From the NCBI GenBank assembly GCA_963823555.1, contig CAWGMA010000001.1, positions 1,728,001-1,792,000 of the forward strand: a stretch of 64,000 nt of DNA. Reading direction: 5' to 3'. The notes below the pieces were generated by a model that was given only the letters and a program-made list of their open reading frames with translations, was not told the DNA's origin and ran no database searches. Made by a program: the position numbers and the translations under genes. This DNA is from Candidatus Eiseniibacteriota bacterium. Lineage in GTDB: Bacteria > Eisenbacteria > RBG-16-71-46 > CAVPCR01. Of the stretch, positions 1-64,000 are shown piece after piece (the first letter of the stretch is position 1; every line of letters begins with the position of its first letter).

Positions 1-337
1 GGGTGTCCATCTCGGCCCGCGGTGTCTTGCGCATCCTGAGCCCGAACTCGAGGTTCCCGCGCACCGTGAGGTGCGGGTAGAGCGCGTAGCTCTGGAACAC
101 CATGGCGATGTCCCGATCCTTGGGCGGCAGATCGTTGACCTGCCGGCCACCGATCGAAATCGTCCCCGCGCTCACTTCCTCGAGGCCCGCGAGCATACGC
201 AGGGCGGTCGACTTGCCGCAGCCCGATGGCCCGACGAGTACCATGAACTCCCGGTCGTGGACGCGAAGATCGAGCCCCTCGATGACGGAGACCGTCCCGA
301 ACTGCTTGCTGACCCCCCTGAACTCGACCTCGGCCAT
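1..337 (-). CDS. Sugar ABC transporter ATP-binding protein (MalK/MsiK/UgpC family), runs off window start
   Basis: Manual translation: [14 protein letters not shown]...[24 protein letters not shown]...[22 protein letters not shown] (Walker A, Q-loop); GGAGGAG SD upstream. Not in the ORF track because it is truncated. Confidence 0.93.
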
Positions 338-593
338 ACCCCGGTGCTCCTCCTGCCCTGGCTCCGTCCCGGCGCGGGAGACGTTGGCGATGCGCTTGAG
401 AGGCCCATCCTCATCCCGGGCCCCACCCGCGGTCAAGGCCTGGAAGCTCGCGTCCCGACCTGCCCGCCCCGGCGGCTCGTCCGATCCTCGCCTCACAAAG
501 GAGATTGCAGCCCGCGCCGGGCTTGATATGCTGCCCCTGCCCGGGCCCACGCTGGCAGGGGGCAGGGCGAATGGCACGGCCGGTCGAAACACG

Positions 594-1490
594 ATGAGCC
601 TCGTCAACCGCCTCATAGCCTCCACGATCCCCATCGTCCCCCGCCCCATCATTGGTCACTTTTCACGGCGTTACATTGCAGGTCCGAACCTCGATGATGC
701 CGTGCGCGTGGTCCGCGACCTCAACCGCTCCGGCGTCCTCGCCACCATGGACGTGCTCGGCGAGCACCTGACCCGGATCGAGGAAGCCGAGCCCGCCCTC
801 GCCGAGTATCTCCGTCTCATTGACCGCATTGCGAGCGAGAAGCTCGACTCCACCGTTTCGGTCAAGCTCACCGCGCTCGGACTCGAGAAGGATCCAGCGG
901 TCTGTCTCGATCACATGCGCCAGATCTGCGCTGCAGCCCGCGCTCACGACAACTTCGTGACCATCGACATGGAGGACTCGCGCGTCACCACGCCGACGCT
1001 CGACATCTACCGCCAGCTCCGGCGGGAGTTCTCTGCTGTCGGGGGTGTCATCCAGGCGTATCTGCGCCGCAGCATGGCGGATATCCAGGAGCTCGCGGCC
1101 GAGAACGCCCGCCTCCGCATCTGCAAGGGCATCTACATCGAGCCACGGGCGATCGCCTACAAGGAACGCGACATCATCCGCGCCAATTTCGTCGAGATCA
1201 TCGCCACCCTGATGCGTGCCGGGTGCTATGTCGAGATCGCAACCCACGACGAAACGGTCGTTTGGCATGCGCTACGGCTCATCAAGGAACTGCGCCTGCC
1301 GCGCGATGCGTATGAGTTCCAGATGCTCCTCGGGGTAGACGAGGAACTGCGCCGCATCCTGGTCGGAGCCGGCCACCGCCTGCGCGTCTATGTCCCCTAT
1401 GGCGCTCACTGGCATGCCTATTCGGTGCGCCGTCTCAAGGAGAATCCCGACATCGTCGGACACGTCCTCAAGAACATCCTGCGCGTGTAG
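594..1490 (+). CDS. Monofunctional proline dehydrogenase
   Basis: [65 protein letters not shown] motifs; start at ATG 594 (MSLVNRL). Confidence 0.93.
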
Positions 1491-1528
1491 AACCCGGCGC
1501 CGCACGGCCTTGGTGGCAGGATCGAGCG

Positions 1529-2746
1529 CTAGTTGGGCGCCCATGGGCCGCTGGCCGTCCCCTCGCGATAGAAGACGTCGCCCTCGCCGAATCCGGCATT
1601 GCGCCACACGAGGTGGAGCTTTCCCACCGTCCCCGCGCCCAGGGACGGATTGAAGCAGGAGACCGGAAGATCGGTGGTGATGGCGGTTTCCTCGCTCAAA
1701 CGGCCGCCGCCGAGGCGTGCGTAGTAGATCTGGATGGACTGCTCTTCACCCTGGCTGTGCCGGCCATCCTCCCACAGAAGGTGGACGCCGCTATCGCTCG
1801 CCAGGAGGCTGGGAGACCGGGTGAACGAGGTGGCCAGCCCAATCGGGATGGGCGATGAGAACCTCTCGGCTCCGGCCGAGGCCACGTAAACCCGCTCGGA
1901 ATCGCCTCGTGACTCCTGCCACGCGATATGGACGCCTCCTCCTGGATCCACGGCGACCACGGGTCGCGTCTGCTTGCTATCCCCTTCCATTGGGCTGATT
2001 TCGAAGGGCTTCCTGATGTCGCCGGGAGCCAGGCTGCCGTAGAAGATACGTCGCGCACCGCCACGGCTGTCGGCCCAAGCCAGATGGAGTCGACTGTCGG
2101 GGCCGTAGGCGAGCGAAATCTGGTCCGAAGCCCTCTTGTCCTGGGGTGTTACCGGCTCGACGGGACCGAGCTTGCCGTCGGGAGCGCGCCGGCGGAGGCG
2201 GAGCTCGTAGTTCATCTCCTCCATCACGGTCCAGGCGATGGCGATCTCGCCCTTGGGGCCCGCTGCGATCGCGGGCTCCATGAGGAGCAGCGTGGGCTCG
2301 GATATCGCCTGCGACTCCAACAGCTTGGGCTCCAGAGGATCGATGAAGGCGAGGCGCACCTCGAAGCTCCCCGACCCCTGATCGACCCAGGCCACGGCCA
2401 CACGCCCGTCGGCGGTGGTCGCCAGCGCGGCATCCCCCGAGTACTTGCCATCACGCGGCGTCAGGAGGGCACTCTTGGACCAGCGCCCGTCCGGCTGCCT
2501 CACTCGAGCCATGAGCTCGGGCGTTCCCCCTTCGGTCGTGAACTCCGACCACACGACGATCACCCGCCCCTGCCCGTCCGCAGCCACGGCCTGGGGATTG
2601 ATCTCGTTCAGGAGTGAGGCCGCGGGACTGTCGGAGAGGTTCACCTCCGCCGTGAAGGTCGCGGCTGAAACCCGGCTCACCCAGAGACCGAGGAGCGTGA
2701 CGACCGCCATAACCGAGATAGCCCTTTGCAGATAGTCGCGTTCCAT
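1529..2746 (-). CDS. Secreted repeat protein, probable beta-propeller (BNR/sialidase-like blades)
   Basis: Signal-peptide-like N-terminus (VVTLLGLWVSRVSA-A); about 7 repeats of P-x-hydrophobic-A...G-x-(V/L)-(H/A)-(L/I/V)-x-W-x-(D/E)...I-(F/Y). Confidence 0.6.
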   Translation of the reverse strand: MERDYLQRAISVMAVVTLLGLWVSRVSAATFTAEVNLSDSPAASLLNEINPQAVAADGQGRVIVVWSEFTTEGGTPELMARVRQPDGRWSKSALLTPRDGKYSGDAALATTADGRVAVAWVDQGSGSFEVRLAFIDPLEPKLLESQAISEPTLLLMEPAIAAGPKGEIAIAWTVMEEMNYELRLRRRAPDGKLGPVEPVTPQDKRASDQISLAYGPDSRLHLAWADSRGGARRIFYGSLAPGDIRKPFEISPMEGDSKQTRPVVAVDPGGGVHIAWQESRGDSERVYVASAGAERFSSPIPIGLATSFTRSPSLLASDSGVHLLWEDGRHSQGEEQSIQIYYARLGGGRLSEETAITTDLPVSCFNPSLGAGTVGKLHLVWRNAGFGEGDVFYREGTASGPWAPN

Positions 2747-2803
2747 GCGCCACAGTGTAACCGATTCCGGGCTGTGTCGTGCAACTCCCGCCAATTCCGG
2801 CAT

Positions 2804-2832
2804 TTGACTCGCACGGGCGCGCACCCTACGAT
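2804..2832 (+). promoter_or_regulatory. Sigma-70-type promoter of the RlmI-like gene
   Basis: TTGACT-N17-TACGAT, ending 9 nt before ATG 2842. Confidence 0.65.
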
Positions 2833-2841
2833 CCGTTTGCC

Positions 2842-4053
2842 ATGACTCACCCTGGAGAGAGCGCGAGCGCACCAGCGGCTACCAAATCACCTCGTCGCAA
2901 CGAGGTGGTCGTCAACGTCATCGGATCCGAGCGTCTGCTCTCGGGTCACCTGTGGGTATTCCGCCCGCAGATCCTCCGTGGCGAACCTGAGGATGGAGCG
3001 GTGGTGCGCGTTACCGATCAGCGCGGCCGCTTCCTCGGGATGGCCTTCCACTCCGCGCAGTCCGCCATCGCCCTCCGCCTCCTCTCGCGCGAGGAGTGCG
3101 CCATCGATGGCGACTTCCTCCGGAAGCTGCTGCGCACGGCGCGGGCGAGGCGAGAGTTCCACCTCCCGGGAGTCACGGCGTATCGCCTCGTCCATGGCGA
3201 GGCCGACGGGCTGCCGGGAACCATCGTCGATGTCTACGGCAGGCACCTCGTGCTCCAGACGCTCACCGCAGGCAGCGAGCACCTCCTGGGGCCGCTCGAA
3301 GAAGCGCTCGCCGAGGTCATGGCTCCGGACTCGATTCTCCTCCGCAATGACCCGGCGGTGCGCCGGCTCGAGGGACTGCCCCGGGAGGTGCGCCAGCTCC
3401 GGGGCACCACCCCACAACGCCTGCACCTCCGCGAGGGATCGATCCATCTCACCGCCGATTGCTGGCACGGGCAGAAGACCGGGCTCTTCCTCGACCAGCG
3501 GGAGAACCGGATCGCCGTCGAGGCCCTCGGCGGCCGCCAGGTCCTCGATTGCTTCAGCTACGAGGGCGCATTTGCGCTCCACGCCGCCACTTTCGCCGAG
3601 CAGGTGACGGCGGTCGATGTCTCGCGCGACGCCCTCTTGCAGGTGGAAGCCCACGCGGAGATGAACGGGCTCGCCAATATCCGCGCGGTCGAGGGCAACG
3701 CCTTCGATGTGCTGCGCTCGTACGCGGTCGGAGGCCAGCGCTTCGATCTCGTGATCCTCGACCCGCCCGCGTTCGCCAAGAACAAGGCCGCGCTCGATGG
3801 CGCCCTGCGTGGCTACAAGGAGATCAATCTCCGCGCCTTGAAGCTCCTCATGCCCGGGGGCCGCCTTGTCACCTCGAGCTGCTCCTATCACATGAACGAG
3901 CAACGCTTCGAGGCCATGCTCCGCGACGCGGCGGCGGATGCGCGGCGGACGGTCAGGGTCCTCGCCCGGCGGGGCCAGGCCGCAGACCACCCGGTGCTCC
4001 TCGGGGTGCCGGAGACCTCCTACCTCAAGTCCTGGGTGCTCGAGGCGGAGTGA
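2842..4053 (+). CDS. Class I SAM-dependent rRNA methyltransferase, RlmI/YwbD family (PUA + MTase)
   Basis: GHLWVF, RLVHGEADGLPG, GQKTGLFLDQRENR, VLDCFSYEGAF, LVILDPPAF, LVTSSCS, PETSYLK motifs. Confidence 0.92.
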   Translation: MTHPGESASAPAATKSPRRNEVVVNVIGSERLLSGHLWVFRPQILRGEPEDGAVVRVTDQRGRFLGMAFHSAQSAIALRLLSREECAIDGDFLRKLLRTARARREFHLPGVTAYRLVHGEADGLPGTIVDVYGRHLVLQTLTAGSEHLLGPLEEALAEVMAPDSILLRNDPAVRRLEGLPREVRQLRGTTPQRLHLREGSIHLTADCWHGQKTGLFLDQRENRIAVEALGGRQVLDCFSYEGAFALHAATFAEQVTAVDVSRDALLQVEAHAEMNGLANIRAVEGNAFDVLRSYAVGGQRFDLVILDPPAFAKNKAALDGALRGYKEINLRALKLLMPGGRLVTSSCSYHMNEQRFEAMLRDAAADARRTVRVLARRGQAADHPVLLGVPETSYLKSWVLEAE

Positions 4054-4059
4054 TCCTCG

Positions 4060-7000
4060 CTAGCGAAGACGACCGCGCTCGGCCGGCATGCAGTCGGGAC
4101 GCCGGCAGTAGATGGCGGCGCGGGCTTTGGCCTCTTCGCTGATCAGGATGGAGGCCCGGGCGCGGGCCACCCGGTGGGGATCCTGCAGGTCTCGCGGAAC
4201 GGGCACCATGACCGACTCCTGGGCCATGAGACCGGCGCTGAGCGCCGCCCCTTCCGTGCCCTCGAAGTAGACTTCCCCTTCGATCCGGGCCAGCGCCACC
4301 TCGACATGCGACGCAGCGACGATGTTGGCCGCCACCGCCGGGAGCAGCGCCCTGAGAACGTCCGCTGCCCGCGGATCTCCCCCAGCGCCCATTGCATCGA
4401 TCGCGAGGAGGCGCCGGGACGGATCCTCTTCGGCCCAGATCAACGCCGCGAGGTCCGCCGTCGCCTGGGGGCCGGCGCGGCCGAGCGCGTGGCCGGCGGC
4501 CAGGCGAACCCCTGGACTTGGGTCTTTCATCGCCTCGACGAGCGCCGGCACGGCCGCCTCGAGGCGGGCTGATGCCTCTGCATCCGCACGCCCAAGCTCG
4601 AGCCGCTCGCCCAAGGCGTAGGCCGCCGCTTGCCGCGTCGAGGCGTCCGCGTCCGAGAGGCCCGCGATGAGGACGTGCACCGAGGCTCGGCCACCGCCCC
4701 GCCCGAGCGCTACCAGGGAACCTGCGCGCACGCGCCAGCTCGCGTGCTTCGCCCCACTCATGAGCTCCTTCTCGACCCCCTCCGCCTCGATCCGCTCGAG
4801 ACACCAGGCCGCACCTCGCGCCGCGCGCTCGTCGGCGCCGAGGAGCACCCGCGCGAACTCCTTCTCCACCATGTCCGGGCCGAGGAGGAGCGCGAGGTCC
4901 TTGATCGTGTGACGTTCCCGCGCCACATCCGTGCCCAGACGGTCCGCGAGCTCGCGCGCGCTCGTCTTGCCACGGCGAACGATCTCGGTCCGCGCCTGAT
5001 CGCGCTCGACCGTGAAGCGCGGCTCTCCGGTCGCGGCCCGGTGGAAGAGCCGCTCGAACGACATCGTCCGGAAGCTATCGGGCACGCTCTCCGCCGGAGC
5101 CATGGCCGGGTGCCCCTCGAGCGGCTCGCGGGTGGGAGGTGAAGCACTGACGGCCGGACCGAGCTCTGGCGGCGCGCCACCCAAGGGCCACGGTTCCTGC
5201 GCCAGCTCGGCGATGACCGCGATCCAGTCGCGTTCGCCATCGATGCCGATCCCATGCTCCCCCTCCTGCCACAACCGCCCATCGCCCGCGCCATCCCCGA
5301 GGTAGTCATCCGCGCCTCCGGCATCGATGAGAAGACCGATGCTGCCCCGATGCCGCCGCAGGTTCCCGTATCCCTGACTCGTGGTCGCGTTGCGCACGGT
5401 GTAGACATCATCCCCGGCCCGATCGATGAGCAGCCCCGCGCCATTGGCGTTCCCCGCACCCTGGGACAGGTCGCTGGCGTCATAGCGATCGTTGCCGGCG
5501 CCATCGATGAGCGCGCCCAGCGCCAGATCGTGCCCGCAGCCTTGCGAGACGCCCTTAGTGCGATACAGATCGTCTCCCTCCTCATCGACCAGCGCAGCGA
5601 CGGCAACGTGCACGCCTGAGCCCTGCGTGTAGTTGAACCCGTCGTAGTGATCGTTGCCCCCGCGATCGACGATACCCCCGAGCGCGCACCAGTAGGCGCT
5701 GCCCTGGGCGAACACCTCGGCCATGTAGCGATCGTGGCCGCCGCCGTCGACGAGCAGCCCTATTCCACCCGACGCATGCGGTCTCAGGCCGTAGCCGAAG
5801 CCCTGGGCCATGCTGAGCGTCGTCGTCGCGTCGCGAAGCAGGTCGGAGAATCTCGGCTGACAGAGGTAGATATCCTCGCCGGCTCGATCCTCGAGGAACC
5901 CCACACCCCAGACGAACCCGAAGCCCTGGGTGAAGGCGCTCCCCTGATAGAGATCGCGGCCTTCCTGGTCGCGAAGAACACCCATCCCGAACGCTCCGGC
6001 CCCACAGGTGAACGTCCCGCCGAGATAGCGATCCTCCCCACCACGATCATCGAGGAGCCCGAGCCCGCAGAAGCCCGCGCCCAGAGCACAGTCGCCGGCG
6101 GCATAGAGATCGTTCCCCGCGAGATCGATCAGGATGCCCGCGCCGAGCATGCCGGCGGCGAGCATGAACGGCGCATCACCGCGGTAGGCGTCGTTCCCCG
6201 CCACATCGATGGCCACGGCGGCGACCCCGGGCGTGCCGCCATTCCCGCCGGCGCCGGCCTCATAGACGTCATCCCCGCCCAGATCGAGGATCAGCCCGCA
6301 AGGTTCCGCGTAGCGGGTGGGGCCCGGTCCACCGAGCACGGCCGGCCGCCCATCCGCCAGGCGGTACACTCCCAGCACGTCCCCCATGGCCGGCGGCGGC
6401 CCATCCCAGGGCGGGAGCGCGATATCGCCCCGGCCCAGGCCGCGCGGCGCCGCCGAGGCAACCGACCATGCGGCAAGTGCCAGATCTTCAGCGGCCTGGA
6501 GCAAGCGTCTGCGGTCGATCTTCGCGGCGGCTGCGAGTACGCGCTCCCCGGCGGCCTCGCCCTCCGCCTCGGCGACCGCCACCTCATCGATCGTGCGCGC
6601 CGCCTCATCCTCGTCGAAACGAAGCAGTTCGGGGCCATCCGCGCGGAGCGTCGAGAGCTCCTCGGGCGTGAGACCGGCGAAGGCCGCCCGCCACAGATTG
6701 CGTACGGATCCCTCATCGATGCGATCGGCGAGGTCCGTGAATGCCGCGGCCAGATCATCGTAGTGAGGCCCCACGAAGCCAGGCCGCAGGCCCCCGGCGG
6801 GCAAGACCTCGCCCCGAAGCGCCTCTGCCGCGGCACGAACGGGGTCGGCCGACAGCTTCCGCGCCAGGCTGTCGACAGCTGCCGGAGTGTGGCGTGGATT
6901 CACGAGAAGGTCATCGATCAGCCGCAGCCGGAACTCATCGCGATCCTCGTAGTCGGTGCGAAAGCCGATGTCGGCCGGATCCAGGCCAGCGATGGCAAGC

Positions 7001-7143
7001 ACGCCGGCGAGAAGCGAATCGGTCTCCGCGCCGCCGGGTGAAGCAGCACCGCAAACAGGGACTTCACTCGCAAGCAAAACAAGAACAAGGAAACCCGCGA
7101 GCCTCATTGCAATCGCAGTCGGCATTCGCTCTCGTCCTGCCAT
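4060..7143 (-). CDS. Large secreted protein with about 12 DxxGxDxY repeats and C-terminal HEAT-like repeats
   Basis: Signal-like N-terminus; repeats such as GLILDLGGDDVY, GILIDLAGNDLY, GLLIDRAGDDVY; HEAT-type WRVRAGSLVALG, TRQAAAYALG, VRLAAGHALG. Confidence 0.75.
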   Translation of the reverse strand: MAGRERMPTAIAMRLAGFLVLVLLASEVPVCGAASPGGAETDSLLAGVLAIAGLDPADIGFRTDYEDRDEFRLRLIDDLLVNPRHTPAAVDSLARKLSADPVRAAAEALRGEVLPAGGLRPGFVGPHYDDLAAAFTDLADRIDEGSVRNLWRAAFAGLTPEELSTLRADGPELLRFDEDEAARTIDEVAVAEAEGEAAGERVLAAAAKIDRRRLLQAAEDLALAAWSVASAAPRGLGRGDIALPPWDGPPPAMGDVLGVYRLADGRPAVLGGPGPTRYAEPCGLILDLGGDDVYEAGAGGNGGTPGVAAVAIDVAGNDAYRGDAPFMLAAGMLGAGILIDLAGNDLYAAGDCALGAGFCGLGLLDDRGGEDRYLGGTFTCGAGAFGMGVLRDQEGRDLYQGSAFTQGFGFVWGVGFLEDRAGEDIYLCQPRFSDLLRDATTTLSMAQGFGYGLRPHASGGIGLLVDGGGHDRYMAEVFAQGSAYWCALGGIVDRGGNDHYDGFNYTQGSGVHVAVAALVDEEGDDLYRTKGVSQGCGHDLALGALIDGAGNDRYDASDLSQGAGNANGAGLLIDRAGDDVYTVRNATTSQGYGNLRRHRGSIGLLIDAGGADDYLGDGAGDGRLWQEGEHGIGIDGERDWIAVIAELAQEPWPLGGAPPELGPAVSASPPTREPLEGHPAMAPAESVPDSFRTMSFERLFHRAATGEPRFTVERDQARTEIVRRGKTSARELADRLGTDVARERHTIKDLALLLGPDMVEKEFARVLLGADERAARGAAWCLERIEAEGVEKELMSGAKHASWRVRAGSLVALGRGGGRASVHVLIAGLSDADASTRQAAAYALGERLELGRADAEASARLEAAVPALVEAMKDPSPGVRLAAGHALGRAGPQATADLAALIWAEEDPSRRLLAIDAMGAGGDPRAADVLRALLPAVAANIVAASHVEVALARIEGEVYFEGTEGAALSAGLMAQESVMVPVPRDLQDPHRVARARASILISEEAKARAAIYCRRPDCMPAERGRLR

Positions 7144-7230
7144 GCCATCTATCCTCGTTACGCCGCTTCATGCGAGTGGTCGACCACCTGGCGGGAACCC
7201 CGTGGTACAAGAGGCCCCGTCCCCCAGGCG

Positions 7231-8757
7231 TCACAGGCCCCGCGCGTCCTTGAAGGTACCGCCCAGCCAGCGCACGATCCGGGGCACGAGCTCATCGACT
7301 TCCTCGAGCAGCGCCGTGCCATGGCTCTGTCCGGGGTACACGAGCACTTCGGAGCGTGTCCGGTCGAGACCGGCCAGCATGATCTCGGCTCCCGCCATCG
7401 CAGTCGGGTCCTCGGCGCTGGCGATGAGCAACGTCGGCCGATGGCGATCGAGGGTGACCGCCTCGGTGAACGGCTCGGCAGGACCGGGGCTCAGGAGGAC
7501 GAGGGCCTTGACGGCGTCCTCGTCCAGCGCCCCCAGCGCGCCCACCATGCCGCCCAGGCTGGCGCCGACGACGGCAACAGATTGTCCCCGGCTCGCTGGA
7601 TGCTCGCCCAGGTGGCGGATGGCCGCCGTCACGTCGAGGATGGCGCCATGGATGAAAGCGGGGATGTTCTCCACGAAGGCTCCGGGTCCATAGACCTCGG
7701 CCGTGATCGAAGCCCCGTGACCGCGCGGATCGAGGGTGAGGGCATTCATCCCCGATTCGACGAGCGCCCGGGCCAGCGGATCGAAGTCCTTGCGCTCGCC
7801 GCCGAACATGGGGAGGAGGACGACACTGGGGGCCTTCGCCTTGCTGCGGGTCGGATACCAGGTCGCCACGAGGGGAAAACCGTCCATCGAGTCGAAGCGG
7901 ATCACGGAGCCCCCGGCCGCCTCGATCGCCTCGACCTCGGCAATCTCCCGGGCGAGCACCTGTCGTTCCACCTCGAGCTCGACCGGGAGCGGCTTGCCTT
8001 CAGGAGTCGTCCGATACAGGCGGCGGAGACGGGCTCGCAAGTCGGGGTCCATTCCGCGGGCAGCCACCAGGTCCTCGACGAGGATCGCGGCGGCATCATC
8101 GCGCCTCCCGATCTCGTCGTAGACCTCGACCAGATGGTCCCGGATCTCCGGCGTGCCCGGAGCGAGGTGATTCGCCGCCTCGAGGGTCACGACCGCTGAA
8201 TCCATCCGCCCTTGCTGGAAGAAGACCCAGCCCAGCGAATCGCGGTAATAGCCGATGACGTGCCCGGGCGTGTCGCTGGGTGCTGTAGCGAGGGCACGCC
8301 TGATGAGCTCCTCGGCACGCGGGAGCTCACGATTTTCCTCGGCATAGACGTAGCCGAGGGTGTTGAGGAGATCGGCATCATCAGGGCGGCCCTCGACTGC
8401 CAGCTCGAGGTAGTGAATCGCCTCATCGGTCCGTCCCAGCGTGACGCAGATGCGCCCCAGCGCGTCGGCCGCCTCGTGGACCCATGGTTCCCCATCTTCC
8501 TCGTGACCGAGGAGAATCTGCTCGAGGGCGTAGGCCTTGAACTCGGGCGGAAGACTCGGATCGGCGAGCAGCGAATCGATGGCCGCGGCGCGATCGACGG
8601 GCGAGATGGATGGCTCCACTTCCCTTGGCCCGTCCTCGGCATGCGCCGGAAGCGCGACCTGCCCCAGGCCGATGCCAAGGGCCAGAGAGAAAGTGAGCAG
8701 CCATGCGCCAACAACTAGCCGCCTGAGCACTGGCTCACTCCCGGGGGTAGCACTCAC
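7231..8757 (-). CDS. Exported TPR + alpha/beta-hydrolase fusion protein
   Basis: N-terminal hydrophobic segment; TPRs (LNTLGYVYAE, DSLGWVFFQQG); hydrolase motifs LDPRGHGAS, GASLGG, EDP, SHGT (Ser-Asp-His). Confidence 0.8.
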   Translation of the reverse strand: MSATPGSEPVLRRLVVGAWLLTFSLALGIGLGQVALPAHAEDGPREVEPSISPVDRAAAIDSLLADPSLPPEFKAYALEQILLGHEEDGEPWVHEAADALGRICVTLGRTDEAIHYLELAVEGRPDDADLLNTLGYVYAEENRELPRAEELIRRALATAPSDTPGHVIGYYRDSLGWVFFQQGRMDSAVVTLEAANHLAPGTPEIRDHLVEVYDEIGRRDDAAAILVEDLVAARGMDPDLRARLRRLYRTTPEGKPLPVELEVERQVLAREIAEVEAIEAAGGSVIRFDSMDGFPLVATWYPTRSKAKAPSVVLLPMFGGERKDFDPLARALVESGMNALTLDPRGHGASITAEVYGPGAFVENIPAFIHGAILDVTAAIRHLGEHPASRGQSVAVVGASLGGMVGALGALDEDAVKALVLLSPGPAEPFTEAVTLDRHRPTLLIASAEDPTAMAGAEIMLAGLDRTRSEVLVYPGQSHGTALLEEVDELVPRIVRWLGGTFKDARGL

Positions 8758-8763
8758 CTTGGA

Positions 8764-9945
8764 TCAGTCGAGAGAGCGGGCGAGAAGGACCTCGACGCGC
8801 TCGCCCGCCACCTCGACAACGCGGGCGATCACCTCGCCCAGTTTGTTATCGGGAGTCGAGGCCCCGGCCGTGAAGCCGATCACGACCTCCCCGGACGGCA
8901 GCCAACCCTCGGTGGTCACTCGCTCCGGGCGATTCAGCCGCTGGTGATGGATGGCCGCAGGGCCGATCTCGGAGGCCTCCTCGATGTGGAACGTGGGCAC
9001 GCGCGTCGCCGCCACTCGAGCCAGGTTGTGCGTGTTCGAGCTCTCGTAGCCCCCGACAACGATCATCAGATCGAGATCCGGGGAGCCGAGGAGCTCGAGC
9101 ACCGCATCCTGATTCTCCTGCGTCGCGCTGCATATGGTGTCGAAGTCGCGAAAGTGATCTCTCAACTGCGGTGTTCCAACGCGCGCCGCCATGGCCTCGG
9201 CAATGCGGTGGGCGATCTCGCGAGATTCGCTCGCCAGCATGGTCGTCTGATTGATGAGGCCGATGCGCTGGAGCTGTCGCCCGGGATCGAATCCCGGAGA
9301 GGTGGCCCTGGCGAAGCGCTTGAGAAACTCGGCCCTCGAGAGCTCCCCCCGCACGGCCGAGCAGAGGAGATCAGCCTCCTCGAGATCGAGGATGACCACG
9401 TAGTGTCCGCCACGGCTCCGGATGAGGGAGCAGGTCGCGCGGGTCTCGTCATGTCCCACCTTGCCATGAATGACAAGGCTGAACCCCTCCTCGACAAGCC
9501 GCTCGGTCCGCCGATGAGGCCGTTCCACCCAGGGGCAGGTGGTGTCGAGAACCGTGCAGCCGATGGCCAGGAGGCGTTCGGTATCCTCGACCTCGGCGGA
9601 GAACGCCGGGATCACCACGAGATCATCCGGGCTCACCCGGGTGAAGGGGTCCTCTCCTCCGATCGCCCCCCCACCCTTCAGGAACTGTACCCCGCGGGCG
9701 GCAAGGTCACGGTTGACCGATGGATTGTGGATGATGGGGCTCAAGAGCCAGATGCGCCGATCCGGATGGGCGGCGATCGCCTCGTGAATCATGGTGACGG
9801 CCTTGTCGACGCCCCAGCAGAAGCCGAAGTTCCGAGCACACCGCAAGATGAGCCGCCCGACGCGCAGCTCATACCCCGACTCGCGCAAGCGATCGATGAT
9901 CGGGCTGCGATAGGAGGCTCGGGCTACGGGAAGGACCTGGACCAT
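8764..9945 (-). CDS. ispH: 4-hydroxy-3-methylbut-2-enyl diphosphate reductase (long type)
   Basis: FGFCWGV, IIHNP, DTTCPWV, HGKVGHDET, NQTT, DTICSATQENQ, GGYESSNT, TAGASTP. Confidence 0.96.
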   Translation of the reverse strand: MVQVLPVARASYRSPIIDRLRESGYELRVGRLILRCARNFGFCWGVDKAVTMIHEAIAAHPDRRIWLLSPIIHNPSVNRDLAARGVQFLKGGGAIGGEDPFTRVSPDDLVVIPAFSAEVEDTERLLAIGCTVLDTTCPWVERPHRRTERLVEEGFSLVIHGKVGHDETRATCSLIRSRGGHYVVILDLEEADLLCSAVRGELSRAEFLKRFARATSPGFDPGRQLQRIGLINQTTMLASESREIAHRIAEAMAARVGTPQLRDHFRDFDTICSATQENQDAVLELLGSPDLDLMIVVGGYESSNTHNLARVAATRVPTFHIEEASEIGPAAIHHQRLNRPERVTTEGWLPSGEVVIGFTAGASTPDNKLGEVIARVVEVAGERVEVLLARSLD

Positions 9946-10006
9946 GCTCCTAACCTAGCACGCCGCCTCGCAGGAGGCGAGTCGGAGCACTTCCCCTGCT
10001 GCACCC

Positions 10007-10048
10007 AAAGGAAAAGGGCCGACACCATTCGCATGGTGCCGGCCCCTT
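10007..10048 (-). terminator. Rho-independent terminator of the rRNA operon
   Basis: Minus strand: GGCCGGCACCAT-GCGA-ATGGTGTCGGCC hairpin followed by CTTTTCCTTT, just downstream of 5S. Confidence 0.85.
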
Positions 10049-10058
10049 CGCAATTAAA

Positions 10059-10175
10059 TCCGGCGACGTCCTACTCTCCCACACAGTCTCCCATGCAGTA
10101 CCATCGGCGCTGGAGGGCTTAACTGCCGTGTTCGGAATGGGAACGGGTGTTTCCCCTCCGCTATTGCCACCGGAA
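10059..10175 (-). rRNA. rrf: 5S rRNA (ends approximate)
   Basis: Minus strand CCGGTGGCAATAGCGGAGGGGAAACACCCGTTCCCATTCCGAACACGGCAGTTAAG...GGGAGAGTAGGACGTCGCCGG. Confidence 0.97.
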
Positions 10176-10270
10176 ACTTAGCGTGCAGCCTGTGCCTTCG
10201 GCACGACTGCCAAGATTCGACAACTGCATACCGGGATGGACGGTATCGCGTGACCGTGAACATTTAAGTT

Positions 10271-13324
<3,054 letters not shown>

Positions 13325-13399
13325 GAACAAAATGTGCTCGATCGCTCGACATGTTCCTCGCTATGAAAGCACAGCGAAGATCCGTCATCCCGGTATTCA

Positions 13400-13412
13400 G
13401 TTGTCAAAGATC
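13400..13412 (-). promoter_or_regulatory. Spacer boxA antitermination element
   Basis: GATCTTTGACAAC before 23S; matches the leader copy and the boxA consensus. Confidence 0.75.
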
Positions 13413-13549
13413 GAGCTCGATCCGCAGCTCGAGCGCCGCAGCTCGCGAGCGAGGCCGTGCATGCCCGGTCGCAGACTCGGTCGACAAGATCGGTCTCGTG
13501 CCGTCCGCCGGAGCGTGGCGCGGAACTCGTCCAGACTCTCGTCACCGAC

Positions 13550-13625
13550 TGGTGGAGATAACCGGGATCGAACCGGTAACCTCCGGCTTGCAAAGCCGGC
13601 GCTCTCCCAATTGAGCTATATCCCC
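13550..13625 (-). tRNA. tRNA-Ala(TGC)
   Basis: GGGGATATAGCTCAATTGGGAGAGCGCCGGCTTTGCAAGCCGGAGGTTACCGGTTCGATCCCGGTTATCTCCACCA; 76 nt, CCA encoded. Confidence 0.98.
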
Positions 13626-13676
13626 GAGACTTGGCTCGAGCCTGGCCCCAGGATCGCTCCAGGCCTGCCCTGGAAT

Positions 13677-13753
<77 letters not shown>

Positions 13754-13966
13754 ATCCAGTAGATGAGCCCAGCCGGTCGGCAGTCATGTGCAGGGCCACG
13801 GCTCCAGCTCTCGCTCGACACGTCCGGCGCCAGGCCCGGGAATCCGGACGGCGCCAATGCCGAGAGGGAATACCGCCACTATGAATCGAATAGCGACGTC
13901 GGCCGTCTGAAGATCGAGAACGAACTCGATTCGACCGTGAGCTCGTGAGCCCGATGGCTCGTGGCT

Positions 13967-15536
<1,570 letters not shown>

Positions 15537-15690
15537 TAAAAACGGTGCCTTGCGCAAGCGCCTCCCGAAGGAAGCGCCAGAGTTTGGCAAGGTTCTCTTT
15601 GGGCCCTTCTCGGAACGTTACCGAGTCGGTCCGTCCCTGAAGGGCATCGAATTCATCTATCCCCTCAGACGGACCGGCACGCGCTATTCG

Positions 15691-15730
15691 ATTGTCAAAG
15701 ATCGTGCTCTTGGCTAGCACTCAGCTAGCC
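15691..15730 (-). promoter_or_regulatory. rRNA leader boxB-like hairpin and boxA
   Basis: GGCTAGC-N5-GCTAGCC hairpin (15712-15730) followed by GATCTTTGACAAT (15691-15703). Confidence 0.7.
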
Positions 15731-15745
15731 TCAAGGCGAAAGATC

Positions 15746-15785
15746 ACGTTACCCAGGCTGGGGGGGCGCAGTCAAGCGCTTTTTT
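15746..15785 (-). promoter_or_regulatory. rRNA operon sigma-70-type promoter with A-tract
   Basis: AAAAAA-gcgc-TTGACT-N18-TAACGT on the minus strand, upstream of the leader. Confidence 0.6.
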
Positions 15786-16050
15786 GAGGACTTTCCCCCA
15801 ACCGTATGTTTTTCGCAATCCCCAGAACAACAAAGAGTTACGAAATCAGAGGTGTTTCGGCCTGGCTGGGGCCCCCTGGCGACCCGGGCAACTGCCTTTC
15901 AATGCGCGGGGCAGTGTAGAAGCCCGGGGATCCGCCCGTCAACTGATTTGATGGCGGGCACCCGGATGGGCCCCCCCCCCGCGCCGCGCCGAATGGACAG
16001 CGGACCGCCCCGGGGGCCTTCCTTGACCCCTCCGGAGGGCCCGGAGTAAC

Positions 16051-18180
16051 GTGACCGTGACCATGCGCCGACTCAGACCCTGGCTCACGAGCCCTCTCGT
16101 CATCGTTGCGGCCTTCTGCCTCATCGGCCTCTCCCTGTCCGGATTCCGCTGGGTCGACCGTCATCTGCCATCGCCCTACCGGCTCCGCGACATCCAGCCG
16201 CCGCAAAAGACCGTCGTTCTCGACATCCACGAGCGGGTCGTGCACGAGTTCTTCCGCGAGAACCGTGACCTCGTGAGCTTGCCCGAGATCCCCGCACCCC
16301 TCAAGCAAGCGCTGCTCGCCACCGAGGACCGCAAGTTCTATCACCACTGGGGCGTCGATATATACGGCGTCATCCGCGCCGGGCTGCGGAATCTGCGCAC
16401 CGGACGCCTCCGCGAGGGCGGATCGACGATCACACAGCAACTGGCGCGCAATCTCTTTCTCACGCATGACCGCACCTGGCGACGCAAGCTGCAAGAGGTC
16501 GTTCTCGCCACGCGCATCGAGCGCATCTATTCGAAGGACGAGATCCTCGAGCTCTACCTCAATCAGGTCTATTTCGGTGATGGGGCGTATGGCGCGCAAG
16601 CCGCCGCGCGTACGTTCTATGGCAAGGATGTCGGCGATCTCTCGGTCGCTGAATGTGCCTTGATCGCGGGGTTGCCTGGCAACCCTCGCGATTTCAATCC
16701 GCGACTCCATCCGGAAGCCGCGGTTCACCGGCGTCATGTCGTCCTCAACGCCATGATCGATACCGGCGCCATCAGCAAGGAACAGGCGGCTGAGATCGAT
16801 GCGGCTCCCCTCGGTATCACCGAGATGAGCAACTCCTCGGCCGTCGGCCCCTACTTCGTCGAGATCATTCGCCAGTACCTCACCGAGCGCTACGGCTCGA
16901 AGGATCTCTACGAAGGTGGAATGCGTATCTACACCACCCTCGATCTCGACCTCCAGCTCGCTGCCGAAGAAGCCCTCGAGCACCGCCTGGTAGCTCTCGA
17001 GGAGAACTACCGCACGGTCGAGACGCGCGCCAAGTACGAGACCAAGGTCGCCAAGGCTGAATCCGGTGGCGAGGAGGTGCCGGTTCCCAAGTATCTCCAG
17101 GGAGCCCTCATCAGCATGGATGCGCGGACCGGCTACGTGAATGCTCTGATCGGCGGCCGGAGTTTTCGCGAGAGCCCCTTCAATCGCGCCATCCAGGCCA
17201 AGCGCCAGCCGGGATCTGCGTTCAAGCCCTTCATCTACACCGCAGCCATCGATAACGGCTTCCGCGCCTCCGACATCATTCTCGACACACCCGTCGTATT
17301 CCAGGGCGCATCGGCAACCGACGAGTGGCGGCCACAGAACTACTCCGCCACGTTCTCGGGACCCATGACGCTGCGCTACGCTCTCAAGAAGTCGGTGAAC
17401 ATCCCGGCGATCAAGCTCATGCGGAAGGTGGGGATCCCCGTTGTCGCCAGCTATGCGCGGCGGATGGGCATCAAGAGCCCCATCCAGAACGTGCTGTCCA
17501 CGGCCCTCGGCACCAGCGAGGTCTCCCTGATCGAGCTCACCGCGGCCTACTCCACCTACGCCACGGGTGGCGTCCATAGTGAACCCATCTTCGTCTTACG
17601 CGTCGAGGATCGAAGCGGGCAAGTCCTCGAGATCAACTCGAGCCGCTCGGAGGAAGTGCTGAGCGCCGAGACCTCGGCGATCATGACCAGCATGCTCGAG
17701 GACGTGATCACTTCGGGAACCGCCGGCGGCGCCAGGCTCATCGGCCTCACTGGACCTGCGGCCGGCAAGACGGGGACCACCGACGAATACAACAACGGCT
17801 GGTTCATCGGTTTCACTCCCGACATCGTGTGCGGGGTCTGGGTGGGATACGACTCCAACGAGTCGATGGGCAACGGCATGGAGGGTGCGCGGGTGGCGCT
17901 GCCGATATGGACGGACTACATGATCCAGGCCACGAGTGGCCGTCCGCCCCTGGACTTCCCCGCTCCATCGACACTCGCCACCGCTCGCGTTTGCAGCGAG
18001 TCGGGGATGCTCGCACGCGAGGGCTATTGTCCCGACACCTACATCGAGATCTACAAGGCGGGAACACAGCCGGCGAGGCTGTGCAGCTTCCACGGACTGG
18101 GCGAGCCTCCGGTGGACGCCGGCGCCTACCCGACGCTGGGGGACGACCTGATCCAGTCCGGTATGATCTTCATCGAGTGA
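16051..18180 (+). CDS. mrcA: Class A penicillin-binding protein (PBP1A family); alternative start ATG 16063
   Basis: Transglycosylase EDRKFYHHWGVD, GGSTITQQLARN, RKLQE, ILELYLN; transpeptidase RQPGSAFKP (SxxK), SVN, KTGTT. Confidence 0.93.
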   Translation: MTVTMRRLRPWLTSPLVIVAAFCLIGLSLSGFRWVDRHLPSPYRLRDIQPPQKTVVLDIHERVVHEFFRENRDLVSLPEIPAPLKQALLATEDRKFYHHWGVDIYGVIRAGLRNLRTGRLREGGSTITQQLARNLFLTHDRTWRRKLQEVVLATRIERIYSKDEILELYLNQVYFGDGAYGAQAAARTFYGKDVGDLSVAECALIAGLPGNPRDFNPRLHPEAAVHRRHVVLNAMIDTGAISKEQAAEIDAAPLGITEMSNSSAVGPYFVEIIRQYLTERYGSKDLYEGGMRIYTTLDLDLQLAAEEALEHRLVALEENYRTVETRAKYETKVAKAESGGEEVPVPKYLQGALISMDARTGYVNALIGGRSFRESPFNRAIQAKRQPGSAFKPFIYTAAIDNGFRASDIILDTPVVFQGASATDEWRPQNYSATFSGPMTLRYALKKSVNIPAIKLMRKVGIPVVASYARRMGIKSPIQNVLSTALGTSEVSLIELTAAYSTYATGGVHSEPIFVLRVEDRSGQVLEINSSRSEEVLSAETSAIMTSMLEDVITSGTAGGARLIGLTGPAAGKTGTTDEYNNGWFIGFTPDIVCGVWVGYDSNESMGNGMEGARVALPIWTDYMIQATSGRPPLDFPAPSTLATARVCSESGMLAREGYCPDTYIEIYKAGTQPARLCSFHGLGEPPVDAGAYPTLGDDLIQSGMIFIE

Positions 18181-18198
18181 GGTCCGCTGGCGCCCGGG

Positions 18199-19428
18199 CT
18201 ATCGCCCGCCGTGGCGTGCGGCATGCGGGATGTTGATCTGGTACTCGACCGGATGGCCCTCGGGGCCTTGCCGCCGTTCGCCAATGAGTGTCGTGACCTT
18301 CACCATGGCCGCCCCGCGCCGGAACACGCGTGGGACTCGCTTCCCGATCGAGCAGATGATCTCGTAGGGAATGGTCCCCGAGATGGCCGCCACCTCCTCG
18401 ATGGAGATGGAAGCGCCCACCTGCTCCCCGAAGACGACCACCTCGTCCTCGACGACTGCGTCCGGTACGCGGTCGAGATCGACCATGGTCATGTCCATGG
18501 TCACCCGCCCCACGACCGGCACTCGCGTGCCGCGAACGAGCATCTCGCCCCGGTTCGACAGCTCGCGACTCAGCCCGTGACCGTAGCCCACGGCCACGAC
18601 CCCGATGCGCATGGCATGGGGCGTGATGAAGGTGCGACCGTAGCTCACGGGGTGCCCCTGTGGCAGATCCCGGATCTGGAGCAGCCGGGATCGGAAGGAC
18701 ATCACCGGGCGCACATCGAGCTCGGGCGGCGTGCCGCGGGGCTTGAGCCCATAAGCCAGGAGCCCGGGGCGCACGAGATCCAGGGCCGCCCCGGGCAGGC
18801 GGGCCAGCGCGGCCGAGTTGGCGGCGTGAATGAGCGGGATGTCGATCCCTTCCGCCAGCACGGAGTCGCGGATGAGGTGAAACCGCTCGAGCTGAGCGCG
18901 GGCGAAGCTCAGGTTCGGGCCGTCGGCGTCGGGAAAGTGCGTGTAGAGCCCCTCGAGCCTGAGCTCCGGAGCGGCGGCCACGAGACGGGCCAGCGGGAGA
19001 ACGGCTTCGGGCATCACGCCGCTGCGGCCCATGCCGGTGTCCACCTCGAGGTGAACCGAGGCCACGGTCCCGGCCGCACCGGCGGCCCGGGCCAGGTCAT
19101 GGATGAAATCGGCCCGATTGACGGTGCAGGCCAGCCCATGCTCGACGATCTCGATCGTCTCGCCGGCCAGACAAGGAGAGAGGATCAGGATCGGCGCGCC
19201 GATACCCGCCCGCCGGAGCTCGATCCCCTCGTGCAGCGTGGCAACGCCCAGCATCTCGACGCCGGCGGCCAGAGCCTCCCGGGAGACGTCGACCGCCCCA
19301 TGGCCATAGGCGTCCGCCTTGACCACGAGAAGCGTCTTCTGCCCCGCGAGCGACTTCCGGATCTGCCCGAGGTTGTGGCCGAGACGGTCGAGGTCGATCT
19401 CGACCCATGTCGGAAACGCCTTGGTCAT
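18199..19428 (-). CDS. alr: Alanine racemase
   Basis: VVKADAYGHG (PLP Lys), DTGMGRSG, HAANSAA, VRPG, VSYG, GRVTMDM, GTIPYE. Confidence 0.96.
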   Translation of the reverse strand: MTKAFPTWVEIDLDRLGHNLGQIRKSLAGQKTLLVVKADAYGHGAVDVSREALAAGVEMLGVATLHEGIELRRAGIGAPILILSPCLAGETIEIVEHGLACTVNRADFIHDLARAAGAAGTVASVHLEVDTGMGRSGVMPEAVLPLARLVAAAPELRLEGLYTHFPDADGPNLSFARAQLERFHLIRDSVLAEGIDIPLIHAANSAALARLPGAALDLVRPGLLAYGLKPRGTPPELDVRPVMSFRSRLLQIRDLPQGHPVSYGRTFITPHAMRIGVVAVGYGHGLSRELSNRGEMLVRGTRVPVVGRVTMDMTMVDLDRVPDAVVEDEVVVFGEQVGASISIEEVAAISGTIPYEIICSIGKRVPRVFRRGAAMVKVTTLIGERRQGPEGHPVEYQINIPHAARHGGR

Positions 19429-19575
19429 CCCTCAATCCCGATGTTCGTTGTCTCAGAGGCACGCCGCGCCGTGGTCGGCTGCCGGCGACCTTGTTAGCAC
19501 AGGCGACACAACCGGGGCAAGACAGGCCACCCCATCTGGCCCTGGCCGCTCATAACATGTTAGCTTTCGCGCACC

Positions 19576-20436
19576 ATGTCCAACAAGAAAACCCCTCCGG
19601 ATTCGCCCTCGCTCCCATCCCTCCCCCCCCTGTCCTCGCCTGAGCAAGACGCGGTGAGCGCCCTCGTCGGCCTGGTGCGGCGACTGCGCGGTCCCGACGG
19701 CTGCCCCTGGGATCGGGAGCAAACGCTCAGGACCATGACTCCCTACATCATCGAGGAGGCCTACGAGGTTATCGACGCCATCGAGCGCAATGATGACACC
19801 CATCTGCGCGAGGAGCTCGGCGACCTCGTCTTCCTGCTCTTCTTCTGCGCCGAGATCAGCCGCGAGGAGAGGCGTTTCACGATCGAGGACATGCTCCTCG
19901 GCCATGTCCGGAAGATGGTCGCGCGCCATCCTCACGTGTTCGGCGATGCGGGTCAGATCGGCACCGAGCGGGCGGCCCAGCAGTGGGAGGAGCTCAAACA
20001 GGAGGAGGGCCAGGGCCGGCGGTCGGTGGTCGATGGGCGCCTGCCGTCGCTCCCGGCCTTGACCGCAGCCTTCCGCGTGCAGGAGAAGGCGGCCGCCGTG
20101 GGATTCGACTGGGAGAACGTGGGCGGCGCGCTGGAGAAGCTGGAGGAGGAGATCGCCGAGCTCAAGGCGGCGATCCGCCGCGAGGAAGACGCCGGCGACG
20201 CCCAGCGCGAGGAAGTCGGGGATCTCCTGTTCTCGATCGTCAACGTCGCCCGCCGCCTCAGGATCGACCCCGAGGCCGCGCTCCGCGGCACCACGGCCAA
20301 GTTCATGCGCCGCTTCCGCTACATCGAGGAGCGACTGGCGGCGAACGGCGTCCGCCCGTCGCAGTCGACGCTCGCCGAGATGGACCGGCTGTGGGATGAG
20401 GCCAAGGCGCGCGAGGCGGGGGAATCCTCCAGCTAG
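19576..20436 (+). CDS. mazG: Nucleoside triphosphate pyrophosphohydrolase
   Basis: LRGPDGCPWDREQT, IEEAYE, EELGDL, RHPHVF, KAAAVGFDW, EEVGDLLF, KFMRRF. Confidence 0.96.
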   Translation: MSNKKTPPDSPSLPSLPPLSSPEQDAVSALVGLVRRLRGPDGCPWDREQTLRTMTPYIIEEAYEVIDAIERNDDTHLREELGDLVFLLFFCAEISREERRFTIEDMLLGHVRKMVARHPHVFGDAGQIGTERAAQQWEELKQEEGQGRRSVVDGRLPSLPALTAAFRVQEKAAAVGFDWENVGGALEKLEEEIAELKAAIRREEDAGDAQREEVGDLLFSIVNVARRLRIDPEAALRGTTAKFMRRFRYIEERLAANGVRPSQSTLAEMDRLWDEAKAREAGESSS

Positions 20437-20557
20437 GGTGCAAGCCTGCGGCTTGCGCCAGCACTGCGAATCTAGCGATCAAGGAGGACGAGCTTGCGAC
20501 TCCTCCCCAACCCTGCCCGTGAAGAAGCCTGCCTCTCAGCCGCGTCAAATCACTCGC

Positions 20558-21946
20558 CTAGATCGGATACTCCTTCTTCCACTCGGGAATCACGGCATCC
20601 TGCGCGCCGCGCTTCTCGAGCTCCGCGACCAGGGCCTCCGACTGATCCGGATCGCCGTGCACGACGAAGATGCGCTTGTCGGCATCGGAGCGATTCTCGA
20701 TCCACTCGAGGAGCTCGTGTTGATCGGCGTGCGCACTCAGGGAGTTCAAGACCCGCACCCGCGCCTTGACCTGATGCGGCTCCCCGAAGATGCGCACTTC
20801 CTTTTCCTTCTCCACGAGCTTCCGCCCCAGCGTGCCATGCGCCTGGTAGCCGACGATGAGCACCGTGTTCCGTCCATCCCCGATGTTGTTCCGCAGGTGA
20901 TGGAGGATGCGCCCCGTCTCCGCCATGCCGGAGGCCGAGATGATCACCATGGGGCCCGGCTTCCCGTTGAGCGCCTTCGAATCCTCGACATGGCGGATGT
21001 AGGTGATGTTGTGGAACCCGAACGGCTTGCCGCCGCCCTCGATCATCTTCTGGACCTCGGAGTCGTAGCACTCCGGATGCAGGCGGTAGATCTCGGTGAT
21101 ATCCACCGTGAGCGGGCTATCGACATAGATCGGGATCACCGGGATCCTCTTCTCCTCCTGGAGCCGCGAGATGACGTAGACCAGTTCCTGGGCCCGGCCG
21201 ACGGCGAAGCTGGGGACGACGACCTTGCTCCCCTTGTCGGCGGCTTCGATGAGCACCGCAGCGATGTCCTCGCTCGCCTTCTCGTAGGGATCGTGCAGCC
21301 GCCCGCCGTAGGTCGACTCGGTGATGAGGACATCGAGACCGAGCGGTCGCTCCGGATCGCGGATGATGGGGCTCTTGCGGCGCCCGAGGTCGCCCGTGAA
21401 CCCGACGCGGCGCTTGATACCGCGCTCCTGCGCATCGAGCGCCACAACCCCCGAACCGAGGATGTGCCCGGCATCGTGGAAGGTAAGGGACACGTTCGGC
21501 ACGATTGGAATCTTGGCGTGATACGGAACCGCGATCATGCGCTCCATGATCTGGATCACATCGCCGTATTCGTAGAGCGGTTCGATCAGGGGCTCGTGCT
21601 TCTTCCTTCTCTTGTTGATGAACTCGGCATCCTGCTCCTGGATGTAAGCCGAGTCACGGAGCATGGCCGAGCAGAGGTCGCGCGTGGCCGGCGTCGTGTA
21701 GACGATGCCCTTGAACCCCTGCCGGGCGAACTGCGGCAGGTTGCCCGAGTGATCGATGTGGGCGTGCGAGAGCACGATGGCATCGATCGAGCCCGGATCG
21801 ACCTCGAGCTGGCGGTTACGCCGGTTCGATTCCTCGCGATGACCCTGGTAGAGACCGCAGTCGAGAAGGATGCGGGATCCGCCTGTCTCGAGAAGATGCA
21901 TCGAGCCGGTCACCGTGCGCACGGCGCCGAGAAAAGTGAGCTTCAC
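20558..21946 (-). CDS. MBL-fold beta-CASP ribonuclease (YSH1/TTHA0252-like)
   Basis: FLGAVRTVTGS, DCGLYQG, SHAHIDHSG, AGHILGS, ESTYG, SASGM, GYQA, SAHAD; GTG start overlaps the upstream stop. Confidence 0.93.
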   Translation of the reverse strand: MKLTFLGAVRTVTGSMHLLETGGSRILLDCGLYQGHREESNRRNRQLEVDPGSIDAIVLSHAHIDHSGNLPQFARQGFKGIVYTTPATRDLCSAMLRDSAYIQEQDAEFINKRRKKHEPLIEPLYEYGDVIQIMERMIAVPYHAKIPIVPNVSLTFHDAGHILGSGVVALDAQERGIKRRVGFTGDLGRRKSPIIRDPERPLGLDVLITESTYGGRLHDPYEKASEDIAAVLIEAADKGSKVVVPSFAVGRAQELVYVISRLQEEKRIPVIPIYVDSPLTVDITEIYRLHPECYDSEVQKMIEGGGKPFGFHNITYIRHVEDSKALNGKPGPMVIISASGMAETGRILHHLRNNIGDGRNTVLIVGYQAHGTLGRKLVEKEKEVRIFGEPHQVKARVRVLNSLSAHADQHELLEWIENRSDADKRIFVVHGDPDQSEALVAELEKRGAQDAVIPEWKKEYPI

Positions 21947-23406
21947 GGGGTCTTGCCTCCATCGGCCTCGGTGCCATCCGGGCCCGGGCCGGGCTCGGGA
22001 TTGCCAGGAGGTGCCGCCGGTTCCACATCCGGCGCCGCACTCGAGGGTGCTGCCGGCTCGGGTGCGGTCGCCTTCGTGCCCGGCTCGGGACAGCCATCAT
22101 CGTCCTCGAAACCGTCCAAGTCCTCGGGGGTTTTGGGACAGAGATCGTCGCGATCGGGAATCCCATCGCCGTCATCATCCAGATCGGGGCAACCATCATC
22201 ATCCTGGAATCCATCCCGATCCTCGGGATCGTTCGGGCACTCATCCGAGAAATCGAGGATGCCATCCCCATCGTTGTCCAGATCCGGGCAGCCGTCGCGG
22301 TCGGCGAACCCATCCCGGTCCTCGACCTCACGGGGACAGAGGTCCTCCAGATCCCCCACCCCATCGCCATCGTGGTCGGGCTGGAGAACGGCCAGATCAG
22401 GACCGACCCGGACGCGAAGCGTCCACTCCGGGTAGACGAGCCGGGGATCGAAGGCGGTGGCTGGATCGTCGCTGGCAAGCAGCAGATCGGCCTGGGTCGA
22501 GAGCTCGAGCCCGAAAGCGCGGAGGGCGAACCCCGGGCTCAGGGAACGGGGCGCTTCCTTGGGGGCCATCTCGCGGACACCCTGGAGGCGCGGGAGCTCG
22601 TACTCCGCGAATAATGTCGTCCGGCCGTGGGTGAGGGCGATGGCGAACCGCCAATCGAGACGATCAGCGGCCGGAGACTGGATCGAGAGAGCCGGCATGC
22701 GTTCGCGGAAGGGAACAAACGCCTCCCCCGGCTCGAGGTCGACTCGCCCGGTCCAACGACCCTCGGCGTGAAAGTGGATGGGGACCGGCACGCCGGCGCC
22801 GGTGAGCGCCACCGTGAGCCCAGCTCCGGCGAAGGGCGCCGTGCCGCCGGCCGTGAAGGGCTGGATGATCGCATCGCCGGCGGCCAGGGCATCGCTGCGA
22901 CCAGTGGCCAGGAAGGCCCCGCCCCCGAGTCGACCGCGAAGCCTCCCCCCGAGCAATGGGTGCGCGTAGTCGAGACCCACGGCCAGGTCCTCGATCCCAG
23001 TCCGGTTTCCGGCTGGCGCCAGATCGAGCCCCAGCCAGGACACCTGGGTGCGGGCCGTGAGGCCGTAGCCGATGCCGAACCCCGCATCGATACCCAGCCT
23101 CCGCACGCCGCCATCCGCGAGCAGGGTCCACGCTGCGTCCTCGGCTTCGCCGGCCCGCTCCGGATAGGCGAAACCTTCATACTCGAACCTGAGGCCGAGG
23201 ACATGTTCCGGAAGCGGCACTGCCGGGCGCGCTCGCACGAGGCGGAAGGGCGGCCAGTCGACCGGCCCGATCCGGTCCGGAAACGCCAGGACCCCGGCCC
23301 GGGCGCTCGCCGGTGGACCGATGAGGATCGAAGCAAGGAGGAGCATGGCTCCGGTAGCGATCCGGCGGCGCGCCGTCGCCGCCGGCACCGGAGCCCGCCC
23401 TGTCAT
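21943..23406 (-). CDS. Exported (probable outer-membrane) protein with thrombospondin type-3-like Ca-binding repeats, no OmpA domain
   Basis: Signal peptide; amphipathic beta-rich N-region; 3x DxDGDGxxDxxDxCPxxxEDxDGFxDxDGCP; P/A-rich tail; ATG overlaps tnaA TGA. Confidence 0.75.
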   Translation of the reverse strand: MTGRAPVPAATARRRIATGAMLLLASILIGPPASARAGVLAFPDRIGPVDWPPFRLVRARPAVPLPEHVLGLRFEYEGFAYPERAGEAEDAAWTLLADGGVRRLGIDAGFGIGYGLTARTQVSWLGLDLAPAGNRTGIEDLAVGLDYAHPLLGGRLRGRLGGGAFLATGRSDALAAGDAIIQPFTAGGTAPFAGAGLTVALTGAGVPVPIHFHAEGRWTGRVDLEPGEAFVPFRERMPALSIQSPAADRLDWRFAIALTHGRTTLFAEYELPRLQGVREMAPKEAPRSLSPGFALRAFGLELSTQADLLLASDDPATAFDPRLVYPEWTLRVRVGPDLAVLQPDHDGDGVGDLEDLCPREVEDRDGFADRDGCPDLDNDGDGILDFSDECPNDPEDRDGFQDDDGCPDLDDDGDGIPDRDDLCPKTPEDLDGFEDDDGCPEPGTKATAPEPAAPSSAAPDVEPAAPPGNPEPGPGPDGTEADGGKTP

Positions 23407-24785
23407 CGGACCATCACGGAGGGCTCGACCTCGGCAAGGCGAGCGGTGAAGTGGCGCAGCACGGGCGCCTCGTAGGTGAGACGGAGCCCGCGCACCCGGT
23501 CGCGAGCCTTCCACACCTCGATGATCGCGTCCGCGACGTAGCGCATGTGCTGGGTCGTGTAGACGCGGCGCGGGATCGCGAGCCGGACGAGCTCCAGATC
23601 GGGATAGACCGGACGTCCGCTCTCCACTCTCCCGAACATGAGGCTTCCGATCTCGACGGCCCGGATTCCCCCCTCCACGTAGAGCGCAGCGGTCAGCGCC
23701 TGCGCCGGAAACTGCTCCTGGGGAATCTGGGGCAGGAACCGGCGCGCGTTGAGATACACGGCGTGGCCGCCCGCCGGGCGCACCAGCGGAATCCCCGCCT
23801 CATCGAGCATCTCCCAGAGGTTCCGCACCTGGGCTGTGCGAAAGCGCAGGTAGTCGTCGTCGAGAACCTCCCTCAGCCCGATGGCCATGGCCTCGAGATC
23901 GCGACCGGCGAGCCCGCCATAGGTCGGGAATCCCTCGACCAGGATGAGCAAGTTCTTGATCTGCTCGGCGAGCGAGTCGTCCTCGAGACACAAGAATCCG
24001 CCGATGTTCACGAGGCCGTCCTTCTTGGCGCTCATGGTGCAGCCCTGGGCATGGGAGAACATCTCGCGCGCGATCTCGTGGATGGTGCGATTCGCGTAGC
24101 CCGCCTCGCGTTCCTTGATGAAGTAGCTGTTCTCGGCAAAGCGGCAAGCGTCAATGAACAAGGGGATCCGGTACCGGTCCAGGAGGGCGCGCGTGTCACG
24201 GATGTTCTGCATCGAAACCGGCTGCCCACCTCCTGAGTTGTTGGTCACCGTCATCATCACCAGCGGGACCTGCGCCGGCCCGTGTTCCTTGATCACTTGC
24301 TCGAGCTTGGCGATATCCATGTTGCCCTTGAACGGGAGCTCGGCATCGGGATTGTAGGCGTCGGCAATGGCACAGTCGATCGCCTTGCCGCCGACATGTT
24401 CGACGTTGGCGCGAGTCGTGTCGAAGTGGATGTTGTTGGGAACCACGTTCCCCGCTGTGACCACGGTCGAGAACAGGAGATGTTCGGCCACGCGTCCCTG
24501 ATGCGTTGGGATCACATGCTTGAAGCCGAAGATGTCGCGAACCACCGATTCGAGATGATAGAAGTTCTGGCTGCCGGCATAGGATTCGTCACCTTGCATC
24601 AGTCCCGCCCACTGCATCTGACTCATGGCGGAGGTGCCTGAATCGGTGAGGAGGTCGATGAAGATCTTGTCCGCCGGTATTCGGAACACGTTGTAGCCGG
24701 CTTCCTGGATGGCGCTGAGACGCTCCTCGCGTGAGATGTGGCGGATAGGCTCGACGACCTTGATCTTGAATGGCTCGGTGAGCAT
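23403..24785 (-). CDS. tnaA: Tryptophanase
   Basis: EPFKIKVVEP, IDLLTDSGT, GDESYAGS, HQGR, MSAKKD (PLP Lys), TYGGLAGRD, RLAIPRRVYT. HFDTT and LRHFTA are tryptophanase-type, whereas tyrosine phenol-lyase has FTTT and LRFF. Confidence 0.9.
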   Translation of the reverse strand: MLTEPFKIKVVEPIRHISREERLSAIQEAGYNVFRIPADKIFIDLLTDSGTSAMSQMQWAGLMQGDESYAGSQNFYHLESVVRDIFGFKHVIPTHQGRVAEHLLFSTVVTAGNVVPNNIHFDTTRANVEHVGGKAIDCAIADAYNPDAELPFKGNMDIAKLEQVIKEHGPAQVPLVMMTVTNNSGGGQPVSMQNIRDTRALLDRYRIPLFIDACRFAENSYFIKEREAGYANRTIHEIAREMFSHAQGCTMSAKKDGLVNIGGFLCLEDDSLAEQIKNLLILVEGFPTYGGLAGRDLEAMAIGLREVLDDDYLRFRTAQVRNLWEMLDEAGIPLVRPAGGHAVYLNARRFLPQIPQEQFPAQALTAALYVEGGIRAVEIGSLMFGRVESGRPVYPDLELVRLAIPRRVYTTQHMRYVADAIIEVWKARDRVRGLRLTYEAPVLRHFTARLAEVEPSVMVR

Positions 24786-24827
24786 GGTCCCTCCGTCCGC
24801 GGCGGACCCGCCGGCTAAACGGCCCGG

Positions 24828-24853
24828 CCCTGGAATGCAATCGCATTCCAGGG
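24828..24853. repeat. Perfect 11-bp inverted repeat upstream of tnaA
   Basis: CCCTGGAATGC-AATC-GCATTCCAGGG. Confidence 0.8.
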
Positions 24854-25076
24854 GCCAGCGCCCTCCAGCGCCCGCCTGGCGGCCTTCCGTGTAACACAGG
24901 ACGCCCGCCGGCTCAACCAGACCCAGCGGGGCCGCCAGGACTTCCGGAACCCTTGCCCGGCTCATCAAGGCTGTGTTAACCTACATATTTGAACGGTGAT
25001 CATGGGCGGGCTGGATCACGAAGACGCGCCCCGCCACATGTCATGTCCTGTGCCTTCCCCTAGAGGTTAGCTCATT

Positions 25077-25568
25077 ATGGGTAGCAAGCAGTCCAAGGCC
25101 TCGGCCAAAAAGAAGTCCGCGCGCACGGCCAAGCCCAAGAACGTAACCGACAGGGCGGTCATCGAGGTTGCCTCCGCTATCATCCAGCGCGAAGGACGTT
25201 ATCTGGTCTCGCAGCGGCCTGAGGGTTCGCATCTCGGTCCATGCTGGGAGTTCCCCGGCGGCAAGCGACTTTCGACCGAGACCATCGAAGAGTGCGCCAT
25301 GCGCAAGGTGCGCGAGGAGCTGGGGATCGAGATCTCCGTCGACAAGCTCTGGCGTGTGATCGAACGCACCTATCCGGAGCGGATTGTTCGCCTTCACTTC
25401 TTCCTGTGCAGCCTCGAATCGGGAACTCCCCGCGCCATCGGCTGCCAGCATTTCCGCTGGATCCAGCCCAGCGAGTTCGGCAACTACGAGTTCCCGCCGG
25501 CCGATCTCGACATCGTCCACGAGTTGGCGCGGAAGAGCCTCCGGATGCAGGCGGCGGCCACCGTCTAG
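25077..25568 (+). CDS. MutT/NudG-like Nudix hydrolase with an altered Nudix box
   Basis: LVSQRPEGSHLGPCWEFPGGK...E...CAMRKVREELGI (RE replaced by RK); FPPAD. Confidence 0.85.
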   Translation: MGSKQSKASAKKKSARTAKPKNVTDRAVIEVASAIIQREGRYLVSQRPEGSHLGPCWEFPGGKRLSTETIEECAMRKVREELGIEISVDKLWRVIERTYPERIVRLHFFLCSLESGTPRAIGCQHFRWIQPSEFGNYEFPPADLDIVHELARKSLRMQAAATV

Positions 25569-25678
25569 GATCAGGCAGGTCCGGCGCGGAGCGCCGCCGG
25601 ATCCGCTCTCACCGGCATCTCCCCCTCTTCTCCCCCTGTTATCGCCGCGCCCTGGAACCTCCAACAACCCGGGAATCC

Positions 25679-26311
25679 ATGAAGATCGACCCCAAGGACA
25701 TGCCTGGCAAGGCCAGTTATTCGCTCCTCATCTCGACGATCGTGCCGCGCCCGATCGCCTGGGTCTCGACCCTGTCCCCGGAAGGGCGCCCGAACCTCGC
25801 CCCGTTCAGCTTCTTCATGGGCGTGAGCTCGGATCCCCCGATGCTCGCGGTCGCCATCGGCCGCCGGCGTGGCGAACCGAAGGACACGGCTCGCAACATC
25901 GAGGCTCGGGGCGAGTTCGTCGTCAACGTCGTGACCGCGGATCTCGGGCCCGCCATGGTGCTCACCTCGGCCGACTTCGGACCCGACCAGGACGAGTTCG
26001 CCGAGGTCGGGCTGACCCCGATCCCCTCCGAACGGGTCTCACCACCTCGGGTCCAGGAGTCGCCGATCCACATGGAGTGCCGGCTCGAGCGTCTGATCGC
26101 GATTGGCCGGTCGGCCACCGCGCTTGCCATCGGGGAAGTGGTCCTGTTCCACGTCGATGACGCCTTGTGGACGGGAAACGACGTGGATATCGCTCGGCTC
26201 AAGCCCCTGGGCCGTCTCGGTGGGACGCTCTATGCGCCGGTCACCGAGGTGCAGGCGATCCCGCGCCCCGCGCTCGACCCCGCGACCGGTCGCCTCCGGG
26301 GTCCGCGCTAG
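25679..26311 (+). CDS. Flavin reductase-like FMN-binding protein (DIM6/NTAB family)
   Basis: IVPRPIAWVST, NLAPFSFF, KDTARNI, EFVVN, PPRVQESP, LGRLGG. Confidence 0.9.
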   Translation: MKIDPKDMPGKASYSLLISTIVPRPIAWVSTLSPEGRPNLAPFSFFMGVSSDPPMLAVAIGRRRGEPKDTARNIEARGEFVVNVVTADLGPAMVLTSADFGPDQDEFAEVGLTPIPSERVSPPRVQESPIHMECRLERLIAIGRSATALAIGEVVLFHVDDALWTGNDVDIARLKPLGRLGGTLYAPVTEVQAIPRPALDPATGRLRGPR

Positions 26312-26338
26312 CAAGACCTGCCCTACCGAAGCGCCTCG

Positions 26339-26776
26339 TCAGGAATCCTCAGCCTGATCGCCGGCTCCGCGGCGCTCGCGCTTGCGCTGGCGTTGCCGAG
26401 CCTTGGCCCGCAGGCGCTCCTCCACCGCGGCACGCGAGGGCTTGGTGGGACGGCGGGGGCGGGGCGGAGTGAGCGCGCGCTCGATGAGGCGGCGCAACCG
26501 GGCGCGGCACTCCTCGAGATTGCGGGCCTGGGTCCGGTACCGCTGGCTCGTCAGGACCAGCTCGCCATCCTGGGTCACTCGACCGCGCGCGAGACGCTCG
26601 ACTCGCGCCTTCACCTCAGGCGACAGCGCCACGGAGGATGCCAGCGCGAAGCGCAGAGTGGCCCGCGTCTCGACCTTGTTGACGTTCTGTCCGCCCGGTC
26701 CGCTGGCGCGCGAGAAGCTGGCAGTGAGGTCGGCCGCTGGAATGACGAGCCCGGACCGGATCTCGAGCGGTTCCAT
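26339..26776 (-). CDS. arfB: Alternative ribosome-rescue peptidyl-tRNA hydrolase
   Basis: FSRASGPGGQNVNK, RTQARN, basic tail PRRPTKPS...RLRAK. Confidence 0.95.
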   Translation of the reverse strand: MEPLEIRSGLVIPAADLTASFSRASGPGGQNVNKVETRATLRFALASSVALSPEVKARVERLARGRVTQDGELVLTSQRYRTQARNLEECRARLRRLIERALTPPRPRRPTKPSRAAVEERLRAKARQRQRKRERRGAGDQAEDS

Positions 26777-26804
26777 CTCCGGCCCTCCCCTGCAGCGCTC
26801 CCCC

Positions 26805-28142
26805 CTACACCGGAAGCCGGAGCGGCTGGGCCATCGTGGCCTCGATCTCGGCGATCTCCTTGGGTACCGCCGCGGTCAGGACCTCTCGGCCCGTCCGGGT
26901 CACGAGGATGTCATCCTCGATGCGCACGCCGATGCCGTGATAGCGCTTGGGAACCCCACGCGATCCAGCCGGGATGTAGATCCCCGGCTCGATCGTGAGA
27001 ACCATGCCGGGCTCGAGGCGCCGCCACCGCTTGCCATTGCGGTAGCTCCCGACATCGTGCACGTCCATGCCGAGCCAGTGGCTGGTCCCGTGCATGAAGA
27101 AGCGCTTGTGCTTCTCCTTCTTGATGAGGTCGCGAACCTCGCCGCGCAAGAGACCGAGCCGAACCAGGCCTCGCGTGATGACCCTGGTTGCGGTGTCGTG
27201 AATGCGATTGAAGGGCGCTCCGGGGCGCACGGCGGCGATCGCGGCCTTCTGGGCGGCGAGCACCACCGAGTAGATGTCGCGCTGGGCGGCGGTGAAGTGC
27301 CCGTTCGCCGGGAAGGTGCGCGTGATATCGCCCGAGAAGAGCTGGTACTCGGCGCCGGCGTCGATCAGGAGGAGCTCACCATCCCGGATCTCGTGGTCGT
27401 TCTCGTTGTAGTGGAGGATCGTGGCGTTCTCCCCGGAGGCCACGATGTGGTTGTAGCCGGGAGAGCGGGCGCCGAGACGCTTGAACACGTATTCGAGCAG
27501 GGCTTCGATCTCGAACTCCATCATCCCGGGCCGGCACGCCCGCATGCTGGCGATGTGGCCGGCAGCACTGATGGCCGCCGCCTTTCGCTGCAACTCGAGA
27601 TCATAGGGCCCCTTGCGCAGCCGCATCTCGTGCAGCACTTCACGCAGATCGAGGACCCCTGCCGGGGGGCGGACTCCGTTCCGCGACTTGCGCCGGAGCC
27701 CGTCGAGAACGGCGTTCACCATGGCATCGAAGTCGGGATACTTGCCTGGAGCCAGGAAGACGCGATCGGCCCCGGCCAGGAGCTGCGGCAGCTCGGCGTC
27801 CAGTTCGGCGATGGGATGGGCGATGTCCGCCCCGAAGATCTTTCGCGCCCCGTCGGGCCCGTGCCGCCGGCCGTCCCAGGTCTCCCGCTCCGGGTCGCGA
27901 GGCTGAACGAAGAGCACGAACGGTTGCTTGTGGCCCGGACGGAGGACCGCCACCGCATTCGGCTCAGCGAATCCTGTGAGATAGAAGAAATCGCTGTCGG
28001 GGCGGTAGGGATACTCGGTGTCGTTGGAGCGAGTACGCTGCGGTGCGGTCGGAATGAGCGCAACGCCCTTGCGAAGGACACGCATCAGCTCGCGGCGACG
28101 GCGACTGAAGACTTCGAGATCAAGCCGACCCTTGGTGCTCAT
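26805..28142 (-). CDS. pepP: Xaa-Pro aminopeptidase
   Basis: SDFFYLTGFAEP, MRLRK, ILHY, IDAG, DITRTFP, HGTSHWLGMDVHD, TIEPGIY, GVRIEDD; start ATG 28142. Confidence 0.94.
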   Translation of the reverse strand: MSTKGRLDLEVFSRRRRELMRVLRKGVALIPTAPQRTRSNDTEYPYRPDSDFFYLTGFAEPNAVAVLRPGHKQPFVLFVQPRDPERETWDGRRHGPDGARKIFGADIAHPIAELDAELPQLLAGADRVFLAPGKYPDFDAMVNAVLDGLRRKSRNGVRPPAGVLDLREVLHEMRLRKGPYDLELQRKAAAISAAGHIASMRACRPGMMEFEIEALLEYVFKRLGARSPGYNHIVASGENATILHYNENDHEIRDGELLLIDAGAEYQLFSGDITRTFPANGHFTAAQRDIYSVVLAAQKAAIAAVRPGAPFNRIHDTATRVITRGLVRLGLLRGEVRDLIKKEKHKRFFMHGTSHWLGMDVHDVGSYRNGKRWRRLEPGMVLTIEPGIYIPAGSRGVPKRYHGIGVRIEDDILVTRTGREVLTAAVPKEIAEIEATMAQPLRLPV

Positions 28143-28428
28143 CGAACTCACTCCTTGCAGAAGGCGGGTCGCCATCAGGAGCTCCAGCATGGACAGGGAG
28201 CGCCTGAATCGACCCGGACGAAAACGGGCGGCACAGTGTACCAGGACGATGCTCGCCCCCGGGAGGCGCGCTCGCCCAGCTCGAGAGCGGCCCCGGTGGC
28301 CGCTCCCGGCCCGGCCGGCCAGGGTTCCGTCAGCCTGCCTTCTTGACAATCGGACCCCCACCCTGTGGCATGATACAAAGGACCGACGGCCAGGGCGAGC
28401 AGCGCTCGAAACCATGGAGAAGGCGCCC

Positions 28429-29301
28429 ATGATCGAAGAACACTGGAATCTCCTGCACGCGCCCTTCACTCTGGACCCGGACGTCCGGTTCCTGTTCGAG
28501 TCGGCGGGCCATCGGGAAGGCCTGGCTCGCCTCCTCTTCGCCGTGCGCGAGCTACGCGGAGGGATCACGCTCCTCACGGGCGAGATCGGCTGCGGCAAGA
28601 CGACTCTGGCCCGCACGCTGTTCCGCCTGCTGCCGCCCGAGCATTTCCGCGCGGCCTTCATCGGCAACCCGCTCTTGCCGGTCGCCCAGTTGCTCGCGGT
28701 CACGCTCCGCGAGTTCGGAGCCATGAGAGCGCGCGGCAACAAGGCCACCCAGAGTGCTGCGCTCCAGGCCTATCTCACCGAGCTCAGCGGCAAGCATCTG
28801 GCTCCGGTGCTGGTGGTCGATGAGGCGCAGCTCCTGGGCCGCCCGCAGCTCGAGGAGCTGCGCCTGCTCACGAATCTGGAAACCAGTGAGCGGAAGTTGC
28901 TGCACCTTGTCCTCCTCGGGCAACCTGAGCTGGCCCAGCGCGCATCGCGATTCCCGGAGCTGGCGCAGCGCATCACGATGCGATTCCACCTGCGGCCGCT
29001 CGGCCTCGTCGAGACCGGGCGCTACATCGATCACCGCCTGCGCGTCGCGGGCGCCAGCTATCCCATCTTCACCGACAGCGCAACCGCCGAGGTCTACCGT
29101 CACTCCGGTGGCGTGCCCCGTCTCATCAACATTCTGTGCGCGCACGCGCTCTTCCTGGCTGCGGCTGATCGCCGCGCCCAGGTCGATGCCGCCTTCGTGG
29201 CCAGCGCCGCGCGTGAACTCGATCCACACGGCGACCAGCGACCCCAATCCGCCGCGAGCACCCCACGCGACCGCGACCCGGTCCATCAGGAGCAGGGATG
29301 A
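28429..29301 (+). CDS. ExeA/GspA-type AAA ATPase (ATPase domain only)
   Basis: HWNLLHAPF...PD, TGEIGCGKTT (Walker A), VVDEAQ (Walker B), LRLLTNLE, LLGQPEL, QRI, YIDHRL, GGVPRLINILC; GGAGAAGG SD. Confidence 0.9.
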   Translation: MIEEHWNLLHAPFTLDPDVRFLFESAGHREGLARLLFAVRELRGGITLLTGEIGCGKTTLARTLFRLLPPEHFRAAFIGNPLLPVAQLLAVTLREFGAMRARGNKATQSAALQAYLTELSGKHLAPVLVVDEAQLLGRPQLEELRLLTNLETSERKLLHLVLLGQPELAQRASRFPELAQRITMRFHLRPLGLVETGRYIDHRLRVAGASYPIFTDSATAEVYRHSGGVPRLINILCAHALFLAAADRRAQVDAAFVASAARELDPHGDQRPQSAASTPRDRDPVHQEQG

Positions 29302-29921
29302 ACGAACCGCTTCCCAAGAAGGTCGAAACAGGGATCGACAGCGAGGAGCAGGCGCTTCCGGCCAGCTACACGAGATTCCTCGACCGGTGGCCCGAGGTGG
29401 CCGGCGGCCCCTCGGCCCGTCCCACCCAGCCAGAAGCGACAGGAAGCAAGGAAGCCCCGGGCGACGCCGCGAAGCCTGACACCGCCCGCAAGCGGCGCCG
29501 CCGGGCGCGGCCCCCCCGCACGGCGACCGGGTCCCGAGCCTCGGGGCCGTTCGTCGCCCCGCGCCGGAGGGCGTCCACCGAGAGCATCAAGGTGCGCCTT
29601 GCTCCGGAGCAGCTGTACTGGCTCCGCCTGACCGCCGCCCGCGCCGGACGCAAGGTGAACGAGTCGATGATCGTCGCCGCCGGTCTCCGCGTCATCGAGT
29701 GGCTGAATCTCGATTGGCGGTGCATCGACTCACGCACCGCCATCGCCGCCGCCCTCGCCGAGGCCCTCTCGCCCGAAGGGCCGGAGCGCAGCGCGGCGGA
29801 TCTCGAGGGAGAGTGGGGCAAGCTGGAAGCCAGCGTCCGCAGGGAAGCGGCAACGCCGCCTCCGCCACCTCCCCCCGCCGCGAGCGAACCCCATCCCGAG
29901 CCCGGAGCCACGGAGGCCTAA
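29298..29921 (+). CDS. Hypothetical protein with disordered ends and a possible ribbon-helix-helix core
   Basis: ATG overlaps the ATPase TGA; core ESIKVRLAPEQLYWLRLTAARAGRKVNESMIVAAGLRVI fits beta-alpha-alpha. Confidence 0.6.
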   Translation: MNEPLPKKVETGIDSEEQALPASYTRFLDRWPEVAGGPSARPTQPEATGSKEAPGDAAKPDTARKRRRRARPPRTATGSRASGPFVAPRRRASTESIKVRLAPEQLYWLRLTAARAGRKVNESMIVAAGLRVIEWLNLDWRCIDSRTAIAAALAEALSPEGPERSAADLEGEWGKLEASVRREAATPPPPPPPAASEPHPEPGATEA

Positions 29922-29924
29922 CGG

Positions 29925-30416
29925 ATGGCGGCGGCGCAGGGACTGGCGGGCGTGGGTCCGGAAACCCCACTCGTCACCTTTCTCCGGATGCTCATTCTCA
30001 GACGGCTCGATCGGATGATGGCGCACTTCCCGGGCACACTCGCGGGTGACATCGAGGAGTTGCACAACATGCGTGTGGACTCACGTCGCCTGCGCAGCGC
30101 CCTTCTTCTCGGGCGCGATCTCTTTCCCGCTCGCCGCCGCTACCGCCGCTTCGAACGCCGGATCACCCGCTTCACGCGCGCGCTCGGTCATGTTCGCGAT
30201 CTCGACGTCATGCTGCTCTACCTCGAGGGCGAACGCGCCGCGGCTTCGCCCGCGGAGATCCCGCACCTCGACCGTCTGGCGGCCCACATCGATGGCCGGC
30301 GCGCGGAACGCCGTGAAGCCATGAACGAGGCCCTGCACGTTCTCGGCAGCCCCGAGAAACTCAAGCGCATGGCCTCAATGTTCGAGGACTCTGCTAGTAT
30401 GGAGCGGCCGGTATGA
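29925..30416 (+). CDS. Half-CHAD protein (N-half type)
   Basis: DIEELHNMRVDSRRLRSAL...LGHVRDLDV; 163 aa. Confidence 0.85.
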   Translation: MAAAQGLAGVGPETPLVTFLRMLILRRLDRMMAHFPGTLAGDIEELHNMRVDSRRLRSALLLGRDLFPARRRYRRFERRITRFTRALGHVRDLDVMLLYLEGERAAASPAEIPHLDRLAAHIDGRRAERREAMNEALHVLGSPEKLKRMASMFEDSASMERPV

Positions 30417-31033
30417 CGCGGCCCAGCCCTATCCTCGGGCTCGACCCGGGAGAGCCGGTCATCGAAGGAGCTCGGCACATCCTCCCGGTTCGTCTCGATG
30501 AGCTCTATGGCTTCGCCCCGGCGGTGACCGACCCGGCACAGGAACAAGCGCACCATGACATGCGCATCGCCGCCAAACGGCTGCGCTACACGATGGAGAT
30601 CTTCCGTTTCCTCTTTCCACCCGGTTTCCGCGACCTGACCCGCAAGGTGCGCCGGATCCAGGACACCCTGGGTCTCGTTCATGACTACGACGTCTTCGTG
30701 CCATTCCTGTCCCGTTACCTGGACGGGCGCCGCCTCGATGCGGAGAGCGAGCTCCGCCGGCGGATGTTCCCTGGCGGCAACGGAGGCCGGAGCCCGGTCT
30801 CCATTGGCGAGATTCGCATGGTGATCGAGAAGACCGGCGGCGCCGACGAGCGCGAGGCCATCCTGCATCTGATCGAGCGCACGCGGGCCCACCGGCGCGA
30901 AACCTTCGCCGAGTTCCAGAACTACTGGCAGTCCCTGATGGAAGAGGATTTTCGCGGCACCGTGCTCGCGATGATCGGGCTGTCGACCTTCACCACCGGG
31001 CCGCCGGGCAGTCACCCGGCTACGGCGACCTGA
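30413..31033 (+). CDS. Half-CHAD protein (C-half type)
   Basis: HHDMRIAAKRLRYTME...IQDTLGLVHDYDV; own GGAG SD; ATGA overlap. Confidence 0.85.
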   Translation: MTRPSPILGLDPGEPVIEGARHILPVRLDELYGFAPAVTDPAQEQAHHDMRIAAKRLRYTMEIFRFLFPPGFRDLTRKVRRIQDTLGLVHDYDVFVPFLSRYLDGRRLDAESELRRRMFPGGNGGRSPVSIGEIRMVIEKTGGADEREAILHLIERTRAHRRETFAEFQNYWQSLMEEDFRGTVLAMIGLSTFTTGPPGSHPATAT

Positions 31034-31223
31034 GGACGGACGAGCATGCATCTCCCCCCGCTCCCCCAGCACTCAGGGCGCTCCCTCCAGCTCCCTGGGG
31101 GTCATTCTCCCCATCCTCCGGGGTGGAATGACGATTGCATTGCCATGCCCCGTGGCGCTCGAACCGAGCACCGGCGCCGCTCCTTGCCCACCTATTTCAC
31201 CTGCAACTTGGGAATACGACACC

Positions 31224-33305
31224 ATGGCATTTGACCCAGCCTCGACGACTCGCACCCTGCATGCCCGTATACAGCGAACCGCCTGGTTGCGATCCACGGG
31301 AAGCAGGGCCGCGGCCGGCCTCCGCTATGCGATCGCCGCTCTCGCCCTGGCCGCGATGACGGGAGGTGCCGGGGTCTCCCCCGCCAGTGCCGGCGACCCG
31401 TTCACGAGTTCCTATCCCCATCTCTTCTACGACGACACGGGATGGCTCGACGGTCAGCTCGAGGTCATTGCCCACTTCGACGTGCTCACGACCGCGTTCT
31501 GGAACGGCGAGGGCGAGAGAGCGGCTCGGCTCGATTCGCTCCGGCTCATGAACCCGGATCTCGTCCGGCTCGCCTATTTCAACCTCGCCGGGAAGAGCTT
31601 GCCCGAGGTCGTCGATCCCGATCATGTCGTGAACCGCCTGGGCCGCGGCATCGCCGACGAGTGGTTGGCGCGCAACGAGCACGGTGAGCTCATCTACTGG
31701 GATCCGCGCGCTCCCAACGCCGTGCTCCTCAACGTCTCGACCAAGTGCCCGCGGGTGAACGGCAAGACCTGGGGCGAGTTCGCCGCTGATTTCATGATCG
31801 ACGAGGTCCTCCCCGCCGGACGCTGGGAAGGCCTCATGATGGACAACGTGTGGAGCGGCGCCTCCTGGATGAACGCGTCGATTCCGGGCTCCCTCGACCT
31901 CGACCTGAACGGCGTCCCCGATCATCCCGATTCGGCCGACGCCTGGTGGACCGCTGGATTGAACCTCATGCTCGAGCGCTTCCACGCTCGGGTCGGCCCC
32001 AATGTCATCGCCATCGGCAACGGCAACGGTCGCCACTTCTCGCTCCTGAACGGGCGTTACTTCGAGGACTTCCCCAACCGCGAGGGCTGGTCGGGGAGCC
32101 TGATCCAGGCGGCCGACTGGCAGGCGCACGGCCAGAACCCGGTGCTTCTCGCCGGCGTGACGCGCTCGACCGAGGGCGATTTCAAGCTCATGCGCTACGG
32201 CCTCACCACCGCCCTGATGGGGGGCATCTTCAGCTTCCATTACGCCGGAGAGCATTCCTGGCCCAACCCGGTCCTCTATGACGAGTACCTCGTCGACCTC
32301 GGCCAGCCCATCGGACCGCCGCGCGAGCTCGGGATCGATATCATCGGGACGGCCGATTTCGAGACCGGCCTGCCCGCCTCCTTCCCCGGCGCCTGCAGCG
32401 GCGGCCAGGCCGTATGGACCACCAATCCCCAGTATGTGGTCGAGGGGAATGCCTCCCTGCTCGGCCTGTTCGGCAACGATCCGGGAGTCTGGCACCTCTT
32501 CCTGTGCTCGGATCCCTCGGAGCTCGCCCTGACCCCGAATGCCACCTATACGCTGTCCTTCAAGTACCGTGTGGTGAGTGAACCGCCGGGGAACGGCTAC
32601 TTCTACGTGGGGGCGCGATCGAACGTGAACCAGACCGCCTCCAACCGTAACCTCCTCATCATCGACCCGCCCGTGGGAACCGTGGGTGAGGCGCGCGGGG
32701 ATGTCACTCTCGGTCCATATTCCGGCTATTACCTGTACTTCGGGATGCTGAACGGCGGCTCGATCGTCATCGATTCGATCCAGATCGTGAGCGGGCGCGG
32801 CGGCATCTTCCGCCGTGACTTCGAGAACGGTGTCGCGCTCGTGAATCCGACCACCGGGCCGATGAGTGTGACTCTCGAGAGCGGTCTCTATCGCATCGAT
32901 GGCACCGTGGATCCGCAGACCAACAACGGTGAGGCGACGAGCTTCGTCGTGCTTCCCGGCGCCGATGGCCTCGTTCTGATGCGCGGTCCAGCCGGCGTCG
33001 AACACCCGGGAAGCCCGGAGACCCCGCGCGCGCCGGGTCTCGTTTACGGTTATCCTAACCCAGCCCTGGTCGCGGACCACCAGTCGGTGTCGATCGCCGG
33101 GGTCCCAACGGGGGGCTCGGTCACCATCGTGGCCCCCACGGGTCGCATCCTCCGCCGCATCACGCGGCCCGACGCCACCGGCACCTGGGCCTGGGACTTC
33201 CGGACGGCGCAGGGGCGGACGGTACCCGCCGGCATCTACATGGCAGCCGTGCGAGACGCCACCAACCGCATGATCGGCACCACGCGCCTCGCCATCGGCC
33301 ACTAG
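31224..33305 (+). CDS. Secreted putative glycoside hydrolase (GHL15-like) with an inserted CBM-like module and a T9SS/FlgD-type C-terminal domain
   Basis: Signal peptide; WEGLMMDN, IGNG, NGRYFEDFP, MRYGLTTALM, YDEY...LGQP, FRRDFENGVALVNP; tail YPNP...WDFRTAQGRTVPAGIY. Confidence 0.65.
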   Translation: MAFDPASTTRTLHARIQRTAWLRSTGSRAAAGLRYAIAALALAAMTGGAGVSPASAGDPFTSSYPHLFYDDTGWLDGQLEVIAHFDVLTTAFWNGEGERAARLDSLRLMNPDLVRLAYFNLAGKSLPEVVDPDHVVNRLGRGIADEWLARNEHGELIYWDPRAPNAVLLNVSTKCPRVNGKTWGEFAADFMIDEVLPAGRWEGLMMDNVWSGASWMNASIPGSLDLDLNGVPDHPDSADAWWTAGLNLMLERFHARVGPNVIAIGNGNGRHFSLLNGRYFEDFPNREGWSGSLIQAADWQAHGQNPVLLAGVTRSTEGDFKLMRYGLTTALMGGIFSFHYAGEHSWPNPVLYDEYLVDLGQPIGPPRELGIDIIGTADFETGLPASFPGACSGGQAVWTTNPQYVVEGNASLLGLFGNDPGVWHLFLCSDPSELALTPNATYTLSFKYRVVSEPPGNGYFYVGARSNVNQTASNRNLLIIDPPVGTVGEARGDVTLGPYSGYYLYFGMLNGGSIVIDSIQIVSGRGGIFRRDFENGVALVNPTTGPMSVTLESGLYRIDGTVDPQTNNGEATSFVVLPGADGLVLMRGPAGVEHPGSPETPRAPGLVYGYPNPALVADHQSVSIAGVPTGGSVTIVAPTGRILRRITRPDATGTWAWDFRTAQGRTVPAGIYMAAVRDATNRMIGTTRLAIGH

Positions 33306-33316
33306 CGCCGCAGCCG

Positions 33317-33634
33317 CTAGACATCGACGAGGATATCGTCGATCCAGGACAGGGCCGCCATCATCCGCGGGAAACCGATCGTCGTCGTCGACAGGAGAGC
33401 GGCATGGCGGATTTCCTCCGCGCTCGCCCCGGCCTCGATCGCCTTGCGCGTATGTGAGTGAACAGCGCCCTCGTGCTGCATGCCGATCGCCACGCCGAGC
33501 TTGATCAGTGCCCGCGTACGCCCATCCAGCGGCCCGGCCGTCTGGCAGGCGGCACCGAGCGCCGTGTACGCCTCGGCGACCTTCGGCTGTTCCTCCATGA
33601 AGCGCTGATACCTTCCCGGCAGCTTGGTCCTCAT
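33317..33634 (-). CDS. Carboxymuconolactone decarboxylase (CMD/AhpD) family protein without CxxC
   Basis: GPLDGRTRALIKLGVAIG...AVHSHTRKAIEAGAS.EEIRH...TIGFP; GAAGGAGG SD. Confidence 0.9.
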   Translation of the reverse strand: MRTKLPGRYQRFMEEQPKVAEAYTALGAACQTAGPLDGRTRALIKLGVAIGMQHEGAVHSHTRKAIEAGASAEEIRHAALLSTTTIGFPRMMAALSWIDDILVDV

Positions 33635-33658
33635 GATCCCTCCTTCCGGCTGGGCCCC

Positions 33659-33712
33659 GGGTGCCGGCCATGGCGCGGCCGGCACCCGCGGGCGTATGGT
33701 AATCGACCATAC
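33659..33712. repeat. Two inverted repeats between the divergent CMD genes
   Basis: GGGTGCCGGCC-N7-GGCCGGCACCC (33659-33687) and GTATGGT-N5-ACCATAC (33694-33712). Confidence 0.7.
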
Positions 33713-33761
33713 CCCCCAACGACCAGCCGGCGCCGGCTTACGGCGCGGAAGGAGGACCATG

Positions 33762-34133
33762 ATGGCAACGAAACTCGAGACCTTCCACGCCTACCGCGAA
33801 CAGATGAATGCGCGCATTCTCGAGACCGGGAACCTCGAGACCAAGCGATTCTTCGCCCTCGATTCCCGCACCTACGAAGACGGCGCTCTCAGTGCCCGTA
33901 CCAAGGAGCTCCTTGGTCTCGTGGCCTCGGCTGTCCTGCGCTGTGACGACTGCATCACCTATCATCTGGTGCAGGCGGCGCGCGCCGGGATCACGCGATC
34001 CGAGATGGTCGAAGCGCTCAATGTGGCTCTCATCGTCGGTGGCTCGATCGTGATCCCGCATCTCAGGCGGGCCTACGAGACGATCGACGAACTGGGCGTG
34101 GAGCCGGGAACGGAGGGCGGAGGGCAAACGTAG
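33762..34133 (+). CDS. CMD/AhpD family protein with CxxC
   Basis: DGALSARTKELLGLVASAVLRCDDCITYH...VGGSIVIPH; GGAGG SD. Confidence 0.9.
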   Translation: MATKLETFHAYREQMNARILETGNLETKRFFALDSRTYEDGALSARTKELLGLVASAVLRCDDCITYHLVQAARAGITRSEMVEALNVALIVGGSIVIPHLRRAYETIDELGVEPGTEGGGQT

Positions 34134-34265
34134 GTTCTCTGCACAACCCCACGATCCGCTGCCGCGCGGCACTCCTTGTGTTGCACGCCTCCTCTGGCCC
34201 AAGGCATACTTCGGAGTGCAAGAACGCGCCTCGAATGACACATGCAGATGAGAATCGAGGAATGG

Positions 34266-35678
34266 ATGATCTTTCGCAACTACTACCTGAGCTGTCTGGC
34301 CCACGCCTCGTACCTGATCGGCGACCGCCGGACCGGAACGGCCGCGGTGATCGATCCTCAGCGCGACATCGAGCAGTACATGGAGGACGCCGCCGCCGAG
34401 GGTCTCACCATCCGTCACGTCATCGAGACCCACCTCCACGCCGACTTCCTCTCCGGTCACCTCGAGCTCAAGGCCCGCACCGGGACCGCCACCATCCATT
34501 TCGGCGCCAAGGCGCCGGTCGAGTTCCCGTTCAATCCCCTGCACGACGGCGATGCCATCGAGATGGGCGATGTCCGCCTGGTCGCTCTCGAGACCCCCGG
34601 GCACACTCCGGAGTCGATCTCCATTCTCGTCTATGACCTGGCGAGCGATCGCGAATCGCCGTATGCCGTGCTCACGGGCGACACGCTCTTCATCGGCGAT
34701 GTCGGGCGCCCCGATCTCATGGCCGCCAAGGGGATTTCACCCGAGGAACTGGCCTCGCTCCTCTACGATTCCCTCCATCAGAAGCTCCTCACGCTCCCGG
34801 ATGCAACGCGCGTCTACCCGGCGCATGGAGCGGGATCCCTCTGCGGCCGGGCGCTCAAGGACGAGCGCGTGTCCACCATCGGCCAGGAGAGGCAGTGGAA
34901 CTACGCCTGCGCCCCGATGGAGCGCGGGGACTTCATTCGCATGATGACGAGCGATCTGCCGATGGTCCCCGCCTACTTTCCCTTCGATGCGCAGCGCAAC
35001 CGGGAGGACCGTCCGACCCTCGATCACGTGCTTGCAGGGCTTCGTCCATTGAGCCTCGACGAGGTGCTCGAGATGGTGGCGAATGGCGCCACGCTCCTCG
35101 ATGTGCGCGAGCCCGCCGAGTATGCGGCGGCGCATCTCCGTGGCTCGCTCAACGTGGGATTGAGCGGCAAGTACGCCACTTGGGCCGGATCGCTCGTCGA
35201 TCGCACGCGACCCATCGTTCTCATCACGAATCCGGGACAGGAGAAGGAAGCGGCCATCCGCCTCGGCCGCATCGGGTTCGACGAAGTCGCCGGCTTCCTC
35301 GACAGCGGGCTCGAGGCCGCCCGCGGGCACGAATCCGACCTCGTCGTGAGCGGGGACCGTCTTACGGCGAACGAGCTCCACGCCCGCCATCCGGCGCCTC
35401 TCATCCTCGACATCCGGGAACGCGGGGAGCGCGAGGCGAAGCACATCCCGGATTCCTCCTGGATCCCGCTCGGTCAGCTCCCGGAACGGCTCGGTGAACT
35501 GCCGCGGGATCGCGAGATCGCGGTCCTCTGCGCCACCGGAATGCGCTCGAGCATCGGCGCCAGCGTGCTCCGCCGCGCCGGCTTCCATCGGGTCATGGAC
35601 CTGATGGGTGGGATCGAGGGCTGGGCGCAGGCGGGGTTGCCGGTGACGACGCCGGGGACTCTCCGACCAACCGCTTGA
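34266..35678 (+). CDS. MBL-fold persulfide dioxygenase fused to two rhodanese domains (CstB-like)
   Basis: CLAHASY, IDPQRD, ETHLHADFLSG, TPGHTPE, TGDTLFIGDVGRPD, PAHGAGSLCG; rhodaneses LDVRE and AVLCATGMRS. Confidence 0.9.
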   Translation: MIFRNYYLSCLAHASYLIGDRRTGTAAVIDPQRDIEQYMEDAAAEGLTIRHVIETHLHADFLSGHLELKARTGTATIHFGAKAPVEFPFNPLHDGDAIEMGDVRLVALETPGHTPESISILVYDLASDRESPYAVLTGDTLFIGDVGRPDLMAAKGISPEELASLLYDSLHQKLLTLPDATRVYPAHGAGSLCGRALKDERVSTIGQERQWNYACAPMERGDFIRMMTSDLPMVPAYFPFDAQRNREDRPTLDHVLAGLRPLSLDEVLEMVANGATLLDVREPAEYAAAHLRGSLNVGLSGKYATWAGSLVDRTRPIVLITNPGQEKEAAIRLGRIGFDEVAGFLDSGLEAARGHESDLVVSGDRLTANELHARHPAPLILDIRERGEREAKHIPDSSWIPLGQLPERLGELPRDREIAVLCATGMRSSIGASVLRRAGFHRVMDLMGGIEGWAQAGLPVTTPGTLRPTA

Positions 35679-37989
35679 ACCGCGGTTCGCTCCGCAAACC
35701 ATCCCACTCCGGCTCGATGCGGGCGCGCGCCTGCACGAAGGCCGGGCTATCCCGCACCGATCTCTCGAGCAGCGCCATAGCCACGTCCCTCTCGCCGCGG
35801 AGAGCGTGAGTGGCGGCCGCATAGTATCGCGTGAACGGCTCGTCCGCGCCGAGCGCCACTCGATGGGCGAAAGCCTCGAGCGCGGTGGCGAAGGCCGATT
35901 CTGCGCGCTCGCGTTCGCCAAGGGCGAGAAGCGCCGAGCCCAGGCGCATGTTGAGTTCGATCCGGATCCGAGAGCGGAGGGCGTGATCGAGACGCTCGAC
36001 GAAAGCGATCTCACTTGCGAACGCCTGTTCCGCCTCGCCGGCTCTCCCCTGCAAGGCGACCAGGTGCCCCAGCCGCATGTAGGCACCGACGATCTGGACG
36101 CCCTGCTGCCCGGAGAGGAAGGCCTCCTGCAGCTCGATCGCCCGCCGTGCCGCTCTCTCTCCCCGCGAGAAGTCGCGGAGCAGCGCGTAGCAATGAGCGA
36201 GCTGAAGCCAGTACCAGCCCGCCTGCGGGTTCCGTTCGACCGCCTGCGCGTAGAACTCTGCGGCCGCGGGGAAGTCCCCCTGTCCGATGAAGAGACCCCG
36301 CGCGACGCCAGCGAGCACTCGCGGATCCTCGGGGGCCAGGGCCAGGGCACGGCGCAGGCTCTCGAGCCCATCCTCGACCCGACCGTGCGCCACCAGCGTC
36401 ATCCCCAGCTCGCGCCAGATACGCGGGACCCGCGGGCGCAGCTCGAGGGCGCGGCGGAGGATGGCTTCAGCTCGCTCATAGAGCTCTGGAGCCACCAGGT
36501 AATCCGCCTTCTGCGTGTAGGCCGCACCGAGCTCGATCTGGGCTCGGATGTAATCGGGATCCAGCACGAGGGCACGCTCGAAGTGTTGAATGGCACGATC
36601 GAGGGACTCGTAGGTATCGGCCCGCATGTTGAGGATCCCCTTGGATAGGGCCTCGTAGGCGCTCACCACCTGCGTCTCGTCGCCCTCCTGTGCCGCAACG
36701 ACGCCCCGGCGCAAACCTGCCGACAGCTCGGCCACGACGCGATCTTGCAGATCGAAGATGGCGTCGAGGCGTCCATCCGCCTTGACCGCCCGCAGCACGC
36801 GGCCCGACTCGACCTCGACCACCCGAGCGGTCACTCGAACCTGGTCGTCCAGCCGCTGGAACGCCCCCGCCAGCACCCATCGGGCGCCTGTCATCCGTCC
36901 CAGCCGCACCGCACTCTCGGACTGCACCTCGCTCCCCTCGAGATCGAGCCGCCGCAAGCTCTCTCGCAGTCGCTCGCGCCCCCAGACGTCAAGGCCATCG
37001 ATCTCCTGCAGCGCCGCGGTGACCGTCTCGGCGATCCCGGTCCCGAGCCACTCGTCCTCGCCACGCTGCGTGAGGTTGGCAAAGCCGGCGATGGCGACGG
37101 TCAGGGTTCCGGATGCAGCGATCTCCGCGGGCGCCTCGGCGCGCAGGCGGGCAAGCTCGATATGGACCTCCCGCAGCCCGCGCGGACGCGCGGCAGGGCC
37201 CTTGGCCAGCATGCGAGCGAGAAGGCGCTCGATGTCAGGAAGGCGAGGATCGGCGATACGCCGCGGCAGCGGTTCCGGATCGCGGTGCGTGATGGCGTCG
37301 GCAAGCTGGACCACGTTCTCACCGTCGAACGGTCGCCGGCCCGCGAGCAGCTCGTAGAACACCACGCCGAGAGAGAAGATGTCCGAACGCGCGTCCGTGG
37401 GCTGACCGAGCACCTGCTCCGGAGACATGTAGTGCGGCGTCCCGGCGAATTCGTCGGGAGCGGCCGGCGCCGCGAGGCGGGTCCTCGTGGTCGCATCGAC
37501 GAGCGCAGGCAGCTTGACCTGAGCCAACCCGAAGTCGAGCACCTTGACCCGCCCCTGGGCCACCATGAGGTTCGAGGGCTTGATGTCGCGATGCACCACA
37601 CCACGTGCGTGCGCCTCGGCCAGGGCATCGGCCGCCTGCCCGATGAGATCGAGAATGTCGTCGATCGCAAGCGACTCGGATGCGGCCAGCTCGGCCAGCG
37701 TCTTCCCCGGCACGTACTCCATGGCGAGGAGACGAACGCGGCCGCCAGGAGCATCGGTCTCCTCAACGGCGTAGATGACGGCGATGTTGGGATGGCTCAG
37801 GGCCGAGGCCGCGCGGGCCTCCCCCAGGAGGCGCGACCACTCCTCCTCTTCACACCCCGGCCGCTGGCGCAGCACCTTGAGGGCCACCGGGCGATGGAGC
37901 CGGAGGTCCTCAGCGAGGAAGACCTCCCCCATGCCTCCCTGCCCGAGGGCCCGCACGATGCGGTAGTGCGAAACAGTGGCGCCGATCAT
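35593..37989 (-). CDS. Ser/Thr protein kinase with TolB-like and TPR domains
   Basis: LGQGGMGEV, VALK, HRDIKPSN, DFGLA, GTPHYMSPEQ, DIFSLG; IAGFANLT...WLGTGIAE; TPRs. 3' end overlaps the convergent gene by 86 nt. Confidence 0.92.
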   Translation of the reverse strand: MIGATVSHYRIVRALGQGGMGEVFLAEDLRLHRPVALKVLRQRPGCEEEEWSRLLGEARAASALSHPNIAVIYAVEETDAPGGRVRLLAMEYVPGKTLAELAASESLAIDDILDLIGQAADALAEAHARGVVHRDIKPSNLMVAQGRVKVLDFGLAQVKLPALVDATTRTRLAAPAAPDEFAGTPHYMSPEQVLGQPTDARSDIFSLGVVFYELLAGRRPFDGENVVQLADAITHRDPEPLPRRIADPRLPDIERLLARMLAKGPAARPRGLREVHIELARLRAEAPAEIAASGTLTVAIAGFANLTQRGEDEWLGTGIAETVTAALQEIDGLDVWGRERLRESLRRLDLEGSEVQSESAVRLGRMTGARWVLAGAFQRLDDQVRVTARVVEVESGRVLRAVKADGRLDAIFDLQDRVVAELSAGLRRGVVAAQEGDETQVVSAYEALSKGILNMRADTYESLDRAIQHFERALVLDPDYIRAQIELGAAYTQKADYLVAPELYERAEAILRRALELRPRVPRIWRELGMTLVAHGRVEDGLESLRRALALAPEDPRVLAGVARGLFIGQGDFPAAAEFYAQAVERNPQAGWYWLQLAHCYALLRDFSRGERAARRAIELQEAFLSGQQGVQIVGAYMRLGHLVALQGRAGEAEQAFASEIAFVERLDHALRSRIRIELNMRLGSALLALGERERAESAFATALEAFAHRVALGADEPFTRYYAAATHALRGERDVAMALLERSVRDSPAFVQARARIEPEWDGLRSEPRFKRLVGESPASSPATPPAPSPRSHPSGP

Positions 37990-38020
37990 GGATACCTCTG
38001 GCGAGCAGCATAGCACCGGG

Positions 38021-38150
38021 TGCTCCCGCCCAAACAGGAGCCGGGATCGGGGTGTTTCCGCGGGAACAGGAACGGACGAAGTGTTCCCGCGGAACCCGGG
38101 CGCGTCATGTTCCAGCGGAAACAAGCCGGCCTCATGTTCCAGCGGAAACA
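38021..38150. repeat. Array of five 16-bp imperfect palindromes TGTTYCMGCGGRAACA (parS-like)
   Basis: TGCTCCCGCCCAAACA 38021 (degenerate), TGTTTCCGCGGGAACA 38053, TGTTCCCGCGGAACCC 38082, TGTTCCAGCGGAAACA 38108 and 38135. Confidence 0.85.
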
Positions 38151-38208
38151 GGCGGCCTGCCGGCGGGCCGGTTCAGTCCCCGGATGGTGCTTGGCCCTGC
38201 CTCCCTCG

Positions 38209-39201
38209 TCACTCCGTCGGATGCGGTCCGGAGATCCTTCCCTTCTCCACCGGATGGAACAGCACCTTGATCCTGCCCCATGTACCAGGCTCGACAACCT
38301 CCGGCTCCCCGCGGATGGCGAGGCTATGGTACCCGCAGGCCGCGACCGCCACGAACGCGTTCGGCGGAGGAATGTCGCACTCCCCGTCGTGATTCCGCCC
38401 CCAGGCGACGATCGAGCCATCGTCCTTGAGCCCCAGGCTGAAGTAGCCGCCGCCAATGACGGCGACGAATCCGGTGTTGGGCGCGGGCACGTTGCATTCC
38501 CCGTCCTGATTCCGCCCCCAGGCGACGATCGAACCATCGGACTTGAGGCCCAGGCTGTGATCCCAGCAGGCGCCGACTGCCACGAAATCAGCGTTGGGTT
38601 CCGGGACGTCACACTCGCCGTAGGCGTTCCGTCCCCAGGCCACGATCGTCCCGTCGGACTTGAGACCCAGGCTGTGCAACCCGCCAGCTGCGATGGCCAA
38701 GAAGCCGGCGTTCGGCGCCGGAGGGTCGCACTGGCCGTAGACGTTGAGTCCCCAACCCGCGATCGTCCCGTCCGACCTGAGAGCGACGCTGTGGAAATCT
38801 CCGGCCGCGACGGCCACAAAGCCGGCGTTCGGTGCGGGTACGTCGCACTGGCCATCGTTGTTCCGGCCCCAGGCCACGATGGCGCCGGAGGACCGGATCC
38901 CCAGGCTGTGATAGGCGCCGGCCCCGATCACCACGAAGTCGGCATTCGGGGCCGGCACATCGCACTGGCCGAACTCGTTGTCACCCCAGGCCACGACGGT
39001 GCCGCCGTTCTTGAGACCCAGGCAGTGATACACCCCTGCGGCGACCGCTGCGAAATCCGCGTTGGGCTCCGGTACATCGCCCTGGCCCCAGGAATCATCT
39101 CCCCAGGTTGCGATCGAGCCTGGGCCCTGGGCGAAGGCCAGAGCAAACTGACAGCAGCAGAGCAGTGCTGCCGTGACTGCAATCCGAGCCGTCTGACTCA
39201 T
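38209..39201 (-). CDS. Secreted RCC1/BLIP-II-like beta-propeller with a C-terminal TWGxIK motif
   Basis: Signal peptide; about 7 repeats of 39 aa (HSLGLKSDGSIVAWGRNxxGQCDVPAPNAGFVAVAAG); tail VEPGTWGRIKVLF. Confidence 0.9.
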   Translation of the reverse strand: MSQTARIAVTAALLCCCQFALAFAQGPGSIATWGDDSWGQGDVPEPNADFAAVAAGVYHCLGLKNGGTVVAWGDNEFGQCDVPAPNADFVVIGAGAYHSLGIRSSGAIVAWGRNNDGQCDVPAPNAGFVAVAAGDFHSVALRSDGTIAGWGLNVYGQCDPPAPNAGFLAIAAGGLHSLGLKSDGTIVAWGRNAYGECDVPEPNADFVAVGACWDHSLGLKSDGSIVAWGRNQDGECNVPAPNTGFVAVIGGGYFSLGLKDDGSIVAWGRNHDGECDIPPPNAFVAVAACGYHSLAIRGEPEVVEPGTWGRIKVLFHPVEKGRISGPHPTE

Positions 39202-39387
39202 GATGCCCCTCCTTCACCGGCCACCCTCTGGGCTGGACGCCTTCACCCAGAGGTTTCACAGCGTAAAAGGGGCCAGAGTGGACTGATGCTCCACCGCGCA
39301 AGCCCATGCCGATCTAAGGTCCGCCCCACAGGACCACGGTCCCGGACACCCCGGCTGCAGCCCTTCCGACATGGGTGCGGCACGGCG

Positions 39388-41016
39388 CTAGATCCCGCCC
39401 CCCCCGCTGGTCATTCCGTTGAGGATCCGGATGACGTGAAGGAGATCTCCGGGGATCTGTTCTCTGACGGCAGCTTCGGGAACCCCGGGCCGCGCCCACC
39501 AGGGCGGCGTGGCCACCATGGGGGCAGCAGCAATCCACTCGGCGTCCCAGCACTCGGCGATCGCCACGGGCAAGAGCGTCATGTCCTGCACCGGAGCGGC
39601 TCCGCGACCAGCACCCAGCGCAGCCATGCGGACACCCGCCACCCGCTCGCGCCACCACTCGACGATGCCGCGACCTGACTGTGTGAGGCGCGGGCGCACC
39701 GCTCCCAGGCCGAGGACGAGCGCCCCGGCAACAAGGCTCGCTATGATCGCCGCCACCCAGTCCTCACCCGCGACCATCCCGGCCAGGCCACTGGTCGCCC
39801 GGCGCGCTGCATAGGTCGCGACCACCGCCCCGACGAAGACGATGGCGGCCATCAGCAGGAACGGGGACCGCGGGGAACTCATCGGCGGCTCGAGATAGCC
39901 GCCTTCGATCAACGCCGCCTCAACATCACGCGCGAGCGCCAGCGCCGCATTCTCCACGGATACATCCGGGGCCGTCAGGGCACGGCGATCGCTGCCGGCG
40001 AAGACGGCGTCCAGGAACTTGTCCTCGTACCCTGCCAGATCCGCCGCCGCGCCGCCGCGCCGACGATCCACAAGGACCGGCTCCTGCCCGTCAGGCCATT
40101 CGATGGCGACCGCTCCGCGCTCGGCAAGGTCGATCAGAAGGGCGGTGGCGTGCTCAGCATGCAGTTCCCCGTCGTGCAAGAAAGCGGCCTCAGCAGACGA
40201 CCCGCCAACTCCGGCGGCGTCAACACCGCTTCCTCTCCTGGCTGCCACGCGCCGCCTGAGCGCCAGCAGCAACGCCACACCGAGGACCGCGATCGCCACC
40301 ATCACGGGATTCCGGGTAACGAAGCGCCCGACCCGGGCCGCAAGACCCGGATGCCGCACGAGCCCTGCCGGCCAGACCACCGAGATCTCGAGTTCCTCGC
40401 TCGGAAGGAGACCGCGAGAGAGCACGAAGCGCGCGTGTTCCGCATCGACCATCTTCACATCGGCCTCACGGCTCACCCGCCCGAAGCGCGAGACCCGTGA
40501 CCCGGCATCCACCGCGTCCGGCGAGGCCCCTTCCGGGATCGCCACGTCCGCCTCGACACCAATCACGACCACGTCCCAGGCGTCGCCGGTGACTTCCCAG
40601 TGCAGCTCATCCCGCGCCGGCCCCTGCCACACGGCACCGTCGACGTCGTAGACGAGCTCATACACCTGCTCGCCAGTCGTGAACGCCTGCTCGCTCCCCA
40701 TCCACACCTGCAGGTAACGGCCGGAGCGCTCGACGCGCACCGGCCACGCCTTGCCGGAACCATCCGTCACTGCAATGAGCTTGATGGCGAGAGGCTGCCG
40801 ATTCCCTGACGCATCCATGACCACAATAGGCAGCGCCCGGCAGATCGTGTGATGCCGCTCCGGCCCGAAGTTGACGTGGATGGTCTCGACCACATGGAGG
40901 CGAGCGCCGGCTCCCACCTCGAGCTTCGCCGCGAAACGGGAGACCTCGTAGGCGCCGACCGGTCGCGCCAGCGACAAGAGCAGGAAGATGAGAAGGAAGA
41001 GGATGGCGCGCTTCAT
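39388..41016 (-). CDS. DUF2207-family membrane protein
   Basis: Signal peptide; LHVVETIHVNF, YELVYDV, DELHWEVTGDAW, VVWPAG, ALLIDLAERG; 3 TM segments; SGGGG tail. Confidence 0.8.
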   Translation of the reverse strand: MKRAILFLLIFLLLSLARPVGAYEVSRFAAKLEVGAGARLHVVETIHVNFGPERHHTICRALPIVVMDASGNRQPLAIKLIAVTDGSGKAWPVRVERSGRYLQVWMGSEQAFTTGEQVYELVYDVDGAVWQGPARDELHWEVTGDAWDVVVIGVEADVAIPEGASPDAVDAGSRVSRFGRVSREADVKMVDAEHARFVLSRGLLPSEELEISVVWPAGLVRHPGLAARVGRFVTRNPVMVAIAVLGVALLLALRRRVAARRGSGVDAAGVGGSSAEAAFLHDGELHAEHATALLIDLAERGAVAIEWPDGQEPVLVDRRRGGAAADLAGYEDKFLDAVFAGSDRRALTAPDVSVENAALALARDVEAALIEGGYLEPPMSSPRSPFLLMAAIVFVGAVVATYAARRATSGLAGMVAGEDWVAAIIASLVAGALVLGLGAVRPRLTQSGRGIVEWWRERVAGVRMAALGAGRGAAPVQDMTLLPVAIAECWDAEWIAAAPMVATPPWWARPGVPEAAVREQIPGDLLHVIRILNGMTSGGGGI

Positions 41017-41064
41017 GGCCGCGCAGTATAGACCGAACGCGAGCCTGGCGCTCGGGGGCGCGAC

Positions 41065-41487
41065 CTACCGGAGCTGGCGCAGGAGCTCCATCTCCCGGCG
41101 CTCGTGATCGCTGACGGCCGCCGAGAAGTCGATGAGGCGACGCTGGATGTCCTCGCGCAGCGACTCCTCGGGACCGAGCGCGCGCTCGAAGAGAGCGGCC
41201 ATGGTCTGGCGGAACCCCTCGTGTTCGGCCGTCAGCACGTCGAATTCCGGGGCCAGGGCCGGGCGATCACCGGCCAGGAGCCGGAAGTGCCGCTCCTCGC
41301 GCTGGAAGTGACGTTCGAGCCGGGGGCTCAGATGATGCAGCTCTCCCCGCAGCCGCGCCGCCCAGGCCGAGAGATCGGGGATCTCGGCGTCGTTGTCGAC
41401 GAGCGCCATGAGCTCCCCGAGCTGCTCATAGAGATCGCGGTGCTCATCCTCGATCGCGCGCAGGATATGTTCGGACAGGATCGACAT
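41065..41487 (-). CDS. Hemerythrin/HHE cation-binding domain protein
   Basis: IEDEHRDL, LERHFQREE, LTAEHEGF, VSDHERRE; start ATG 41487. Confidence 0.8.
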   Translation of the reverse strand: MSILSEHILRAIEDEHRDLYEQLGELMALVDNDAEIPDLSAWAARLRGELHHLSPRLERHFQREERHFRLLAGDRPALAPEFDVLTAEHEGFRQTMAALFERALGPEESLREDIQRRLIDFSAAVSDHERREMELLRQLR

Positions 41488-41535
41488 GCAGCAGGGCTCC
41501 CGTGCTTTTCCGATGGCTGGGATGTTCGGTTCTGG

Positions 41536-41551
41536 AGCAATGTCCGTGCCC
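41536..41551 (-). promoter_or_regulatory. Sigma-54 (-24/-12) promoter of the hemerythrin gene
   Basis: GGGCACGGACATTGCT versus consensus TGGCACG-N4-TTGCW; exact GG-N10-GC spacing, 49 nt upstream of the ATG. Confidence 0.7.
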
Positions 41552-41793
41552 CAGCCACACCCCAGGTATATCGATTCATCTGACAAGGGATTGCGGTTGG
41601 GGAGCGGACCCTGGTTGCCCCCTGCCCCCCATGGCCCTGAAGGCACCTCTCTCGGACATCGAGTCAGAAGGCCCCTTCGGAATGGACATGGTGTCGCGGA
41701 TGTTGGCATGCCCGGGGCCATTGCAGGGCAGGTCCACCTTTCGACCTCGTCCCCCTGCGACCGCGGCTCCCGCCTTTGGTCTATGATCACGCC

Positions 41794-42447
41794 ATGCCAT
41801 CTCCTACCTGTGGACAACGTGCACGCCGGATATCCTCGCGAGGTCTCGTTCTCTTCTCGCTGCTTGTTTCCGCCGTTCTCGCGCCCTGCGTGGCGAGCCA
41901 CCAGGCAATTGCCGGGGACGCGACGCCACCGCCATCTCCTGACGCAGCCTCAGCCACCCGACTCACCGTCAAGGTCGTCGCCGACACCCTGTACCTCACC
42001 ATCGACCTTCCCACCCGCGAGTTCGCAGGCGCCGGCGTGCTCGCCGACGGCAACAAGGACGACAAGATCGACGCCGGCGAGGTCGTGGCGAGCCGCGACT
42101 CGCTGGCCAGCTACCTCGAGAAGAAGCTCTTCATCATCCAGGACGACGGCATGCTGGCGCCGCGCTTCCGTGACATCATCGCCACCGCACCGCCTCAGGG
42201 ACGAGCGGTGGATCGCATCACGGTCGCGATGCAGGCGCCTCTTCTCAACACGTACGAGAGGATTGGATTCGCCTCGGGCTATCTCGTCGAACACATCACC
42301 GGCTATCGAACCGAGATCCGCGTCGAATGGGAGGGGGCGCAGGCGGGATTCGATGTCGCCCAGAGCATCCAGTGGGTCGATCCACCCGCCGAGGGCGCCA
42401 CGATCCTCGAGCTTCCAGGGCGGAAGCCCGCCTCGGGCGCGCCCTAG
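41794..42447 (+). CDS. Exported hypothetical protein with an EF-hand-like loop
   Basis: Hydrophobic N-segment; DGNKDDKIDAGE matches the 12-residue EF-hand loop pattern; GC3-biased codons. Confidence 0.65.
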   Translation: MPSPTCGQRARRISSRGLVLFSLLVSAVLAPCVASHQAIAGDATPPPSPDAASATRLTVKVVADTLYLTIDLPTREFAGAGVLADGNKDDKIDAGEVVASRDSLASYLEKKLFIIQDDGMLAPRFRDIIATAPPQGRAVDRITVAMQAPLLNTYERIGFASGYLVEHITGYRTEIRVEWEGAQAGFDVAQSIQWVDPPAEGATILELPGRKPASGAP

Positions 42448-42550
42448 CGCCCCGGCGGCGTCCGCGCCGAATGGTGAACCCTCGGCTGACTCGAGCGGCT
42501 CTCACCGGATGAAGGCCAGAGAGAGCTCCCCTGGACCGGAGTGAGGCAGG

Positions 42551-42715
42551 ATGGACAGCATATTCGGATTCGTCGTCTTCATCGTCGTCTGGATCGCGAT
42601 CCAGACCTGGGTGCTTCCCCGACTGGGGATCCCCACCTGAGGCGTTCCCAACCCGCGCCGGTCGGCGCGCTCTGACCAGGACAAGGACCATCACGACACC
42701 ACCGGGAGGTGTTGA
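42551..42715 (+). CDS. Small single-TM protein, candidate selenoprotein (TGA 42638-42640 read as Sec30)
   Basis: MDSIFGFVVFIVVWIAIQTWVLPRLGIPT-U-GVPNPRRSARSDQDKDHHDTTGRC*; purine-rich SD region GGAGTGAGG upstream; SECIS-like hairpin; the extended ORF stops 2 nt before the next ATG. Confidence 0.65.
42654..42669 (+). promoter_or_regulatory. Candidate bacterial SECIS element
   Basis: CGCGCC-GGTC-GGCGCG; GGTC at positions 23-26 counting the T of TGA as 1. Confidence 0.6.
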
Positions 42716-42717
42716 TC

Positions 42718-43119
42718 ATGGAAACACGCACGGCGTTCGGGATGAGGAAGGAGCTCGATCAGAGCTTCGACGAGGTGCTCGCCCGCGTCCCCGAGGCGCT
42801 ACAGAAGGAAGGGTTCGGCGTCCTCACCGAGATCGACGTCAAGGACACGCTCAAGGATAAGCTCGGTGTCGAGTTTCGCCGCTACAAGATCCTCGGGGCC
42901 TGCAATCCGCCCCTCGCCCACCGGGCGCTTTCCACCGAGATCGAGATCGGGCTCATGCTCCCCTGCAACGTGATCGTCTACGAGAAGCCGGGCGCGGGGA
43001 CCGTGGTGGCCGCGATCGATCCGATGCAGACCATCGCGGGGCAGGGAAGCCAGGAGATCCGCGAGGTCGCCGCCACGGTGCGCGAGAAGCTGGCGCGGGT
43101 GCTGGATCACCTCGGATGA
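42718..43119 (+). CDS. DUF302 family protein
   Basis: EGFGVLTEIDV, YKILGACNP, IGLMLPCNVIV, AIDP. Confidence 0.92.
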   Translation: METRTAFGMRKELDQSFDEVLARVPEALQKEGFGVLTEIDVKDTLKDKLGVEFRRYKILGACNPPLAHRALSTEIEIGLMLPCNVIVYEKPGAGTVVAAIDPMQTIAGQGSQEIREVAATVREKLARVLDHLG

Positions 43120-43122
43120 GGA

Positions 43123-44016
43123 TCAGGTCTCGCGGCGATCGACGAGCCAGACACCGAGGATGATGAGCGCTCCGCCCAGGAGCGAGACCGGCATGATCGT
43201 CTCCCCGAGGACCAGGCGGGCGACGACGACCGCCACCAGCGGTTCGAGGTAGAGCAATACTCCGACCTGTGAAGCCGGCATCGCCTTCAAGGCGTCGTAC
43301 CAGAAGATGTAGGCCAGTCCGGAACAGAAGACCCCGAGGAACCCGAGCGCCATCCAGCCGCGACCGGACAGCTGCGCGACCTCGGCCAGGGATGGACCAC
43401 CGATCAGGAGGAAGGTCGCGAGCAGCCAGCCCAGCCCCATCACATAGAGCATCATGAGAGCGGCCGGATGGCGCTTGAGCCCGCGCCGCGACAGCACCGA
43501 GAACACCGCCCAGTTGGGCGCGCTCAAGAGGATCAACCGATCCCCCGCATTCCCGAAGCCGCCGTTCCAGAGCTGGGCGACGTGCCCCTTCCCTACCACG
43601 AGGATGACGCCCGCCGCGGCGAGCGCAATACCCGCGGAGCGCAGCCAGCCGATCCGCTCCCCGAGCACGAGCCACCCCAGGAGCGCCATGAAGATCGGCG
43701 ACGTGGAGACGATCCACGACGTCGTCGAAGCTTCGGCGGTCCTGAGACCGTTGGCCTGCAGCCACTGATGGAATGTGACGCCGAGAAAGCCGAGGCAGGC
43801 GAAGTAGACGAGGTCGCGCCGCCCAACGCGGGCGAGCTCGCGGCGCGCCGCAGCGGTCACGGCGAGAACCGCGACACCCGTGGCGAAGCGCAGGCAGATG
43901 ATCGTGGCGGGAGAAAGGTCTTCGAGCGCCACCTTGGTGGCGATGAAGGAGGCACCCCACACGACGACGGCGACCAGCGCCTTCGTGACGGCGATCGCGC
44001 GCGGGTGCGAACTCAA
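43123..44016 (-). CDS. DMT/EamA family transporter
   Basis: About 10 TM; VWGASFIATK, LRF, LGERI, LGVFCSGLAY, YLEP, LGE; TTG start. Confidence 0.92.
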   Translation of the reverse strand: MSSHPRAIAVTKALVAVVVWGASFIATKVALEDLSPATIICLRFATGVAVLAVTAAARRELARVGRRDLVYFACLGFLGVTFHQWLQANGLRTAEASTTSWIVSTSPIFMALLGWLVLGERIGWLRSAGIALAAAGVILVVGKGHVAQLWNGGFGNAGDRLILLSAPNWAVFSVLSRRGLKRHPAALMMLYVMGLGWLLATFLLIGGPSLAEVAQLSGRGWMALGFLGVFCSGLAYIFWYDALKAMPASQVGVLLYLEPLVAVVVARLVLGETIMPVSLLGGALIILGVWLVDRRET

Positions 44017-44105
44017 AGGCGGAGATCTCTCACGGGATCAGAGAGGGGTGCGGCCATCCTCAGGCGCGCGTTCCGGCCGATCGGGACAACGGGAGGAGAG
44101 AGAAG

Positions 44106-44182
<77 letters not shown>

Positions 44183-44202
44183 GCCAAACTCAAGGACCAA
44201 AT

Positions 44203-44232
44203 AGGCTAGCCGAGGCCCCGGCGGTGTGTCAA
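44203..44232 (-). promoter_or_regulatory. Sigma-70-type promoter of tRNA-Asp
   Basis: TTGACA-N18-TAGCCT, ending 20 nt upstream of the tRNA. Confidence 0.7.
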
Positions 44233-44248
44233 TGGGATTCCCCGCGCC

Positions 44249-44896
44249 CTAGGGTCGGCGATCCGCCTGCGCCCGAGCCAGTTCCCCGATGAAGGGCAGC
44301 AGGTAGGTCTCGTGCTTGAGCGCCTTCCACATGGCCAGGAGCCAGACCAGGACGAAGCCCACGGCCGCCATCGCGAACAGCCCCTTCCCGATGAGCGGTA
44401 CCAGGAGCACCACGGCGCCGACCAGGGCCAGCGCCGCGGTAAGGAGCATCGACTGCATGGCGTGAAAGCGCACGAAGCGGTTCCCCGGCTCGTAGAGGAA
44501 GTAAAAGATGAGCCCGCTCATGGCCCAACCGAGATAGGCGAGGGCGCCGGCGTGGTGAGGAGCGAGCAGGACCTGCCCCTCGTCTGCCGCCCTGGCGCCG
44601 GTTGCCGTGCCCGCCGCTGCCTCCTGGGTAGACGCAGGCCGAGGGGCCTCCTTGACGAGCACATCGGCGGCCATCGCGCGCAGCCGCTCGCTGGCAGTCC
44701 GGGCCGCATCTTGCAGTTCCTCGATGGCCACCGCCGTCTCGGAACGCACCTCCCGGCCCACGGCCCGCGCCGCCACCTCGGCCTTCTCGGCGGCGACATG
44801 GAACGCGCGACGAGCCTCCTCGATAGCCTGCGTGAGATCTTGACCTCTGGACTCCGTGGAGCCTCTCTCCTCGCCCTGGGATCCCTGTTCGTCCAT
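44249..44896 (-). CDS. DUF4870-like membrane protein with an N-terminal helical extension
   Basis: AGALAYLGW..GLIF, FVRFHAMQS, KA...YLLPFIG. Confidence 0.8.
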   Translation of the reverse strand: MDEQGSQGEERGSTESRGQDLTQAIEEARRAFHVAAEKAEVAARAVGREVRSETAVAIEELQDAARTASERLRAMAADVLVKEAPRPASTQEAAAGTATGARAADEGQVLLAPHHAGALAYLGWAMSGLIFYFLYEPGNRFVRFHAMQSMLLTAALALVGAVVLLVPLIGKGLFAMAAVGFVLVWLLAMWKALKHETYLLPFIGELARAQADRRP

Positions 44897-45053
44897 GCCA
44901 CCAGTCTACCAGATGCCACTCCGAGCCCCCACGAATGCCCGGGGCGCTAAGGATCTACCCCTGGCCGCTCGATAATCGGGGCAAGCTGGCCGCCTTCCCG
45001 ACACCCGTTACCCACCATCTCATCCTGAGATAGCACCTCGGTAAAGGAGCTCA

Positions 45054-45695
45054 ATGCCCCGCTCCGTGGCTCGGCCCAAGCCTCTCCCCCAACCACTCCG
45101 CACCTTCTCGCCGGGACCGGGGGCCGCAGTCGATATCGCGCTCAAGACCGATCTCGCCAGTTCGTATCGCGAGATTCGCCGCCTCCGCTCCTGGCTGGGT
45201 CACCTGGCCGAGATCGCGGACATGCCGCCGCTCGCGCTCTTCGAGTTCCGCCTGGCTGCAATCGAGACATTCGTGCACATGATCGAGGATGCCTACCAGG
45301 GGGATGAGCACGGCGTGGTCAAGGCGACCTTGCTCGTACGCGGACCCGAGGTCCGCCTCGTGCTTCGCGATTACGGGCAGAAGCTGATGCCGCTCTCGGA
45401 GGACAAGAGCCGGGTTCCGGAGGGCATGGGCAGCGAGCTGTTCTTGATCCAGCGCCTGGCCGACGAGGTCAAGTTCCACACCTCGTTGCCTCGGGGTTCG
45501 GCGGTGGAGATCATGAAACGGCTCGAGACGCCAGGAAGCACGCCCCCCGCCGGGAGAACAGCGGCCAGCGAGCCCATGACGTTGGCATCGCCGACGACCG
45601 CGTCAGAGCCTGGTCGCGCCCGCACCCGCGTGCGACGCAAGAGTCCCGCTGCTCGCGCACCGCGTTCCGCTACGGGAGCTCAGGGCAGCACCTGA
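45054..45695 (+). CDS. RsbW-like anti-sigma/HATPase-fold protein with degenerate nucleotide-binding boxes
   Basis: FRLAAIETFVHMIEDAY, LRDYG, GMGSELFLIQRLADEV; AAAGGAG SD. Confidence 0.7.
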   Translation: MPRSVARPKPLPQPLRTFSPGPGAAVDIALKTDLASSYREIRRLRSWLGHLAEIADMPPLALFEFRLAAIETFVHMIEDAYQGDEHGVVKATLLVRGPEVRLVLRDYGQKLMPLSEDKSRVPEGMGSELFLIQRLADEVKFHTSLPRGSAVEIMKRLETPGSTPPAGRTAASEPMTLASPTTASEPGRARTRVRRKSPAARAPRSATGAQGST

Positions 45696-45761
45696 AGCAC
45701 GGCACTCACGTTATCGGGCTGCCGGAGATGCCGGCCGGAGAGAAAGGGACCTCGAGAGCGC

Positions 45762-46166
45762 TCAGGCTTCGGCGGGATCCGGAGTCTGCGTCGTGATCCC
45801 TCCGCCGTGACCGGATTCCTGTCCCCGGTCCGGCTCCTGCTGGAACGTGTGGTGACACTCGCGGCAAGTGAGCAGGACATAGCTCTCCGCATCCAGCTCG
45901 GGAACCGTGTACGTCACGGCGTAGCCCGCAGCCAGACACTGCGGGCACCGCACGGGAAAGAGCCTCAACCCGGGCCGGTGTCCCGTTTCCAGGGACATGG
46001 CACCGCCGGGCGCGACCTCGTACATGCGGTGGCAAGCGGGGCAAGCCGCAAAAACGACCTCCGACTCGGCCTCGAGTTCGAGCCGGAGCGCGATCTCGAG
46101 GCTGGTCTCCCCAGGGCACAATGGGCAGGGCACCCGGGCGAGATCGGGGAGAACAGGGCTCGGCAT
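45762..46166 (-). CDS. Small protein with four CxxC motifs (two putative zinc ribbons)
   Basis: CPLC, CPAC, CPQC, CREC; GGAGG SD before ATG 46166. Confidence 0.7.
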   Translation of the reverse strand: MPSPVLPDLARVPCPLCPGETSLEIALRLELEAESEVVFAACPACHRMYEVAPGGAMSLETGHRPGLRLFPVRCPQCLAAGYAVTYTVPELDAESYVLLTCRECHHTFQQEPDRGQESGHGGGITTQTPDPAEA

Positions 46167-46259
46167 AGAAGTCCCTCCACCTGAAATCGTGGGGACCTCG
46201 GCGCACGACGGGGGAAAGGTGGCGGTAGGATAGCACACACTGTGCGGCCGAGTCGAGAA

Positions 46260-47648
46260 CTAGCGCGTAGCCAGAGGGAAAACCTCCGTCCCGCGCAGCG
46301 CTTGTCCACCGTCATCGAGGTGGACGAGTCGGATCCCGGGATAGTAGTGCTCGAGAATGTCGGCGTGGTCGTGTCCGCGGGCCGCCATGCCCAGGGCACC
46401 GGCCTGACACATGCCGACACCGTGCCCGTTTCCGGCACCGCGAGCCACGACGGTCTCCACTCGATTGCCGCGCTTCTCGACCTCGAGCTCGAACTGCGTG
46501 GATCGCAGGATCGCGCCGCGGCCCCCCGGGCGTCTGAGGACCCATCGGATGCGGTCACCGCGCTCCCCGCCGAGCCGATATTCGCGTCCCCCGGCGCGCA
46601 CCTCGAGAACCCTCACCCGGCCGGAGGAGTTGCGGGCGACGACCCGCACGTCCTCCAATGGACCCTGTGGTTCTGGACCGCCAAATTCCTTCCCTGCATA
46701 GCGTTCGAGCAGGTTCATGAACTCGTTTCCAGTCCACCGCTCCTCCCAGCGGTAGTGCGGGGATGCCGAACAGAAATCGGCCCCTCCCTGCCGATCCGGG
46801 TGCGGTTCGAGGTACGGCTCAGGGGGGAAATTCCACGTCTCCTCGACGGCGGCCGTCATCCCACCGCACGCGGCCGAGTAGTACGCGCCGATCAGAACGC
46901 CGTTGTAGACCGCCACCACGCCGGACGTCTCGGTCACCGCCCGCGATGCACCCGGACGCTCCGCGGACTCACCGCCATAGGCCTGATCGCGCACGTCCCC
47001 GTGGAGGTCGAACCCGAGCTCCGGCCAGCGCTCGAGATGAGACACGGCATAGGTGCGCGCCGCCACGGCCTGGGCCTTCACCGCCTCGATCGCCTCGGCT
47101 CCCGGTGAGCCGATCTCGAGGGGGACGACGCCGAGGAGGTAGTCCTCGAGCTCGACGACGTTCACGGCCGTGAGACGACCCCCCTGGTCGGCGAAGACCT
47201 CGATCCAACCCCGGTAGGAAACCCCATCCGCGGCGAGGAGCATCTCCGCGGGCGGCCGCAGGCGAAGCGTATCGGCAAAGACCCGGGGCTCAGCCCCGCC
47301 AGGATGGACCCTGATCCGGCCCGGGACCGAGGCGGAGAGGCTCATGCGGCGAAACCGCCCGCTCACCTCTCCTCGGATCGTCTCGAGCACGACGGGTTCC
47401 CTGGCGGTCACGGCCAGGGAGTCCTTGCCCACGGCGATCCCGATCCGTAGCGGGCGATCCGGGAGCAAGGGCAAGCGCGCCGCGGGCGGCGCGGTCGGGG
47501 GACTGGGCTTCTTCCCAGCGCAACCGCCGAGGAGGAAGATCGCGGCCAGAAGGAAAGCGGGCGCCGCGTTCCCGAGAAGCCCCCCCGGGGCAGAACGGAG
47601 GCTAACCGGGCGGCCCGGAGCGCATGGACCGATCCTGCTCGTCGCCAT
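46260..47648 (-). CDS. SpoIID/LytB-domain lipoprotein (peptidoglycan lytic transglycosylase); start uncertain
   Basis: Lipobox LLGGC; YRG, VNVVELEDYLLGVVPLE, EAVKAQAVAARTYA, DQAY, YSAACGG, GHGVGMCQAGA, ILEHYYPG. Confidence 0.9.
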   Translation of the reverse strand: MATSRIGPCAPGRPVSLRSAPGGLLGNAAPAFLLAAIFLLGGCAGKKPSPPTAPPAARLPLLPDRPLRIGIAVGKDSLAVTAREPVVLETIRGEVSGRFRRMSLSASVPGRIRVHPGGAEPRVFADTLRLRPPAEMLLAADGVSYRGWIEVFADQGGRLTAVNVVELEDYLLGVVPLEIGSPGAEAIEAVKAQAVAARTYAVSHLERWPELGFDLHGDVRDQAYGGESAERPGASRAVTETSGVVAVYNGVLIGAYYSAACGGMTAAVEETWNFPPEPYLEPHPDRQGGADFCSASPHYRWEERWTGNEFMNLLERYAGKEFGGPEPQGPLEDVRVVARNSSGRVRVLEVRAGGREYRLGGERGDRIRWVLRRPGGRGAILRSTQFELEVEKRGNRVETVVARGAGNGHGVGMCQAGALGMAARGHDHADILEHYYPGIRLVHLDDGGQALRGTEVFPLATR

Positions 47649-47754
47649 CGCACGTCGTCCCTGATGGGCTTGCATCACACTGCGCCACGAGAAACGCGAG
47701 AACGTGCCTGCTGGGGCACGTTCTCGCGTCAGCTCGACATCGGAATCGAAGGTG

Positions 47755-49041
47755 TTATTTGCTCGCGGCCGGGATCGTCACCTCGCCCCGCTTCTGCCCG
47801 CCGTAGAAGGCCACGCCGAGCCCCTTCGACCAGTAGAAGGCCGCATCCATGTTGTTGCCGCTCGAGTCGGTGTAGGAGCGGTACTCCTCCGGAGGTCCCT
47901 TCTCGGTGATCATCTTCGGGAGATCGCCGCTGGCGTACTTCGGATCCGCCTTCAGGCTCTCGGCATCCTGCTCGCTGCCCTTGGCCAGGCTGTTGTACAG
48001 GATGATCCAGCTCTCGGCCGAGGTGTTGTCGCCTGACTGGCGGAGAATGCTGGCCTTCAGCCGGTACCCGTCCGCATCGTGCGGGTCGGCGGCGATGTAG
48101 AGATCGCAGTACTCCGTCGCCTTGGCGAAGTCCTTGGCCTGAATCTCCAGCATACAGAGCTGGTAGTAGACAGCGAGCCTGTCCTGCTTGCTCTCGGCGG
48201 TCGGAGTGAACTTGAGGAGCGCCTCGCGTGCCGGGTCGATCGCTGTCGAGTCCCCGGCGAAGGCCATCATCGCGTACGAAGAGCCGATCTGGTACTGGAG
48301 GTTGGGATTGCTGGAGTCGACCTTCTCGGCCTCCTCGTACCAGACGATGGCCGAGCTGAGAAGGCGCGTCCGTGCCGTGTCCTCGCTGACCTTCGCACCC
48401 TCCTTGTACAGGGCATCACCCTGCTCCATGTAGGAGCTGAGCAGATTGGTGCGCAACCCTTCGTGATCCGGGCACACCTTGAGCCCGGCCTGCAGCACCG
48501 GGATGGCTTCGGCGGGGCGGCCCATCTTGCTCAAGGCCGAGCCCTTTACGTTGTGGGCCTTGCAGCTGTCGGGAGCGATCTGGATGGCGATGTTCGCTTC
48601 ATCGATAGCGGGCTCATAGGCTTCCTTCTTGAAGTAGTCGAGCGACTGGTTGTAGTGCTGCACCCAGAAGGAACCGCGGTTGTTGAGCACCTTCTCGCGA
48701 TCCTTGCCTTCCGAGTACTTGACCGCTTCCATGAAGTAGCAGCCGGACTCGTCGAACTTCTCCATCTCCGCGGCCAGCATCCCCATGAACATGTTCCACT
48801 CCCACTGATCGGGAGTCCCGCACAGGGCGAGATGACCCTGCTCAAACGCCTTCGCCAGGACCTCGGGATCCGGCGGCTTGGTGGCGTGCGCCACGCCCCA
48901 GTAGGACTTGAGGGAGCGGCCGTGCATCTTCGGATCATCCACCTGCTCGCCATCGCATGACTGGCAGACATCGGCGCGCACGCCCGCACTCAGCCCTGCC
49001 AGCAGAACCATGACCAGCGCACCGATCCACTTCACTCTCAT
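47755..49041 (-). CDS. Exported TPR-repeat protein
   Basis: Signal peptide (AGVRA-D); TPR-like helices (AHNVKGSALSKMGRPAEA, LQYQIGSSY). Confidence 0.75.
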   Translation of the reverse strand: MRVKWIGALVMVLLAGLSAGVRADVCQSCDGEQVDDPKMHGRSLKSYWGVAHATKPPDPEVLAKAFEQGHLALCGTPDQWEWNMFMGMLAAEMEKFDESGCYFMEAVKYSEGKDREKVLNNRGSFWVQHYNQSLDYFKKEAYEPAIDEANIAIQIAPDSCKAHNVKGSALSKMGRPAEAIPVLQAGLKVCPDHEGLRTNLLSSYMEQGDALYKEGAKVSEDTARTRLLSSAIVWYEEAEKVDSSNPNLQYQIGSSYAMMAFAGDSTAIDPAREALLKFTPTAESKQDRLAVYYQLCMLEIQAKDFAKATEYCDLYIAADPHDADGYRLKASILRQSGDNTSAESWIILYNSLAKGSEQDAESLKADPKYASGDLPKMITEKGPPEEYRSYTDSSGNNMDAAFYWSKGLGVAFYGGQKRGEVTIPAASK

Positions 49042-49124
49042 CGTTCAGTCTCCCTGCTCGGGCAGAGGGCCTTGCTCGCGCCCGAGTCCAGATCAGTGGA
49101 GACGATCGCGCACCCTACAACCGG

Positions 49125-49907
49125 TCACCGTCCTGCTCCCGCCATGATTCCGCGGACGATCTGCCGCTGGAAGATGAGAAACACGGCGAGGACCGGCAGG
49201 GCTGCGATCGATGACCCCGCCATCAGATGACCCCAATCCACCGAATGCTCGCCTTGCGAGATCAGGGCCAAACCAACCGGCAGGGTACGCATCCCCTCTG
49301 AGCTTGTCAATACAAGGGGATAGAGGAATGAGTTCCAGTTCGCCAGGAAGGTATTGATGGCGAGAACGGCAAGTGCCGGCTTGACAAGAGGAAGCGAAAC
49401 GGAGGCGAAGATGCGCAGATCCCCTGCGCCATCCACCCTGGCTGCCTCCTCGAGCTCGACCGGGACCGAGAGGAACGCCTGGCGCATGAGGAAGACATTG
49501 AACGCATCGACGAGGAAGGGAACGATCAGCGCGGCATAGGTGTCGATCCATCCCAGCCGCGAGACCAGGAGATAGAGCGGGATCATGCTGATCTGTCGCG
49601 GCACCATGAGGGTCACCAGAACGGCGCCCATGACGAAGCCGCGCCCGCGGAAGCGCGCCCGGGCCAGGGCATGTCCTGCCATCGCTGCGAAGATCAGATT
49701 GCCGGCAACGACAGCGGCGGCCACCACGAAGGAATTGAACACGAAGCGCCCGAACATGCCGTCCTGCCAGACGCTCAGGTAGTGGGTGAAAACGCCCCGC
49801 TCGCCGCCGGCGAGGGACAGGCGAAACATGAGCGCCAGCGGGTAGAGCATGGTCAGGAGGGCCGGCACCAGGACCGCCAGGGTCAGGAATGAGGAGCGGC
49901 GGTTCAC
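49125..49907 (-). CDS. Carbohydrate ABC transporter permease (MalG-like)
   Basis: FNS, AGHALAR, FLMRQAF, ELEEAARVDGA (EAA motif), WNSFLYP, TLPVGL; GTG start overlaps the upstream stop. Confidence 0.92.
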   Translation of the reverse strand: MNRRSSFLTLAVLVPALLTMLYPLALMFRLSLAGGERGVFTHYLSVWQDGMFGRFVFNSFVVAAAVVAGNLIFAAMAGHALARARFRGRGFVMGAVLVTLMVPRQISMIPLYLLVSRLGWIDTYAALIVPFLVDAFNVFLMRQAFLSVPVELEEAARVDGAGDLRIFASVSLPLVKPALAVLAINTFLANWNSFLYPLVLTSSEGMRTLPVGLALISQGEHSVDWGHLMAGSSIAALPVLAVFLIFQRQIVRGIMAGAGR

Positions 49908-50770
49908 ACCAGGCTCCGCTGCTCGCTCTTCAACCAGCGCAGCTCGAGGAGCGAGAACACGGCCAGCACCGCGAACAGCAAGTAGGCGACCGCACTCGCA
50001 TAGCCCATGCGGAACTGGTGGAAGGCGGCATCGTAGAGATAGAGGACGACCGTCTCGGTGGAGTGCAGCGGGCCACCACCGGTCATCACGAACACCTCGA
50101 CGAAGATCTGGAAGGACCGCATGGTGTTGACGACCAGGATGAAGAGCGTCATCGGCTTCAAGCCCGGCCACGTCACATGCCGCAACCGGCCCCAGAAGCC
50201 GGCGCCGTCGAGCGCCGCCGCTTCGTAGAGGTCATCGGATATGGCCTCGAGCCCGGCGAGGTAGAGCACCATGTAGTAGCCCACGCTGGCCCATATGTCC
50301 ATGGCCATGATCGCGGGCAATGCGAGCTGGGGATCGAGGAGCCAGCGCTGCGCCGGCAGCCCGATCAGCTTGAGCACCTGGTTGAAGCTACCGAACGGCG
50401 CGTAGAGGTTCTTCCAGATGAGCGAGATCACGACCATCGATACCACGCTCGGCACGAAGAATCCGGCGCGGAACAGCGGGCGAACGGGCAGGGGCCGGCG
50501 GACGAGGAGGGCGAGACCCAGTGCGAGCGTCGTCGTGATCGGGATGGTGCCGAGAACGAAGACGAAGGTGTTACGCAGCGCGCCCCAGAATCGTGGTTCA
50601 CCGAGGGCGCGGGCGTAGTGATCGAGGCCGACGAAAGCCCCGGCGCGGGGGTTGAGCGGCGACCAGTCGAGGAAGCTCAGGGCGATCGATGCGGCGATCG
50701 GGAACAGGCTGAAGACACAGAAAGTGGCGAGGAAGGGCGACAGGAAGAGGAGAGCGCTCCTCTTCTTCAC
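49904..50770 (-). CDS. Carbohydrate ABC transporter permease (MalF-like)
   Basis: FVGLDHY, ALRNT, LYEAAALDGA, MTGGGP, MGYASA; GTG start overlaps the SBP stop. Confidence 0.92.
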   Translation of the reverse strand: MKKRSALLFLSPFLATFCVFSLFPIAASIALSFLDWSPLNPRAGAFVGLDHYARALGEPRFWGALRNTFVFVLGTIPITTTLALGLALLVRRPLPVRPLFRAGFFVPSVVSMVVISLIWKNLYAPFGSFNQVLKLIGLPAQRWLLDPQLALPAIMAMDIWASVGYYMVLYLAGLEAISDDLYEAAALDGAGFWGRLRHVTWPGLKPMTLFILVVNTMRSFQIFVEVFVMTGGGPLHSTETVVLYLYDAAFHQFRMGYASAVAYLLFAVLAVFSLLELRWLKSEQRSLV

Positions 50771-52056
50771 TGTCCGCGGTCCTCCGCCAGGAGCCGATCG
50801 ATTCCAGCAGCAGCATCGCTCACGGCTACCGCTGGCGTCTTCCGGCCGTAGAGCGCCTCCTCGATCTCCAGATCCAGCGCCTGTTCGATCTCGCCCCATC
50901 GGGGATGGGGCGGCGGGGCGACCGCGGTCGCGAGCTGTTCGACGAAGAGCCGGTCCCGGGGATGCTCCAGATAGTACGGATCCTCGGCGGCGCCGCGGGC
51001 GGCCGGCTGGACGCTCCGCGCCGCCCGGCACAGGGCCACTGCGTTGTCGGGCCGGATGAGGAAGCGAGCAAGCGCAATCGCCTGATCCGGGTGGCGTGAG
51101 CCCGTGAAGCTGACCAGGAACTCGCCGCCGGCGAAGGAGGCATGGCTGCCGCGGCCAGCCGCCGGACGCGGTACGAGGGCGACATCGTAATCGAGCTCCG
51201 GCGCGTTATCGGCGAGCGTGCGCAGGTTCCACGCCCCGGAGATCATCATCCCAACGCTACCCTCCTGGAAGGCCCGATCGATGACGTCCTGCTTCTCGAG
51301 CATGGACACCTTGGCGAGGCGGACGTAGAACTCGAGAGCCTCGACGTTCGCCCGCGACGCGAAGGCGGACCGGCCCATGTCAGGCGTGAGCACCGCGCCG
51401 CCGTTGCCCCAGGCGAAGGGCATGAACTTCTTGAAGAGGACATAGCGCTCGCCGGCGTTGAGCCCGAAGCCATGGATCTCAGGACCAAGGGCCGTGATCC
51501 TGGTCGCGGCCGTGATGAGCTCGTCCCAGGTCTCAGGGCCGCGCACCGGATCGAGTCCCGCGCGGCCGAAGAGCTCCCGGTTGTAGAACAGCGCCCGCGT
51601 CCCCACCACCCACGGCAATCCGTACACCTTCCCGGCGTGGCGCGCCGGCTCCCACTGCATGTACTTGCCGGCGAGCGTGTCGGCGACCGCCGACACATCG
51701 ACAAGGACGCCATCGGCGGCGAATCGCGGCAACCAGGTCGAGCCCAGCTCGCACAGATCGGGCGCATTGCCGGCGGCCAGGGCGGCCTGGATCTTCTCCT
51801 GCCCGGCCTGCCAGGTGAGCTGCTCGAGTTCGACCACGATGCCTGGGTTCTCGGCCTCGAAGCGATCGACGAGTGGGCGAATCCACTCCGTGCGCCAGAA
51901 CTGCCAGAAGCGAAGCACAATCTTCCCGTCAGCTTCCCCGCGCTCGCGACCGCCGCATCCGGCAACGAGAAGGAAGGCGAGGCTCGACACCAGGAGAAGG
52001 GCGATGATGCGCTGTGGATCTCGACGTCGAGCGCCACGGTCTGGCGGGTCGATCAT
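50767..52056 (-). CDS. Sugar ABC transporter substrate-binding lipoprotein
   Basis: Lipobox LVAGC; FEAENPGI, GNAPDL..LGSTW, YGLPW, LFYN, PxTWDEL, FAGG; ATG overlaps murQ TGA. Confidence 0.92.
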   Translation of the reverse strand: MIDPPDRGARRRDPQRIIALLLVSSLAFLLVAGCGGRERGEADGKIVLRFWQFWRTEWIRPLVDRFEAENPGIVVELEQLTWQAGQEKIQAALAAGNAPDLCELGSTWLPRFAADGVLVDVSAVADTLAGKYMQWEPARHAGKVYGLPWVVGTRALFYNRELFGRAGLDPVRGPETWDELITAATRITALGPEIHGFGLNAGERYVLFKKFMPFAWGNGGAVLTPDMGRSAFASRANVEALEFYVRLAKVSMLEKQDVIDRAFQEGSVGMMISGAWNLRTLADNAPELDYDVALVPRPAAGRGSHASFAGGEFLVSFTGSRHPDQAIALARFLIRPDNAVALCRAARSVQPAARGAAEDPYYLEHPRDRLFVEQLATAVAPPPHPRWGEIEQALDLEIEEALYGRKTPAVAVSDAAAGIDRLLAEDRGQ

Positions 52057-52988
52057 GGGCATTCCTCCCCCAGCGCGCGGCGCACCCAGCCACCCGCACG
52101 CTCGAGCCGCGCCTCGGCCTCCTCTCGACTCACGCCCAGGCGGCCGATGAGGATCGCGTTCTTGACCCTGCCCTCAGCCTCGGCCAGGAGCCGGGTGGCG
52201 ACCTCGTAGTCGACGTTGCAGGTCATCATGATCAATCGCTTGGCCCGCTCGGTGAGCTTACGGGAGTTGGCGCGTAGGTCGACCATGAGATTGCCATAGA
52301 CCTTGCCCAGTCGGACCATCGTCGCCGTCGAGATCATGTTGAGGATGAGTTTCTGCGCCGTTCCCGCCTTGAGTCGCGTCGACCCCATGATGGCCTCCGG
52401 GCCCAGCACCGGGCAGACAGCCACGTCGACCGTCGAGGAGGGGATCGAGCCTGCGGCGTTCATGGCAACGAGGATCGTTCCCGCTCCCAGTGCTCGCGCT
52501 TTCTCCAGAGCGGCCAGCACGAACGGCGTGCGCCGGCTCGCCGCCAACCCGACCACGACATCGGCCGCTCCCACCCCCCGGCTTTCGAGCGCGCTCACGG
52601 CTCCCTGCACGTCATCCTCGGCTCCTTCCACGGCCCGGATGAGAGCTCCCGGGCCGCCGGCCATCACGCCCTGCACGAGCTCGGGTTCGGTGCCGAAAGT
52701 GGGCGGGCACTCCGCGGCATCAAGCACCCCGAGGCGCCCCGAGGTGCCGGCGCCGACATAGATGAGCCTCCCGCCGCGAGAGAGGCGCTCGACGACGAGA
52801 TCGACGGCGCGAGCAATGTCGTCGATTTCCTGGCGCACGGCCAGGGGGACGGATTGGTCCTCTTCGTTGAGAAGGGCGAGGATCTCTCCCGCGGAGCGGC
52901 AGTCGAGATCGGCGGTGCGAGGATTCACCGCCTCGGTGGTGAGAGCGGAGAGTTGAGCGAAGATCTCGCGATCGCTCGAGTCGGTCAT
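52053..52988 (-). CDS. murQ: N-acetylmuramic acid 6-phosphate etherase
   Basis: LTTEAVN, GAGTSGRLGVLDAAECPPTF, AVEGAED, GPEAIMGSTRLKAGTAQK, GKVYGNLMVD. Confidence 0.96.
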   Translation of the reverse strand: MTDSSDREIFAQLSALTTEAVNPRTADLDCRSAGEILALLNEEDQSVPLAVRQEIDDIARAVDLVVERLSRGGRLIYVGAGTSGRLGVLDAAECPPTFGTEPELVQGVMAGGPGALIRAVEGAEDDVQGAVSALESRGVGAADVVVGLAASRRTPFVLAALEKARALGAGTILVAMNAAGSIPSSTVDVAVCPVLGPEAIMGSTRLKAGTAQKLILNMISTATMVRLGKVYGNLMVDLRANSRKLTERAKRLIMMTCNVDYEVATRLLAEAEGRVKNAILIGRLGVSREEAEARLERAGGWVRRALGEECP

Positions 52989-53017
52989 TGCGTGGTGGAG
53001 GGTCGTCCGCCCCGACG

Positions 53018-54658
53018 CTAACGCCTTCGCCGGCGAGTCTTGCCCGCCGCCGCGACCTTGGCTTTCTTCATCCCCGTTATGAAGTCGAGCACTCCATCTG
53101 CCTCCGCCACATCATCTTCCGGTGATTCCTCGACCTTCTCCCGGGCTCTTTCACGAGGCTCTGCGTCAGCAGTCGCCTCCGCCGGCGGGGCCGGTTCGAC
53201 CGGGTCGCCTCGACGTGGCAGGCGCGGTGGGCGCCGGCCGAAGCGGGGCGCCGCCTCCTGATCGCGTCCCGTGGCGCGCATCGCCGAGGGCTCGCCGGGC
53301 TCGAGATCGGGAGCCTCCTCGCCCCCATAGCGCTCGCTATCGCGCATGGGACCCTCCTCCCAGCCGCGGCTCCAGGGAGTGGCGTTGGGAGAAACAGGAG
53401 TCTCCTCGACCGGCTCGGGACCGAGGGGTGGCCTCTTGGCCTCCAGCTCGCCCATCACGTTCTCGCCGGCGACGTCTGCGCCCGGAGGCTCTGACTCGCG
53501 ACGGCGCCCGCGGCCGCCACGGCGGCCGCGGCGACGGCGGCGGCGAACCGCATCATCGCCAGCGCCTTCCTCATCACCTGCCTCCCGGCCTTCAAGCTCC
53601 TCCGGCATCGCGGGGACTGGTTCGTACTCCCCGAAGTCAGGAAGATCGGGCATTTCGAGAGCCTCGTCGGCCGGGCTCTCACCGGATCGCAGTTCACCGC
53701 GCGCCGGGATCATCTCGGCCGCGCCGGGCCGGCGTGCGCGCCCGCGTCGCAGCCGATCGAGGCGCTCCGAACGCTCTTCCGGCTCCGGGCGCTCGGGACG
53801 TTCGTCGCGCTCGACCCGAGATCCCCGAGTCACGCGTTCGCCGCGCGCCGCCCGTTCACCGCGAGCTCCGCGCTCTCCGCGAGCCCCACGGGCAACACGC
53901 TCGCCGCGGTCGCGGCGGCCGCGACGATCTCGCGGCTCCGGTTGCTCCTCTTCGGTTCCGAGTTCATCGAGCTCGACCCCCAGATCGGACAGCTCCATCT
54001 CCTCGACGACGGCCTCATCGAGCCCGGCGGGTCCCGCGGGTGGCCGGCCGATGCCCTCGAGATAGTCGACATCGGCTGCGATCTCACTCGCTCCGTCGCG
54101 CTCCATCTCGGCATAGGCTACGGCCATGGCGCGGCCCAGGGCGACGAACATCGCCCGGCAGCGATTCTCATCATGAGCGCCGGACAGGATCCGGATATGG
54201 AGGCTTGCTCCCATACGATCCGCAAACGTACTGAGAAAGCGCTCGAGCAAATCCAGATCCATACCGCTCAGGCGCTTGCTGCGGAAGGTCGCTCCAAACT
54301 GGAAGACCGGTGGAGACACCAGATCGACGGCGGCGAGCACGAGGGCATCACCGACGGGTAGGATCGCGCTCCCGAACTGCCGGATGCGCGGCCGGGAACC
54401 CAGGATGCGGCGATAGGCTTCGGCCAGGGCGCTGGCCAGATCGTCAACCGCGTAGGAATCATCGGCGTGCTTGTTGACGCTCTGGGCCAGACGCAGGTCC
54501 GAGCCAGCGGAGGAGTTCATGAGCTCGAGGAGCTCGTTCAAGAGCGCGAACGGCGTCTCGATCGAAGCGCGGCCGGAGCCTTCCAGCCCGAGCTCGATTT
54601 CGACGTCCGTACCGCGCGTCCGTCGCTTGATGGCGACCCGACGTCTTTCTCTTCGCAT
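53018..54658 (-). CDS. Degenerate HisB/IGPD-fold domain (about 185 aa) fused to a ~360-aa R/G/E/P-rich disordered tail
   Basis: IGPD scaffold RRT.GTDVEIELGLEGSG...DL...I..FG.A..P..DAL...VD...LHI...G...A.F.ALGRAM, with the His/Glu ligands replaced; tail with RGER repeats and RRRRRRGRRGGRGRRR. Confidence 0.8.
   Translation of the reverse strand: MRRERRRVAIKRRTRGTDVEIELGLEGSGRASIETPFALLNELLELMNSSAGSDLRLAQSVNKHADDSYAVDDLASALAEAYRRILGSRPRIRQFGSAILPVGDALVLAAVDLVSPPVFQFGATFRSKRLSGMDLDLLERFLSTFADRMGASLHIRILSGAHDENRCRAMFVALGRAMAVAYAEMERDGASEIAADVDYLEGIGRPPAGPAGLDEAVVEEMELSDLGVELDELGTEEEQPEPRDRRGRRDRGERVARGARGERGARGERAARGERVTRGSRVERDERPERPEPEERSERLDRLRRGRARRPGAAEMIPARGELRSGESPADEALEMPDLPDFGEYEPVPAMPEELEGREAGDEEGAGDDAVRRRRRRGRRGGRGRRRESEPPGADVAGENVMGELEAKRPPLGPEPVEETPVSPNATPWSRGWEEGPMRDSERYGGEEAPDLEPGEPSAMRATGRDQEAAPRFGRRPPRLPRRGDPVEPAPPAEATADAEPRERAREKVEESPEDDVAEADGVLDFITGMKKAKVAAAGKTRRRRR
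53812..53910 (-). repeat. Coding tandem repeat with ~18-bp period (RGERxx)
   Basis: RGERVA RGA RGERGA RGERAA RGERVT RGSRVE; synonymous divergence between copies. Confidence 0.7.
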
Positions 54659-54738
54659 GGAATATCGGTTCCTGATCGGAAAGGGGCTCAATCGGGGCGG
54701 GGAGAGCCCTCGGCTAGGTCCATCTTCAAAGGCAGCCT

Positions 54739-54767
54739 AGTCTACCCGCCATGGGGCAGACCAGCAA
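54739..54767 (-). promoter_or_regulatory. Sigma-70-type promoter of the pseudo-hisB/murQ operon
   Basis: TTGCTG-N17-TAGACT, 80 nt upstream of ATG 54658. Confidence 0.6.
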
Positions 54768-54936
54768 GTCAGGGCTTGGGAACGCCAGCGGAGCTCCGGC
54801 GGGCAGGGGCCGCCCCCCAAGAGCTCGGGCCGGCGGCCCGGACCGGAGGCAGCCGCGGCAAATGGATCGGGGCGCCGCCAAACGCGGCGCCCCGATCGGC
54901 GTGCCAGGCGGATCAGACGCCCCGGCCCGGCTGGGG

Positions 54937-56506
54937 TTACTTCGACTCCTGCTCCGATACCTTGACCGCCGTGAAGAAGGTCGTGTCCCCGCGGCGAAGG
55001 AGGAGGAGCACCGTCTGACCCGACTCCACGTCCTTCATCACGTTGTTGAAGGCCTCAACCGACGGGACCTCCTTCCGGTTGACCTCCTTGATGAGGTCTC
55101 CGGCGCGGATGTTCTTGGTCGCTGCGGGACCGCTCCGGGCCACTCTCTCGACGACGACGCCGGCGTCACCCTCGTAGCCGAGCTCCTGGGCGAGTCCCGG
55201 GGTCAGCGACTGGATCTCGATCCCGAGCTGGGGGGCGGTCGCCGCCGGCGCCTGGCGATTGGGCGTGCCCTCGTTCTCGCCGCGGTTGAACGCCTCGCGC
55301 GGATTCGCCGGGCGCTCGCCCAGATCCACCGTGAGAGTCACGTCCTTCTTGTCGCGACGCACCTTGACCTTGACCGGACTCCCGGGATCCTGGGCCGCAA
55401 CCAGGGACTGCAGATGATCCGCGTCCTTCACTTCCTTGCCGTTGAACTCGAGCATCACATCGCCGTGCTTGAACCCGGCCTTCTCCGCCGGGCCGCCGGC
55501 GGTGAGGTCATTGACGATCACCCCGTGCCTGGAATCCAGCCCCATACTGGCCGCAAGATCGTCGTCGAGCGACTGGATCTGCACGCCCAGCCAGCCACGA
55601 ACCACCCGGCCGCGATTCAAGAGGTCATCCATGACCTTGCGCGCCATGCTGATCGGGAATGGCGAATCCGACTCCTTGATAGAAGCCGTTCCGCGTGGCG
55701 ATCGCCGTGTTGATCCCGACCAGCTCGCCCCGGACGTTGACCAGAGCCCCGCCTGAGTTTCCTGGATTGATCGCCGCATCGGTCTGGATGAAGTCCTCGA
55801 AATCGACGATACCCACCTGCGTGCGCCCCTTGGCGCTGACGATACCGGCGGTCACGGTGTGGGCGAGGTTCTCGGAGAAGGGGCTACCGACGGCAATGAC
55901 CCACTCGCCGACCTGGAGCAGGTCGGAATCGCCAAAGCGCACCGCCGGGAGGCCCGCGGCCTCCACCTTGATCAGAGCCACGTCGCTCTCGGGATCGGCA
56001 CCGACGACCGTCCCCTTGTACTCCTTGTCATCCATGAGGCGGACGGTGAGCTCCTCGGCATCCTGAACGACATGATTGTTGGTCAGGATGTACCCATCCT
56101 CGGAAACGATGACTCCGGAACCGAGACCGCGTGAACGCATGCCTTCGTCACCGCCGGGTCCCTGCCAGAACCGATTGAAATCGTCGCCGAAGAACTCACG
56201 GAAGGGGTGATTCTCCGGCAAGCCCGGCATCTCGCGGGATGCTGGCTGGATCACCTTCTCGGCGGAGATCGTCACCACGGACGGGTTGACGAGCTCGGCC
56301 ACCTTGACGAAGGCCTTGCTCAGCTGGTCCACGGCAGCGATTTCCTCCGGACCTGGGCCGCTGCCCCCCGTCAGATGACGAACCGCCTTGTTCTCCTCGC
56401 TCATGAGGGGGGAGGTCCACTCGAGGCCGGATGTGAGCATCACGCCCACGAGAATACCGCTTCCGATCAGCAGGGCAGCTAGCCCGGCGCGGCGCTTGCC
56501 ATTCAT
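54937..56506 (-). CDS. degP: DegP/HtrA serine protease with two PDZ domains, interrupted by an extra base near 55655
   Basis: GSGVI, TNNHVV, DVALI, IQTDAAINPGNSGG, GVGFAIP in one frame; continues ISMARKVMDDL...VRGWLGV and PDZ domains in another; junction GCC ATT CCC G ATC AGC. Confidence 0.9.
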
Positions 56507-56651
56507 ACTTTCCACTCCTCCTGCCATCTCGCGCCCGGCTCCGGGCGCCTTGGCTCCATCGCCGTGGGGGTGACCGCGTGAATCGCGGTGGCCGATGGAC
56601 AAACTCAAACGTTTATACCCAGCCGGCGGCGGCTGGGTTTCTGAAGGCTAC

Positions 56652-57083
56652 CTAGGTGCCATCAGGCGCACTGGACTCCCCCGCCACCCGGGAAGGGTCC
56701 GCAGGAGAATCGGTTTCCTCGGCCTCCTTCTCACCACCCTCCTCCTCGGCCGGGGTTCGCTCGGGGCCGACGGCAGACTCTCCGGCACCCACGGGTTCCG
56801 CTGGGGGCCCGGTCCCGGATTCCTCGTCCTTGAGCTCGTCCATGTAATTCATGCGGAGGTCCGTTAGGGCCTGCCGCAAGTAGCGCTCTTCATCCGCAGC
56901 GAGGTTGCCGCGCGTCTTGTGCTCGAGCATGCCGAGCGTGTCGATGGCGTGACGGGCGAGCTTCAAGTTGCGCTGGACACCCTCGGCGCCCGGGTCCTGG
57001 ATCTTGCCGAGGCCGATCCAGGCTGCCAGCCGGTACTCCTCCACGAGGAGCATGAACCGGTCCTTCGCCTCCTTGTCGTCCAT
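56652..57083 (-). CDS. DUF1844-family protein
   Basis: [11 protein letters not shown]...[28 protein letters not shown]...L.DLRMNY; GGAG SD. Confidence 0.85.
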
Positions 57084-57200
57084 ACCCGACTCCAGCCCGG
57101 AGGCCGGCCGCCGGCGACGATCGCGTCGCCAGCGGCCGCTCCCGCATGTTTGAGATCGCGGCGAGCCGCTCGCGGTTGGGCGAATCGGCTCGCCGCTTGG

Positions 57201-59122
57201 CTACTCGACGACCTCGTAGTCCGCTTCGACCGGTCCGTCGCCGGACTTGCCCGCGCCCTGCGCCTGACCCGCGCCGGCGCCTCCTGCCCCGTCAGCGGTT
57301 CCTCCCCCCCGGTCCCCGAACCACCAGCCGCCTGGTAGATCTCGGATCCGAGCTGGGAGCGCACGGTCGTGAGACGCTCGATCGCCGCCTTCAAGTCCGC
57401 GGCGTTGTCACCCTTCATCGCTTCGCGCAGGCTCTCGACCGCCTTCTCGACGTTGCGCCGGGTCTCGAGTCGCGCCTTGTCCCCGTGCTCCTTGAGCTCC
57501 TTCTCGGCCTGGTAGGCGAGCTGGTCGGCGCTGTTGCGGAGATCGATCACCTCTCGCTTGGCCTTGTCCTCGCTTGCATGCTGCTCCGCGGCGGACACCA
57601 TATTCTCGATCTCATCCTTCGAGAGACCGCTCGAGGCCTCGATGCGAATCGACTGCTGCTTCCCGGTGGCCTTGTCCTTGGCCGAGACCGAGAGGATCCC
57701 GTTGGCATCGATGTCGAAGGCCACCTCGATCTGCGGCATGCCGCGCGGTGCCGGCGGGAGCCCGGTCAGGTGGAAGCGGCCGATCGTGCGGTTGTCCGTC
57801 GCCATCGGGCGCTCGCCCTGCAGGACGTGGATCTCCACATCGGTCTGGTTGTCGGCCGCCGTCGAGAACACCTCGGACTTCCGGGTCGGGATGGTGGTGT
57901 TGCGCTCGATCAAGCGCGTGCAGACACCACCCAGGGTCTCGATGCCCAGCGAGAGCGGAGTCACGTCGAGGAGCACGACATCCTTGACCTCGCCGCTCAG
58001 GACACCGCCCTGGATGGCGGCGCCGATCGCCACCACCTCGTCCGGATTGACGCTCTTGTTGGGCTCCTTGCCGAACAGCTCGCGAACGAGCTCCTGCACC
58101 TTCGGGATGCGCGTCGAACCACCGACCAGGATCACCTCGTCGATGTCCGACGGCTTGACGCCGGCATCCGCCAACGCCTGCTTGCACGGCCCGACGGTGC
58201 GCTCGATCAGGTCATCGATCAGCTGCTCGAGCTTCGCCCGCGTCAGCTTGATGGTCATGTGCTTCGGACCGGTCTGATCAGCGGTGATGAAGGGCAGGTT
58301 GATCTCGGTCTCCGTGGTCGAGGACAGCTCGATCTTGGCCTTCTCCGCCGCCTCCTTCAGCCGCTGCAGCGCCATGACGTCCTTGCGCAGATCGATGCCC
58401 TCCTGCTTGAGGAATTCATCGGCCAGCCAGTCGATCACCCGCTGGTCGAAATCATCGCCACCGAGGTGCGTATCGCCGTTGGTCGACTTGACCTCGAACA
58501 CGCCCTCGGCCAGCTCGAGAATGGAGATGTCGAACGTCCCGCCACCAAGATCGTAGACAGCGATCTTCTCTTCCTTCTTCTTCTCGAGACCATAGGCCAG
58601 CGCCGCAGCGGTCGGCTCGTTGATGATGCGCTTGACATCGAGCCCGGCGATCACGCCGGCGTCCTTGGTGGCCTGACGCTGCGCGTCGTTGAAGTAGGCG
58701 GGGACCGTGACCACGGCCTCGGTGACGGTCTCTCCGAGATAGTCCTCCGCCGTCTGCTTCATCTTCTGCAGGATCATGGCCGAGATCTCGGGCGGCGTCA
58801 TGCGCCGGCCCTGCAGGTCGACGGCGGCGAGCCCGTTCTGCCCCTCGATCACCTTGTAAGGCACTTCCTCGATCTCGCGCGGCACCTCCGAGAACTGGCG
58901 CCCCATGAAGCGCTTGATCGAATACACCGTGTTCTGCGGATTGGTGACCGCCTGGCGCTTGGCGACCTGCCCCACCATCCGCTCACCCGACTTGCCGAAG
59001 GCCACCACCGACGGTGTCGTTCGCTGTCCCTCGGAATTGGTGATGACCGAAGGCTTCCCGCCCTCCATCACCGCCACGCACGAGTTGGTGGTTCCGAGGT
59101 CGATTCCGATGATCTTGCCCAT
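57201..59122 (-). CDS. dnaK: Chaperone DnaK; true C-terminus (...[12 protein letters not shown]) reached after a 1-nt indel in the G7 run at 57304-57310
   Basis: [53 protein letters not shown]; typical acidic DnaK tail in a shifted frame. Confidence 0.97.
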
Positions 59123-59195
59123 GCTTCGAATCCTTCCTTCCTGGGCGTGCCGATCTCGCCCCTGGACTTCCGGTCATCCATCCGCAGTAGGCAAG

Positions 59196-59211
59196 AGCAA
59201 TAGACATACCA
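59196..59211 (-). promoter_or_regulatory. Sigma-54 (-24/-12) promoter upstream of dnaK
   Basis: TGGTATGTCTATTGCT; exact GG-N10-GC with TGG and TTGCT, inside an AT-rich island. Confidence 0.7.
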
Positions 59212-59272
59212 CAATTGCCACAACTCTATCTGCCTATCATATCGATAGTTACATAATCAAGGCGAGCGCGCG

Positions 59273-59324
59273 GTTTCATAATGTAACGGGGCGAAGGCGC
59301 CCTCGGCTGCTGCATTTGGGAACA
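59273..59324. promoter_or_regulatory. Candidate enhancer (UAS) palindromes
   Basis: GTTTCA-TAA-TGTAAC (59273-59287) and degenerate GCTGCA-TTT-GGGAAC (59309-59323). Confidence 0.5.
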
Positions 59325-59354
59325 GCACAACCGGGGAGGGGCGCCCCGATCCGG

Positions 59355-60413
59355 CTAGTCGCGACGGGCGGTGATGCCGTGCTGCTTCATCTTCCGCCAC
59401 AAGGTCGTGCGGGAGATACCGAGACGCCGCGCGGTCAGGGAGACATTCCCGTTCAGATCGGCGAGGACCTGGGCGATGTGGGCCCGCTCCACGTCGGACA
59501 GGCTCCACTCGGATGGATAGCCGACCTCGAAGCCGTTTCGACCGGCGCCGGCGGAATCCACCTCCGCACTCTCCCCGGCCGCCCCGGTGCGGCGCGACGG
59601 CAGGAGAAAGGCGCTCTTGCTTGCACTGAACGTCGGCGGCAGGTTCTCGAGTGTGATCGTGTCGCCGTCGGCGAGCACCACCGCCCGTTGAATGGCGTTC
59701 TCGAGCTCGCGAACATTGCCCGGGTAGTCGTAGCGCATGAGCGCAACCTGGGCGTCGGGGGAAAAGCGATCCACGTCCTTGCCGAGATCACGACTCAGTC
59801 GTTCGGTGAAATACGCAGCGAGAATCGGGATGTCCTCCCGGCGCTCTCGCAGCGGCGGCAATTCGAGGTGGAAGACATTGAGCCGGTAGTAGAGATCCTC
59901 GCGGAGCATCCCCTTCCGGATGGCCTCGATCGGATCGCGGTTGGTGGCGGCGATGACGCGGACATCGACCCGCCGCACCTCGCTACCGCCGACCGGACGC
60001 ACCTCGCCGGTCTGGAGCACGCGGAGCAAGCGCACCTGGAGGTGGGGCGACATCTCGGCCACCTCGTCGAGGAACAGCGTACCGCCGTTGGCCTCGACGA
60101 ACAGCCCCCGGCGCTCACGATCAGCACCGGTGAAGGCGCCCTTGACGTGACCGAAGAGCTCGCTTTCGATCAGGTGTTCCGGGAAGGCCCCGGCATTCAC
60201 TGGCAGGAAGATCTCGGCGGCACGCGGGCTCAGCTGGTGGATGGCACGGGCCACGAGTTCCTTCCCCGTTCCTGACTCGCCGGTGATGAGCACCGTGGCA
60301 TCGGTCGGGGCGATCTTCTCGATGAGATGCAGGAGGCGCCGCATGCGAGGCGTGGCGCCGATGATGTCCAGCTCGAAGGAGCGGGGCTCTCGGTGCCCGG
60401 TGGGGTCTTTCAT
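59355..60413 (-). CDS. Sigma-54-dependent enhancer-binding protein lacking an N-terminal sensory domain
   Basis: IIG about 15 aa after the start; [52 protein letters not shown]; Fis-type [18 protein letters not shown]. Confidence 0.93.
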
Positions 60414-60611
60414 CGTGAAATGCACGGACCGATGGTAGCCACCGCACGGCAGGCGGTCAACGCGGCGAGGACCGGCGATCGGCCGGGAGAGAAAGTCGGG
60501 AGAGGGGGCCAAGACCCGGCGGCCGCCAGCGAGGCTCGGAAGTGGTATGATGCGGGGCTTCTAAGGGCTTCCCCGAGCCTACAGGGGGACATCCGGAGGA
60601 ACTCCGATCCC

Positions 60612-61622
60612 GTGATCCAGCGCCTAGAACCACCGGCCCACCTGATCGACCCGTTCGGTCGCCGCGTGCGCTACCTCCGCGTTTCGGTGACCGACCGCTG
60701 TAACCTGCGCTGCTCCTACTGCATGCCCGGCGGGCCCGACGAGTGGGAACCGCTGGCCGATCACTTGACCCCGATCGAGATCGAGCGCGTGCTCCGGGTA
60801 GCCGCGGGTCTCGGGATCGAGCGTGTGCGCTTGACCGGGGGAGAACCTCTCCTGCGCCCCGATCTCGTGGAGATCGCTGAACGCACCGGTGCCATCTCCG
60901 GGATCCAGGATCTGTCGCTGAGCACCAACGGGATCTTCCTGGCCCGGGTCGCCGGCGCCCTGCGCCGGGCTGGAGTCAACCGGGTCAACGTGAGCCTCGA
61001 TTCGCTCGATCCAGCCGTCTTCCATAGCGTCACCGGGCGCGATCGGCACCACGAGGTCATTTCCGGCATCGAGGCGGCGCTCGCGGCCGGGATGCATCCG
61101 GTGAAGCTCAACATCGTCCTCCTCAAGGGCGTGAACGGGCACGAGATCCTCGACTTCGTCGACTTCGCGCGGGAGACCGGCGTCTTTCTCCGCTTCATCG
61201 AGGAGATGCCGATGGGCACGGCGGATGCCTGGCATCCGGAGCGTTATCTATCCTGCGAGGCGATTCACCGGCAGATCGCGGCTGTTCATCCCCTCGAACC
61301 AGCCACCGCCCCCACCGGCAACGGCCCGGCCCAGGTCTACCGGATCCGTGGCACGGAGACCATGCTCGGCTTCATCACGCCGATCAGCGACAACTTCTGC
61401 TCCGCCTGCAACCGCATGCGGATCACGCCCGATGGCACCATCCGGCCATGCCTCTCCCCCTGCGATGAGCTCGATCTCCGCCATCCGCTGCGCAACGGCG
61501 GCGGCGATGAAGCGATCGCCGCTCTGTTCCACCGAGCTGTGACGATCAAACCCGAACGTCATGACTTCCAGTGGCAGGAGCGCCGGGTGATGTTCCGGAC
61601 CATGTCGCAGATCGGCGGCTAG
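60612..61622 (+). CDS. moaA: GTP 3',8-cyclase
   Basis: YLRVSVTDRCNLRCSYCMP, RLTGGEP, NVSLDSL, FCSACNRMR...C, MSQIGG; GTG start. Confidence 0.96.
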   Translation: MIQRLEPPAHLIDPFGRRVRYLRVSVTDRCNLRCSYCMPGGPDEWEPLADHLTPIEIERVLRVAAGLGIERVRLTGGEPLLRPDLVEIAERTGAISGIQDLSLSTNGIFLARVAGALRRAGVNRVNVSLDSLDPAVFHSVTGRDRHHEVISGIEAALAAGMHPVKLNIVLLKGVNGHEILDFVDFARETGVFLRFIEEMPMGTADAWHPERYLSCEAIHRQIAAVHPLEPATAPTGNGPAQVYRIRGTETMLGFITPISDNFCSACNRMRITPDGTIRPCLSPCDELDLRHPLRNGGGDEAIAALFHRAVTIKPERHDFQWQERRVMFRTMSQIGG

Positions 61623-61639
61623 CGTCCTCGGAGGAGCCG

Positions 61640-62200
61640 TTGGCAAGACGAGCCGCAGGAACCGAGGCGAAAGGCACCCGCCGACCCCGCCCCGTACGCA
61701 CGACCTCACCCCTCACCCACCTCACCGCGCGCGGCGAGGCCCACATGGTGGATGTCGGCGCCAAACCGATCACCCCACGCGAAGCCAGAGCCCGAGCCCG
61801 GGTTCGCCTGAGCGAAGCGGCGATGGTGGCCCTCGCCTCGGGCCAGATCGAGAAGGGCGACGCGCTGGCCGTCGCCCGCCTCGCCGGCATCCAGGCCGCC
61901 AAGCGCACGGCTGACTGGATCCCGCTCTGCCATCCGCTGCCGCTCGACCACGTCGCGATCACGGTCGATCTCGATCACCGCGACCACACGGCCACGATCA
62001 CGAGCCTGGTCCGCACCACGGCCCGCACCGGCGTTGAAATGGAGGCACTCGTCGCGGCGGCGGCTGCGGCGCTCGCTCTCTTCGACATGCTCAAGGCGAT
62101 CGATCGGAGCCTCGTCATCGAGGAGCTCCTCGTCCTCGAGAAGCGCGGGGGGAAGAGCGGCCACTTCGTGCATCCCAGCACGCGCCGGGCCGGGCCATGA
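61640..62200 (+). CDS. moaC: Cyclic pyranopterin monophosphate synthase (TTG start after GGAGGAG; start uncertain)
   Basis: LTH...MVDV, KGD, AGIQAAK, IPLCHP, TGVEMEAL, DMLKA, EKRGGKSG. Confidence 0.95.
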   Translation: MARRAAGTEAKGTRRPRPVRTTSPLTHLTARGEAHMVDVGAKPITPREARARARVRLSEAAMVALASGQIEKGDALAVARLAGIQAAKRTADWIPLCHPLPLDHVAITVDLDHRDHTATITSLVRTTARTGVEMEALVAAAAAALALFDMLKAIDRSLVIEELLVLEKRGGKSGHFVHPSTRRAGP

Positions 62201-62694
62201 AGGTCGCGATCCTCACGGTGTCCGACGGCGTCAGCGCCGGAGCGCGGGAGGATTCTAGCGGACCGGCCATCCGCCGCCTGGTGGAGGCCGCCGGGCACGT
62301 GGTGGTCGCCGCCCAGGTGGTCCCCGACGAAGCCTGTGCCGTGAGCCGATTCCTGATCGAGCTTGCCGACAGCGGTCAGGCGGAGATCATCCTCACGACG
62401 GGCGGCACCGGAATGGCGCCTCGCGATGTGACCCCCGAGGCCACGCGCGCCGTGATCGATCGCGAGGCTCCGGGCATCGCCGAGGCCATGCGCTCCCTGT
62501 CCATGCGGCACACTCCGCTGGCCTCGCTGTCGCGGGCCGTGGCCGGCATCCGCGGCCGCGTGCTCATCGTCAACTTGCCCGGTAGTCCGCGCGCCGTCGA
62601 GGAGTGCCTGACCCCCTTGCTCGGTCCACTCGCCCATGGCATCGCGCTCCTCCAGGATCGGGCGAGCGGACATCCCCGACCCGGCCATGAGTAG
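62197..62694 (+). CDS. Molybdopterin adenylyltransferase, MogA/MoaB family
   Basis: ILTVSD, REDSSG, VVPDE, TTGGTG..PRDVTPEAT, LSRA.AG, NLPGSP. Confidence 0.93.
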   Translation: MKVAILTVSDGVSAGAREDSSGPAIRRLVEAAGHVVVAAQVVPDEACAVSRFLIELADSGQAEIILTTGGTGMAPRDVTPEATRAVIDREAPGIAEAMRSLSMRHTPLASLSRAVAGIRGRVLIVNLPGSPRAVEECLTPLLGPLAHGIALLQDRASGHPRPGHE

Positions 62695-63952
62695 AAGCTC
62701 CCGCCCTCCTCACCGCGCAGGATCCCAACCCGAGGCTCTCCTCCCGGTCGACGTGGCGCGCGAGCGCATGCTCGCCGCGGTGCCGATCCTCGCGGAGGAG
62801 ACCGCAGCGCTCGAGAACCTGCGCGGGCAGGTCCTGGCCGTCGACATCCTGGCCGCGGAGGACATCCCGGCATTCGCGAATTCGGCCATGGATGGTTACG
62901 CGGTTCGCGCTGCGGACCTCGCCGGAGCCAGCCGCGATCGCCCGGGCCGGCTTCGCGTCCGTGCGTTCGTGCCGGCCGGCACCGTGCCTGAGCGGAAGGT
63001 CGTGAGCGGTGAAGCGGCTCGCATCATGACCGGCGCCATGCTTCCCGCTGGAGCCGATGCCGTCGTCATGATCGAGGAGACCGACGGGGGCACTGAAGAG
63101 GTCGCCGTCTACCGGTCCGTCAGGAACGGCGAGAACATCCGCCCGCGCGGCGAGGCGGCCCAGCGGGGTGAGGTCGTGATCCCGCGCGGCACCGAGATCG
63201 GTGCGGCGGAGACGGCCATGCTGGCCGCGCTCGGTCACACCTCGGCACGGGTCATCCGCCGCCCGCGAGTGGCGCTCCTGTCAACCGGCGACGAGCTCGT
63301 CCCGCCCGACCGCACACCGGCGCCCGGCCAGATCCGGGATTCGAATCGCTACGGCTTGCTCGCTCTCGTCGCCGCTCTGGGCGCGATCCCGGTCGATCTG
63401 GGGCTCGTCGGCGATGACGCGGCGGAGATCCACGCTCGAGTCGCGCAAGGGCTCGAGATCGCGGACTGTCTCGTCACCTCCGGCGGCGTATCGGTGGGCG
63501 ACGTCGATCTCACCAAGCGAGTGCTGGCCGAGTTCGGCGCGATCCACTCGTACCGCGTGGCCATGAAACCAGGCATGCCGCAGTCGTTCGGGCTGGCAGG
63601 AGGGAAGCCGGTGTTCGGACTTCCCGGGAATCCGGTGTCGTCACTGGTCGTTTTCGACCAGTTCGTGCGCCCGGCTCTCCTCAAGATGGCGGGACACACC
63701 CGTCTGTTCCGCCCGCGGCTCCAGGCGATGGCTGCGGAAGACATGCGCAAGCCGGCCGGCAAGACGCATTTTCTACGCGGCATCGTCGAAGATCGCTCCG
63801 GGACCCTGTGGGTGCGCCTCGCCGGGCCGCAGGGCTCCGGCATCCTGCGCTCGCTGGTTCTGGCCAATGCCTTCGTCGTACTCGGACCGGAGATGAAGGC
63901 GGTGTCAGCCGGGACGCCCGTGCCGATCGAGCTTCTCGTCGATCGACTCTAG
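62687..63952 (+). CDS. moeA: Molybdopterin molybdotransferase
   Basis: NSAMDGYA, RIMTGA, STGDEL, IRDSN, TSGGVSVG, MKPG, GLPGNPVS, QGSG. Confidence 0.96.
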   Translation: MSRSSRPPHRAGSQPEALLPVDVARERMLAAVPILAEETAALENLRGQVLAVDILAAEDIPAFANSAMDGYAVRAADLAGASRDRPGRLRVRAFVPAGTVPERKVVSGEAARIMTGAMLPAGADAVVMIEETDGGTEEVAVYRSVRNGENIRPRGEAAQRGEVVIPRGTEIGAAETAMLAALGHTSARVIRRPRVALLSTGDELVPPDRTPAPGQIRDSNRYGLLALVAALGAIPVDLGLVGDDAAEIHARVAQGLEIADCLVTSGGVSVGDVDLTKRVLAEFGAIHSYRVAMKPGMPQSFGLAGGKPVFGLPGNPVSSLVVFDQFVRPALLKMAGHTRLFRPRLQAMAAEDMRKPAGKTHFLRGIVEDRSGTLWVRLAGPQGSGILRSLVLANAFVVLGPEMKAVSAGTPVPIELLVDRL

Positions 63953-64000
63953 GGACGAGCGGCCGCCGCGGACCGGAGCGGGGTGATCGTGATCACGCCC

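Follow-up and report, generated by a model that had tools for sequence, protein, structure and literature searches.

In the E. coli fdhF gene, the SECIS element carries GGUC at positions 22-25. Single-pass membrane selenoproteins are known from eukaryotes, where SELENOK and SELENOS possess a disordered cytosolic tail and a selenocysteine (Sec) residue near the C-terminus, with the SECIS element residing in the 3'-UTR. For bacteria, a consensus SECIS model was reported in 2026 along with a table of 119 prokaryotic selenoprotein families (Table 1 of PMC13188914, in its available text), and 57,630 selenoproteins are listed in BSepDB according to the available part of its description (PMC13326102), whereby catalogues were built by searching with known families. 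Regarding sulfur metabolism, E. coli YgaP was described as a membrane sulfurtransferase (PMC4730233), rhodanese and persulfide dioxygenase genes were found to cluster in sulfide oxidation operons (PMC9163753) and DUF302 genes were reported from sox clusters, for which a role in sulfur oxidation was speculated (PMC5037610), each as far as the accessible parts of these papers go.

Within the window, i.e. the whole stretch of DNA that was analysed (64,000 nucleotides of contig CAWGMA010000001.1 from Candidatus Eiseniibacteriota bacterium), a small gene is located which, judged by comparison with its homologues, belongs to a widespread family and almost certainly encodes a selenoprotein, for which the support is good (Table 1). 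A previous sequence-only reading had pointed to its short frame ending in TGA, to the hairpin behind it with a GGTC loop at positions 23-26 counted from the T of the TGA, and to a read-through product that stops directly ahead of a DUF302 gene; all of these details were found to be exact. Likewise, its interpretation as a small single-pass selenoprotein was corroborated by one predicted helix, the alignment of the TGA with Cys, a hairpin contrast between TGA and Cys copies and an open frame behind the TGA. The DUF302 gene encodes the Cys motifs GACNP and PCNV and is the sole copy found in the genome, and a hemerythrin domain identified by Pfam near the small gene is encoded on the opposite strand. 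An ORF similar to the one upstream of the small gene was also seen upstream of the small gene in a relative of the same genus. Neither a sigma-70 promoter match nor, on the + strand, a terminator-like site was found at the locus, and Rfam matched nothing in the window but the tRNA. Among RNA libraries, two runs gave small shares, and a 259-nt contig spans 42536-42792 with 11 differences in 257 positions; as contigs show neither strand nor transcription, it was not counted as evidence.

Table 1. Features of the small gene and its surroundings (positions within the window)
Feature	Position	Strand	Basis or remark
Small gene, read-through ORF with stop	42551..42715	+	54-aa single-pass membrane selenoprotein candidate
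Start ATG of small gene	42551-53	+	29 codons before TGA, ending WVLPRLGIPT
GGAG/GAGG, Shine-Dalgarno-like, upstream of small gene	42538..42546	+	Consensus resemblance only
Predicted transmembrane helix, residues 2-25	42554..42625	+	AlphaFold2 helix and hydropathy
Signature L-P-x-[LFM]-G-[VI]-x-T immediately 5' of the site	42614..42637	+	60-row alignment
In-frame TGA, putative Sec30	42638..42640	+	Aligned with Cys in homologues
Bacterial SECIS-type hairpin CGCGCC-GGTC-GGCGCG	42654..42669	+	6-bp stem, GGUC loop, 19 nt past codon
Hairpin arms and loop	CGCGCC 42654-59, GGTC 42660-63, GGCGCG 42664-69	+	Sequence
GGGAGG, Shine-Dalgarno-like for DUF302, within read-through tail	42704..42709	+	Sequence
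Cys54, final residue; putative partner Cys of Sec30	42710..42712	+	Sequence comparison
Second in-frame stop TGA	42713-15	+	Ends 54-aa product
DUF302 protein (PF03625, E 2e-25; TT1751/1J3M-like)	42718..43119	+	ATG 2 nt past small-gene stop
Upstream ORF, 223 codons	41776..42447	+	Without Pfam/NCBIfam match
MBL-fold and rhodanese gene, 7 kb upstream	34242-35678	+	Pfam
EamA transporter	43123-44016		Beyond DUF302
tRNA gene (tRNA-Asp) just past EamA transporter	44109-44182	-	Rfam and tRNA scan

A word-index protein search with the query returned no match and profile searches were needed, for which a profile of 12 sequences was used. In the phylum of the host, this profile matched 44 of 206 genomes (one match, in genome G190, being weak), and in all 30 loci read there a TGA directly follows P-x-x-G-x-x-T. 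In the protein database, 1,710 proteins were matched at E <=0.001. Proteins ending in LPxxGxxTC, which the sequence-only reading had put forward as Cys orthologues, do exist: 109 of the best 150 of these proteins possess Cys at the site, and in 94 of the 109 a second Cys follows five residues further on. On the DNA level, a pattern permitting any codon beginning with TA or TG at the site, and blind to other substitutions, was run over 3 of the 64 parts of GTDB and yielded 120 loci, from which about 2,800 stretches are estimated for GTDB; one of the 120 failed the profile, leaving 119 genuine loci. Their titles name Desulfobacterota, Planctomycetota, Acidobacteriota, Nitrospirota, Myxococcota, Chloroflexota, Spirochaetota, Gemmatimonadota, KSB1, Armatimonadota and Alphaproteobacteria, and cultured carriers are Geomobilimonas luticola, Pelotalea chapellei and Geobacter sp. 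OR-1. A Cys codon (TGY) was read from DNA at 7 GTDB loci, all of Planctomycetota, and at 119 metagenome loci. A quick and weak tree, built on 40 columns and well supported at 9 of its 168 branches, nests the Cys forms among the Sec forms, which suggests that Sec may be the ancestral state. Among viral contigs, the protein search found no relative and the DNA pattern search identified three IMG/VR contigs (L054, L055, L056), all of the TGA form, whose sequence might stem from the host where it borders a provirus. Longer forms (P0153-P0156) were considered as an extension of true members and rejected, as they look like gene-call run-ons. Neither Pfam nor NCBIfam (release 20) contains a model that the small protein matched over cut-off, and no PDB structure matched; the sole result from the ESM Atlas was a cluster at 0.88 named 'hypothetical protein', which is likewise every source name shown for family members.

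The hairpin of the query (GGUC loop, 6 bp, 19 nt, -11.7 kcal/mol) fits the published bacterial SECIS model (PMC13188914), which was coded in our own scripts. Of the 109,058 TGA triplets of the genome, 47 are followed at 17-24 nt by a hairpin with 6 perfect base pairs and a GG loop of 4 nt, a looser rule is passed by 3,674, and folding of the 63 nt from the TGA of the query gave z +0.96 against shuffles, 170 of 200 shuffles being equally stable. Since hairpins of the loose rule are common and the sequence folds no better than its shuffles, the hairpin alone is weak evidence, so that comparative data have to carry the case for Sec. The comparison set comprised, after removal of near-duplicates, 163 TGA and 96 TGY loci, the latter coming mostly from a metagenome scan directed at TGY. 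A first coding of the SECIS model was dropped as too permissive, as 204 of 300 ordinary TGA stops passed next to 148/163 TGA and 58/96 TGY loci; stricter rules, fixed only after this permissive result was known, passed 139/163 TGA loci, 19/96 TGY loci, 37/400 ordinary stops and 57/400 ordinary Cys codons. The cleanest control was obtained by shuffling synonymous codons with the peptide kept (200 shuffles; stem of at least 5 bp, G[G/U] loop), whereby such a hairpin was present in 144 of 163 TGA copies against an expectation of 12.8% (maximum of the shuffles 20.2%), and in 13 of 96 Cys copies against 8.9%. In 30 hand-picked loci, 73.6% of the cells pair and five of the six stem pairs show changes on both sides. 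The hairpin that had been noticed in a single sequence is a SECIS-type element that is conserved in the TGA copies of the family and lost in the Cys copies. The RRSAR residues of the query overlap the hairpin and are not independent evidence of coding conservation.

A check of the host genome (92.5% complete) for selA, selB, selC and selD, as proposed along with the sequence-only reading, was positive throughout: selA, selB and selD score above cut-offs and tRNA-SeC is present. The selD gene possesses an in-frame TGA of its own, and its hairpin passes the identical test, at 20 nt. Among the first 50 genomes tested from the 111 GTDB TGA loci, 47 encode selA. In a Planctomycetota sample of 301 genomes, centred on a chosen Cys carrier, selA was found in 23 of 24 TGA carriers and in none of 4 Cys carriers, with a baseline of 217/301; as 4 of six further Cys carriers do have selA (4/10 overall), a genome need not lack the Sec machinery to harbour a Cys form. 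No selA was found in 3 of the 50 GTDB genomes, in 1 of the 24 Planctomycetota and in 4 TGA carriers of the host's phylum, the last being 56-86% complete, and those of the first two tallies are draft genomes; all of these tallies concern related genomes and hence are not independent. Within the phylum of the host, presence of selA was rejected as a discriminator, the baseline being 182/206. Further TGA codons with SECIS-type hairpins were seen in the host genome (G000) at C1:1638085(+), C1:1632372(+), C2:139022(+), C2:649882(-), C2:668598(-), C3:333396(+) and C4:717067(-), in contexts (ARV-U-HS, HPT-U-GPC, TPT-U-PHC, FPA-U-PFC and others) which we take to resemble known selenoprotein motifs.

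For the small protein, AlphaFold2 predicts a single helix, with a mean pLDDT of 89 over residues 1-20, followed by a tail of low confidence, and the Kyte-Doolittle 19-mer maximum of the query is 2.45; P23, G26 and T29 are invariant in the 60-row alignment. According to the positive-inside rule, a positively charged flank stays cytoplasmic, and as the charge is +1.27 past the helix and -0.45 before it, a cytoplasmic tail is suggested. The helix is hence probably oriented N-out/C-in, so that Sec30 would reside at the cytoplasmic face and form a reversible selenenyl-sulfide or persulfide with a partner Cys of the tail. Such a Cys is kept in 152 of 163 TGA copies. Where it resides five residues past the site (117 tails), a further Cys is found in only 5; among the 46 tails without this +5 Cys, 35 have a later one, in 11 cases inside the last four codons, and 11 have none. 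This relocation pattern is partly compositional, since in a control reading of frame +1 Cys codons occur in 24 of the same 46 tails; Cys54 of the query would fit a partner Cys of the relocated type. At first, the query was taken to be devoid of a partner Cys and to rely on one of DUF302, an idea that lost ground once Cys54 and the relocated Cys of other tails were considered; a remnant is that 5 of the 11 Cys-less tails directly precede DUF302. In-frame fusions to thioredoxin were identified at L081, L234, L276 and P0042; since the reading frame of the small protein at L043 continues into an ArsR gene, such run-ons, those into thioredoxin included, may be accidental.

Neighbouring genes were surveyed at 165 loci of at least 2 kb (120 TGA, 45 TGY) with Pfam on representatives and counts by local profiles; in the baseline, taken from windows of one genome, each listed family is expected in <1%. 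YgaP-like genes, which encode one invariant Cys, adjoin 40 of the 165 loci (14 TGA, 26 Cys), followed, in the order TGA/Cys, by thioredoxin-like (14/7), rhodanese (10/9), MBL-fold (6/8), CydA-like (0/13), TauE (2/6) and flavoprotein (0/7) genes. At 73 of the 120 TGA loci, all seven thiol/sulfur-type families are missing inside 1.5 kb, which speaks against one common pathway, and a sulfurtransferase-type neighbour lies within 1.5 kb at 16/120 TGA versus 30/45 Cys loci, the strong signal of the latter probably stemming from largely related Planctomycetes loci. The nearest MBL-rhodanese gene of the window is 7 kb off; such genes, whose products are presumably dioxygenase-like, flank 14 related loci. 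When a Cys-form member was modelled in complex with the YgaP-like protein encoded beside it, the score was 0.00, which was counted neither for nor against binding. As side observations, a cassette of zf-HC2 anti-sigma factor, small protein, YgaP-like protein, CydA-like protein and an unassigned, conserved ORF recurs at Cys loci (L059, L061, L065, L079, L215, L217, L237, L274, L277), and the small gene resides just downstream of rpoA and rplQ at L060, L066, L083, L093 and L107, four of which are Nitrospirota. Of the redox/metal context that had been proposed earlier, the Cys motifs of DUF302 stand; none of the common clusters of neighbours contains hemerythrin again, which is why the context points more to thiol/sulfur chemistry than to that gene.

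The suggested mechanism assumes that SelB, acting at the hairpin, would insert Sec30 into a one-helix membrane protein of 54 residues, whereby Sec30 would pair at the cytoplasmic face with the sole partner Cys of the flexible tail (usually at +5, here Cys54). The reversible selenenyl-sulfide or persulfide thus formed would be recycled by thioredoxin, the small protein would take part in the handling of sulfide and persulfide alongside proteins of the YgaP-like, rhodanese, MBL-rhodanese and TauE types, and in the DUF302 subfamily the DUF302 protein with its two cysteines would be translated together with it and likely be the partner it works with. As a whole, this chain, in which a Sec/Cys pair tethered to the membrane relays sulfane sulfur or exchanges disulfides, thioredoxin recycles it and DUF302 is co-translated, is put at even odds; the assignment of thioredoxin recycling, of the sulfide/persulfide role with these neighbours and of DUF302 as partner is put at slightly short of even. 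Alternatively, a true selenoprotein might use its Sec/Cys pair at the membrane for binding soft metals or metalloids such as Cu, Zn, Hg or As and pass them to an exporter or sensor. This would agree with ArsR genes beside 22 of the 120 TGA loci (and 6 Cys loci), FmdB zinc ribbons (19/0), RND pumps (8/3) and zf-HC2 anti-sigma factors (8/22), with one CsoR/RcnR-type repressor neighbour and with the three or four Cys of some Cys-form tails. Yet the YgaP-like, rhodanese, MBL-rhodanese and TauE neighbours and the thioredoxin fusions fit sulfur/thiol chemistry better, and neither a heavy-metal ATPase nor a mer gene was seen in the 45 commonest neighbour clusters or in 150 neighbour ORFs, many of them unassigned. 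Some ArsR and CsoR subgroups are persulfide sensors. The metal-binding role is regarded as unlikely, though the least so among the alternatives.

The coupling to DUF302 that had been suggested for the query was recovered in part, as DUF302 is a neighbour at 13 of 120 Sec loci, with both Cys motifs kept in 12 of the 13, and at none of 45 Cys loci, so that it is not a family-wide trait. At the 9 loci at which DUF302 follows directly, the second stop of the small gene resides at -4 relative to the DUF302 start in 6 and at +2, +13 or +16 in the others, and tail length at DUF302 loci varies from 23 to 37 codons. As the stop-start spacing is constrained while the tails vary, this supports both translation to the second stop and coupling within the DUF302 subfamily. 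Of the 13 loci, 12 are without the +5 Cys and fall into one weakly supported clade (the host's phylum, Acidobacteriota, Myxococcota); the DUF302-linked loci are probably one subfamily and, with 12 in a single clade, the link may go back to one event or one origin. In the query, the region around the DUF302 start is predicted to form a hairpin with the read-through tail (about 42684-42721, + strand), a pairing that is not consistent across the other eight loci. Family-wide translational coupling was considered and rejected, the counts of stop/start overlap per frame, 23, 5 and 21 of 125, showing no enrichment, as was a conserved occlusion of the DUF302 start, its region being not consistently more paired than the surroundings at nine loci. 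These results bear on the view that the small gene is mainly a selenium-sensing leader, in which read-through, taking place only with selenium, carries the ribosome to the DUF302 start. The narrow spacing despite variable tails and the hairpin of the query would be expected from such a leader; conservation of helix, signature and second Cys at the protein level, Cys forms that require no selenium, the missing enrichment and the inconsistent start pairing speak against it and render it quite improbable. A leader effect could be a by-product of the selenoprotein role.

At the site itself, the 119 genuine GTDB loci comprise 111 TGA, 7 TGY and 1 TAA, with neither TAG nor TGG; Cys homologues aligned with the TGA had been anticipated. 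Past the TGA, the frame is stop-free for 13 codons in 163 of 163 copies, versus 52/152 and 65/159 in the other two frames, and the +5 Cys, present in 117/163, is encoded as TGC and TGT alike; coding conservation past the TGA is present. Because of the codon pattern, the hairpin contrast, the open frame and the partner Cys, decoding of the TGA as Sec, inserted via binding of SelB to the hairpin, is considered about 95% likely. Were the TGA an ordinary stop, the product would be a 29-residue membrane peptide and the hairpin a chance or terminator-like structure. Hairpins are indeed frequent in DNA of 67% GC, 9 of the best 150 database proteins finish at the site, and one locus (L099, Caldithrix sp., site 2499, minus strand) is the sole TAA copy. 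A true stop would, however, hardly yield 111 TGA for a single TAA or TAG, Cys orthologues that share the tail motif, an open frame in every one of 163 copies or a hairpin limited to TGA copies, and no terminator-like site was found on the + strand; L099 itself keeps MNPDAC (M-x3-C) behind its TAA in a genome that has selA, the TAA likely being a recent mutation or a sequence error. This alternative is very improbable. Decoding of the TGA as Trp or Cys under a reassigned code is less probable still, as the W found at the site in 18 of the best 150 proteins (which next to the Cys forms and those ending there include 12 with another letter, one of them a repeat false match, and 2 outside the pattern yet visibly TC at the site) likely reflects gene calls under another code, given that none of the 119 GTDB loci has TGG even though the pattern permitted it, that the DUF302 gene and the small ORF each end in TGA, and that the sole tRNA found with a TCA anticodon is tRNA-SeC.

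A gene for 50-60 residues that is cut to 29 codons is easily missed, the more so because catalogues were built by searching with known families. If the estimate of about 2,800 holds, a few thousand genes would be added to the 57,630 listed in the available part of BSepDB, in an architecture unnamed in the lists surveyed. As Sec and Cys forms both exist, the chemistry becomes testable on a short peptide, and the small family opens a way to the function of DUF302 and of YgaP-like membrane domains that stand alone. In its boldest version, the family would rank with the most widespread bacterial selenoproteins not yet catalogued (an estimated 2,800 or so GTDB stretches, mostly Sec, in some ten phyla) and be a minimal membrane redox module bringing selenium into sulfane-sulfur handling, with DUF302 as two-cysteine partner under selenium-dependent translation; taken in full, this proposal is speculative and given about one chance in four.

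Compared with known systems, the small family is not recognisable by name, model or motif among the 119 families in the available text of PMC13188914, whose Table 1 comes without sequences, and no description of it was found in the accessible parts of the literature surveyed, including PMC12013277, PMC13326102 and bioRxiv 2022.07.06.499078. NCBIfam release 20, compared with 60 members, gave nothing better than E 0.02, none of the six weak matches being a selenoprotein model. The small catalogued selenoproteins, i.e. KCU-star (NF033934), dual-CXXC (NF041197), UXX-star (NF041114/NF041211) and the hypothetical DG, DW and DF families, are, in the available entries, likewise small or unassigned and possess Sec/Cys pairs, and TsoB (NF045694, UxxxxU) shares the four-residue spacing of the small family. 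Thioredoxin-fold selenoproteins differ, as the query has neither a Trx fold nor UxxC/CxxU and a thioredoxin domain is attached in the four fusions only. SELENOK and SELENOS are similar by anatomy only, their Sec position and SECIS placement being different. YgaP-like (PF11127), rhodanese and MBL-fold genes recur beside the small family much as in YgaP-type and sqr-pdo-rhodanese clusters, but the small protein has no PF11127 match and is not homologous to YgaP, and it is not named in the accessible parts of PMC4730233 and PMC9163753; in the accessible literature, a link of DUF302 (PF03625; TT1751, PDB 1J3M) to a selenoprotein was not found. With the SelB/SECIS genes (FdhA/fdhF, SelD), the gene shares an in-frame UGA, a small G-led apical loop, here 19 nt downstream, selA, selB, selD and tRNA-Sec in the genome, and Cys homologues. 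It differs from them in a protein without enzyme domain that consists of one helix and a disordered tail of mostly 14-56 residues, and in its motif, where T-U-x4-C, or a U whose Cys lies far off, takes the place of UxxC/CxxU. The decoding is thus of a known kind, and the one-helix Sec/Cys architecture appears to be new.

Follow-up and report, generated by a model that had tools for sequence, protein, structure and literature searches.

What keeps a protein with the fold of IGP dehydratase (IGPD, HisB) in bacteria that seem to have no histidine synthesis for it to serve, and what is the use of the long charged tail in which it ends? The question is raised by a reading frame in the window, i.e., the whole stretch of 64,000 nucleotides from a Candidatus Eiseniibacteriota bacterium that was analysed here. 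From the sequence alone, an earlier note had proposed that this frame encodes a catalytically dead IGPD fused to an RNase E-like disordered tail, serving either as a multimerisation hub that displays RNA-binding tails or as a regulatory subunit of a true HisB. The features considered are listed in Table 1.

Table 1. Features of the pseudo-IGPD locus, with positions counted along the window
Feature	Position	Strand	Basis or remark
Full ORF, 546 aa: pseudo-IGPD plus disordered tail	53018..54658	-	ORF call, orthologues
IGPD-fold domain, aa 4-184	54107..54649	-	Pfam, PDB sequence matches, predicted structure
Family-specific segment, aa 185-202 (E-R-x-G-A-x-E-x-A-x-D-x-D-Y)	54053..54106	-	Replaces the canonical PSTKGxL end
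Near-neutral polyampholyte tail, predicted disordered, aa 203-546, alternating acidic and Arg blocks	53021..54052	-	Charge analysis, full-length model
RGER/RGAR repeat block, aa 251-279	53822..53908	-	Varies among orthologues, expanded in G001
Conserved RRRRRRGRRGGRGRRR motif, aa 372-387, behind an acidic patch	53498..53545	-	Motif comparison
RFGRR motif, aa 472-476	53231..53245	-	(F/Y)GRR also at the end of f10 RNase III tails
Conserved V-L/I-D-F/Y-I/V motif, aa 523-527, then terminal Arg run	53078..53092	-	Candidate partner-binding motif
Sigma70-type promoter candidate TTGCTG-N17-TAGACT	54739..54767	-	Conserved in 7/7 aligned loci
murQ-like gene, 30 nt downstream	52053..52988	-	Heads a murQ-ABC transporter-TPR-SpoIID run
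degP/htrA, upstream, read as two frames here	54937..56608	-	Pfam, locus comparison

The IGPD-fold domain and its former active site

The frame is intact, as had been claimed, with no internal stop. Its N-terminal IGPD scaffold, also part of the earlier proposal, is borne out by several lines of evidence. The Pfam IGPD family (PF00475) matches aa 35-178 with E 1.2e-27, above the Pfam cut-off, and is the sole Pfam domain in the ORF. IGPDs of the PDB align to aa 4-181 in a sequence search, with E down to 1e-24. The AlphaFold model of the domain has a pLDDT of 87 and superimposes on solved plant and amoebal IGPDs with TM 0.84-0.87 and rmsd ~1.8 Å; the four-helix bundle between two four-stranded sheets, by which the IGPD fold is recognised, thus comes from Pfam, the PDB sequence matches, the model and the structure match. 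Beyond IGPDs, Foldseek returned weak matches, mostly to ribosomal chains at E of at least 0.07, which carry no weight as evidence.

The study of Medicago IGPD describes an active site composed of three subunits around two Mn ions, with H115, H141, H142, E145, H213, H237, H238 and E241 as Mn ligands and R167 and R189 as phosphate-binding arginines (PMC10978614). As far as this source goes, its ligand list fits the window protein (P0001) without gaps at a constant offset of 73, at which the Mn ligands become E42, S68, Y69, D72, R140, E164, N165 and R168 and the two arginines become Q94 and P116. None of the eight Mn ligands (six His, two Glu) is kept, nor is either arginine. All five motif replacements described earlier are present, namely NELL (aa 41-44), DDSYAVD (66-72), PVGD (101-104), HDENRCR (162-168) and FVA (171-173), the last of which puts V172 in place of the FKA lysine.

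The same losses run through the family, for which 14 sequences were compared after P0008, a duplicate of G004, and P0012, a fragment, had been left out. The substitutions R99 to Q, R121 to P/T, K177 to V/I/L, E21 to G and D108 to G are found in 14/14 of them; these labels follow what we take to be Arabidopsis numbering, as applied in the analysis, the roles of the Mn ligands and arginines being those of Medicago. E21, the residue altered in the E21Q catalytic mutant, is therefore absent from the domain. The 14 family sequences keep from 0 to 1 of the 8 Mn ligands, whereas of the nearest IGPDs outside the family, 143 in number, 136 keep 7 to 8; and 13/13 NCBIfam HisB models, which provide a curated equivalog test, score below their cut-offs (best 116 vs. 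231 bits). Judged from these alignments, the catalytic residues are lost, and the replacement of all metal ligands and both phosphate arginines sets the window family apart from HisB enzymes.

In addition, the domain has turned basic. It contains a median of 23 arginines in the family vs. 12 in canonical IGPD, about twice as many, and its net charge is mostly +1 to +5 vs. a median of -5; R91, R148 and R/K168 are family-specific fixed basic residues. At seven positions of the old active site a new residue has become fixed (G16, Y69, D72, Q94, G103, P116 and N165), and over the former catalytic and phosphate positions the mean top-residue frequency is 0.87, Y69, N165, Q94, G16 and G103 being invariant. 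The segment of aa 185-202 appears as a helix in the full-length model, with low to moderate confidence.

Distribution, selection and the missing histidine pathway

A region search gave seven relatives of 507-635 aa with identities of 61-77%. A profile search of 1.84 billion representatives yielded seven clusters at E <= 1e-64, followed by a gap to canonical HisB at 1e-33. High-scoring pseudo-IGPDs occur in 5/5 genomes of one order of Ca. Eisenbacteria and in 0/201 other genomes of the phylum, 35 of which hold low-scoring IGPDs, canonical in those inspected. The 206 genomes of these tallies include one flagged as unpublished (G053), on which alone no claim rests. In a quick tree, which cannot name a donor lineage, the stem branch of the family has 1.72 changes per site with support of 100, and the inner branches are short.

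Since synonymous sites are near saturation, dN/dS values are rough: 0.08-0.38 for the domain (36 pairs) vs. 0.19-0.30 for MurQ (6 pairs). Between G000, the genome of this gene, and G001, pN is 0.128 for the pseudo-IGPD vs. 0.165 for MurQ. By this measure the domain is under purifying selection comparable to that on MurQ, and the alignment and tree describe a family with one long stem branch of change followed by strong conservation across one order. Orthologues sharing both the ligand loss and the tail, suggested earlier as a check, do exist, with eleven complete members.

The other genes of histidine synthesis that were searched for are largely missing. In the window no further his gene was found among the families searched (hisC and hisH lay outside the search), which agrees with the earlier note. 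Genome-wide searches of the same scope found no hisD, hisG, hisI or hisE in G000 (92.5% complete), whose only IGPD match is the pseudo-IGPD. G001-G004 (81-99% complete) likewise have one IGPD match each and no second, hisD and hisG are found in 0/5 genomes of the order (81-99% complete), and hisE is represented by weak partial matches in 2/5 genomes. A lone HisA-like gene, below the curated cut-off, is present in G000 (on another contig) and G001. In the genomes searched, then, an order without core histidine-synthesis genes keeps a dead IGPD. Nature would here supply a clear example of a central metabolic enzyme outliving its pathway, passing through a burst of change and then conserved order-wide as strictly as an active enzyme.

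These data bear on two alternatives. A regulatory subunit co-assembling with canonical HisB, in the manner of HisZ, could make use of the retained fold and the predicted trimer surface. It is left without a partner, because there is no second IGPD in G000-G004 and hisD and hisG are absent in 5/5 genomes, one of them 99% complete, with hisI absent from G000 as well. A HisZ-type regulator has an active pathway partner enzyme in the same genome; neither a canonical hisB nor a hisG was found here. The hetero-oligomer with a true HisB was accordingly rejected, and this part of the earlier proposal falls: we consider it very unlikely. An IGP dehydratase that is still active through some unusual chemistry would suit the HisB annotation in the sources and the passed Pfam cut-off. 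That possibility appears negligible, with all metal ligands and both phosphate arginines replaced, and with genes for producing IGP, or for using it on the way to histidine, absent from the genomes.

In comparison with IGPD/HisB (PF00475; PDB 4mu0, 2f1d, 7oj5, 6fwh, 1rhy), the protein is thus alike in fold, ungapped ligand spacing and predicted trimer. It differs in having no Mn ligands, phosphate Arg/Lys or PSTKGxL end, in its doubled arginines, in its disordered tail and in a host without hisD and hisG. The family falls outside the HisB enzymes, since ligands, pathway and cut-offs all fail. Family records are labelled HisB in the source annotation; because the host genomes lack hisD and hisG, this label is misleading and would wrongly suggest histidine synthesis.

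The charged tail and its relatives

The blocky tail of ~360 aa with RGER repeats, claimed earlier, is present (~345 aa counted past residue 200, ~360 aa past residue 185), with RRRRRRGRRGGRGRRR in it. RGER occurs four times at aa 251-275. The full-length model gives pLDDT <50 across most of aa 212-526 and predicts a helix at aa 526-537. In the 11 complete members the tails have an FCR of 0.37-0.49 and an NCPR of -0.01 to -0.08, and charge blockiness exceeds that of shuffles in 11/11 (z 1.7-7.6). All eleven carry a tail of 168-435 aa with the Arg/Gly motif, the V-L/I-D-F/Y motif and terminal arginines, and a further conserved hydrophobic motif is LP(E/D)(L/F)P.

Could such a tail be a decaying relic, or an artefact of read-through or assembly, brought about by a lost stop codon or an antisense frame? 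It is of low complexity and variable length (168-435 aa), antisense frames are often rich in R, D and E, and two short members, P0009 (281 aa) and L021/P0180 (288 aa; L021 on a 1.5-kb contig), end before the core motif. Against this, the eleven complete orthologues from independent assemblies hold the same tail motifs in the same order, the motif codons differ synonymously, only the sense frame is free of stops in 6/6 tails tested, and tail dN/dS is 0.27-0.47 (4 pairs). In addition, domain and tail are joined without a gap on an independent contig, and a search of proteins under 300 aa gave no form consisting of the domain alone. The lost stop codon, which the earlier note had named as a way to be wrong, and the antisense frame are ruled out by the conservation, the codon variation and the junction-spanning contig, and a relic or artefact of any kind is hardly credible.

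Queried with aa 335-395, the stretch around the motif, a protein search scored 0 of 2713 candidates, the query being of low complexity. The ESM Atlas gave look-alikes of the tail that all stay below 0.9, and a PNPase_C look-alike at 0.76 is a lead only. Antisense frames of GC-rich G000 are often R/D/E-rich, and a genome-wide scan for similar tails was swamped by them.

A codon pattern for RRRRG(R/K)RGGRGRR matches 60/206 genomes, of which 56 belong to one related family (f10) with 89 genomes in all, and the reversed-pattern control gives 0. Of 63 matching places outside the order, 27 were fetched and 26 have the motif in an ORF. All 26 ORFs that carry the acidic patch and RRRRGRRGGRGRR encode RNA-binding proteins: 18 Jag/KhpB and 8 RNase III, where Pfam assigned 17 Jag/KhpB and the 8 RNase III, and NCBIfam the last one as Jag/EloR. 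The motif sits behind an acidic patch both in the RNase III tails and in the Jag/KhpB linkers of f10. In 7/8 f10 RNase III tails it is followed by a terminal (F/Y)GRR, the order found in the window protein; the VLDF motif is absent from these eight tails. In the window's own order, RNase III ends in tails of 4-58 aa that lack the motif, and in G000 the motif occurs in the pseudo-IGPD gene and in one non-acidic frame that overlaps other genes. One source presents KhpB/Jag proteins as global binders of RNA and, in the part drawn on here, notes their long linker, to which it gives no function (10.64898/2026.03.16.712068).

By sequence, the tail has its closest analogues in what related Eisenbacteria append to RNase III and Jag/KhpB, and not in RNase E. 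The f10 proteins share the acidic patch with RRRRGRRGGRGRR and, in RNase III, the later (F/Y)GRR; unlike the pseudo-IGPD protein, they have bona fide RNA domains (RNase III with dsRBD; KH with R3H). Because the motif is of low complexity and the f10 genomes are kin, the shared motif amounts to guilt by association from at most two independent protein families, and it may be convergent. If the pseudo-IGPD protein does scaffold RNA assemblies, the acidic patch with RRRRGRRGGRGRR would be a portable RNA-granule motif that it has in common with RNase III and Jag/KhpB.

The RNase E likeness of the earlier note stood in composition and failed in homology. The best composition-corrected BLAST match to E. 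coli RNase E, the only RNase E used in this comparison, has E 0.12, and apparent matches arise only with the correction off, so homology of the tail to this protein was rejected. RNase E/G is a separate gene in G000 and tail-less in the order, as it is across the phylum, with open frames mostly of 510-700 aa in 59/61 genomes. Since RNase E/G is tail-less phylum-wide too, no scaffold is specifically missing here, and the idea that the protein stands in, in trans, for an absent RNase E tail was discarded for want of a specific link.

The likeness in build is closer. In common with the RNase E C-terminal IDR that scaffolds BR-bodies in Caulobacter and E. coli, as portrayed in PMC10412687 and PMC11321048, the window protein would have an oligomeric folded head, a near-neutral tail of Arg and acidic blocks, and short motifs; the long disordered charge-block tail of this scaffold type is predicted by the model. 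It differs in that its head is a dead metabolic enzyme and not an RNase E/G catalytic domain, and in that its tail shows no homology to the E. coli one. The family does not belong to the RNase E scaffolds either, since it has neither nuclease nor homology. By analogy, pseudo-IGPD plus tail may work like them.

Assembly and possible function

According to PMC10978614, Mn bridges subunits in the IGPD 24-mers, and several species drop to inactive trimers without Mn, whereas Medicago IGPD remained a 24-mer in EDTA. A three-copy model of the pseudo-IGPD domain scores 0.91 vs. 0.01 for the best of three controls, a difference that may reflect memory of solved IGPDs; the runs show at least 59% contact agreement with a partner pLDDT of at least 85. 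The score mark is reached by 20/30 known homo-pairs and 1/23 monomers in a calibration from which the present job differs. The predicted interface comprises aa 95-122, 152-160, 172 and 176, with conservation of 0.84 vs. 0.75 in the rest; outside the former catalytic sites, no class of positions is better conserved. The model thus points to a C3-type trimer through the C-terminal beta-sheet as the likely form of the domain. A metal-dependent 24-mer is doubtful, since bridging metal normally holds the 24-mer together and its ligands are missing here; on the modelling, the trimer is better supported as the unit. Sitting where ligands used to be, Arg140 and Arg/Lys168 could take over the role of the cations, and if the 24-mer does survive without metal it would be a ready-made metal-independent protein cage. 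The multimerisation hub of the earlier note therefore holds up in its dead, conserved IGPD with a tail, in selection and in predicted self-association, and is doubtful as a 24-mer with many tails.

The reading that we prefer, with a probability of about 0.5, is a metal-free trimeric pseudoenzyme displaying RNA-binding, condensate-prone tails. The dead core would form a metal-free homotrimer and serve as a multivalency hub. Its three predicted disordered tails would bind RNA through their Arg blocks and RG/RGG motifs, and the acidic blocks may give self-association, by analogy with RNase E of Caulobacter, where Arg-rich charge blocks are reported to drive RNA-dependent condensation (PMC10412687). 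The tails could in this way nucleate ribonucleoprotein assemblies or condensates, to which the VLDFI motif may recruit a partner protein. The Arg-enriched domain, the blocky tails and a motif otherwise carried by RNA proteins are consistent with such a trimeric RNA scaffold. On the other side, DNA, polyphosphate or acidic proteins are further binding partners of Arg-rich polyampholytes, the two short members stop before the core motif, and the neighbours dnaK, degP and murQ are not RNA genes. If the scaffold is real, it shows that a recycled oligomeric enzyme can be the basis of ribonucleoprotein condensates in bacteria whose RNase E has no tail. A bolder history, clearly less probable than the preferred reading, would be that after histidine synthesis was lost the HisB cage was rebuilt as a metal-free trimer or even a 24-armed condensate scaffold, with Arg140 and Arg/Lys168 replacing Mn, and was equipped with the RNA-granule module found on RNase III and Jag in sister lineages.

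A passive hub is also called into question by the seven fixed active-site positions, which are more than a hub needs. As the positions of the old active site now hold other, fixed residues, it could have been rebuilt for a new ligand or a metal-free chemistry, the protein being a sensor or a new enzyme that the tail only localises, for example to RNA granules. The high conservation of the former catalytic and phosphate positions with new residues would fit this, as would R/K168 and R140 at former metal-ligand positions, the replacement of the canonical lid by aa 185-199 with invariant residues, and a domain as constrained as the enzyme MurQ. Yet the three-subunit, two-Mn site of the Medicago enzyme (PMC10978614) may not form here, because no metal ligands are left; G103, P116 and their neighbours lie in the predicted trimer interface, and part of the conservation is therefore explained; and no candidate substrate pathway co-occurs. 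A rebuilt pocket, the chief rival of the RNA scaffold, seems rather unlikely.

Pseudoenzymes and organisers made of an enzyme fold plus an IDR are already known (HisZ, SpmX, PyrR). PyrR reuses a metabolic fold without catalysis, as an oligomeric RNA binder that regulates its own pathway. To our knowledge, neither HisZ nor PyrR carries a long disordered tail. HisZ likewise reuses a metabolic fold without catalysis and, as described in PMC9734150, regulates its own pathway, which is absent here. The description of Caulobacter SpmX (PMC8849385) resembles the present protein in an enzyme-like folded domain with an IDR of ~200 aa that serves organisation and not metabolism; unlike the pseudo-IGPD, SpmX has a lysozyme-like head, polar localisation through PopZ and a kinase client, and the two are not homologous. 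No published dead IGPD with a charged tail was found in the literature searched, most subscription journals and all supplements lying outside it, and to that extent the earlier remark that no such system had been described stands.

SpmX, whose lysozyme-like domain and IDR organise partners (PMC8849385), is a model for one more alternative to the RNA scaffold: a trimeric hub of the PopZ/SpmX type, whose tail would recruit proteins, DNA or polyphosphate, perhaps in stress or envelope control, as the dnaK-degP and murQ neighbourhood may suggest. LP(E/D)(L/F)P, VLDFI and the predicted helix at aa 526-537 look like protein-binding motifs, and the place after degP/htrA, the nearest conserved upstream gene, is kept in the 7/7 other loci long enough to show it. 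In most loci the neighbours are dnaK-degP upstream and murQ downstream. The other carriers of the core motif, however, are all RNA proteins, and a conserved promoter of its own precedes the gene irrespective of the upstream neighbour. We judge this hub to be rather improbable.

The promoter, proposed earlier, was found at 54767-54739. Its core, CTTG...GTAGACT, is invariant in 7/7 aligned upstream regions (the window's family-level loci), also where the upstream gene is different, and it was not seen upstream of the gene in G003 and G004. A simple consensus scanner for promoters and terminators returned 0 sites and missed it. The 5' UTR shows no conservation beyond the promoter, and Rfam gave 0 matches on 8 loci.

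The murQ-like neighbour is probably not a functional partner. In G004 there is no murQ match, and murQ does not adjoin the pseudo-IGPD gene. A dedicated regulator of the murQ operon was rejected on these grounds and because the murQ-transporter linkage exists without the pseudo-IGPD gene, which speaks against the hub as well: most outgroup murQ genes keep their transporter neighbour, and among the 26 outgroup loci listed a solute-binding gene accompanies murQ in 19 and the pseudo-IGPD gene in 0.

Charged tails of RNase III and Jag/KhpB

In another Eisenbacteria family, f10, which lies outside the order of the window genome, RNase III carries a charged, disordered C-terminal tail of 200–300 aa, and Jag/KhpB contains a long linker similar to it. 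Both share an acidic patch followed by RRRRGRRGGRGRR, the core motif of the pseudo-IGPD tail, and a search with a pattern for RRRRGRRGGRGRR gave hits in 56 of the 89 f10 genomes. The RNase III tail and the Jag/KhpB linker are candidates for a module that forms RNA condensates in a group whose RNase E/G lacks a tail. The Jag-like protein of the window genome has a short linker, but it ends in a C-terminal tail of roughly 90 aa that is rich in RG.

Coordinates of the features discussed (L, fetched loci; G000, window genome; G001, another genome of its order)
Feature	Location	Strand
f10 tailed RNase III	L098:409-2385, L099, L106, L115-L118, L120	
f10 long-linker Jag/KhpB	L095-L097, L100-L105, L107-L114, L121	
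Jag-like protein of window genome	G000:C3:90820-91881	-
HisA-like gene	L002:1471-2391 (G000:C4:498235-498894); L014 (G001)	
Secreted-looking protein, ~370 aa	L017:1607-2773; L020:4437-5702; L022:962-2083	

Other unusual IGPD and HisA-like proteins

Among the proteins retrieved in searches for IGPD relatives, P0038 (350 aa; recorded source the green alga Cymbomonas) and P0056 (389 aa) consist of two IGPD copies in tandem. Copy 1 retains the NxHHxxE half and copy 2 the DxHHxxE half, which suggests a pseudo-heterodimer made by fusion, in which the half active sites of the two copies complement each other. P0021, P0107, P0024, P0060, and P0139 are stand-alone, tail-less IGPDs with 2–5 of the eight Mn ligands left and separate origins in the tree. 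Since several of these five belong to multi-member clusters, degenerate HisB paralogues recur.

A HisA-like TIM-barrel gene with a C-terminal extension stands alone in G000 and G001, genomes without the remaining pathway. It scores 101 bits vs. a cut-off of 229 and is possibly a second repurposed his gene.

Surroundings of the pseudo-IGPD gene

In the window, degP (within 54937-59122) is divided between two reading frames, with the break near 55625-55779, and the ends of both dnaK and the ORF at 56963-59122 look odd; dnaK of G001 likewise lies in four frame pieces. These breaks are probably long-read indel errors in both assemblies. In some loci, a conserved, secreted-looking protein separates degP from the pseudo-IGPD gene, with two 'INEIIPQG'-type repeat domains and a C-terminal, sorting-like 'VP...L...RR' tail.

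Upstream of the orthologue in G004, a further genome of the order, about 1 kb (L018:2934-3936) is devoid of a convincing ORF and gave no Rfam match; ARAGORN reports an atypical tRNA-Gly(acc) at 3729-3819 (-).

Window positions 46260-52988 form a single run of murQ, a sugar ABC transporter, a TPR protein, and a SpoIID-domain lipoprotein, consistent with a peptidoglycan recycling locus. The linkage of murQ to the transporter is widespread in the phylum.
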